A DNA stretch of 37,977 nucleotides from Actinomycetota bacterium (lineage in GTDB: Bacteria; Actinomycetota; Actinomycetes; S36-B12), in NCBI GenBank assembly GCA_002737125.1, contig NSHP01000001.1, positions 1 to 37,977 on the forward strand, in the 5' to 3' direction. Shown in pieces: positions 1-37,977 of the stretch. Below the pieces are notes generated by a model. That model was given only the letters and a program-made list of their open reading frames with translations, was not told the origin of the DNA and did no database searches. The position numbers and the translations under genes are program-made. Each line of letters opens with the position of its first letter. Position 1 is the stretch's first letter.

Positions 1-1035
1 GGCAGCCAAAACATGGCTGGGTCGCGCATAGTCTGCAACACAAGCTGATCCGCTGGCAACGGCAAATCCTCGTTTATCGAGTTCGGTAACGAGTGCTTCG
101 CCCGAGGCATAGAGCACGGAGAAGTTAAGAATGTGGGGTAGGCGCCAAACTGGATCACCTAGTACCTCGACATCGGTAAGCCCGTTGCCAATGCCAGCGC
201 GCAGTAGTTCGATATCGGCGTGGGCTTGTTGGGCCAAAGTGACCTGCTCATTCATCAAGGCTTCCAGTGCGGTTGCGGCTCCCACCGCGCCAGCGATGTC
301 GGGGAACCCACCGAGCCAACCGCGGTCTGCGCTTATCGGGGGCAGCCAGCGCACTTCACGCCGCACCACCAAAATTGCGACCCCGGCCGGGCCGGCCCAG
401 TCACGAGCCCCGGCCGTGAGCATGGACCACCCCTGGGGCAATGGGATCCGCCCAATGGCTTGGCTGGCATCCATCAAGATCGGTAGGTCGGGGTCGGTGG
501 CTGCGACTAGTTCGATGGGCTGGCAGGTGCCGACTTCGGTATTGGCCACCTGTAAAGCGCCAATTGCGGCACTTGCTGAGGCGCGCTGAAAAGCCTCAGC
601 GTCAATGCGGCCGTAGGCATCGACTCCCACTATTTGCGTGGCCGGGCGCACTTCGCCTAAATCCAGCAGCGCCGCGGTTTCTACCGAACTCAAGGCCAGC
701 GCCCCCGGGTAGCCGTCAAGGGCAAAAGTTTGTGCTGCAGCGACACCGGATGTGAAGTAAATCTCCTCGGTGGTAATCGTCATGCCCGCGGCCAAAGACA
801 GGCTGGTTGCGATGCTGCTTCGGGCTGCGTCAAGTAGGGCTCCGGCTTGCCGGCCCGCGTGGTGCAGCCGCCTTGGATCAGCCCAGCCTTGTACCGCCGC
901 CGCCGCCATCGCGGTCGCTACAACTGCAGGGAGTGGCTGGCCGCCCATGCCATCCAGGAGGCCCGCCGGTGGGTACCAAATGCCAACCATGGAACGCACG
1001 TTAGTGGTCGGCCCCCGGTGTGGTGAATCCCTCAT
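1..1035 (-). CDS. Class-V aminotransferase / cysteine desulfurase (NifS/IscS)-like protein. The C-terminus runs off the left edge. The PLP-lysine motif appears degenerate.
   Basis: Absent from the ORF track because there is no stop in the window. My reverse-strand translation from ATG 1035 (alternative ATG 990) stays open to base 1: MRDSPHRGPTTNVRSMVGIWYPPAG...IYFTSGVAAAQ...ILMDASQAIGRIPL...LTAGARDWAGPAGVAILVVRR...AVASGSACVADYARPSHVLAA. The SGSAC...PSHVL tail is typical of IscS/NifS. The + strand ORFs 131-1072 are Ala/Arg/Pro-rich shadows. Confidence 0.7.
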   Translation of the reverse strand, partial: MRDSPHRGPTTNVRSMVGIWYPPAGLLDGMGGQPLPAVVATAMAAAAVQGWADPRRLHHAGRQAGALLDAARSSIATSLSLAAGMTITTEEIYFTSGVAAAQTFALDGYPGALALSSVETAALLDLGEVRPATQIVGVDAYGRIDAEAFQRASASAAIGALQVANTEVGTCQPIELVAATDPDLPILMDASQAIGRIPLPQGWSMLTAGARDWAGPAGVAILVVRREVRWLPPISADRGWLGGFPDIAGAVGAATALEALMNEQVTLAQQAHADIELLRAGIGNGLTDVEVLGDPVWRLPHILNFSVLYASGEALVTELDKRGFAVASGSACVADYARPSHVLAA

Positions 1036-1120
1036 AGCAATTCGCCCCGGGCGAGGGGGCGTTACCCCATAAGAATGCGATAGCCTAGGGGCAGTTCAGG
1101 TTTCTGAAGAAGGGTATTTC

Positions 1121-1954
1121 GTGGGTTTGACCGAGGTGGCTGCGCAACTGCGCCGCCCGCGCGTGTTTTTAATCGTTATTGGCGCGGTTGCCGCCACGAC
1201 ACTGTTGAGCGGGTGCACAGCCAATGAGGCTTTCTTCTTCGATATGCCCGAGCCTGCGACCAAAGAAGCCCACACTATTTTGAATTTATGGAATGGCTCT
1301 TGGATCGCCGCCTGGGGGGTTGGCATTGTCACCTGGGGCTTGATGCTGTGGGCCGCCGTTGCGTATCGCCGCCGGCATAAGGATGAAGTTCCGGAGCAGA
1401 CCACCTACAACATGCCTCTTGAACTGCTTTACACGGTTGTCCCGCTGATCATGATCCTCGGTCTCTTCTGGTTCACCGCCAGAGACCAAAGTGAACTTCT
1501 GACCATGGAGAACGATCAAGTTCAAACGGTCAACGTGGTGGCCTACCGCTGGAACTGGGGCTTTAACTACCTAGATGAAGATGTTTATACGGTCGGTACC
1601 CCCGCCCAAAACTCGGTATTAGTCCTGCCGGTAAACGAAAAAGTGCGCTTCGAACTCACTTCACCTGACGTGATCCATTCCTTCTGGGTGCCGGATTTCC
1701 TCTTTAAGATGGATGTCATTCCGGGCAAGACCAACGCATTTGAGTTGACGCCCGACAAAATCGGCACTTATGTAGGTCGCTGCGCCGAGTTGTGCGGAGT
1801 GGAGCATTCGCAGATGCTTTTCTCGGTCAAAGTTGTCGAGCGCGCTGAATTCGACGCTTATGTCGAGCAACTGAAAACACAGGGTCAGTCAGGCCTGCTC
1901 GACACCGGTCGTAGCACCGACGAAGGTCAAATGCCAGGGGAGACAGCACTATGA
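1121..1954 (+). CDS. ctaC: Cytochrome c oxidase subunit II (lipoprotein)
   Basis: GTG start. Lipobox LLSGC, two TM helices, and the CuA motif HSFWVPDF...[12 protein letters not shown]. The stop overlaps the ctaD start (ATGA). Confidence 0.95.
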
Positions 1955-3648
1955 CAATGCTCAGCGACCGCGTCGTTTCGTCGGATCAGGGACCGCAATT
2001 ACCGCAGCGCAAGAAAAAGAGCCCCGGCTTGATGGTGGTGTCTTGGTTGACCTCAACCGACCACAAGGTGATCGGTTATATGTACCTAATCCTGGCGACA
2101 TTTTGGTTCTTCGCTGCTGGTGCGATGGCATTGGTTGTCCGAGCCGAGCTCGCCATCCCGGGGCTGCAATTCGTTTCACTCGAGCAGTACAACCAGCTGT
2201 TCACGATGCACGGGACAATCATGTTGTTCTTGTTCGCAACCCCGCTGTTCGTCGGCTACGCGAACGTCATCATGCCGCTGCAGATCGGCTCACCTGACGT
2301 CGCCTTCCCACGCCTCAACATGTTGGGATTCTGGCTTTTTGCCTTCGGCGGCATGGTCGTGGCGGCGGGTTTCATTACCCCTGGTGGCGCCGCCGCCTTT
2401 GGGTGGTTCGCCTACGCACCGCTCAGCAACGCTTTTTACTCACCCGAGGTAGGGGGCGACCTGTGGTTGCTGGGGTTGGCGATGGGCGGGCTAGGTACCA
2501 TCCTCGGTTCTGTCAACTTCGTGACAACCATTTTCTGTATGAGGGCTCCCGGTATGACCATGTTCCGGATGCCTATTTTCACCTGGACGATTTTTACCAC
2601 CAGCGTGCTGGCTCTGCTTGCTTTCCCGGTATTGGCCGCTGCCCTTGCACTTGCCTTCATTGACCGTAATTATGGGGCGGTGGTGTTCGCACCGGAAAAC
2701 GGTGGAGCCATGCTGTGGGAGCACCTTTTCTGGTTCTTCGGGCACCCGGAAGTCTACATTTTGGCTTTGCCTTTCTTTGGTATCGCCAGCGAAATCATCC
2801 CGGTCTTTTCACGTAAGCCGGTCTTTGGATACAAAGGCTTGATCTACGCAACTTTGGGGATCGGCGCCCTATCGATGGCGGTGTGGGCACATCACCTTTA
2901 TGTCACCGGGTCGGTTTATCTGCCATTCTTTGCTTTCATGACGATGCTGATCGCGGTGCCAACGGGTGTCAAATTCTTTAACTGGATTGGCACGATGTGG
3001 CGCGGATCGGTCTCATTTGATACCCCGATGCTCTGGACCATGGGCTTCATGTTCACGTTCTTATTCGGTGGGCTCACCGGCATCATCTTGTCGGCGCCCC
3101 CCCTTGACTTCCACCTTTCAGACAGCTATTTCGTTGTTGCTCATTTTCACTACACCGTCTTTGGAACCGTGGTGTTCATGTTCTTCGCGGGGCTGTACTT
3201 CTGGTGGCCAAAAATGACCGGCAAAATGCTTAATGAACGCCTGGGCAAGATCCATTTTTGGCTGCTTTTTATTGGTTTCCAGACGACTTTCTTGGTGCAG
3301 CACTGGCTGGGTGTACAAGGGATGCCACGGCGGTACGGTGACTACCTGCCCTCGGATGGTTTCTCAACCCTCAATGCGGTTTCTACCGTGGGAGCAGCAA
3401 TTTTGGGTATTTCAACGCTTTTCTTCATCTGGAATGTAATTAAGACTTCTCGCACTGCGCCGATGGTTGGTGTTGATGACCCTTGGGGTTGGGGTGGTTC
3501 CCTCGAGTGGGCAACTTCATGTCCGCCACCGCGACACAACTTTGTCTCGATTCCGAAGATCCGGTCTGAGCGTCCCGCATTTGATTTGCATCACCCAGAA
3601 CTGGCGATCACTACTCAGCAGCCTGCGGTCGAAGGAATAAAGTCGTGA
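1951..3648 (+). CDS. ctaD: Cytochrome c oxidase subunit I
   Basis: 565 aa polytopic protein with haem-copper oxidase signatures ([28 protein letters not shown]). Confidence 0.97.
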
Positions 3649-4040
3649 AAGTTGAAGGCCGAATATTTGGCTTAGGTGCCATTTTCTTTCCAATAACGGC
3701 ATTCGCCTACTGGTACCTATCTCACGATCCCATCGGGACCACCGCGTTAGCCCTTTCTGGGGCTTTGGCCTTCTTGGTCGCCTTCTATGTGCTCTATACA
3801 GCCAAACGGGTTTATCCAAGGCCCGAGGATCGACTCGATGGCAATATCGACGAAGCCGACCCGGAGTACGGGTTCTTCAGCCCGCATTCGTGGTGGCCGC
3901 TAGTGCTTGGCTTTTCGGCCTTCTTAGTTGTTCTCGGACTGATATTCGCGGTGTGGCTTTTGGTGTTTGCCTTCACGTTGCTGATCGTCGCCTTGGTTGG
4001 TTGGCTATTTGAGTACTACCGGGGCGAATTCGCGCACTGA
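3645..4040 (+). CDS. ctaF: Cytochrome c oxidase subunit IV (actinobacterial CtaF)
   Basis: 131 aa protein with 4 TM helices, GTGA overlap with ctaD, and the position conserved in actinobacterial cta operons. Confidence 0.85.
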
Positions 4041-4094
4041 GTGCAACGGCTACGGCTGATCCGGTAGTTCGGGTGCGCTACTGATTTAGTGTAG

Positions 4095-5187
4095 ATGGTG
4101 AAATGGTCGCCGCTCGTGTCGGCCGGATTTTTTGTTCTGGGCTTGACCGCTTGCGCTACCGCCCCCACGTTGAGCCTTAAGACCACACCGATTCCTCCGG
4201 TCTCTCGGGTAGTCATCTTGGCTGAGCCCGCAGCAACTATGCCGGTTGAAATCACCCAGCCAATATTTGTGACAGCCGAACACGGCAGGTTGGCTGAGGT
4301 GGCCGTTCTCGGGCCGACAGGTCCCCTCGCAGGGCAGATGAGCGCCGATGGCTCTGGGGTTTGGATAGCCGAGTCGACTGAGTTGGCCTATGGCACCACC
4401 TACCGCATATCAGCCAAGGCGGTGGATTCACGTGGGGTTGCCAATACGGAGACCGATGATTTCACGACTGTATCCCCGGAGAAGTTCTTCACCGGTTCGG
4501 TTTCCCCGCTGCCGGATACGGCAGTTGGCATCGGCACACCGATAGCCGTCACTTTCGATAAAAGTGTGAGCGACAGGGCCGCGGTGCAGCGGGCGTTGGT
4601 AATAACTACCTCTGTGCCGATTGAGGGTGCCTGGGCGTGGCTCACGGACAAAGTAGTTGTGTTTCGCCCGCGGTATTACTGGCCGGGAGATATCACCGCC
4701 ACCGTGTCGCTAAACCTGACAGGAGTGCAGGCCAAGCCGGGGATTTACAGGTCTGGTGATATCTAGAGCGTGGTGAGATTCGGGCCGGCAATGGTGACTC
4801 GAGTAAATGCCCAAAGTTACCAAGCTACTGTTTATCGAAATAACGTGAAACTTAGGGTTATCCCCATCACCACGGGTAAGGCGGGTTTTGAAACCCGATC
4901 CGGGATGGAAGTGATTTTGAGTAAAGAGCGCACCCGAACAATGGATGCCGCAACCGGTGGTGCCGATAATAAAGACCCTTAGTACTACCGGCTTCTCGTC
5001 GAGTACGCGATGCGGGTTACCTACAGCGGGGAGTTCTTGCACGCCGCCCCATGGTCGGTCCGGTCCCAAGGTCAGGCGAATGTCAGCCACGGGTGTGGAT
5101 CAAGATCTTGGCACTGGGTTGAACAACTGGAACCAGTCATGGGATGAGCGGTTGACCAGCTCCTCGGCAGGCGCGCTCATGATCTAG
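4095..5187 (+). pseudogene. L,D-transpeptidase (LdtMt2/LppS-like lipoprotein: Ig-like domains plus YkuD domain). It is disrupted by two in-frame TAG codons and a frame change after the catalytic HGC.
   Basis: Lipobox LGLTAC. ORFs 4095-4766 and 4770-4982 and the stretch 4983-5147 are all in the same frame, separated only by TAG at 4764-4766 and 4980-4982. The read-through translation gives ...GDI*SVVRFGPAMVTRVNAQSYQATVYRNNVKLRVIPITTGKAGFETRSGMEVILSKERTRTMDAATGGADNKDP*YYRLLVEYAMRVTYSGEFLHAAPWSVRSQGQANVSHGC, a YkuD signature. After HGC (5088-5096) a protein-like sequence continues only in the +1 frame, to 5187. Confidence 0.75.
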
Positions 5188-5223
5188 CGAGGGCACTAAA
5201 AGCGGGTTTGCGAACTGAGCCAC

Positions 5224-6981
5224 TTATTGTTCGGTGCGCTCGGCAAACTGCTTGGAGTTGGTATCGGCCATGCCTAGGTGATGCAGCACCCCGCCGTGAC
5301 CATTGCGAAGCTCGTCAGCGTCCTCGTAGGCATGTAGCGGCGCCTCGAGTGCGGCATCGTGGGCAACGTGGTGCTGTGCGGCCTCGATCTCGGCAGCGGT
5401 TGGCTTGGCGATGTTTTCGGCGTAGAAGAAGTGGCTGAGCTTGGCCCGCATTGATTTGAGCCGGTAATAGGGATTTGCAACTCCGTCAGCATCTACTTTT
5501 ACCGGCGCCGGCAGTGGCGTGATGTCGGTCTTCGAGGTGATTACTGCCATTTCCTTGTAGTTGATTGGCTCGTGCACCTCGATGAACTCACCATGCGGCA
5601 GGCGCAGTACCCGGCCGGTCTCGTAACCGTGCAGCAATTTATCACGATCGCGGCGCTGCAGAGCCAAGCAAATGCGCCTGGTTACCACGAAGGCAATCGG
5701 AGGTAGCACGAAAATTGTCAAACGTAGGAACCAGGTAATTGAGTTGATAGTTAGATTGAAACTCGTTGCAATGATGTCGTTGCCGCCACCAATCCAGAGT
5801 AATCCGTAGAAAGTTATTGCCATTACCCCAATACCGGTGCGTGTCGGGTTATTGCGCGGCCGGTCAAGTAGGTGATGCTCACGCTTGTCGCCGGTGACCC
5901 AAGCCTCTAAGAACGGGTAGAGGGCAAGTGCGGTGAATACAATGCCGGGCATGATTACGGCAGGGATCAAAATGTTCCATGAGATGGTGTAGCCGAATAA
6001 ATATGTCTCAATATTCGGCATAATCCGTAGTGCCCCATCGAGCCATCCGATATACCAGTCAGGCTGTGAACCGGCACTAACTTGGTCGGGGGTGTAGGGG
6101 CCGAAAATCCAAATCGGGTTAAGTGTTACCAGGCCGGCGATCAGTGTGCAGACGCCGAACACGATAAAGAAGAAGCCGCCAGCCTTTGCCATGTATACCG
6201 GCATAAGCGGGTACCCAACCACGTTGCTGTTGGTCCGCCCGGGGCCGGGGAACTGGGTGTGCTTTTGGGTCCAGACCAACATCAGGTGCACCGTTACCAA
6301 AGCAAGGATTAGCCCGGGCACTAACAAGATATGGATGCCATAGAGCCTCGAGATGAAGTCCGTGCCGGGGTACTCGCCCCCGAAGAGTAAGAAGGCACCC
6401 CACGTTCCAACAATAGGGATGGACTGCACAATTCCACGGGCAATCTGGAGCCCGGTGCCCGAAAGCAGATCATCGGGCAGCGAGTACCCGGAGAATCCAG
6501 CAGCCAGTGCCAAAGTGGCTAGACCTACCCCGATGATCCAGTTGAACTCACGGGGTTTGCGGAAAGCGCCGGTGAAGAAAACCCTGAACATGTGGACCGC
6601 GATTGCGGCAATAAAGATCAGCGCGGCCCAGTGGTGCATTTGGCGGATCAAGAGCCCTCCGCGCACATCGAATGAGATATCCAAAGATGAGGAGTAGGCC
6701 TCTGACATCTCGATGCCCTTAAGTGGCACATACGAGCCGTCATAGATGACCTCAACCATGGAAGCTTTATAGAACAAGGTCAGGTAAACACCCGAGAGCA
6801 GAACCACTATGAAGCTATAAAGGGCAATCTCGCCCAGCATGAAGGACCAGTGATCTGGGAAGACTTTTCCGAGGTTGCGGGACAGGAACTTATTGCTGCC
6901 CACACGTTGATCAACGTAGGTAGCAACACCTTCACCCGCGGCCTCAATCGGGCTTGACACTGTTGGATTAGTCGTGCTCAT
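5224..6981 (-). CDS. qcrB: Cytochrome bc1 complex cytochrome b subunit
   Basis: Long polytopic protein with a cytochrome b fold (haem-ligand His-containing helices). ATG at 6981 forms an ATGA overlap with the qcrA stop. The track's TTG at 6993 is an alternative start. Confidence 0.95.
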   Translation of the reverse strand: MSTTNPTVSSPIEAAGEGVATYVDQRVGSNKFLSRNLGKVFPDHWSFMLGEIALYSFIVVLLSGVYLTLFYKASMVEVIYDGSYVPLKGIEMSEAYSSSLDISFDVRGGLLIRQMHHWAALIFIAAIAVHMFRVFFTGAFRKPREFNWIIGVGLATLALAAGFSGYSLPDDLLSGTGLQIARGIVQSIPIVGTWGAFLLFGGEYPGTDFISRLYGIHILLVPGLILALVTVHLMLVWTQKHTQFPGPGRTNSNVVGYPLMPVYMAKAGGFFFIVFGVCTLIAGLVTLNPIWIFGPYTPDQVSAGSQPDWYIGWLDGALRIMPNIETYLFGYTISWNILIPAVIMPGIVFTALALYPFLEAWVTGDKREHHLLDRPRNNPTRTGIGVMAITFYGLLWIGGGNDIIATSFNLTINSITWFLRLTIFVLPPIAFVVTRRICLALQRRDRDKLLHGYETGRVLRLPHGEFIEVHEPINYKEMAVITSKTDITPLPAPVKVDADGVANPYYRLKSMRAKLSHFFYAENIAKPTAAEIEAAQHHVAHDAALEAPLHAYEDADELRNGHGGVLHHLGMADTNSKQFAERTEQ

Positions 6982-8033
6982 CCACGCTCCCAAAAACTAG
7001 GTCCAACCGGTTCAGCAAATGGTGCCTTCGCCACTATGAATCCTTCCACATCTACGCCAATTGGCAACTGGGGCATGCGCCGCGCCGCCGGGCCAAAGAC
7101 CACGTTGCCAGAGTCTGCAAGGTCGAATGTCGATTGGTGGCATGGGCAGAGCAAGTGGTGGGTGCGCTGCTCATAAAGGGCGATCGGGCAGCCCACGTGG
7201 GTGCAAATCTTGGAGTAAGCGACGATCCCTTGGTAATCCCAGCCGTCACCTTGCTGCGAGACAATGTCAGCCGGGTCCATGCGCACCAAGATGATGGCAG
7301 CTTTGGCGCGAGCATTTAGGTTGCCCTCGGCAATCTGGACTTCTTCAAGGTCTGCTGGTGCCGCGGAAACCAGCCCGCCCACGGGAATATCTTCGGGGCG
7401 GATCGGCAGGTAGGTGGGATCGGTAACAACCCGGGTGCCGTCCTTCCACAAGGTGGTGGTTAAAAGTTCTGAGGGGCTGGGGCTGCCGGGGGGTGAGATC
7501 CACAGGTCGCGAAGCATGACGATCAGTGGGATTGGGAATAGCACCATGGCGCCGATCAAGGTGCGCCGAATGATCTTGAAGCGCGCAAAACCAGATTCTT
7601 CTTTGCCCCGCTCGTAATTCGCCGCAGCTTCGCCGGTGGCTTCAGCCGGTGAGGATAGGTCATGTCGCTCTTGGACTACTTCTACATCGGGCATCAATTT
7701 TTTGGCCCACTGAATGGCGCCAGCGCCGATCAGGAAAATCGCTGCACCCATGGTGAATCCAAGGGTGATATTCATGGCCCCGACCACACCGAACACCGGA
7801 AGATAAACATTCGCGGACTTGTCTATGGCGACGAAGGCGATGATAAAAAGCACAACAAAAAGCATGGACAACATGAACATCGAAGAGACTTGGCGCTCAG
7901 CCCTGCGTGCCGCCTTCGGATCAGTATCAGCTACCCGCGGGCGGTGCGGGATATCGGCAACCGGAGAGTAGCCAAGTTTTGCTGGTGCATGTTCGCCGGC
8001 GCCGGTCCCAGGGCCTGTACTAATCTCTGTCAT
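6978..8033 (-). CDS. qcrA: Cytochrome bc1 complex Rieske iron-sulfur subunit
   Basis: Rieske 2Fe-2S boxes CTHVGCP and CPCHQSTF, plus N-terminal TM helices. The start overlaps the qcrC stop. Confidence 0.95.
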   Translation of the reverse strand: MTEISTGPGTGAGEHAPAKLGYSPVADIPHRPRVADTDPKAARRAERQVSSMFMLSMLFVVLFIIAFVAIDKSANVYLPVFGVVGAMNITLGFTMGAAIFLIGAGAIQWAKKLMPDVEVVQERHDLSSPAEATGEAAANYERGKEESGFARFKIIRRTLIGAMVLFPIPLIVMLRDLWISPPGSPSPSELLTTTLWKDGTRVVTDPTYLPIRPEDIPVGGLVSAAPADLEEVQIAEGNLNARAKAAIILVRMDPADIVSQQGDGWDYQGIVAYSKICTHVGCPIALYEQRTHHLLCPCHQSTFDLADSGNVVFGPAARRMPQLPIGVDVEGFIVAKAPFAEPVGPSFWERG

Positions 8034-8821
8034 CGCGCTTTAATTCCAACCCAAATAGCCACTGCGATCAGGGCGCCGAATACTGCCGTCCACAGAAATA
8101 AGCCTTCGGTCACCGGGCCGAGTCGGCCGAGTGAGAGCCCGCCGGGGTCGGCAGCGTTTTGCAGATAGTCGACATAGGCGATGATTGCTTTCTTGTCCTC
8201 TTCGGGAAGCGTGGAATCGCTGAAGACCGGCATACTTTGGGGCCCGGTGATCATGGCTTCGTACATCTGCACCGGGGTGGCGTTCATTAAGCTGGGTGCG
8301 TACTTGCCCTGGGTTAGTGCTCCACCTTGACCTGCGGCTTGGTGGCATTGTTGGCAGTTGACCCGAAACAGCACCCCCCCTTCGGCCACGTCAGCGCTAC
8401 CGAAATCAACCTGCTCAGCGTTGGGGATGGCGGGGCCAGGTGCTAGCGAAGATACATAAGCCGCTAACGCTGCGGTCTCCTCCTTGTTGTACTGAGGAGG
8501 CCCAGCCGCCGCCTGCACGCCGGGGGCAGCAAGGGGCATGCGCCCCGTGGCCACCTGGAAGTCAACAGCGGCTGCGCCGACACCGATCAAAGTAGGGCCG
8601 TTGGTGGAACCCTGAGCTTGCAGGCTATGGCAGGAGGAGCAGCCCTCCAGGTAGAGCTGCTTGCCCATTTCCACCTGGGTTTCGCTACTGGCTGCGCCGG
8701 CAGCTTCGGCGGGGCGCACTGTCCCGACGGCGGCATAAACCCCACCGACCGCAACCAGTGCGAAAAGCAGCATTGCCAAAGCCACGACTGGTTGACGTCG
8801 CCTGGCAGCAAGGAACTTCAC
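8030..8821 (-). CDS. qcrC: Cytochrome bc1 complex dihaem cytochrome c subunit
   Basis: Two CxxCH motifs (CSSCHS, CQQCHQ), a signal/TM segment at the N-terminus and a TM anchor at the C-terminus. GTG start with GAAAGG upstream. Confidence 0.95.
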   Translation of the reverse strand: MKFLAARRRQPVVALAMLLFALVAVGGVYAAVGTVRPAEAAGAASSETQVEMGKQLYLEGCSSCHSLQAQGSTNGPTLIGVGAAAVDFQVATGRMPLAAPGVQAAAGPPQYNKEETAALAAYVSSLAPGPAIPNAEQVDFGSADVAEGGVLFRVNCQQCHQAAGQGGALTQGKYAPSLMNATPVQMYEAMITGPQSMPVFSDSTLPEEDKKAIIAYVDYLQNAADPGGLSLGRLGPVTEGLFLWTAVFGALIAVAIWVGIKAR

Positions 8822-8840
8822 GCGGGCAAGCCTTTCGTCG

Positions 8841-9506
8841 CTATTTGAGGATGTAAATCATGAAGAAAAGGGCAATCCAGACCACGTCAACAAAGTGCCA
8901 GTAATAGGACGCGACGATGGCGCGGGTGGCCTGATCGTGGGTGAAGCGCTTGGTTGCGTAGGTGGTGGCCAGCACTAGCAGGAAGGCGATTAGTCCGCCG
9001 GTAACGTGCAGGCCATGGAATCCCGTTGTGAGGTAGAAAGCGGAACCGTAGGCATTCGATGAAAGCGTCAAACCTTCGTGAACCAAAGCCACGTACTCGG
9101 TGACCTGGCCGGCGACAAAGAATGAGCCCATCAAGAACGTGATAATGAACCAGCGGCGCAGTACTTTGACCTCGCCCCGCTCGGCCGCGAAGACTCCCAA
9201 TTGGCAGGTCACGCTGGACAGCACTAAAACCGTGGTGTTTAAGCTGGCGAAGGGGATATTTAGCAACTTGGTTTCTGCGGCCCACAGTTCGGGGTTCACC
9301 GCCCGTAGGGTGAAATACATCGCGAAGAGCGCGGCGAAGAACATCAGCTCGCTGGCAAGCCAAACTATGGTGCCGATAGCCACCATGTTGGGCCGGTTGG
9401 CCGGGGCGTGCGCGTAGGTAGCCGGTACCTGCGTTGTTGATGCCACGACTGCAGTCTGGCAGATGAACCACGGTGTTTCCTGTTTACCCCCCGTGAACTT
9501 CGTCAC
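8841..9506 (-). CDS. ctaE: Cytochrome c oxidase subunit III
   Basis: [24 protein letters not shown]...[14 protein letters not shown]...[15 protein letters not shown] closely resembles actinobacterial CtaE. The true start may be internal (e.g. GTG 9446), since the first ~20 aa are not typical. Confidence 0.9.
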
Positions 9507-9580
9507 GGTCTATGAGGGGCTCGCTGGCATCTGCGCCCCGCACGCGATAGGCGGCTCCGGCTCGGTCTAAGGTTGGCCTC

Positions 9581-10021
9581 GTGAGCGACCAGGTGAGCCC
9601 CGAGGTAACCAGCAACCTAAAGGTTTTGATCTACAGCGATGACCGTACGGTGCGCAGCGATGTGATGTTCGCACTTGGTAAGCGCCCGGCGCCCGACCTA
9701 GCCGAATTGGATTATGTCGAGTGCGCCACCGGCCCGGCATTAATTGGGCTCGTCGACAAAGGTCGCTTTGATTTGCTGATCTTGGACGGTGAAGCCACCC
9801 CGGTGGGTGGCATGGGGGTGGCCCGGCAGTTGAAGGACGAAATCTTCAATTGCCCGCCGATCTTGGTTCTCATCGCCCGACCGCAGGATGCTTGGTTGGC
9901 GACGTGGTCACGTGCTGAAGCGGTGTCCTCGCACCCGATCAACGCCGTGCTGCTTGCCGATGCGGTGACCGGTCTACTGCGTCCGAAAATGGCGAAGTTA
10001 TCCGCCATTGCCACCGCGTGA
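9581..10021 (+). CDS. Stand-alone CheY-like receiver-domain protein (atypical, possibly a pseudo-receiver)
   Basis: 146 aa with the receiver pattern: acidic pair (YSDD), phospho-acceptor context (DLLILDGE), and alpha/beta periodicity. GTG start with AAGG 6-7 nt upstream. The conserved Thr/Ser and Lys positions appear substituted (LIAR, SHP). Confidence 0.5.
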   Translation: MSDQVSPEVTSNLKVLIYSDDRTVRSDVMFALGKRPAPDLAELDYVECATGPALIGLVDKGRFDLLILDGEATPVGGMGVARQLKDEIFNCPPILVLIARPQDAWLATWSRAEAVSSHPINAVLLADAVTGLLRPKMAKLSAIATA

Positions 10022-10059
10022 TTATTGTCTCACCATAATTTGAAGTTGCGTTGATCCAG

Positions 10060-11145
10060 ATGCCTCAGCTCACCTGGCCACAACTTCTCCGGTCCCTGCT
10101 TTCGGGTTCGGATTTATCTGCTGAAAGCGCGACATGGGCGATGACTCAAATCCTTGCCGGCGACGCCACCGATGTGCAAGTGGCTGGATTCGTGACGGCG
10201 CTGCGGGCGAAAGGTGAGACGCCCGTCGAAGTGCGAGCACTCGTTGAAGTGATGTTGGCACATGCGAATCGGGTAAACGTAAACCGGGTGGTACTCGACG
10301 TGGTGGGCACCGGTGGTGATAACTCACACTCGGTCAATATCTCGACAATGGCGGCAATTGTTGCGGCGGCTGCGGGTACTCCGGTCGTAAAACACGGTAA
10401 TCGTGCAGCTTCATCTTCGACCGGTACCGCTGATGTGTTAGAAGAGCTCGGAGTAATAATTGATTTACCTCCCGAGTTGGTTGCGGTATGCGCTGAAAAT
10501 GTTGGTATTGCATTCTGTTTTGCCCCCATTCATCACCCCGCGATGCGCTATGCCGTAACCGCGCGCCGTGAACTTGGTGTGCCTACCGTTTTTAACTTAT
10601 TGGGGCCGTTGACTAACCCGGCTCTGGCTCAAAGTGCATTAATTGGCTGCGCCGACAAAAGCCGCGCCCCTGTCATGGCCGATGTGCTTGCCCGCCGGGG
10701 AGTGAAGGCGATTGTGGTACACGGAGCTGATGGCCTTGATGAAATATCGGCAAGTGCGGTAACACATGCTTGGGATGTAACAGTGGCTGGGATTCGTGAG
10801 GTCGTTATCGATCCGCGTGAACTGGGTATTGCGTTTGTTGATGCGCAGTTGATAACAGGTGGTGATCGGACACGTAATGCGCAGCTCTTGCGCAAGACGC
10901 TGAGTGGGGTTAATGCGGCTGACCCTGATGCCCAGCGTATTTCGGCAATTCGTGATGCCGTTGCGCTGAATGCGGCCGCAGCTCTTGTTGCTTATGACGC
11001 TGCCATCGGGGTCGGTGACACAAAGTTGGAACTACTCGAGCGATTGGATGCGGCGCTGCCGCGGGCCCGCGCGGTGCTCGAATCCGGCTCTGGTGCGGTG
11101 CTTCTTGACCGCTGGATCGAAGTAACCACATCCCTTAAGAAATGA
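10060..11145 (+). CDS. trpD: Anthranilate phosphoribosyltransferase
   Basis: Motifs GTGGD, KHGNRAASS(S)TG(T)ADVLE and LGPLTNP. ATG 10060 is preferred over the track's TTG 10051. Confidence 0.93.
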   Translation: MPQLTWPQLLRSLLSGSDLSAESATWAMTQILAGDATDVQVAGFVTALRAKGETPVEVRALVEVMLAHANRVNVNRVVLDVVGTGGDNSHSVNISTMAAIVAAAAGTPVVKHGNRAASSSTGTADVLEELGVIIDLPPELVAVCAENVGIAFCFAPIHHPAMRYAVTARRELGVPTVFNLLGPLTNPALAQSALIGCADKSRAPVMADVLARRGVKAIVVHGADGLDEISASAVTHAWDVTVAGIREVVIDPRELGIAFVDAQLITGGDRTRNAQLLRKTLSGVNAADPDAQRISAIRDAVALNAAAALVAYDAAIGVGDTKLELLERLDAALPRARAVLESGSGAVLLDRWIEVTTSLKK

Positions 11146-11152
11146 CACCTGG

Positions 11153-12943
11153 CTAAGCGATCCGGGTGGCGATTTTGCCGCGAGCCGACGCGGTGAGCCA
11201 CTGGTAGTCAACGGGTTCTTGGGCTCGGATCTCATTGCGCACCTGACCAAGTTGCGCAAGTAGCACACCTCCGCAGCCAATTGGCAGGGCCAGTGGCTCG
11301 CTGGTGCGCACTAACCGAACGCCACCAGATTCGAGCCACTGCAAGATCGCCTCGGCTTCTTCGGTGAGGCCGGCAACCTGAGCTGGTGCTGGACTGCTGA
11401 TGTGGTCAGCGGTGGCGATGAGGGCTGTTATTGCGGGGAGCGGATCTACGCCATTTGGGATTGTTATTGCACCGGTAAGGGTGCCATAACTAATGCAGTG
11501 CACCTCCCAGCCGCCTGCTGGCGTTGGTTTGCCCGCGACCAGCTGCTCAATTTGTGCCAGCATTAGGAGCCGTTGCGTGCGAACACTGGCTTGGACGAAG
11601 TGGGCGAGGCGATCTCGCCACCGGGCTGCATCTTCGAAACGACTTTGGTCAGCTAAGTCACGCATGCGCACTTGCAATGCTTCTGCTACCGGGCCGATGG
11701 CCCCAGACATTGCTGAGCGCGCGCGTGCTACCAAGGAGTCATAAGCCTCATGATCAACCGCTGCGGTGCACGGCGCTAGGCATTTACCTAGCTCGGCCAG
11801 GGCGCATCCGGCCGTGGTGCTGCGCGGAGTGCGCGCCAATTTTGTGGTGCATGCCCGAAGTGGCAAAGCGAATTGCAGTGCTTCACTGGCCTCTTGGGCG
11901 CCGGCACTTGACCTAAATGGGCCGAGGTAGCAAGCGCCGTCGGTGACGTCGTCGCGAACTTCGCGGACAATTGCTAAGCGCGGGGCGGCCTCAGCCGTTA
12001 GCTTAAGCCAGGTTTGACGCTCCGGCCGCTTTGATTGCCGGTTGTATCTGGGCTGCTTAGTGGCGATTAATCGTAGTTCGCGAATCCGGGCTTCAAGTAC
12101 AGTCGCGCAGACGATGGGATCCACGGAAGTTGCGATGGTGATCATCTGGGTCATTCGACGACGAGTTTCGGATGCGGTGAAGTAGGTGCGCACCCTTTTG
12201 CGGATGTTTTTTGAGGTGCCAACATAAAGGGCGTTACCTTGCGGATCCCGGAAGATGTAGACACCCGGTGCATCCGGTAGTCCGGCAGCCAAATGTCGCT
12301 TAGTGCGCTGGATTGGGCTAACACGCGCGGTAAATGCTGCGAGATCCTCAAGGGTTTCTACCCCGTGATCGCCAACTCGCTCAAGGAGCCGGTGCAGTAC
12401 ATCGGCGGTGGCTCGAGCGTCATCAAAAGCTCGGTGTGTTGGTGATACCTCCGTCCGAAAATAGGTGGCAAGTGTCGAAAGTTTGCAATTGGCGACTTCG
12501 TCACGATGGAGGGTGATGCGCGCCAGCCGCGCGGTATCAACGATGTGATTACCAGGCCATTCATGGTCTAGTTTCTTGCAGGCACCTTTTAGAAATCCGA
12601 TGTCGTAGGGGGCGTTATGGGCGACCAAGACACTCCCTCGGGCAAACTCAAGGAAGGTAGGCAGCACCGCTGCTAGGCGCGGTGCGGTAGCCACCAATGA
12701 GTTGGTGATACCGGTTAGGGCCGCGACAAATGCCGGGATGGGAACTCCTGGATTTACCAAGGTGGCGAACTCGCCGATAACTTGCCCACCTTGAACTTTC
12801 ACCGCACCGAATTCGGTGATGCCGGCGTCGGTAGGGCGCCCACCGGTGGTCTCAAGATCGACTACAACAAAAGTGGCATCACGCAGCCGGGTGCCCAAAT
12901 CCGTGATACTCAACTGCGTATTGAGCGGGATTAAGTTGGGCAT
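11153..12943 (-). CDS. DEDD (DnaQ/epsilon-like) 3'-5' exonuclease domain fused to a GIY-YIG nuclease domain, with a long C-terminal extension (Rv2191-like)
   Basis: Exo motifs FVVVDLETTGG, LVAHNAPYDIGFL and HRAFDDARATADV. GIY-YIG motif GVYIFRDPQGNALYVGTSKNIRKRVRTYF. Start is ATG 12943 (MPNLIP...) or TTG 12973. Confidence 0.85.
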   Translation of the reverse strand: MPNLIPLNTQLSITDLGTRLRDATFVVVDLETTGGRPTDAGITEFGAVKVQGGQVIGEFATLVNPGVPIPAFVAALTGITNSLVATAPRLAAVLPTFLEFARGSVLVAHNAPYDIGFLKGACKKLDHEWPGNHIVDTARLARITLHRDEVANCKLSTLATYFRTEVSPTHRAFDDARATADVLHRLLERVGDHGVETLEDLAAFTARVSPIQRTKRHLAAGLPDAPGVYIFRDPQGNALYVGTSKNIRKRVRTYFTASETRRRMTQMITIATSVDPIVCATVLEARIRELRLIATKQPRYNRQSKRPERQTWLKLTAEAAPRLAIVREVRDDVTDGACYLGPFRSSAGAQEASEALQFALPLRACTTKLARTPRSTTAGCALAELGKCLAPCTAAVDHEAYDSLVARARSAMSGAIGPVAEALQVRMRDLADQSRFEDAARWRDRLAHFVQASVRTQRLLMLAQIEQLVAGKPTPAGGWEVHCISYGTLTGAITIPNGVDPLPAITALIATADHISSPAPAQVAGLTEEAEAILQWLESGGVRLVRTSEPLALPIGCGGVLLAQLGQVRNEIRAQEPVDYQWLTASARGKIATRIA

Positions 12944-12992
12944 GTGATGCACGATAAGGCACCGGCCTGACAAACCCCGGTAAGGTGCTGCC

Positions 12993-13265
12993 GTGGCAAA
13001 GACCCTTGCGGATTCGAAGTCTCGTTTTCGCTGTGCCCACTGTGGCTACCTGACCCGCTTTGATGTGGTGCGGTTGGCCAGGGTTAGTGAGTTCTGGCAC
13101 GTAGATATCTCCGGTGCCCCAGTGGTTGAAGAAACCACGGTGCTGGCCGAAGACATAGCGTAAGTCAAGTGCCGGTGGTGCGCCGCGGCCGACCGCATTG
13201 AAATCGTGCCGCGCCCAGAATTTGGCGGCCCCAGCACCGAAGGCCCCGGCGATGACGGACCCTGA
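12993..13265 (+). pseudogene. Small zinc-ribbon-like protein (CxxC...CxxC) interrupted by an in-frame TAA at 13161-13163. Alternatively a truncated 56-aa CDS at 12993-13163.
   Basis: Not in the ORF track (below 60 aa). GTG 12993 is preceded by AAGG (12982-12985). Translation: MAKTLADSKSRFRCAHCGYLTRFDVVRLARVSEFWHVDISGAPVVEETTVLAEDIA*VKCRWCAAADRIEIVPRPEFGGPSTEGPGDDGP*. The second Cys pair is reached only by reading through the TAA. It lies antisense to the track's 171-aa ORF 12879-13394. Confidence 0.5.
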
Positions 13266-13305
13266 GCTTGGATAACTGTCAGACCCCCTAACTATCGTTA
13301 AAGGC

Positions 13306-13518
13306 ATGATCATTGATTGCGGTACCTGCCAGGTTGCGGGCCTTGCCTGCGGTGATTGTGTAGTTACGGTGCTCTTAGGCCCGCCCGGGGCCACGGTTCA
13401 AATTCCCGATGACCACCAGGTCGCACTCGCGGTGTTGACCGATTCGGGCCTGATTCCACCGCTGCGCCTGGTTCCGACTCCCCGGGTTAGTGCCCGATTT
13501 GTCGGGTTAGGGGCATAA
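13306..13518 (+). CDS. Small conserved Cys-rich hypothetical protein (CGTC...CGDC motif)
   Basis: 70 aa: MIIDCGTCQVAGLACGDCVVTVLLGPPG...GLIPPLRLV. The pattern resembles small hypothetical proteins seen in other actinobacteria (from memory). It has the same orientation as, and lies 40 nt downstream of, the zinc-ribbon ORF. The SD is weak. Confidence 0.5.
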   Translation: MIIDCGTCQVAGLACGDCVVTVLLGPPGATVQIPDDHQVALAVLTDSGLIPPLRLVPTPRVSARFVGLGA

Positions 13519-13557
13519 ATGGGACAGAAATGGGGACATAAAACAGAGGGCATAAAT
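13511..13557. repeat. Four tandem-ish copies of the GGG(G)ACA/CATAAA(T) motif in the intergenic region upstream of the NlpC/P60 gene
   Basis: GGGCATAAAT occurs at 13511-13520 and again exactly at 13548-13557. GGGACAGAAAT (13521-13531) and GGGGACATAAAA (13532-13543) lie between them. A GGAGC-GAGGT-GCTCC hairpin follows at 13566-13580. Confidence 0.6.
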
Positions 13558-13660
13558 TAGGGGATGGAGCGAGGTGCTCCGGCTTGGGCGACCCTTGGAT
13601 GTCTGTTACCGTCATCTGGTCTGCCTATTAGTACCCAGCTAGGTGAAGGGAGCCCGGTCA

Positions 13661-14728
13661 GTGCGTTTAGCTCAAACAAGTTCTCCGCACTGCACCTGGC
13701 GTAGCGCGATGTTAGGTGTCATTGCGGCGCTGCTGACTCTCACCGCGGTAGCCCAGCCGGCCACGGCCCGAGATCTCGATGAGGTGCGCCAGCAGGTGTT
13801 CGACCTCGAAGTAAAAGCCGAATCCGCCAGTGAACGTTTCAATGATGCCCAAGACCGCTTAAATGTTCTGGAAAATTCCCTGGTAGCCCTGAAAGACAAA
13901 ATTGCGGTCGAGCGGCGTGAGCTAAACGCTATTTCAGGGGCGGTAGATGACCTAGCCCGGGCCACCTACACCGGCGGCGGGTTAGATGCCTCACTTCAAG
14001 TCCTGCTAGCGGATGATCCGGCACAATTCTTAGCGCAGGCCTCAGCGCTAGATCAAGTTGCGAAAGGTCAGGCTGACGCCCTTCGGGCCGCACAGACCGC
14101 CAGGTTGCGCTTGGCCCAGAGCGAAGCGACTTTGCAGCAAAAGGAGGATGCCGCCCGGCAGGTTCGCAGTGAAATGGCCGACTCCAAGCGTGAAGCCGAC
14201 GCTCGGTTGGCAGACGCACAGGCAATTTTGAACTCGTTGCAGGCGGCAGAGCGCCAGCGCCTGGCGGCCATGGCGGCCAGCGATCGCCAGGCGTCCCTGG
14301 CTGCCGCGGCAATTGCTCAGCAGCAGTTCAGCAGCACCAGCGGTGGCGGCTACTCGATTAGCAGTCGTGCGGTTGCTGCAGTTAGATATGCGCTGTCTCA
14401 AGTAGGTGATCGTTATGTTGCGGCGGCAACGGGCCCCAATACATTCGACTGCTCTGGCCTCACGATGAGTGCATGGCATCAAGGCGGAGTGTCTTTGCCC
14501 CACTACAGCTATTCGCAGTATCAAAAAGCGCGCAAAATTCCACTAAGTCAAGCCCAACCAGGTGACTTAGTGTTCTACTTTGGCGGTAGCGTGCATCACG
14601 TTGGCCTATACATAGGTAACGGCAAGATGGTGCATGCCGCTAACCCCAGTAGTGGAGTAATTGTTTCAGGTGTCCTCAGCCCTTGGTACGCCCAGCGCTT
14701 CACCGGGGTGGGTCGGGTAGTCGGTTAG
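13661..14728 (+). CDS. Secreted NlpC/P60 peptidoglycan endopeptidase with an N-terminal coiled-coil (RipC/Rv2190c-like)
   Basis: Signal peptide (...LTLTAVAQPATA), a long Ala/Gln/Arg/Glu-rich coiled-coil, and a C-terminal NlpC/P60 core (FDCSGLTMSAW...GDLVFY...HHVGLYIGNGKMVHA). GTG 13661 lies 8 nt after GAAGGGAG. The track's start at 13643 is the alternative. Confidence 0.9.
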   Translation: MRLAQTSSPHCTWRSAMLGVIAALLTLTAVAQPATARDLDEVRQQVFDLEVKAESASERFNDAQDRLNVLENSLVALKDKIAVERRELNAISGAVDDLARATYTGGGLDASLQVLLADDPAQFLAQASALDQVAKGQADALRAAQTARLRLAQSEATLQQKEDAARQVRSEMADSKREADARLADAQAILNSLQAAERQRLAAMAASDRQASLAAAAIAQQQFSSTSGGGYSISSRAVAAVRYALSQVGDRYVAAATGPNTFDCSGLTMSAWHQGGVSLPHYSYSQYQKARKIPLSQAQPGDLVFYFGGSVHHVGLYIGNGKMVHAANPSSGVIVSGVLSPWYAQRFTGVGRVVG

Positions 14729-14737
14729 GCCAGAAAC

Positions 14738-16534
14738 TCATGAATAAAGCGCCAGGATTTCAGCTTCGCATTCCTTCATGACCACATTCCGTTTTAGTTT
14801 CAGCGACGGTGTCATCTGACCGCCCTCTTCGGTCCAGTCATGTGGCAAGATCACAAACTTCTTGATGGCTTCGGCTTGCGATACCGCCTTGTTTCCTTCA
14901 TCAATTGCTGCCTGTACCGCGGCATTGAGATCGACATCGGTGGTTAGGTCCGCAACGGTTGCCGAATCGGGTTTACCCGCCTGCTTGCACCACGCCGGGA
15001 ATGCTTCGGGGTCAATGGTGACAAGCGCGGCGATAAACGGTTGGGCATCGCCCACCACCATGCACTGAGAGACCAGCCAGTTGGAGCGAATTCGGTCCTC
15101 GAGTACCGCCGGTGCCACATTCTTGCCGCCGGCGGTGACAATTAACTCCTTCTTGCGCCCGGTGATTCGGACGAATCCTTTGTCGTCAATTTCACCGATA
15201 TCGCCGGAGTGGAACCAGCCGTCCGGATCCAGCGCTTCGGCGGTCGCCGCCTCGTTGTTCCAGTAGCCCACGAATACCTGAGCGCCCGCGAGCATCAACT
15301 CACCATCGCCCGCAACTTTCACACTTGCCCCAGGCAGTGGCTGCCCTACGCTGCCGATGCGCAGCGCATGGGGGCGATTGACCGTGGTAGCAGCGCTGGT
15401 TTCGGTTAGGCCGTAACCCTCCAAAATCGTGACATCTATCCCGCGGAAGAAGTGTCCCAGACGTGCGCCCAAAGGTGCACCACCAGAAACCGCCCACTTC
15501 ATTTTCCCGCCCATCGCCGCACGCAATTTCTTATAAACCAACCGGTCAAAAACGGCATGCTTCAGCTTTAGGGCTATGCCGGGACCACCGTCATCAAGGG
15601 CTTTGCTGTAGTCGATTGCGACTTGACTCGCTGTGTCGAAAATATGTCCCTTACCGGCGGCAACCGCTTTTTGCTGCGAGGAGTTGTAGATCTTTTCGAA
15701 CACTCGGGGCACCGCGAGGAAGAAGGTGGGCTGGAAAGTCTGCAGATTTGGTAGTAGCTCCTTGATATCTGCGGTGTGACCAAGGCGCACCCGAGCCCGC
15801 ACGCAGCCCAATTGAATTAGTCGTCCGAAGACGTGCGCGACCGGCAAGAAAAGCAGGGTTGCGGACCCTTCGGCCAAGAAAACCTCGTCCAGGCCTTGTA
15901 CGACATTGTCTACTTCGAACATCAAATTGCTGTGTGTGAGCATGCAGCCCTTGGGCCGGCCGGTGGTTCCGGAGGTGTAGATGATGGTGGCGATAGCAGC
16001 CGGGTTTAGGGTCGCGCGGCGAGATTCGAGTTCGTCATCGCTCACCCCGCGACCGGCTGACTTCAACTCGTCAATAATGCCGTCATCGAATACCCACAAA
16101 CGAGTGACTTCGGGGACGTCAACCGCAACCTGATCAAATACCGCCTTGTGCCTTCGCGTCTCAAGGAATACCGCGACGGCGCCAGAGTCACTGAGGATCC
16201 ACTGCACCTGTTCGGCCGATGAAGTCTCGTAGATGGGCACACTAACTGCGCCGGCGTACCAAACCGCGTAATCGACCAGCGCCCATTCATAGCGGGTGCG
16301 CGACAGGATGCCAATGCGCTGGCCAGGCTCGACCCCATTGGCAATGATGCCTTTTGCAATAGCCCGGACTTCATCATTGAATTGCCTTGCCGTGATACCA
16401 ACCCAAGCGGCACCGCGCGGCACCGAGAAGATCACTCGATCCGGCACCTGCTGGGCGTTCTCACTGACGTGGTCGACCAAACTTCCTGAGGTGGGAGCCG
16501 GGACGATTACCGGAACGGTGAATTCCTTCAGCAC
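14738..16534 (-). CDS. fadD: Long-chain fatty-acid--CoA ligase (AMP-dependent synthetase, FadD15-like)
   Basis: AMP-binding motif IIYTSGTTGRPKG, plus GYGLTET and GDIGEIDDKGFVRITGRKKE. GTG start is preceded by a strong AAGAAGGAG. Confidence 0.92.
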   Translation of the reverse strand: MLKEFTVPVIVPAPTSGSLVDHVSENAQQVPDRVIFSVPRGAAWVGITARQFNDEVRAIAKGIIANGVEPGQRIGILSRTRYEWALVDYAVWYAGAVSVPIYETSSAEQVQWILSDSGAVAVFLETRRHKAVFDQVAVDVPEVTRLWVFDDGIIDELKSAGRGVSDDELESRRATLNPAAIATIIYTSGTTGRPKGCMLTHSNLMFEVDNVVQGLDEVFLAEGSATLLFLPVAHVFGRLIQLGCVRARVRLGHTADIKELLPNLQTFQPTFFLAVPRVFEKIYNSSQQKAVAAGKGHIFDTASQVAIDYSKALDDGGPGIALKLKHAVFDRLVYKKLRAAMGGKMKWAVSGGAPLGARLGHFFRGIDVTILEGYGLTETSAATTVNRPHALRIGSVGQPLPGASVKVAGDGELMLAGAQVFVGYWNNEAATAEALDPDGWFHSGDIGEIDDKGFVRITGRKKELIVTAGGKNVAPAVLEDRIRSNWLVSQCMVVGDAQPFIAALVTIDPEAFPAWCKQAGKPDSATVADLTTDVDLNAAVQAAIDEGNKAVSQAEAIKKFVILPHDWTEEGGQMTPSLKLKRNVVMKECEAEILALYS

Positions 16535-16672
16535 GGTGGTGCTCCTTCTTGAGTCTTGGGGAGGTCCATTCGTTAACTTTAGCCGTCACGGTAACCGAAC
16601 TTCGAGTCATAGGCGAGCGGAATCGGAATGCTTATTACCCTACGAGAGTGAGCAACCCCCTTTCATGGCATT

Positions 16673-17050
16673 GTGAGGCCCATGCCCAGCCTTGATCTCG
16701 TCGACGAGACCTATGTGGTCGCTGACCGGGAATTACTAGCCATGGTGGTCGCCGACCGAGCCAGGTGGGTTCAGTGGTGGCCAGAGTTCACCATGTCTGT
16801 TTTCATGGACCGGGGGGTGGATGGCATTAGGTGGTCAATCTCGGGAACTTTAGTCGGCTCAAGTGAAATCTGGCTAGAGCAGGTCGGTGATGGGGTGCTG
16901 TTGCACTATTACCTGCGCGCAGAACCAGCCCTACCCGGCCGGCGCAAAATCGACATATTGAGAAAGCGCCACGCCATGGCTTGGAAACGCTCAGCGTGGG
17001 CGCTTAAGGATGAACTCGAAGGCGATCGGCGTCCGGGTGAGCCGCGGTGA
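16673..17050 (+). CDS. Conserved hypothetical protein (Rv2186c-like by position)
   Basis: 125 aa ORF with protein-like composition and a 4-nt overlap with the next gene. I recognise no motif. Confidence 0.55.
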   Translation: MRPMPSLDLVDETYVVADRELLAMVVADRARWVQWWPEFTMSVFMDRGVDGIRWSISGTLVGSSEIWLEQVGDGVLLHYYLRAEPALPGRRKIDILRKRHAMAWKRSAWALKDELEGDRRPGEPR

Positions 17051-17826
17051 AAGTACACATTGTCTCTGACGTCCACGGTGCCAGCGATGCCTTGGCGCGG
17101 GCGGCTGACGGCTCAGACCTGTTTATCTGCTTGGGCGATTTAATCCTCTTCTTGGACTACGACGACCCAACACAGGGTATCTATGCAGATCTTTTTGGAC
17201 CTGATCACACGCGGGCCTACATCGAGGCGCGCACGGCAAATCGATTCGATGACGCACGTGAGCTCAGCGCTGCTGCTTGGCGCGGCCGAGGGGTGTTCGA
17301 CCACGCAGATCGTTGGGCCTCACTTGAGGTGATGATCCGTAAGCAATACGAAGTGCTATTCGAGGCTATGCCAGCTCCGGCCTTACTTACCTACGGCAAT
17401 GTCGATGTGCCAGCTTTGTGGCCGGAGTTCTTAAAGCCAGAGCACCAAGTGGTTGACGGTGCGACAGTAACCATAAATGGGATTCGGATGGGTTTCGTCG
17501 GGGGTGGCTTGGCGAGCCCCATGCGCACGCCCTATGAACTCACCGAAGAGCAGTACGTCGAAAAAATACAAGCATTAGGGCCGGTAGATGTGCTCTTCAC
17601 CCATATTCCACCGGCGGTGCCGCAGTTGACCTACGACACGGTGGCGCGGCGGTTCGAGACTGGAAGCCAGGCGACCTTGGATTACTTAAATGAGTTTTCC
17701 CCGGCGTACCACCTCTTCGGCCACGTGCATCAGCCCCTCCGGGCGCGGGCGCGAGTCGGTAAAACCGAATGTCTAAATGTGGGGCATTTTCACGGTCGCA
17801 GACTTCCCTTTGTGATCGACCTCTAG
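17047..17826 (+). CDS. Metallophosphoesterase (calcineurin-like phosphoesterase family)
   Basis: MKVHIVSDVHG..., GDLI..., and FGHVH near the C-terminus match the metallophosphoesterase motif order. Confidence 0.8.
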   Translation: MKVHIVSDVHGASDALARAADGSDLFICLGDLILFLDYDDPTQGIYADLFGPDHTRAYIEARTANRFDDARELSAAAWRGRGVFDHADRWASLEVMIRKQYEVLFEAMPAPALLTYGNVDVPALWPEFLKPEHQVVDGATVTINGIRMGFVGGGLASPMRTPYELTEEQYVEKIQALGPVDVLFTHIPPAVPQLTYDTVARRFETGSQATLDYLNEFSPAYHLFGHVHQPLRARARVGKTECLNVGHFHGRRLPFVIDL

Positions 17827-17888
17827 GCGGGCTGGGCTAGGTAGTAGCCTGTGGCCCCTGTCCGGTCGATTGTTGTGAGGGAGTCTGC

Positions 17889-18344
17889 ATGGGCGACAAG
17901 ACCGAGTCGAGCATCGTCATAGATGCAGCTCCGGCAGCCATCATGGCGGTAATCGCCGATCTTGCGGCTTATCCGCAGTGGAGCGATGGCATTTCATCGG
18001 TTGAAGTCCTCTCGCTATATGAGGAGGACTCACGCCCAGCCGATGCCCGGTTTAGTCTGGCATCGGGCCCGATCAAAGACACCTATGAACTTGAGTACGA
18101 CTGGGATGACGATAAATCGGTTACCTGGACATTGACGAAGGCCGAAATTCTTACCGCTATGGATGGCAGTTATACGTTGACAGAAAATGGTGATGGTACG
18201 ACCACCGTGCATTATCAACTTGCTGTAGATGTGAAAATACCGATGATCGGCATGATCAAGCGGAAGGCCGAACGCGTCATCGTCGACACCGCACTCAAAG
18301 GGCTAAAGAAACGTGTCGAGTCAAGTTCGTCTGGTTCTGTTTAG
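17889..18344 (+). CDS. SRPBCC (polyketide cyclase/dehydrase-like, TB16.3/Rv2185c-like) protein
   Basis: 151 aa. The pattern (SIVIDAAPAAIMAVIADLAAYPQWSDG...) is typical of the SRPBCC ligand-binding fold. GAGGGAG SD upstream. Confidence 0.75.
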   Translation: MGDKTESSIVIDAAPAAIMAVIADLAAYPQWSDGISSVEVLSLYEEDSRPADARFSLASGPIKDTYELEYDWDDDKSVTWTLTKAEILTAMDGSYTLTENGDGTTTVHYQLAVDVKIPMIGMIKRKAERVIVDTALKGLKKRVESSSSGSV

Positions 18345-19482
18345 CGGCAAAGGCGGCGTCGGGAAATCAACCCTTGCGGCCGCGACCGCCGTTCAACTAG
18401 CCGATACTGGCCGCCGTGTGCACTTGGTATCAACCGACCCTGCACACTCATGTGGTGATGTACTTGGCATCGCCATGCAGCCGGGTACCTCAAATGTAGT
18501 TAATGAACGACTTTCCGTGACCATTTTGGACGCGCACATCCAGCGCACGCGGTCATGGCTCTCATTGCAAGCCATTGCGGTTGAGTTGCTGACGGAAGCC
18601 GGAGTTGATCCAATTCACGCGGCGGAATTAACGGTGCTACCGGGTATTGACGAACTACTTTCGCTTCTTGCCGTGACCGAATTACTTGATGACCCAGAAA
18701 TTGACATTGTTGTAGTAGACGGCGGCCCAACGGCCGAAACCGCGAGACTTTTGGCGCTGCCCGAAGCTTTAGAGCAGGTACTGGCAGCTATAATGAAACC
18801 GGCGTTCGCGGTCGCAAGAGCAGCGCGCGGTCCCATCAATGCAGAGGCTACGGTGCTTACCGCGCTCCAAGAGTTAGCCGCTGATTTACGTAGAGTCAAG
18901 CAGGCGCTTTCTGGTAGCGGCAGCGTGGTGCGCCTTGTTGCGACACCCGAGAAAGTTGTATTGGCTGAGACGCGGCGACATCTTGCCACTTTGACACTGC
19001 TCGGTCACCACGTAGATGCGATCTTTGTGAATAGGTACCCGGCAAGCAGTGACAACTGGCCACGTAAATGGGCGCAGAAGCAACGTAAGCGGGTTCGCAC
19101 TTTGCGCGCCGACATCACCAAGACGCCGATCATCACCGTGCCGTTTAAGACCGCAGAGCCGATTGGTAAGTCCGGGCTGCGGAGTCTTCCAGTATCAACT
19201 AGGCGCAAGCCTGCCGATACGTTGTTCACCAGTCGGGTGCCGGGTGGGGTGGTGCCAACAGTTGCGGGCTATGAGTGGCGGATCCCGCTATTGGATCCGG
19301 CCGATCAGGAGATAAAAGTTGGCCGGCTTGGTGACAACGCAATCATTGTTGTTGGCTCGACCCGGCGGGTACTGGCACTCCCGCCGGTGTTGTGCCGGTG
19401 TGTTATGCAAGGTGCGGTAGTGCGTGCTCAGCAGATTGTGATTGCATTCGAACCCGATGAGTCACTGTGGCGGCAATCATGA
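18313..19482 (+). CDS. ArsA/Get3-family P-loop ATPase-like protein (Rv2184c-like)
   Basis: Deviant Walker A FSGKGGVGKST near the N-terminus and STDPAHS downstream. GTG start overlaps the preceding gene by 32 nt. Confidence 0.8.
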   Translation: MSSQVRLVLFSGKGGVGKSTLAAATAVQLADTGRRVHLVSTDPAHSCGDVLGIAMQPGTSNVVNERLSVTILDAHIQRTRSWLSLQAIAVELLTEAGVDPIHAAELTVLPGIDELLSLLAVTELLDDPEIDIVVVDGGPTAETARLLALPEALEQVLAAIMKPAFAVARAARGPINAEATVLTALQELAADLRRVKQALSGSGSVVRLVATPEKVVLAETRRHLATLTLLGHHVDAIFVNRYPASSDNWPRKWAQKQRKRVRTLRADITKTPIITVPFKTAEPIGKSGLRSLPVSTRRKPADTLFTSRVPGGVVPTVAGYEWRIPLLDPADQEIKVGRLGDNAIIVVGSTRRVLALPPVLCRCVMQGAVVRAQQIVIAFEPDESLWRQS

Positions 19483-19793
19483 GTGATGAGCAGCGGTCCT
19501 TTGACCCAAGTGCGATTGCGGGCGGCCTGCATCAACTGTTCACTTGGGCCGCCCAAACAGTGGTTGGCCCGCACAACGAACACGAAAATGTAGATGAGCA
19601 CCCCGAGTGCTTGGTGTGTCGAGGCATGGGTGCGATGCGAGCACTTGGCCTAGATGCGCTGGTGAACCAAGCGGCAAACAGCGGTGCCACTGAATGGGAT
19701 CTAGACACTTCGGTGAATTTAAAAAACCATGAAACTTTTGTTGGCAACGACGAAGACGTCACTTGGGTTCGAGTAAAACGTGAAGACCCCTAG
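19479..19793 (+). CDS. Conserved hypothetical protein (Rv2183c-like by position), contains CLVC
   Basis: ATG 19479 forms an ATGA overlap with the ArsA-like stop. 104 aa, acidic. Confidence 0.55.
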   Translation: MSDEQRSFDPSAIAGGLHQLFTWAAQTVVGPHNEHENVDEHPECLVCRGMGAMRALGLDALVNQAANSGATEWDLDTSVNLKNHETFVGNDEDVTWVRVKREDP

Positions 19794-19802
19794 GCGGAAG
19801 AT

Positions 19803-20757
19803 ATGACTTTCAGTATTGGCGTTGATGTTGGCGGAACTAAAATCTTGGCGGGCTTGGTAGACGAGTCCGGTGCAATTGTCACCACGGCGCGACGTGAGTC
19901 ACCGCGCAATGATGCGAATAAGGCTCTTGCTGTGGTCGCCGAGGTAGTAGCCGAACTAAGTGTGCCGTACCCCGGGGCGGTGGTCGGCGTTGGCCTGGGG
20001 TCGCAGGCCCGGTGGATTCGGCAAGGTCCACGGTTTTCTTCGCCCCGAATCTTGGTTGGTCGAATGTTCCGGCACGGGCCTTACTGGAGGAAGTTGTTGG
20101 TCTCCCGGTTGTGGTCGAAATGACGGCAATGCGGCCGCCTGGGGCGAGTTCAATTTTGGCGCTGGGGCAGATGTTGAAGACTTAACCATGGTGACAGTAG
20201 GCACGGGCATCGGCGGCATCATCATCATCGATGGGGTGTTGTTGCGCGGTGCACATGGTGCGGCCGGTGAGATTGGCCATATGAACGCGATCCCGGACGG
20301 ATTACCGTGTGCCTGCGGTCGTAATGGGTGCTGGGAGCAATATGCGAGCGGTAACGCGCTCGTGCGCGATGCCAGAGCTCTTGCAGCAAGTAGACCCGGT
20401 GAAGCTGGCCTCTTGTTATCACTCGGCGATGGCACTCCGGAGGGGGTTCAGGGTGTGCACTCGGCCAAAGCTTGCGAACTTGGGGATCTTGTTGCCATCG
20501 AAGCTTTCAGGGGGGTTGGTACTTGGCTCGGCCGGGGGTTGGCCGATTTAGCCGCGATTTTGGACCCAACGGCGTTTGTTATTGGCGGTGGGGTTTCCGA
20601 AGCCGGTGACTTCTTGCTCACGAGCGCCCGTCAGACTTTGTCGGACAAAATGAGCGGCAAGAGGCAACGCCCGACACCGGAGCTCCCCTTGGCCAAGCTA
20701 GGTAACAACGCCGGACTCATCGGCGCGGCCGACTTGGCGCGTACTAATTCGCAGTAG
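19803..20757 (+). pseudogene. glk: ROK-family glucokinase (GlkA-like) carrying two -1 frameshifts in homopolymer runs
   Basis: The N-terminus MTFSIGVDVGGTKILAGLVD...VVGVGLG is in frame 0. VAGPVDSARSTVFFAPNLGWSNVPARALLEEVVGLPVVVE is in frame 2 (from ~20000). NDGNAAAWGEF...GTGIGGIIII...GEIGHM...CACGRNGCWEQYASG...GGGVSEAGD...NNAGLIGAADLAR is in frame 1 (from ~20119). The breaks are at G-run 19997-20000 and A-run 20118-20120. Confidence 0.85.
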
Positions 20758-21256
20758 CTCCGTGGTCGTTGAAGTAGAAGGCGATCTTTGAGCCCGCGCT
20801 GGTAAAACCTGAGTGGATTGATTCACCGGACACCCCCGTGCACTTTCCGGCACCACCGGTAATGGCGAAAGTTTGGGTTTCACTTGGTGGCACGCCGGGT
20901 GTCGCGACGATTAAAGATTTAGCGTAAATCACGCCGCCCGGCGCGGTTATGATCAAACTTACATCGCGATTTTCTTGGCCCCCGGGTAACCCAGCGCGCA
21001 CTGTGATCTGGCTGGTCGTGTAAAAACCGATCGCGGACCCGGAAGGCTTACGCGACAGATCGCCAGTTGAGATTGAGATATCGCCGACATTTGATCCGGT
21101 TGATCCAAGGTCAATTACGGTGCGAGTTGGTTAACCGAGGTACCAAATCAGATCGGCTTTAGCGGCCGCGGCTCCCGGCGCGAAAACCAATACGAGAGCC
21201 GCGATCGAGGCAACACAACTAGCGACACGGCGCGAATTAGAACCAAGAATTTTCAT
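20744..21256 (-). pseudogene. Secreted hypothetical protein (dirigent/allene-oxide-cyclase-barrel-like pattern) interrupted by an in-frame TAA
   Basis: ATG 21256 gives the signal peptide MKILGSNSRRVASCVASIAALVLVFAPGAAAA. A TAA at 21133-21131 is followed, in the same frame with no start codon for ~130 nt, by PTRTVIDLGSTGSNVGDISISTGDLSRKPSGSAIGFYTTSQITVRAG...FAITGGAGKCTGVSGE... The family assignment is tentative. Confidence 0.55.
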
Positions 21257-21278
21257 ACTGGGAGTGTAACAAGTCGGG

Positions 21279-21692
21279 CTAGACAACGGCACCATCATCT
21301 CGCTCGCCATCGCTGACTTCACGCTCGCGCTTGCGGGCGACAAGGGTGATAAAGCCGGCGATCGAGGCAACGAGCGCCAGCGTGGTCAAAAAGCTCCCGA
21401 GCCCCAGGACATAAACGAGTACCAAGAAAATTGGCCCGCCGATAGCGCCAGCCCAAGCGAATCGACCGATGGTGTCGGGCATCGGGATAGGGGGTGGTTC
21501 CGGTGGCTCGAAGTGGCCCTCAGATAACAGTTCTTCAATAAATGGGTCTGGTACTTCGGGCGCTATTTGCCTATTGAGGTCGCCAATTTCCATGCGCATG
21601 TCACCGGATAGATCTGCGACGATGGCTTCCCAAGCGCCATCTTGAGCCGGATCATTTTGTTCAGGTGATGGTTCAGGAGGTGGTGATGTCAT
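21279..21692 (-). CDS. Hypothetical membrane protein (acidic, Pro-rich N-terminus, two C-terminal TM helices)
   Basis: 137 aa. The start shares 1 nt with the stop of the upstream hydrolase gene. TM segments are FAWAGAIGGPIFLVLVYVLGLG and LTTLALVASIAGFITLV. Confidence 0.6.
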   Translation of the reverse strand: MTSPPPEPSPEQNDPAQDGAWEAIVADLSGDMRMEIGDLNRQIAPEVPDPFIEELLSEGHFEPPEPPPIPMPDTIGRFAWAGAIGGPIFLVLVYVLGLGSFLTTLALVASIAGFITLVARKREREVSDGERDDGAVV

Positions 21693-22450
21693 CAGCTTGC
21701 GGTGACGCGCCGGACAAAGTCGATGCTGCCGCTTTCTATTACATCGGCCTCATAGTCAATGGTGGCAACATGAAATGACCGGGTTAGTAGGACATCGGTC
21801 TTATCAGCGGATCGAGCGTTAGCCAAAATCCAAGCCGTGTTAGATGGTTCGACCACGTGATCTTGTGCGCTATGGAAAATCAGCAGCGGCTGGGTAACTT
21901 TGGCAATATCGGCCTTAACCGCTGACCAGAGTTTGGTCAGTGAATAAGCAGCCTTAAGTGGCATTCGATCGTAGGCACCTTCATCGACGCCGGGTTTTGC
22001 AATGTCATTTGAAACCCCGGGGAAGGACGGTATGAAGCGGGAGATGAGCGGTAGCAGATGACGGTCAGCGCGTTCTGAATGTACTGCTGGGTTGACCAGG
22101 ACTATGCCAGCGATGGCGGGGCCGTGCTGCTCGGCAATTCGCAGGCTCAAGGAGCCGCCCATCGAAAGGCCCATGATGAAGACTTGATCGTGATGGGCTT
22201 TGAGTTCGCAGACAGTGCGGTCGGCCTCTGCGTACCAGTCTTCCCAAGTGGTGATGTTCATGTCCTGCCAGCGGGTCCCGTGACCGGGGAGCCGCGGAAC
22301 TCGCACCGTCCAGCCGGCCGCGGCTAGGGCGCGCCCCCAGGGGGTAACCGATTTTGGGGATCCGGTGAATCCATGGAGGACGCAAATGGCCACCGAATTT
22401 GACTCGGGCCCATCGGCTGCGAACGGTTCTGCATCTGGCATCAGGGGCAT
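21692..22450 (-). CDS. Alpha/beta hydrolase (carboxylesterase / monoacylglycerol-lipase-like)
   Basis: LHGFTGSP, nucleophile elbow GLSMGG, and a C-terminal His region. ATG 22450 (MPLMPDAEPF) is preferred over 22495, which would overlap the divergent plsC. Confidence 0.85.
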   Translation of the reverse strand: MPLMPDAEPFAADGPESNSVAICVLHGFTGSPKSVTPWGRALAAAGWTVRVPRLPGHGTRWQDMNITTWEDWYAEADRTVCELKAHHDQVFIMGLSMGGSLSLRIAEQHGPAIAGIVLVNPAVHSERADRHLLPLISRFIPSFPGVSNDIAKPGVDEGAYDRMPLKAAYSLTKLWSAVKADIAKVTQPLLIFHSAQDHVVEPSNTAWILANARSADKTDVLLTRSFHVATIDYEADVIESGSIDFVRRVTAS

Positions 22451-22504
22451 AGCCACTAGTCTGCCACCACGGAGTTGGAATATTCGCGCGGCCAAGGAGA
22501 TCAG

Positions 22505-23245
22505 GTGCTCTACTGGGTACTTAAGAATTTAGTGATCGGCCCGTGGCTGCGCGTCCTATTTCGCCCGTGGGTTGAGGGCCGCGAAAACCTTCCCGATCGC
22601 GGTGCTGCCATGCTCGCCAGTAATCACCTGTCATTTTCGGATTCCTTCTTCTTGGCTGTTGTGCTAAACCGCCCCCTTACCTACCTTGCGAAAAGTGACT
22701 ACTTCACGGGTCGAGGGTTAAAGGGCTATTTCACCAAACTTTTCTTCAACGGCGTAGGGCAAGTGCCGGTTGACCGCTCCGGCGGGCGTAGTGCCGAATC
22801 AGTAGTCCAAACCGCAACCCGACTACTTGGTGACGGAGCGCTGCTCGGTATTTACCCTGAAGGCACCCGCTCGCCTAATGGCACTTTGTATCGCGGGCGC
22901 ACCGGAGCGGCGCGAATGGCACTTGAAGCGAAAGTGCCTATCGTTCCCGTAGCAATGATCAACACCTATGAGATTCAACCGCCCGGAGTAATCAAACCGC
23001 GACTTCGTCGAGTTGGTATTCGCGTAGGCAAACCACTTACTTTTGATCGGTACGAGGGCCTTGAGGACGACCGGTTCATCCTGCGCTCGGTTACCGATGA
23101 AGTTATGTATGAGCTGATGACGCTATCTGGGCAGGAGTACGTCGACATGTATGCGACTCGGGCCAAGGAACTAATTGCTACGGGTGATCCGGCTGATTCG
23201 CAGTCTCTGGTCGCCTCGCAGTCAGTTGCTGATTCTGGCGCCTAG
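22505..23245 (+). CDS. plsC: 1-acyl-sn-glycerol-3-phosphate acyltransferase family protein (Rv2182c-like)
   Basis: HX4D box (SNHLSFSDS) and IYPEGTRS. GTG 22505 lies 5 nt after AAGGAG (22494-22499). Confidence 0.85.
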   Translation: MLYWVLKNLVIGPWLRVLFRPWVEGRENLPDRGAAMLASNHLSFSDSFFLAVVLNRPLTYLAKSDYFTGRGLKGYFTKLFFNGVGQVPVDRSGGRSAESVVQTATRLLGDGALLGIYPEGTRSPNGTLYRGRTGAARMALEAKVPIVPVAMINTYEIQPPGVIKPRLRRVGIRVGKPLTFDRYEGLEDDRFILRSVTDEVMYELMTLSGQEYVDMYATRAKELIATGDPADSQSLVASQSVADSGA

Positions 23246-24735
23246 TTGCTGGCCCAATTCATACTTCGTTTCACGGCATCACGCCACCTCTCGTGGCCTT
23301 CTGGGCTTACTTCACCCGGTACGAAAATCCCCGAACTACGGCGGGTGTTAATTAGTTCGTCAGTTGAATCCCATACCCCGGTACCTAGCCCAGCCAAGAA
23401 TGCGGCACCGAGTCCGGTGGTCTGTAATTGCGCCGACCGGTCGACGGGGATGCCGAGGGTGTCGGCCTGTATTTGGCAAAGCAAATCATTGGCGGCAGCC
23501 CCACCGTCGACCGCCAACACGCTTAGATCCACCCCACCTTCGGTTCGCATGAGCTCGACTAGGTCAACAACTTCGTAGGCGATCGCATCCAGAGTGGCTC
23601 TGGCAATATGGGCCTTTGTAGTAGCGCGGGTGATGCCGATGATTAGCCCGCGCGCCGATGGATCCCAGTCGGGTGCTCCAAGGCCGGTAAGTGCCGGCAC
23701 AAAAACAACGCCACCAGCATCGGGGACACTTCGTGCGAGGGCTTCAACCTCGGCTGCGCTGTCAATGATCCCTAGCCCATCGCGGAGCCATTGCACGGCC
23801 GCACCGGTGACAAATACCGAGCCCTCGAGTGCGAAGTCGCGTCGACCGTCTAAATGTTGCAAGGCAACTGTCGTAAGCAGGCCCCGCGTTGACGCAACAG
23901 GCTTGGCGCCGGTGTGAACGAGTAAGAACGAGCCGGTTCCGTAGGTACATTTGGCCGCTCCGGGGGTGAATCCGGATTGTCCAACAAGGGCGGCCTGTTG
24001 GTCACCGGCAATCCCAGCGATCGGAGCGCAGATGCCGAGGAAGCTTGCAGCATCACTACTGTCGATCACGCCATATGAGGAGACGATCTCGGGGAGGGCG
24101 TCGATTGGCACCCCGAAAAGATCACAAAGCCACCGGTCCCAAGTTCCGGTTTTGAGGTCGTACAACAGAGTGCGGGAGGCGTTGGTGGCATCGGTAACGT
24201 GTTGGAGGCCACGTGTGATCCGCGCGATTAGATAAGAATCGATAGTGCCGATCGCTACCCGGCCACTAATTACCTGGGCCCACGTTTGCTGATCATTTTC
24301 GCGCACCCAAGCGAGTTTGGTGGCCGAGAAATATGGGTCTAGGCGGAGCCCGGTCAATTCGGTGACTTTGGGTTCGTGGCCGGCGCGGCGAAGTTGCTCG
24401 CACAGTTCGGCGGTTCGACGGTCCTGCCAAACAATTGCTCGGCGCGCCGCACCCAAGGTCTCACGGTCCCAAAAGCAGATGGTCTCGCGCTGATTGGTAA
24501 TACCGATTGCGCCGATGGTCAGGTCGGTTTTCGCTAGGGCCGCCCGGGTGGCGGTCAAGGTGGCCGACCAGATTTCACCGAGGTCATGCTCAACTTGGCC
24601 ATCGGCCGGGAAGTACTGCGGGAATTCCGAATACCCCTGGGCCACAATTTGTCCGGCGGTTGATACCACGAGCGCGGTAACACCGGTGGTGCCGGCATCG
24701 ATAGCCAAGATGCCTTGGTTGAACAAGTTGTGCAC
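23242..24735 (-). CDS. glpK: Glycerol kinase
   Basis: FGGY/GlpK motifs: ILAIDAGTTG, GITNQRET, IVWQDRRT, LDPYFSATK, GDQQAALVGQ, CTYGTGSF, VDGGAAAN. GTG 24735 lies 8 nt after AAGG and gives a typical 497-aa length. The track's start at 24816 is probably too long. Confidence 0.92.
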   Translation of the reverse strand: MHNLFNQGILAIDAGTTGVTALVVSTAGQIVAQGYSEFPQYFPADGQVEHDLGEIWSATLTATRAALAKTDLTIGAIGITNQRETICFWDRETLGAARRAIVWQDRRTAELCEQLRRAGHEPKVTELTGLRLDPYFSATKLAWVRENDQQTWAQVISGRVAIGTIDSYLIARITRGLQHVTDATNASRTLLYDLKTGTWDRWLCDLFGVPIDALPEIVSSYGVIDSSDAASFLGICAPIAGIAGDQQAALVGQSGFTPGAAKCTYGTGSFLLVHTGAKPVASTRGLLTTVALQHLDGRRDFALEGSVFVTGAAVQWLRDGLGIIDSAAEVEALARSVPDAGGVVFVPALTGLGAPDWDPSARGLIIGITRATTKAHIARATLDAIAYEVVDLVELMRTEGGVDLSVLAVDGGAAANDLLCQIQADTLGIPVDRSAQLQTTGLGAAFLAGLGTGVWDSTDELINTRRSSGIFVPGEVSPEGHERWRDAVKRSMNWASN

Positions 24736-24911
24736 GCTGAGCACCTTAGTCGGAGCTGGGTGCCTCACGTGATTCGCTTGGCTCCGGTACCCTTGGACCT
24801 GTAGAGCCGCGACCACATAAGACCCGGTTCAGGCCTGCTAACTGGTCGGCATCGGACCTTGCTAGCGTTTACATCTAGCGCGAATAACGGCTTGGGAATG
24901 GGGCGAGGATC

Positions 24912-25937
24912 ATGCGAATTGGGGTCTTGACCGGCGGCGGGGACTGCCCAGGGCTAAATGCAGTTATCCGCGCAATCGTGCGGCGCGGAGTTGGTGATTA
25001 CGGCTTTTCATTCCTAGGTTTTCGTGATGGCTGGAAAGGCCCACTCGAAGGTGTCACGATGCCTTTGGATATCGCGGCAGTTCGTGGCATTTTGCCGCGC
25101 GGTGGCACCATCATTGGATCATCGCGTACGAACCCACTAATAGTGGATGGTGGAATCGAAGCCATTGAGAAGAATCTAAACGACCTCGGTATCGACGCGC
25201 TGATCGCAATTGGCGGTGAAGACACCCTAGGGGTGGCAACGGTACTCAACGAGCACGGCATTTCGGTAATTGGCGTCCCAAAGACAATTGACAATGATTT
25301 AAGTGGTACCGATTACACCTTTGGCTTCGATACGGCCGTGACGATCGCGACCGAGGCAATTGACCGCTTACACACGACTGCCGAGTCGCACCATCGGGTG
25401 CTGATATGCGAGGTGATGGGCCGGCACGCTGGCTGGATCGCACTGCACTCGGGCATGGCCGGGGGCGCCAACGGCATATTAATTCCTGAAGTGCCATTTG
25501 AGCTAAATGAAGTAATGGGGTGGGTTGAATCAAGATTTCGATCGCACTACTCACCAATCTTGGTCGTTTCGGAAGGTGCATTACCCAAGGAAGGTGATCT
25601 AATCACCAAAGATGCCACCCTTGACTCATTTGGTCACGTCAAACTCTCGGGGATAGGCGAATGGCTGGCGGGCCAGATTGAGCATCGCACGGGCAAGGAA
25701 GCCCGCACGACGGTGCTCGGCCACGTGCAACGCGGCGGTACCCCGACGGCATTCGACCGGGTGTTGGCAACCCGATTTGGGCTTAATGCCATCAGGGCGG
25801 TTAAGGATAAGGATTGGGGAAAGATGGTCGCTTTACAGGGAACCGACATTGTTCGAGTGCCCCTAGCAGCGGCTACCGGGGTCTTGAAAACTGTGCCTTT
25901 GGCCCGATATGTTGAGGCGTCGGCTTTCTTCGGCTGA
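24912..25937 (+). CDS. pfkA: 6-phosphofructokinase
   Basis: MRIGVLTGGGDCPGLNAVIRA, IGGEDTLG, PKTIDNDL, MGRHAGWIAL. GAGGA SD upstream. Confidence 0.95.
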   Translation: MRIGVLTGGGDCPGLNAVIRAIVRRGVGDYGFSFLGFRDGWKGPLEGVTMPLDIAAVRGILPRGGTIIGSSRTNPLIVDGGIEAIEKNLNDLGIDALIAIGGEDTLGVATVLNEHGISVIGVPKTIDNDLSGTDYTFGFDTAVTIATEAIDRLHTTAESHHRVLICEVMGRHAGWIALHSGMAGGANGILIPEVPFELNEVMGWVESRFRSHYSPILVVSEGALPKEGDLITKDATLDSFGHVKLSGIGEWLAGQIEHRTGKEARTTVLGHVQRGGTPTAFDRVLATRFGLNAIRAVKDKDWGKMVALQGTDIVRVPLAAATGVLKTVPLARYVEASAFFG

Positions 25938-27319
25938 TGCTGCTCTACCCTTGGGTCATGCCAGCATCTACTTCCCCCTCTCAGGTGCAAAAGGGGCGGG
26001 TGATTGAGTGGCCCGAATTACCGGCACATCAGCAGCCCCCATGGCCTGATTCAGATGAACTTGCCAGAGCGGTAGCCGAACTTCGCACGCTCCCACCGCT
26101 GGTATTCGCCGGCGAATGCGATATTTTGCTGGAGCGTTTGGCATCGGCATCACGTGGTGAAGCATTTGTCTTGATGGGGGGCGATTGCGCCGAGACTTTC
26201 GAAGCAAATACCGCCGATTCGATTCGTGCGCGCCTTCAAACGGTGCTTCAGATGTCAGTTGTTCTGACTTATGCCGCCTCACTGCCGGTGATTAAAGTCG
26301 GTCGTCTTGCTGGGCAGTACTTCAAACCCCGGAGCAAATTGATCGAGTTACGCGATGGCATTGAGTTAACTTCCTACCTTGGCGATGCGGTGAACTCAAT
26401 GGAGTTCACCGAGCAAGCTCGTCGCCCAGATGCGCAGCGACTACTTAGGGCCTACAACGCATCCAGTGCGGCACTAAACCTTGTGCGTGCATTCACTCAG
26501 GGTGGCTACGCAGATCTACGCCAAGTACATGCCTGGAATCAAGATTTCGTCCGCGACTCAACGGCGGGTCAGCGATACGAAAACTTGGCCGCCGAAATTG
26601 ACCGGGCGCTTTCTTTCATGCAAGCATGCGGTGCAAATCCTGATGAGTTCAAGCGCGTCGAGTTCTTTGCTGCGCATGAAGCGCTATCAATTGACTACGA
26701 ACGTGCCATGACGCGCATTGATTCGCGCACGGGCCTGCCCTATGACGTCTCGGGCCACTTCCTGTGGATCGGTGAACGAACCCGGCAACTCGATGCTGCA
26801 CATGTGCAATTCGCGTCGGTGATTCGTAATCCGGTTGGAGTTAAAGTCGGTCCTACTGCATCAGCGGACGACATAGTTGAGATCGCCGAACGGCTTAACT
26901 CTGATCGCATACCGGGGCGGATCACCCTGATAACCCGAATGGGAGCCGGCCGGGTGCACGACGTATTGCCCGGTATCGTGCAAAAAGTAGACGCCAGTGG
27001 AGTCCCGGTGGTGTGGATCTGCGATCCAATGCACGGAAATACCAGAGAAGCATCAACCGGGCATAAGACGAGAGTCTTCGATGACATCATCAACGAGGTT
27101 AAAGGTTTCTTCGAGGTCCATCGAGATCTCGGTACTTTCCCCGGCGGGATTCATATTGAATTGACCGGTGATGATGTCACCGAATGCGTTGGCGGCACGG
27201 GCGGAGTGCTTGAGGGGAACCTGGGCGATCGTTATGAGACCGCTTGCGATCCGCGATTGAATCGGGAGCAAAGCCTAGAACTGGCATTCTTGGTCGCCGA
27301 CATGTTGATTAGCCAATAA
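25937..27319 (+). CDS. aroG: Class II 3-deoxy-7-phosphoheptulonate (DAHP) synthase
   Basis: ~460 aa with class II (plant/actinobacterial type) signatures: GGDCAE(T)F, KPRS, WIGERTRQLD, DPMHGNT. The start may be 25958 instead. Confidence 0.93.
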   Translation: MLLYPWVMPASTSPSQVQKGRVIEWPELPAHQQPPWPDSDELARAVAELRTLPPLVFAGECDILLERLASASRGEAFVLMGGDCAETFEANTADSIRARLQTVLQMSVVLTYAASLPVIKVGRLAGQYFKPRSKLIELRDGIELTSYLGDAVNSMEFTEQARRPDAQRLLRAYNASSAALNLVRAFTQGGYADLRQVHAWNQDFVRDSTAGQRYENLAAEIDRALSFMQACGANPDEFKRVEFFAAHEALSIDYERAMTRIDSRTGLPYDVSGHFLWIGERTRQLDAAHVQFASVIRNPVGVKVGPTASADDIVEIAERLNSDRIPGRITLITRMGAGRVHDVLPGIVQKVDASGVPVVWICDPMHGNTREASTGHKTRVFDDIINEVKGFFEVHRDLGTFPGGIHIELTGDDVTECVGGTGGVLEGNLGDRYETACDPRLNREQSLELAFLVADMLISQ

Positions 27320-27336
27320 CTTAAGATCGTTTTGCA

Positions 27337-27825
27337 ATGCCGACACTTAGCTACACAACGGCAAAAATACCGGGCGGAACAATAGCTGTGGTAGTGGCTA
27401 ATGGCGTAGTCGTAGCGTCGTCATTGCGAGGTATAAGTGATATTCGCTCGAGGCTCTCGCCGGAGTTCACCTACAAAAGGTCTGACTTACCCTTGATTAA
27501 AGATGTTTTAGGGCGCTACTGCGGGGGTGAGCTGACCGCCCTCGACGAGGTTGAAGTTTCCCAAGCCGGGGGCCCGTTCCGGCAGGACGCGTGGAGTGCA
27601 ATGCGCACCATTGAACCGGGAACCACTGATACTTATGGCGGATTAGCCATACGCGCGGGTAGGCCCAGAGCCTATCGCGCTGTTGGCACCGCTTGTTCAG
27701 GAAATCTAGTGGCACCCTTCGTGCCCTGTCATCGCGTTGTGTCCGCAAGTGGGATCGGCGGGTATGGCTACGGTCTCGATGTTAAACGGGCCTTACTGAA
27801 ACATGAGGGCGCTACTTTTAAGTAA
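27337..27825 (+). CDS. ogt: Methylated-DNA--protein-cysteine methyltransferase
   Basis: Active-site PCHRVV, with TYGGLA and RAVG(T)AC(S)GN upstream. Confidence 0.9.
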   Translation: MPTLSYTTAKIPGGTIAVVVANGVVVASSLRGISDIRSRLSPEFTYKRSDLPLIKDVLGRYCGGELTALDEVEVSQAGGPFRQDAWSAMRTIEPGTTDTYGGLAIRAGRPRAYRAVGTACSGNLVAPFVPCHRVVSASGIGGYGYGLDVKRALLKHEGATFK

Positions 27826-29224
27826 GGAAATGCGCTAGGCGTGCCAACGTGCCGCCTATGTCGCCGGTGCTAGTGCTCGGGTTGATGGTGCAAAGGCGCA
27901 AAACGGTGCGGCCCTTTAAGACAGTGCTGGAAACTGCGGCATATCCATCCTCGTTGAGTTGCGCGGCAGCCCGCATATGGTCATCAGCATTTGAATCTAC
28001 TCCAGCGAAAGTCACTATGCCCAAGGCCGCCGGGGTAACTACTTCAAGTCTTTTGTTCTGCTCTACTACGTATTGGGCGTATTCGGCCAACCCGATACCC
28101 CGCTCTACTGCGGCAGCCAGCGTTTCGAGTCCATAGGACCGGAAGGTTAGCCAAAGTTTTACGGCGCGACTGCGGCGCGTGAGTTCTAGGCTCCGGTTCT
28201 GCATCTCGACCGCTCCGCCGGCGACGTCTTTTAGATATTCGGGGTACATAGCAAAGGTGCGCTCGAGGGCACCGGGTGTTTTCACAAATAGGCAAGCAAT
28301 GTCATAGGGCTGGAAAAGCCACTTATGCGGATCGGTGACAAATGAATCAGCGTGCTCGAGGCCAGGCATTGCTGATCGACCGCGGGCGCAAAGCGCCGCC
28401 GGGCCGCCATAGGCACCGTCGACATGCAGCCACATATTAAAAGAGTCACATAATTTGGCAATCGCCGGTAGATCGTCAACCGCACCGGTGTTAGTGGTTC
28501 CCACTGTGGCGATCACTAGCATCGGATGCAATTCATTTTCGAGATCAGTTTGGACAGCGGCTTGGAGTTCGAGCGGATTGATCCTAAACGTTTCATCGGT
28601 GGCCAGAGTGCGAATATGTTCAGCAGGTTGCCCGATCGCCAGTAGGCCGCGATTGATGGACGAATGGGTTTGATCTGAGAGATAAATGATTCCCTGGCCC
28701 TGGTGAGCGCGTGCGGTGATAACCGCGGTGATATTAGCCATGGAGCCCCCAGATAGCAGCACCCCTTCACAAGATGGCGCTAGGCCAATGCCGTCTCGAA
28801 GCCAGCCACAGGTGATGGTCTCTAGGGTGCTGGGTCCCGATCCGCCGCCCCAAGACGACGCAACCGACTGCATGCCGGTGGCAAGCCACTCGCCAAGGAT
28901 CGCCGGGTAGGAAGATGGGCCTGGCACGCGTGCGAAATAGCGCGGGTGGTCACCATGTTGTTGATTTGCCAGCGCGATATCGGCGAGGGTTGCGAGGTTT
29001 TCAGAAATTGGCGAGCCTTCGCGGGGTATCGGCCCACCTAATTGCGCGGTTAACATCTCTAAATCGCCGGTGGTCAGAGCGCGTTGATCCCTAATGGTGG
29101 TGAGGTGCTCGACAACCCGGTCAACGACCTCGTAGCCTAAGCGGCGCATCTGAACTTGGTCCAGCGCCAAGATATCGGCTGGAATATCAAGTGCTCGCCG
29201 GGTCTCATCTGGAAGTTCGCACAT
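27818..29224 (-). CDS. Group II pyridoxal-dependent (aromatic-amino-acid/DDC-like) decarboxylase
   Basis: SGGSMAN, HVDGAYGG, and the PLP-lysine context DPHKWLFQPYD. Confidence 0.88.
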   Translation of the reverse strand: MCELPDETRRALDIPADILALDQVQMRRLGYEVVDRVVEHLTTIRDQRALTTGDLEMLTAQLGGPIPREGSPISENLATLADIALANQQHGDHPRYFARVPGPSSYPAILGEWLATGMQSVASSWGGGSGPSTLETITCGWLRDGIGLAPSCEGVLLSGGSMANITAVITARAHQGQGIIYLSDQTHSSINRGLLAIGQPAEHIRTLATDETFRINPLELQAAVQTDLENELHPMLVIATVGTTNTGAVDDLPAIAKLCDSFNMWLHVDGAYGGPAALCARGRSAMPGLEHADSFVTDPHKWLFQPYDIACLFVKTPGALERTFAMYPEYLKDVAGGAVEMQNRSLELTRRSRAVKLWLTFRSYGLETLAAAVERGIGLAEYAQYVVEQNKRLEVVTPAALGIVTFAGVDSNADDHMRAAAQLNEDGYAAVSSTVLKGRTVLRLCTINPSTSTGDIGGTLARLAHFLT

Positions 29225-29260
29225 GCAGTTCCGTTCATCAAAATCGGCAACTTGATGGGT

Positions 29261-31126
29261 CTAGATAATGCGAATAATTACTGAACTGCCCTTTGGCAGC
29301 ATAGTGCCAGCCGGTGGGTCTTGCGAGTAGACGCGATTTAGCGGTGTCGCGGCGGCCTCGAGGACTTTCGGTTGGAGACCAAGGCCCTTAAGCACACTAA
29401 TGGCCTTGTTTTTCGGTAGGTCAATGAGACTTGGTACCTCAACCGGAGGTGGTCCCTTCGAGACAACGAGTTCGACCGCGGTGCCGGAAGAAGCGACGGT
29501 GCCCGCGGTCGGGCGGATCGCAATCACCAGGCCCTCGGCGATTTTCTCCGAATACTTTTCCTTCGTTGTCACGAGGAGGCCAAGATCGGTAAGGGCGCTC
29601 GTCGCGACTTGGGTTTTTTTGCCCACGACCTGGGGGATAGTTACGGGCTTAGGCCCTTTGGATACGGCAATATCCACGCTCGTGCCGGGCTTGACTTCAG
29701 TACCAATCTTTGGAGAAGTACCTGCTACGGCAGCGGCCGGCACCTGATCGTCGAAAACCTCGGTGGTCGAGCCAATTACCAGGTCCGCGGAGGTGATGGC
29801 CGCCGTCGCTTCGGTCACTGAAAGCCCTTGGACATCAGGTATCACGTAACGTTCTGGGCCTTTTGACACGATGGCGCCGACCGCACCTCCTTCGCGCACA
29901 CCGTCACCGGGCGCCGGGTCACTACTGATAACTAGATCCAAGGGAACGTCTTCGCTGAATTGTTCTTCAGTAATAACGAGAGACAATCCGACATCCAATA
30001 GTGACGCCTTTGCCGCTGCCTTGGACTGGCCAACGATATTTGGAGTAGGCACCGATTTACCGGTGGCGAGCAGCCACCCGCCAATGCCAGCGCCGAGCAC
30101 TACCATCGCAATGACGAGTGCAATCCATGGCCCTTTTCGACTCCGACCGCGGTGCGAGGTGGCGGTTGGTGGCAGCGATGTCGGATTGGGTGCCACCGGC
30201 TGCCCGGCGGCAAGTCGAGCCGCTACAGATGCGTCGACCACCACGGTGTCGTGTGATTCGACGAATGGCCTAGGTGGGGGCAGCATTGCCCGGATTCGCT
30301 TTACGTCTGCGAGAAACTCACTTGCTTGTTGGTAACGCAAATTGGCATCGCGCCGAGTGGCACGCACAACTAGTGCATCGATCTCAGGTGGGACAGTCGA
30401 GCGAATTGATGACGGTGCCGGAACGTCATGGTTGACATGGGCGTAGGCGACCGACAGCGGACTATCACCAGCATGTGGCACTTGGCCGGTGACCATTTCG
30501 AAGAGCAGAATTCCGGCCGCATAAAGATCTGAGCGTTCGTCGGCTTCACCGCGCTCGACCTGCTCAGGTGAAAGATAGGCGACGGTACCCATAATTAACC
30601 CTTGGGTGGCGCTCGTATTTGAAGTCGATACCGCCCTAGCTAAACCAAAATCTGCCACTTTGACGCGGCCGTCATCGGCAAGCAGTACGTTCTCGGGTTT
30701 GATGTCGCGGTGTACGAAGCCCGCTGCATGCGCGGCCGCCAGCCCTTCAAGTACGGGATCAAGAATGACGAGTGCCTGCTCCGGTGTCAAGGGGCCGTAG
30801 TCGCGCATCACATCGCGTAAGGTGCGCCCCGGTACCATCTCCATGGCCAAATAGATGAGTCCGTCGGCGTGCCCTTGATCGTAGACCGCGACCACGTGGG
30901 GGTGCGAAAGTCGTGCAGCCGATTTCGCCTCTCGCTCAAAGCGGGCGACGAAATCCGGGTCTTCAGCTAGGTGTCGGTGCATCACTTTAAGTGCGACGAT
31001 TCGGTCAAGGCGCAGGTCAACCGCCTCATAGACGGTGGCCATACCACCTCTGGCTAAGCGAGCGCGCACCAAATATCGCCCATCAATAGTCTGCCCGACT
31101 AATGGGTTCGGTACAGACGCCTCCAC
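29261..31126 (-). CDS. Ser/Thr protein kinase with a TM helix and four extracellular PASTA repeats (PknB-type architecture)
   Basis: Hanks kinase motifs (GGMATVYEA, VALKVM, HRDIKPENVL, DFGLA, GTVAYLSPE), TM helix WIALVIAMVVLGAGIGGWLLA, and then 4 repeats of ~65 aa ending in SKGP. Confidence 0.93.
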   Translation of the reverse strand: MEASVPNPLVGQTIDGRYLVRARLARGGMATVYEAVDLRLDRIVALKVMHRHLAEDPDFVARFEREAKSAARLSHPHVVAVYDQGHADGLIYLAMEMVPGRTLRDVMRDYGPLTPEQALVILDPVLEGLAAAHAAGFVHRDIKPENVLLADDGRVKVADFGLARAVSTSNTSATQGLIMGTVAYLSPEQVERGEADERSDLYAAGILLFEMVTGQVPHAGDSPLSVAYAHVNHDVPAPSSIRSTVPPEIDALVVRATRRDANLRYQQASEFLADVKRIRAMLPPPRPFVESHDTVVVDASVAARLAAGQPVAPNPTSLPPTATSHRGRSRKGPWIALVIAMVVLGAGIGGWLLATGKSVPTPNIVGQSKAAAKASLLDVGLSLVITEEQFSEDVPLDLVISSDPAPGDGVREGGAVGAIVSKGPERYVIPDVQGLSVTEATAAITSADLVIGSTTEVFDDQVPAAAVAGTSPKIGTEVKPGTSVDIAVSKGPKPVTIPQVVGKKTQVATSALTDLGLLVTTKEKYSEKIAEGLVIAIRPTAGTVASSGTAVELVVSKGPPPVEVPSLIDLPKNKAISVLKGLGLQPKVLEAAATPLNRVYSQDPPAGTMLPKGSSVIIRII

Positions 31127-31195
31127 CTTGCGATTCTAGGTACGCCCGCTGCGCCGGTGCTGTTGCCACGCCTGCCGGGGTTGGCTTAGTGACAA

Positions 31196-31723
31196 CTAAT
31201 GCTCCAGCAATTGCAAAACTGCCAACAGCCGGTCGCTAACGGGGCCGTCAATTCGGTACACGGTGATACCGGCTGGTTCCAAGGTCTCGCGCACGACTTC
31301 GCCGATCAGGGCATCAACCTGGGCCCGATATTCGGGACCATCTCGCTGGTCGCCATCGGGCTCCCACGGGATATCGGTGCCACACCAAATTAAAGTTCCG
31401 TACGTCCTGGCGTGCAGCGTGGCCGATTCAAGTAAGGAATGCTCATTGAAGTAGGCCATGCTGTAGATCGCGGTCATGAGGGCTGCCGGGTCGCACACCA
31501 CCAGTGTTTGCGGATCGATACCCGCTAAGGCGGTGGCTTCGGCCGCCATTTGAGTCCCCATGATTCCCGCTTGCTCGAGGGCGGTGGGTGCGCGCCCCAT
31601 GGAGACCACGAATTCGCGTAAGTACTCAGGCACCAAAACGGCATCAAGGCGGTCACATAGCGCCTTTGCGAGCGTGGTTTTCCCGGTGCATTCACCACCG
31701 AGTAAGCCAATGGTTTTTATCAT
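31196..31723 (-). CDS. NadR-type P-loop kinase (similar to the ribosylnicotinamide-kinase domain of NadR; AAA_28-like)
   Basis: IGLLGGECTGKTTLAKAL, PEYLREFV, VVCDPAALMT, and W..DG.QRDG all parallel the NadR RNK domain. ATGA overlap with the upstream transporter gene. Confidence 0.8.
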   Translation of the reverse strand: MIKTIGLLGGECTGKTTLAKALCDRLDAVLVPEYLREFVVSMGRAPTALEQAGIMGTQMAAEATALAGIDPQTLVVCDPAALMTAIYSMAYFNEHSLLESATLHARTYGTLIWCGTDIPWEPDGDQRDGPEYRAQVDALIGEVVRETLEPAGITVYRIDGPVSDRLLAVLQLLEH

Positions 31724-32325
31724 GCAGAAACCGAGGTAACTTGCGGCTCACGTTTGGCGAGCCAACTGCGTAATCCGATTACCGCCATAATGATTAAGAC
31801 TGCATAGAACAACGAGGTGAACCAGAGATTTTGGGTGGCGTAGAGAACCGCTCCCACCACATTCACTACTATCCAAAGCACCCAGGAATCCGCGTATTCA
31901 CGAACCATCAACACCTGTGCCACGACGCTTCCGACAAAGACGAAAGTATCGGGCCACGGTGCCGGGTCACCGATTGCCGCTAGCACCGGTACGAGTGCGA
32001 GCCAGGCGGCCAGGGAGCCACTCAGTAGAATTAGGCGAGTGCGATTACTTACCGTGCTGGGGACGATGGATTTGGGACCCCACCCAAACCAGCCCCAAAT
32101 TGCCGCAGCGATGAAGACCAATTGCAATGCCGCGGTGCCATAGAGCGCGTACTCCCACAGTAACCAGCCATAAAGTGCGCTGGATAGGAAATAGAATGGC
32201 CACGCCCATCTGGTTCCGCGAATCGCTAGGCCTATCCCGATAAGCGCAGTGATTACGGCAAGTAGCTCGAGCACGGTGACGTCATAGTTCCAGGCGCTGA
32301 AAGCCACGTTCATAAATATCGACAT
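31720..32325 (-). CDS. PnuC-family vitamin transporter. The THI-box leader suggests the thiamine-type PnuT.
   Basis: 201 aa with ~7 TM helices and duplicated Trp-rich motifs (IWGWFGW, VIGLRSW) typical of the NMN-transporter/Pnu family. It lies immediately downstream of a TPP riboswitch. Confidence 0.85.
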   Translation of the reverse strand: MSIFMNVAFSAWNYDVTVLELLAVITALIGIGLAIRGTRWAWPFYFLSSALYGWLLWEYALYGTAALQLVFIAAAIWGWFGWGPKSIVPSTVSNRTRLILLSGSLAAWLALVPVLAAIGDPAPWPDTFVFVGSVVAQVLMVREYADSWVLWIVVNVVGAVLYATQNLWFTSLFYAVLIIMAVIGLRSWLAKREPQVTSVSA

Positions 32326-32330
32326 TTGGC

Positions 32331-32425
32331 TCCTCCCTTCGCCGGCATTACCCGGACAGGTTCGAACGGTCGGCGACGCCGTGCTGTCGCCCTCTCAGCT
32401 CCATTAGGCAGGAGCTCCCGTGCGT
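32331..32425 (-). promoter_or_regulatory. TPP (thiamine pyrophosphate, THI-box) riboswitch in the 5' leader of the PnuC-family gene
   Basis: Minus-strand RNA: ACGGGAGCUCCUGCCUAAUGGAGCUGAGAGGGCGACAGCACGGCGUCGCCGACCGUUCGAACCUGUCCGGGUAAUGCCGGCGAAGGGAGGAGCCAAAUG. It contains the hallmark CUGAGA and ACCUG-N-CCGGGUAAUGCCGGCGAAGGGA boxes. There is an AGCUCC/GGAGCU stem and an extra GGCGAC/GUCGCC hairpin. The 3' end overlaps the SD (GGGAGGAG) 4 nt from ATG 32325. Confidence 0.88.
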
Positions 32426-32448
32426 GTTTAGTTGTGTTACGAGAGTAT

Positions 32449-32796
32449 ATGACCGTGCCGGCAAATTTGTCATATGTAGGGATACTTGTTTTCGTATTAG
32501 CTGGCAGTGCATGGCTGGAGGTAACGTGTCGAACCCGGGTCTTCATCCGGGCTAAGCGGTTGGCCCTCAGCATTGTTCCTGCGGTAGTTTTGTTCTTCAT
32601 TTGGGACGCTTACGCAATCGCTAACGGGCACTGGTGGTTTGCTGCCGATCGAGTTCTTGGTTGGTACCTACCAGGTGGGGTACCGGTTGATGAAGTGTTG
32701 TTTTTCATCGTTATTCCGATTGCCGCAATTTTGACTTTGGAAGCCGTGCGAGCTGTCAAGGGATGGAATGTCGGCGATGAGGACGGCGCACCATGA
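32449..32796 (+). CDS. crtYc: Lycopene cyclase domain protein (heterodimeric cyclase subunit, CrtYc-like)
   Basis: ~115 aa with 3 TM helices and the PVDEVLFF motif (PxE[E/D]xxFF). ATG 32449 is preferred, because the track's 32326 start would run antisense through the riboswitch. Confidence 0.8.
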   Translation: MTVPANLSYVGILVFVLAGSAWLEVTCRTRVFIRAKRLALSIVPAVVLFFIWDAYAIANGHWWFAADRVLGWYLPGGVPVDEVLFFIVIPIAAILTLEAVRAVKGWNVGDEDGAP

Positions 32797-33170
32797 CATA
32801 TACGCAACTTGGTGTTCTGGCTGTTATTCTCGCAGTCGCACTTGACCTCTTCCTCCTCCGCACCCACCTGGTTACGCGCAAAGTCTTCTGGGTGTCATAT
32901 GCCATCACCGTGTTTTTCCAGCTGATTACCAATGGCATGTTCACCGGGTTTGGGATTGTTCGTTACCACGAGGACGCTATTATTGGCGGAAGTTCACCCG
33001 AGTTTGGCCCGCCGCCGTTTATCGGCGATGGCAGGTTGGTTTTTGCGCCGGTAGAGGATTTGCTATTTGGGTTCGCCCTTGTGCTGATGACGCTGGTTTG
33101 TTGGGTATGGCTCGGAAGAAATGGCGTGCAACGAAAACCAAAGGCCGGTCCACCTATTTGGCGGCGTTAG
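32793..33170 (+). CDS. crtYd: Lycopene cyclase domain protein (second subunit, CrtYd-like)
   Basis: 125 aa membrane protein with the PVEDLLFGF motif and a 4-nt overlap with crtYc. Confidence 0.8.
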   Translation: MTYTQLGVLAVILAVALDLFLLRTHLVTRKVFWVSYAITVFFQLITNGMFTGFGIVRYHEDAIIGGSSPEFGPPPFIGDGRLVFAPVEDLLFGFALVLMTLVCWVWLGRNGVQRKPKAGPPIWRR

Positions 33171-34126
33171 CCGGTGGGCTGGTGCAGGCCACGTACGTGC
33201 CCTGATCCAAACTTTCGACGTGCTCGGCTAGCTCGAACCCATGCTGGCCCGGCAATTCTGAGCCTTCGGGCTAAAGGCACCGATGCACGTTTTGCAAACA
33301 CCTCGTAGTCAATTTTCTCGACCTCATCGACGATTCCGCAATAGAGCACCCGGGCTGCTTCAATGCAGTCTCGTGAGGAGGGGTGCAGCAGGGTTATTCC
33401 AGAGCGCGATCGTTCTTCCAAATCCCGCACTCGCGTGATTTGATATCGTAAGGCGTCCTTAATTTGCGGTGTGGCGATCCGCGCCTGCAATTCTGCGCGA
33501 GTGACTCCAAACTTTGCCAGGTCATCAAGTGGTAGATAGACACGTCCACGGTCAAGATCTTCTCCGACATCGCGGACAAAGTTGGCAAGTTGAAATGCGA
33601 CCCCGAGATCTTTGGCTTTTTCTGCGGCCGCCGGTGAAGTCGGCTCTAGAATTGGAACGATCTGCAAGCCGATTACGGCCGCAGAGCCATAAACATATTC
33701 ATATAGATCCTCGTAGGTTTGGTAGTGGGTAGTAGTTAAATCCATGTGCATTGAGCACAAGAAGGACTCAAAGTGACTTTTTGGGATATCCCAACGTTGC
33801 ACGGTGTCGATAACGGCGCGGCAAACGGTGTCACTTGAGTGACCGCGATCGAGGTCGTCAAGAAATGTTTGACCCCATGTCAGCAGCCAGTCGGCTTTTT
33901 CTTGCGCAGTGAAAGTTGAAGCGAGGTCATCGACTATTTCATCGGCGTATCGGGCAAAGCCGTAAAGGGCATGGACGTAAGGTCGCTTGCCGGGCGGAAG
34001 CAATAAGGTTGCGAGGTAGTAGGTCTTACCGTGAGTTGCGTTTAGCCGGCGACAAAACTCATAGGAGGCGCGTAAATCCGGGTTAATAATACCGGCTGCA
34101 TCGAGGTCGCTAGCACTCACATTCAA
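33167..34126 (-). CDS. crtB: Phytoene synthase
   Basis: Squalene/phytoene synthase signatures: YLATLLLP, YGFARYADEIVDD, VGEDLDRGRVYLP. Confidence 0.93.
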   Translation of the reverse strand: MNVSASDLDAAGIINPDLRASYEFCRRLNATHGKTYYLATLLLPPGKRPYVHALYGFARYADEIVDDLASTFTAQEKADWLLTWGQTFLDDLDRGHSSDTVCRAVIDTVQRWDIPKSHFESFLCSMHMDLTTTHYQTYEDLYEYVYGSAAVIGLQIVPILEPTSPAAAEKAKDLGVAFQLANFVRDVGEDLDRGRVYLPLDDLAKFGVTRAELQARIATPQIKDALRYQITRVRDLEERSRSGITLLHPSSRDCIEAARVLYCGIVDEVEKIDYEVFAKRASVPLARRLRIAGPAWVRASRARRKFGSGHVRGLHQPTG

Positions 34127-35688
34127 CTCCTGCGCGCCCGTGAGCGGTAGTTTTGGTCCTTGCCGAGGACTCGTTCAGCTGCCAGCCGGCCCGAGATGAG
34201 CACCATGGGCACACCAACACCTGGCTGGGTCCCTGAGCCGGTGAAAACGACATTCTCACCCCAAAGATTGCCTGGCCGAAAAGGCCCGGTCTGCATGAAC
34301 GAGTGAGCGGACGCAAATGGTGCCCCACGTTCCATGCCGCGATCTTGCCAGTCCAGCGGAGTGGTGATGTTCTCAACCTCAATTGCGTCGCCGAATCCGC
34401 GGTATCCCCGTTCTTCGAGCACCCGTACCACCTCATCGCGATAGCGCGGGCCGACGGATCGCCAATCAATATCGGCATCAAGATTTGGAGTGGGGAACAA
34501 CACGTAATAAATCTGTTTGCCATCTGGTGCTAGCGATGGGTCTGAGTGAGTCGGGTTGGTGACAAGCACACTCGGGTCACTCATAAGTTGCTTCTTGTCA
34601 ATTAGTTCATCGAATACTCCGCGCCAACTTCGGCCGAAGTGAATATTGTGATGAGCAATCTTGCTGTATTCAGCGGTTGATCCCGCGAGCATGACGAAGC
34701 AAGATGGTGAGTAGTCAAGGCGGCGGACCGACCAAGGCACCTTGCCGAGCAGATCTCGGTAGGCCACCGGAAGATCCGGATTTAGGACAACTACATCAGC
34801 CTGGATTCGTTCACCATCGGCTGTTCTCACCGCGATAGCGCGGTCATCTTTGGTTTCGACCGAATTTACCGTAGTGCCGTATCTGATTGTTACCCCGTGT
34901 TTTTCGCAGGCCGCAGCCATCGCAACGGGCAGCGCGTGCATGCCGCCTTTAGGGAAGTAAACCCCCGCGACCGAATCCATATATGCGATTACCGCATAGA
35001 TGGCTAGAGCGTCGTATGGGGAGAGGCCGGCGTACATCGCCTGAAAGGAGTAGATGCGCTCGGTGCGAGGGTCTTTGAGGTAATCGCGCACTTTGGGAGC
35101 GAGTTTTCGAAATCCACCAAGAGCAACGAGTTTCGCCAGGTCTGGGGTAACTAAATCGAATGGACTATCGATGTTTCGGTCAATGAAATCCTTCATTTCG
35201 TACTTGTAGAGTTTTGAAACGAATTCGACATACTTCAAGTACCCGGCGGCTTCATCCGCCCCGATTACCTCGGTAATCTCTTGAGCCATCTGCGAAACAT
35301 TGGCGTGCACATTAAGAATCGACCCGTCCGGGTAGAAAGCGCGGTAGAGCGGAGCTACTGGCTCAAGTTCGAGCCAATCTTGCATATCCTCGCCAAGGGC
35401 ATCGAAGCAGTCCGCGATTAGATCAGGCATTGTGAGAACTGAGGGGCCGGTGTCGAATTTGTAGGTGCCGCCAGCGACTGCCACATCGAGCCGACCAGCG
35501 CGGCCTCCGGGGGTTAGTTCGCGCTCTAATACCGTGACTTTGCGCCCAGCTCCGGCAAGGCGCATAGCTGCCGACAGGCCCGCTAGGCCGGCCCCGACAA
35601 TGACCACGTGATCGGTGTTCCCGGTGACAGTGCGTGGCGTCGTCCGCGGCAGCCACCTTCGAATGGATCGAGTCGACGGATAGTTCAT
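34123..35688 (-). CDS. crtI: Phytoene desaturase
   Basis: N-terminal FAD fold VVIVGAGLAGLSAA and the C-terminal CrtI signature FTGSGTQPGVGVPMVLISG. 4-nt overlap with crtB. Confidence 0.93.
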   Translation of the reverse strand: MNYPSTRSIRRWLPRTTPRTVTGNTDHVVIVGAGLAGLSAAMRLAGAGRKVTVLERELTPGGRAGRLDVAVAGGTYKFDTGPSVLTMPDLIADCFDALGEDMQDWLELEPVAPLYRAFYPDGSILNVHANVSQMAQEITEVIGADEAAGYLKYVEFVSKLYKYEMKDFIDRNIDSPFDLVTPDLAKLVALGGFRKLAPKVRDYLKDPRTERIYSFQAMYAGLSPYDALAIYAVIAYMDSVAGVYFPKGGMHALPVAMAAACEKHGVTIRYGTTVNSVETKDDRAIAVRTADGERIQADVVVLNPDLPVAYRDLLGKVPWSVRRLDYSPSCFVMLAGSTAEYSKIAHHNIHFGRSWRGVFDELIDKKQLMSDPSVLVTNPTHSDPSLAPDGKQIYYVLFPTPNLDADIDWRSVGPRYRDEVVRVLEERGYRGFGDAIEVENITTPLDWQDRGMERGAPFASAHSFMQTGPFRPGNLWGENVVFTGSGTQPGVGVPMVLISGRLAAERVLGKDQNYRSRARRS

Positions 35689-35714
35689 CTAATTCCCCTT
35701 GGCATGAATATCAA

Positions 35715-36827
35715 TTAAACCGATCTTTTGGTAGCCGCATGGGCCAGGTCCGTGAAAATAAACCGAGCCGCAGGGTTTATTGCATCAGTCTCAATTGCAG
35801 AAAGTGCGGTCTGGAGCAGGTTCGCGATAAGTTGCTCAGCGTGGTCTAGGGCACCGGTATCGGTGATGATTTGGCGGAGTTCTTCCACTCCGGAAAGGTC
35901 AAGTCCCGGATCTCCGAGGTGAGTACGTATTGCTGACATCTGCGCACTTGATGCCCGCTCAGACGCAATGGCAATAAGCACCGTGCGTTTACCTTCGCGT
36001 AGGTCGTCACCTGCTGGCTTACCGGTTTCTTTCGGGTCACCGAATACGCCGAGCACGTCATCACGCAATTGAAATGCTTCGCCCAAGGGTAGGCCAAATT
36101 CAGTGTAGGTAGTGAACACATTGGGAGAGGCACCTGCAAGAGCTGCGCCCAGGTGCAGCGGTTTCTCGATTGTGTACTTGGCGGACTTGTAGCGAACCAC
36201 TCGAAGTGCCCTCTCGATTGAGCCGCCACCTCGGGCTTGCTCCAAGAGGTCAAGATATTGGCCGGCCATCATTTCGGTGCGCATCTCGTCGTAGACAGGC
36301 TTGGCGCGATTTAAAGCAGCGTCTGGCATTCCGCTGGTGAGCAACACTTGGTCAGACCAGGACAGGCACATGTCGCCGAGCAAGATCGCGGCTCCGACTC
36401 CAAAATGTTCAGGGGAGCCCATCCATGAATGACTGCGGTGCAGGTTTGCAAAACGCCGGTGGGCGGCTGGTTGACCTCGGCGGGTATCTGATCCGTCCAT
36501 TACGTCATCGTGGATAAGGGCGCACGCCTGCAAGAATTCGAGTGCAGCAGACGCCGCCATCGCAGGTTCGTCAATCTCGACTGGGGGCCGACCTCCGGCT
36601 AATGCGCCGCGCCAGCCCCAGTAGCAAAATGCCGGCCGGACTCGTTTACCGCCCGCAAGTAGGGCGGTGAGCGCCTCAACAAGTGGTAACAAGTCATCGT
36701 CAATATTGGTAAGCCGAAAAGATTCCTGCGCCAGTACTTTGTCAATTGTGCTCTGAACGCGCTCGCGAAGGTCTGCCACATCAAATGGCGAGATTTTTCC
36801 GGGGAGTGCGGAGTGTGCGGGCACCAC
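35715..36827 (-). CDS. crtE: Polyprenyl (geranylgeranyl) diphosphate synthase (IdsA2/CrtE-like)
   Basis: First Asp-rich motif LIHDDVMDGS and second motif FQLRDDVLGVFGD. 26 nt upstream of crtI. GTG start without an obvious SD, so the start is uncertain. Confidence 0.9.
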   Translation of the reverse strand: MVPAHSALPGKISPFDVADLRERVQSTIDKVLAQESFRLTNIDDDLLPLVEALTALLAGGKRVRPAFCYWGWRGALAGGRPPVEIDEPAMAASAALEFLQACALIHDDVMDGSDTRRGQPAAHRRFANLHRSHSWMGSPEHFGVGAAILLGDMCLSWSDQVLLTSGMPDAALNRAKPVYDEMRTEMMAGQYLDLLEQARGGGSIERALRVVRYKSAKYTIEKPLHLGAALAGASPNVFTTYTEFGLPLGEAFQLRDDVLGVFGDPKETGKPAGDDLREGKRTVLIAIASERASSAQMSAIRTHLGDPGLDLSGVEELRQIITDTGALDHAEQLIANLLQTALSAIETDAINPAARFIFTDLAHAATKRSV

Positions 36828-36876
36828 CTAAGTCTAGAGCCTGCAGGGGAATTCGGCTGAACGGTTGGTTTGTTAA

Positions 36877-36906
36877 CTGGGCTAAGGTTTGGCTGGGCTA
36901 AGGTTT
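36877..36906. repeat. Perfect 14-nt direct repeat CTGGGCTAAGGTTT x2 (16-nt period) immediately upstream of the metF start
   Basis: Copies at 36877-36890 and 36893-36906 are separated by GG. Each copy carries an SD-like TAAGG. The second is 7 nt from ATG 36911. Confidence 0.9.
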
Positions 36907-36910
36907 CAAC

Positions 36911-37807
36911 ATGTCGCCGATACGAACTGATCCCAGTCTTGGCGCGGTGCTCGCTGGCGGCGGCCACAGTTTCTCCTTCGAGCTCTTTCCGCCCAAGACT
37001 GACGAGGGGGAGCAGTCGCTGTGGCAGACGGTCCGCGAGTTAGAGGCACTTAAGCCGACTTTCGTATCGGTTACTTATGGTGCCGGCGGCTCTACCCAAG
37101 ACCGTACGGTTCGCATAACCAAGCAGATCGCTGAACACACCACGTTGCTTCCAGTCGCGCATTTGACTTGCGTCGATGCCAGCGTTGATGACCTGCGGAA
37201 AGTAATCGCGCAATACTCCGATGCTGGAGTAAGTACGATCATGGCGTTGCGGGGTGATCCCATTGCTGGCCCAGAAGCTCAATGGCTGCGACACCCAGGT
37301 GGGTTACAGCATGCCGATGAACTTGTCGCGTTGGTTAGATCCCTTGGTGCATTCAGCGTTGGGGTAGCTGCATTTCCCGAGGGCCACCCCGAGTCTGGTG
37401 ATTTTGAGGACGATGCGCGGGTATTGGCGGCCAAGCAAGATGCGGGCGCCGAATTTGCTATCACGCAGTTCTTCTTCCGGGCTGAAGATTATGAGCGGCT
37501 GGTAACTCGCGCCGCCGCTCACGGGTGCACTATGCCGATCGTGCCAGGGTTGATGCCGGTTACTAATGTTGCGCAGATTGAACGCTTTGCAGTGCTGTCG
37601 GGTGCCCAGTTCCCGAGTGAGTTGGCCGACAAGTTCGGGAAAATCAAAGATGACCAAAGCGCGGTCCATGAACTAGGTGTCGAGGTCGCGGCCGACTTGG
37701 GTGAGAAACTATTAGCAATGGGTGCTCCGGGCCTGCACTTTTACACACTTAATCGTTCTACCTCGACCCGTGAGGTGTACAAAGCCTTAGGGCTTAACGA
37801 GGTTTAG
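36911..37807 (+). CDS. metF: Methylenetetrahydrofolate reductase (MetF/Rv2172c-like)
   Basis: SFELFPPKT, VSVTYGAGGST, HLTC, RGDP and TQFFF are typical of the MTHFR family. Confidence 0.9.
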   Translation: MSPIRTDPSLGAVLAGGGHSFSFELFPPKTDEGEQSLWQTVRELEALKPTFVSVTYGAGGSTQDRTVRITKQIAEHTTLLPVAHLTCVDASVDDLRKVIAQYSDAGVSTIMALRGDPIAGPEAQWLRHPGGLQHADELVALVRSLGAFSVGVAAFPEGHPESGDFEDDARVLAAKQDAGAEFAITQFFFRAEDYERLVTRAAAHGCTMPIVPGLMPVTNVAQIERFAVLSGAQFPSELADKFGKIKDDQSAVHELGVEVAADLGEKLLAMGAPGLHFYTLNRSTSTREVYKALGLNEV

Positions 37808-37977
37808 CCGAGTTGATTAGGTTGGCTACGATCTCTGCGCTCATGCCGACAAGTGGTAGCCCACCACCTGGGTGTGAAGACCCGCCGACCAGATAAAGGC
37901 CATTAATCGTTGACTCATTAGCGGGCCTGGTGAATGCGGCTCGGGTACCGTTACTCGAAGTCCCGTAAATCGCCCCA
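37794..37977 (-). CDS. CrtI-family FAD-dependent oxidoreductase, C-terminal 60 aa only (the N-terminus is beyond the right edge)
   Basis: Not in the track (no start in the window). My reverse translation gives ...AIYGTSSNGTRAAFTRPANESTINGLYLVGGSSHPGGGLPLVGMSAEIVANLINSAKPR*. GLYLVGGS.HPGGG.P is the C-terminal signature of phytoene-desaturase-family enzymes. It overlaps the metF 3' end by 14 nt. Confidence 0.7.
   Translation of the reverse strand, partial: GAIYGTSSNGTRAAFTRPANESTINGLYLVGGSSHPGGGLPLVGMSAEIVANLINSAKPR

Follow-up and report, generated by a model that had tools for sequence, protein, structure and literature searches.

The window, a stretch of 37,977 nucleotides from an Actinomycetota bacterium (contig NSHP01000001.1), carries on its minus strand a TPP riboswitch followed by the genes of a Pnu-family transporter and a P-loop kinase, while two lycopene-cyclase-domain genes diverge from them on the plus strand. 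The features of the locus are the following.

31196..31723, minus strand: stand-alone P-loop kinase of 175 aa, NadR-RNK-like in fold and predicted to act on thiamine (PF13521, 80.7 bits)
31720..31723, minus strand: ATGA in which the stop codon of pnu and the start codon of the kinase overlap, seen in the sequence and read as translational coupling
31720..32325, minus strand: Pnu-family facilitator of 201 aa, predicted thiamine transporter, PnuT-like (PF04973, 142.7 bits)
32316..32431, minus strand: TPP riboswitch aptamer (THI element; RF00059, 63.5 bits), helices predicted in 13 actinobacterial leaders
32332..32336, minus strand: Shine-Dalgarno GGAGG of pnu, abutting the invariant AGGGA of the aptamer, 6 nt 5' of the ATG
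32444..32473, minus strand: promoter-like site ATGACA-18 nt-TATACT (10/12 consensus matches), just 5' of the riboswitch
32449-32796 and 32793-33170, plus strand: lycopene-cyclase-domain proteins (TIGR03462), divergent from the operon

The TPP riboswitch and its leader

The riboswitch is the sole gathering-level Rfam match in the 38-kb window. An earlier note on this DNA had located a THI-box on the minus strand at about 32331-32425, quoting the strings CUGAGA and ACCUGUCCGGGUAAUGCCGGCGAAGGGA, both of which are present in the sequence. The Rfam covariance-model scan proposed there gives the same answer, with an RF00059 match at 32316-32431 (minus strand) of 63.5 bits against a gathering score of 54.3 (E 2.4e-10) and an alignment spanning the whole model (positions 1-105 of 105). 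In the alignment of 13 actinobacterial leaders, helices P2, P3, P3a and P4/P5 are predicted, most pairs being invariant and one being compensatory (CG in nine leaders, GC in four); P1 was not recovered. Since GGAGG lies directly 3' of the aptamer AGGGA and the ATG at 32325 follows 6 nt later, the 3' end of the aptamer overlaps the Shine-Dalgarno sequence, as the earlier note had claimed. GGGAGG is found at the same position in 13/13 aligned leaders (as the variant GGAAGG in L147), and no terminator-like site was found across 30900-32800. Control of pnu probably acts at translation, via this aptamer-fused Shine-Dalgarno sequence.

The position of the promoter-like site is suggestive and not significant, one such site having been found against 1.1 expected by chance; the site also overlies the start codon of the lycopene-cyclase gene on the opposite strand. 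A pairing of CUCUC (32441-32445) with the Shine-Dalgarno region, proposed by a single-sequence minimum-free-energy fold, is unsupported by the alignment fold, and the promoter-like site may put CUCUC outside the transcript; we therefore claim no specific P1 helix. The control region of 123 bp said to be common to the operon and the divergent crtYc/Yd genes has that length if the first of these genes starts at the ATG at 32449.

The transporter and the kinase

Both proteins belong to the families expected for them. The transporter matches PF04973 (NMN_transporter) in a Pfam search with 142.7 bits, against a gathering score of 27.3, over profile positions 2-174 of 175, and among solved structures it is closest to PnuC 4qtn (E 2e-7). 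In a comparison where this PnuC of Neisseria mucosa was the only characterised Pnu protein and formed the outgroup (27% identity), the window transporter groups with other kinase-linked Pnu proteins. Its motif WVLWIVVN fits the WxxW(x)3D/N motif of TM6, defined in a study showing that Asp166 of Shewanella woodyi PnuT is essential for thiamine binding (PMC5749112). No equivalent of this Asp is present: the window protein has Asn there, like every TPP-linked Pnu protein that was compared and like NR-specific PnuC. The motif residue thus does not discriminate within the clade, and D versus N was dropped as a specificity marker. The same study describes PnuT as a facilitator that carries neither TMP nor TPP, so that a trapping kinase is needed (PMC5749112). 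The substrate carried by the window protein is presumably thiamine.

The kinase, whose start overlaps the transporter stop as announced, matches PF13521 (AAA_28) with 80.7 bits against a gathering score of 27 over profile positions 2-164 of 164. The motifs singled out in the earlier note are all there (GGECTGKTTL, EYLREFV and W..DG, the last as PWEPDG), including the Walker A motif; the Walker B Asp is present as well, and G9, E11, K15 and D78 are invariant. Apart from AAA_28, similarity is confined to the RNK portion of NadR models, at scores far under their cutoffs (TIGR01526, 48.6 vs 341; NF005988, 23.3 vs 201), and the protein, a single domain of 175 aa, has no NMN-adenylyltransferase domain, which places it outside NadR as these models define it. 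An AlphaFold2 model (pLDDT 94.9) has as its best PDB match the NadR RNK domain 8x7f (TM 0.84, rmsd 2.3 Å, 22% identity); thymidylate kinases come next, and nucleoside-monophosphate kinases reach TM 0.6-0.7. In the kinase tree, the protein sits on a long branch separate from NadR. Neither profile nor fold comparison gave a match to the ThiK, ThiN/Tnr3 or ThiL families, so that the kinase, if it phosphorylates thiamine, would be analogous to them and not homologous. Some of its homologues are labelled 'nicotinamide riboside kinase' by JGI and others are left unnamed. Cys versus Ser in Walker A was dropped as a marker of thiamine or NR specificity: the TPP-linked L120 has EST, and many unlinked actinobacterial members have ES(T/S).

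Linkage of the kinase family to thiamine genes

Each of the 16 actinobacterial pnu-kinase pairs found has a TPP element immediately 5' of pnu, 11 of these elements scoring at or above the gathering score, four at 47.5-49 bits (E about 1e-6) and one weakly. A TPP element also adjoins the kinase in 37/80 metagenome loci of the proteobacterial branch, a raw frequency that is inflated by the choice of loci for their similarity to a TPP-linked kinase. These proteobacterial elements were sought by a regex pre-screen, then with Rfam and finally with a model derived from 28 confirmed matches of diverse origin, and 24/40 of the Rfam-scanned subset reach the gathering score. A covariance model built from the actinobacterial TPP matches plus one proteobacterial sequence was dropped, as the latter aligned badly. 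The earlier note had named a kinase clade never linked to THI elements elsewhere as the outcome that would count against it; these two counts are the opposite.

In Betaproteobacteria-like loci, the family occurs in five further thiamine arrangements, listed here in 5' to 3' order.

TPP element, TonB receptor, kinase: 11 loci
TPP element, TonB receptor, pnu, kinase: 4 loci, and a fifth that the locus edge truncates
pnu, kinase, TPP element, TonB receptor: 9 loci, plus 4 on truncated contigs
kinase, TPP element, ThiM-ThiE-ThiD: L113, all three proteins above NCBIfam cutoffs
kinase, TPP element, thiamine ABC importer (substrate-binding protein): L111, TIGR01254 at 317.5 bits

Fifteen loci cover the whole 5' region of a TonB receptor-(pnu)-kinase operon, and each of them has a THI-box. 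Where the kinase lies upstream of the riboswitch (the arrangements we labelled C and D), it is clustered with thiamine genes and not TPP-regulated. In the TonB-receptor operons, the genes that come after the kinase have no connection with thiamine; among them are those for enoyl-CoA hydratase and PEP carboxylase. The 4-nt overlap of pnu and kinase recurs in 29/50 other pairs from both phyla (30/51 with the window), and the spacing is at most 14 nt in all pairs but one. TPP is the only riboswitch family found in about 0.9 Mb of scanned loci, with no NAD riboswitch among them; likewise, the neighbours examined in about 160 loci include no NAD genes and, frequently, thiamine genes. A TPP element was not found in the sequenced stretch of the pnu-kinase loci L076, L077, L125, L141, L154 and L160. 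A similarity search with the L141 kinase, directed toward the Shewanella pnuT locus (SO2713-SO2715), returned only Undibacterium and other Burkholderiales.

The two pnu-linked actinobacterial clades group together in the kinase tree instead of being scattered. The claim that the kinase was recruited under TPP control can apply to some lineages only. In most Nanopelagicales-like relatives, the kinase occupies the same syntenic slot, about 60 loci having lycopene cyclase genes, kinase and PknB in this order, and in most of them (L011-L075) neither pnu nor a riboswitch occurs within 3 kb of the kinase. The adjacency in the window clade could therefore stem from insertion of a riboswitch and pnu beside a resident gene.

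Proposed function, alternatives and known systems

We consider it probable that the locus is a TPP-repressed thiamine salvage operon, in which a PnuT-like facilitator and a thiamine-phosphorylating kinase achieve uptake by metabolic trapping. The earlier note had proposed such a module, built around a NadR-like kinase; support for it comes from the association of the family as a whole with TPP elements and thiamine genes, the substrate being read from this context. At low cellular TPP, the aptamer would be unliganded and the fused Shine-Dalgarno sequence accessible, so that Pnu would be translated and the kinase co-translated through the ATGA overlap. Thiamine would then enter by diffusion via the Pnu channel, and the kinase would use ATP to phosphorylate its hydroxyethyl group, most likely yielding thiamine monophosphate. 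Since the Pnu channel cannot export the phosphorylated product, uptake would be driven by this trapping, and ThiL would convert TMP to TPP. At high TPP, the liganded aptamer would fold over the Shine-Dalgarno sequence and both proteins would no longer be made. The most likely function of the kinase is thus that of a thiamine kinase trapping the thiamine that enters through PnuT, with TMP as the presumed product. The predicted fold counts in favour of such a role, since it matches the NadR RNK domain, a kinase whose target is likewise a cationic N-heterocyclic vitamin with a primary alcohol, yet a P-loop fold would be equally compatible with the phosphorylation of a phosphate (TMP to TPP).

The latter leads to a less likely alternative, namely that the kinase acts on another thiamine-related substrate, as a TMP kinase analogous to ThiL or as a kinase of HMP, hydroxyethylthiazole or an analogue, which Pnu might then import. 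This P-loop kinase fold also occurs in nucleoside-monophosphate kinases, and the next-best structural matches are thymidylate kinases; the kinase adjoins thiM-thiE-thiD salvage operons, whose product is TMP; and it escapes riboswitch control in arrangements C and D, as a last-step enzyme needed constitutively might. Against this, Pnu facilitators require phosphorylation of the imported unphosphorylated vitamin, and PnuT transports neither TMP nor TPP (PMC5749112). Moreover, pnu is the gene most closely and most often joined to the kinase, by its 4-nt overlap, and the nearest structural relative is an alcohol (nucleoside) kinase, with a TM of 0.84 versus 0.6-0.7 for the nucleoside-monophosphate kinases. 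ThiM and ThiD are already encoded in the thiMED loci, which would make a second thiazole or HMP kinase redundant there.

There is a small chance that the adjacency is incidental, a riboswitch-pnuT cassette having landed upstream of a resident kinase of unrelated or unknown function between carotenoid genes and pknB. The Nanopelagicales-like loci that keep this gene order without pnu or riboswitch favour such a history, and gene overlaps are so frequent in streamlined genomes that ATGA alone is weak evidence of coupling. However, in a different phylum the family is tied, through five other arrangements, to TPP riboswitches and to genes for thiamine receptors, import and salvage, the overlapping pnu-kinase pair recurs in both phyla, and the pnu-linked actinobacterial clades cluster. 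In addition, acI genomes have a THI-box pnuT elsewhere (PMC5301498), which an unlinked kinase can still serve. We regard as slimmer still the chance that the pair salvages nicotinamide riboside, as PnuC plus a stand-alone RNK. This is how databases name it, the NCBIfam PnuC equivalog model scoring 79.3 bits on the transporter (cutoff 42.45) and the JGI name of the kinase homologues saying the same; NadR RNK domains are the closest solved kinase relatives, and the Pnu motif ends in N like that of Neisseria mucosa PnuC. But TPP control of an NR system would have no rationale, and it is conserved in every actinobacterial pair; the NAD riboswitches and NAD genes sought across about 160 loci were not found, whereas thiamine genes are frequent. 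Both proteins are also distant from the NAD systems, the kinase by its NadR model score, its 22% identity to NadR and its separate branch, and the transporter by its mere 27% identity to Neisseria mucosa PnuC.

A thiamine-trapping pair would resemble the PnuC-NadR systems of NR uptake and trapping in Haemophilus, Salmonella and Lactococcus (PMC7221760), in that a Pnu facilitator is coupled to a kinase of RNK fold, with facilitated diffusion followed by phosphorylation, and in that NR and thiamine are both cationic N-heterocyclic vitamins with a primary alcohol. It differs by a kinase of a single domain, about 22% identical and devoid of NMN-adenylyltransferase or HTH domains, by control through a TPP riboswitch instead of NadR, NiaR, NrtR or NAD+ riboswitches, and by thiamine genes, not NAD genes, as neighbours of the kinase family. 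In Bacteroidetes, a TPP riboswitch, OMthi (a TonB-dependent receptor), pnuT and tnr3 form a single operon (PMC5613172). There, and presumably here, the riboswitch governs a Pnu-type facilitator for thiamine, with the gene of a cytoplasmic thiamine-phosphorylating enzyme next to it (a predicted one in our case), and the proteobacterial relatives of the window kinase even show the order TonB receptor, pnu, kinase. Unlike that operon, the actinobacterial version has no outer-membrane receptor, and the trapping enzyme is a NadR-RNK-like PF13521 kinase in place of Tnr3/ThiN; as it is not a thiamine pyrophosphokinase, its expected product is TMP rather than TPP. The kinase family may thus fill, in Actinomycetota and Betaproteobacteria, the role that Tnr3/ThiN has beside pnuT in Bacteroidetes. 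The Pnu-plus-kinase trapping module is known, and what would be new is a NadR-RNK-like kinase in a thiamine role; a full-text literature search, with two key papers beyond its reach, found no earlier description of PnuT paired with a NadR-like kinase.

Thiamine is phosphorylated by ThiK (aminoglycoside-phosphotransferase-like), ThiN/Tnr3 (TPK fold) and ThiL (PurM-like). ThiK (EC 2.7.1.89) catalyses the reaction proposed here, thiamine to TMP, whereas the window kinase has no sequence or fold relationship to any of these enzymes and matches only AAA_28 and NadR-RNK models. If confirmed, it would represent a non-orthologous displacement and would bring to four the families of enzymes that phosphorylate thiamine, with a structure unrelated to the other three. 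We give about even weight to the broader proposal that stand-alone NadR-RNK-like P-loop kinases with the Walker A GxEC(T/S)GK are an unrecognised thiamine kinase family, which would supply the missing phosphorylation of thiamine in streamlined freshwater Actinomycetota (acI/Nanopelagicales and relatives) and in many Burkholderiales and would have arisen as PnuC/RNK turned into PnuT/thiamine kinase by parallel divergence. This would be a clean case of a transporter-kinase pair switching substrate jointly.

Thiamine is a limiting and traded vitamin in lakes and oceans, and the most abundant freshwater Actinobacteria are auxotrophic for it. In the acI Actinobacteria, this auxotrophy goes together with pnuC-like genes behind a THI-box and a near absence of known salvage enzymes (PMC5301498), and the published genome analyses do not explain by what means thiamine, once imported, is trapped and activated. 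The window stems from the same broad freshwater Actinomycetota lineage, and the same PnuT inference applies to its pnuC-annotated gene; unlike that study, which does not mention a kinase partner, our analysis finds the transporter coupled to a candidate for the missing enzyme. The data suggest that this kinase is a candidate unrecognised thiamine-salvage enzyme common in abundant freshwater bacteria. If so, the salvage gap would be closed by a widespread kinase, now unannotated or wrongly annotated, that accompanies thiamine transporters, receptors and salvage operons. A systematic misannotation would also be corrected, as the NCBI PnuC equivalog and the JGI 'nicotinamide riboside kinase' labels point to NAD metabolism, and vitamin auxotrophies would be better predicted from metagenomes. 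As for the transporter, it shares with Shewanella woodyi PnuT its family, the WxxW(x)3D/N motif and the expectation of a TPP-riboswitch locus with a trapping kinase; compared by motif, the essential Asp166 of the latter is replaced by Asn in the window protein (PMC5749112).

Layout of the operon and its leader

The earlier note had described a minus-strand THI-box (TPP riboswitch) whose 3' end overlaps the Shine-Dalgarno sequence of a Pnu transporter, itself joined by an ATGA overlap to a kinase resembling the ribosylnicotinamide kinase (RNK) domain of NadR. The THI-box strings that it quoted are found in the window sequence, Rfam and Pfam recover the riboswitch and both proteins, the Shine-Dalgarno directly follows the aptamer, and the TGA stop of pnu overlaps the kinase ATG. 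Since all these layout elements are present, the observation is confirmed in full.

Features of the pnu-kinase region in the window
32316-32431, minus strand: TPP riboswitch RF00059, 63.5 bits versus a curated cutoff of 54.3, E 2.4e-10, full model covered
32332-32336, minus strand: Shine-Dalgarno GGAGG, directly 3' of the aptamer's invariant AGGGA, with the ATG (32325) six bases on
31720-32325, minus strand: Pnu-family transporter, 201 aa, PF04973, 142.7 bits
31196-31723, minus strand: kinase, 175 aa, PF13521 (AAA_28), 80.7 bits
32449-32796 and 32793-33170, plus strand: divergent lycopene-cyclase-domain genes, then crtB-like, crtI and polyprenyl-synthase genes
32444-32473, minus strand: promoter-like site ATGACA-18-TATACT, 10/12 matches, just 5' of the aptamer, overlapping the crtYc start codon

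RF00059 is the sole gathering-level Rfam match in the whole 37,977-base window. A PknB-type PASTA kinase gene lies downstream of the 175-aa kinase gene, and the rest of the window holds housekeeping genes and no other thiamine or NAD genes.

Folding an alignment of 13 actinobacterial leaders recovered helices P2, P3, P3a and P4/P5 and not P1; most pairs are invariant, and one is compensatory (9 sequences with CG, 4 with GC). GGGAGG is joined to the 3' end of the aptamer in all 13, with the start codon 6-8 nt later, and no intrinsic-terminator-like site is present in window 30900-32800. We infer that TPP may act at translation initiation via Shine-Dalgarno sequestration, and this control of pnu would be passed on to the kinase via the ATGA overlap. 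Of the 123 bp that separate pnu from the divergent lycopene-cyclase gene (32449, plus strand), the riboswitch takes up almost all. The leader region contains a single promoter-like site, which is the number that chance would give; as the sole such site of the pnu operon overlaps the lycopene-cyclase start codon, overlapping divergent promoters are implied.

The kinase and its transporter partner

Against NadR models, only the RNK part aligns with the kinase (TIGR01526, 48.6 bits versus a cutoff of 341), and a PDB sequence search returns NadR only, weakly (E 0.0045). The AlphaFold2 model, computed from a 25-sequence alignment, reaches a mean pLDDT of 94.9 and a pTM of 0.90. In a Foldseek search of the PDB, the model matches best the NadR RNK domain 8x7f (query-normalised TM 0.84, rmsd 2.3 Å, 22% identity), followed by thymidylate kinases with TM 0.6-0.7 and other NadR entries (1lw7, 6gye). 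We therefore class the protein as an RNK-like P-loop kinase that stands alone. Three features show that it is no NadR orthologue: the adenylyltransferase domain is absent, scores stay below the curated cutoffs, and a neighbour-joining tree puts it on a long branch of its own. Invariant positions of the family alignment comprise G9, E11, C12 and K15 of Walker A, D78 of Walker B and a PW.(P/A)D..QRDG segment. Walker A (window 31196-31723, residues 9-16) reads GxEC(T/S)GK versus GGESSGKS in NadR. Its cysteine is invariant in the 25-sequence alignment, and 135 of the 161 family members have it; it is no strict marker of TPP linkage, because L120, a metagenome locus with EST there, is TPP-linked.

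The 4-nt stop/start overlap recurs in 29 of 50 further pnu-kinase pairs, in both phyla, and all pairs but one are at most 14 nt apart. The kinase start codon closest to the end of pnu was taken throughout, a choice that favours small gaps. The exception, L076 (97 nt), has a long hairpin between the two genes (2607-2689) with sub-threshold microRNA-model matches; this hairpin is probably a palindromic repeat element.

The Pnu proteins linked to the kinase make up a single clade, with the structurally characterised nicotinamide riboside (NR) transporter PnuC (4qtn) as outgroup. The window protein is 51-57% identical to a second actinobacterial group, 32-39% to proteobacterial members and 27% to 4qtn. 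The family motif WxxW(x)3D/N reads WVLWIVVN in the window protein. Its aspartate is essential for thiamine binding in Shewanella woodyi PnuT (PMC5749112), and all TPP-linked members examined have asparagine instead, so this position is no substrate discriminator in this clade. Two Undibacterium-type pairs (L141 3851-5016 and L160 3908-5010) combine a Walker A ESSGK with WxxWxxxD and lack a TPP element in the 4.5 kb to each side; they could represent a branch with different regulation or with another substrate.

Distribution and gene contexts

The family alignment was scanned against the genomes of 185,579 species, and the best 80 of 417 loci were taken (L001-L080), most of them in MAGs of freshwater actinobacteria (Nanopelagicales, acSTL and similar). 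At the Rfam gathering score, TPP riboswitches are the only riboswitches in these 454 kb, in L001-L010 and in L079 (Rhodoferax). L001-L010 are close relatives of the window and carry the riboswitch directly 5' of pnu. Four further actinobacterial loci (L024, L035, L054 and L057; about 50% identity) have pnu abutting the kinase gene. Immediately 5' of pnu, each carries an RF00059 match that scores 47.5-49 bits (E about 1e-6), and a fifth, metagenome locus L147, shows a weak match at this position. Counting the window, a TPP element precedes pnu in 16 of 16 actinobacterial pnu-kinase pairs. Six records (L001, L004, L022, L023, L029 and L036) are titled 'Bifidobacterium breve', and this public taxonomy looks wrong: L001 and L004 are 91-98% identical to the Nanopelagicales/acSTL-type genes of the window, and the others are more distant homologues with the same actinobacterial synteny.

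In L079, the riboswitch is followed by a TonB-dependent receptor gene whose stop abuts the kinase gene. A metagenome scan seeded with betaproteobacterial kinases yielded L081-L160, whose genes were mapped by tblastn. TPP riboswitches reach the gathering score in 24 of the 40 loci scanned, and a covariance model from 28 confirmed matches added 13 loci and a cut riboswitch 3' end at the edge of L080. TPP elements are thus present in 37 of the 80 metagenome loci, many of the others being short fragments, and this frequency is inflated by the choice of loci, which were ranked by how closely they resemble a TPP-linked kinase. The weight of the thiamine link rests on the diversity of arrangements, not on raw frequency.

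Arrangements of the kinase gene and TPP elements in proteobacterial-type loci
A: TPP→TonB receptor→kinase; 11 loci
B: TPP→TonB receptor→pnu→kinase; 4 loci, and L080, truncated by the locus edge
C: pnu→kinase→TPP→TonB receptor; 9 loci, and a further 4 where the contig is truncated
D1: kinase→TPP→ThiM-ThiE-ThiD; L113 and three loci like it
D2: kinase→TPP→thiamine ABC importer; L111 and two loci like it

The D1 genes of L113 all score over cutoff (NF006830, 306.7; TIGR00693, 210.5; TIGR00097, 318.9 bits), as does the L111 substrate-binding protein (TIGR01254, 317.5 bits versus 93.4). A THI-box is found in 15 of 15 loci with a complete 5' region of the TonB receptor→(pnu)→kinase operon. Genomes have an estimated handful of TPP riboswitches each, so about one would be expected by chance in the <1 Mb scanned. 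The earlier note had made its reading depend on the kinase clade being linked to THI elements elsewhere; this holds for the actinobacterial pairs and the five proteobacterial arrangements, and does not extend to roughly 60 other actinobacterial loci, which have neither pnu nor a riboswitch within 3 kb of the kinase gene.

Among minor observations, serS lies directly upstream of the kinase gene in many Burkholderiales-like loci (L090, L093, L105, L107, L113, L122, L135; TIGR00414, 525.6 bits in L113), with or without a TPP-controlled thi operon after the kinase, and enolase takes its place in L077, L148, L151 and L152. A tRNA gene is directly 5' of pnu in two arrangement C loci (L127 2030-2102, L158 1672-1744). 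L096 has a group II intron catalytic-domain match (5364-5439, minus strand; 41.8 bits, gathering score 40) downstream of thiM-thiE.

Proposed function and alternatives

PnuT is a facilitator powered only by the thiamine gradient and does not accept thiamine mono- (TMP) or pyrophosphate, so accumulation needs cytoplasmic phosphorylation (PMC5749112). Bacteroidetes usually have one operon of the type TPP riboswitch-OMthi-pnuT-tnr3 (PMC5613172); arrangement B shares this architecture, with the RNK-like kinase in place of the pyrophosphokinase Tnr3. The acI Actinobacteria, thiamine auxotrophs with THI-box pnuC-like genes, have almost none of the known enzymes for de novo synthesis and salvage (PMC5301498). 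The operon is very probably thiamine-related, and the best-supported reading, predicted from gene context, is that the kinase would be an RNK-like P-loop thiamine kinase in non-orthologous replacement of Tnr3. Thiamine would enter through PnuT, be trapped by the kinase, probably as TMP, and ThiL would finish TPP synthesis. Such chemistry is plausible: NR and thiamine share a cationic N-heterocycle and a primary alcohol, and the transporter partner would have gone through the same change of substrate. Comparative genomics thus supports, as a predicted function, the uptake-and-trapping module proposed from the sequence.

Thiamine itself seems a rather probable substrate; TMP or another thiamine-related compound is an unlikely one. 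In most Nanopelagicales-like loci (L011-L075), the kinase gene (about 3001-3520 in each) is fixed between the lycopene-cyclase and PknB-type PASTA kinase genes, and the window's clade differs solely by the riboswitch and pnu inserted between cyclase genes and kinase. An incidental kinase-pnu adjacency in the window's lineage would fit this synteny and is quite improbable next to the overlapping pairs of both phyla. A true NR kinase, as the nearest fold would suggest, is highly improbable; the loci scanned (<1 Mb) and the neighbours examined contain no NAD riboswitches or NAD-metabolism genes.

The known kind of system to which the operon belongs joins a Pnu facilitator and a trapping kinase under the control of a vitamin riboswitch; the kinase partner appears to be what is new here. 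Both the THI-box-associated pnuC-like genes of freshwater Actinobacteria (PMC5301498) and the idea of Pnu genes adjoining cognate kinases (PMC5749112) have been published, and in Shewanella oneidensis SO2714 is flanked by the TPP-regulated receptor SO2715 and pnuT SO2713. Full-text searches found no description of a NadR-RNK-like (PF13521) kinase as PnuT partner or thiamine-linked enzyme; an earlier mention elsewhere is possible. A new family of thiamine kinases is the probable implication of these sequence data. NCBIfam has no model for it, and its homologues are publicly named 'ATP-binding protein', 'AAA family ATPase', 'nicotinamide riboside kinase' or 'NadR type…'. The PnuC equivalog TIGR01528 (cutoff 42.45) gives 58-79 bits on every TPP-linked Pnu tested (window 31720-32325; L080 2394-2978; L120 3869-4441; L057 2355-2975), so automatic annotation names probable thiamine transporters as NR transporters.
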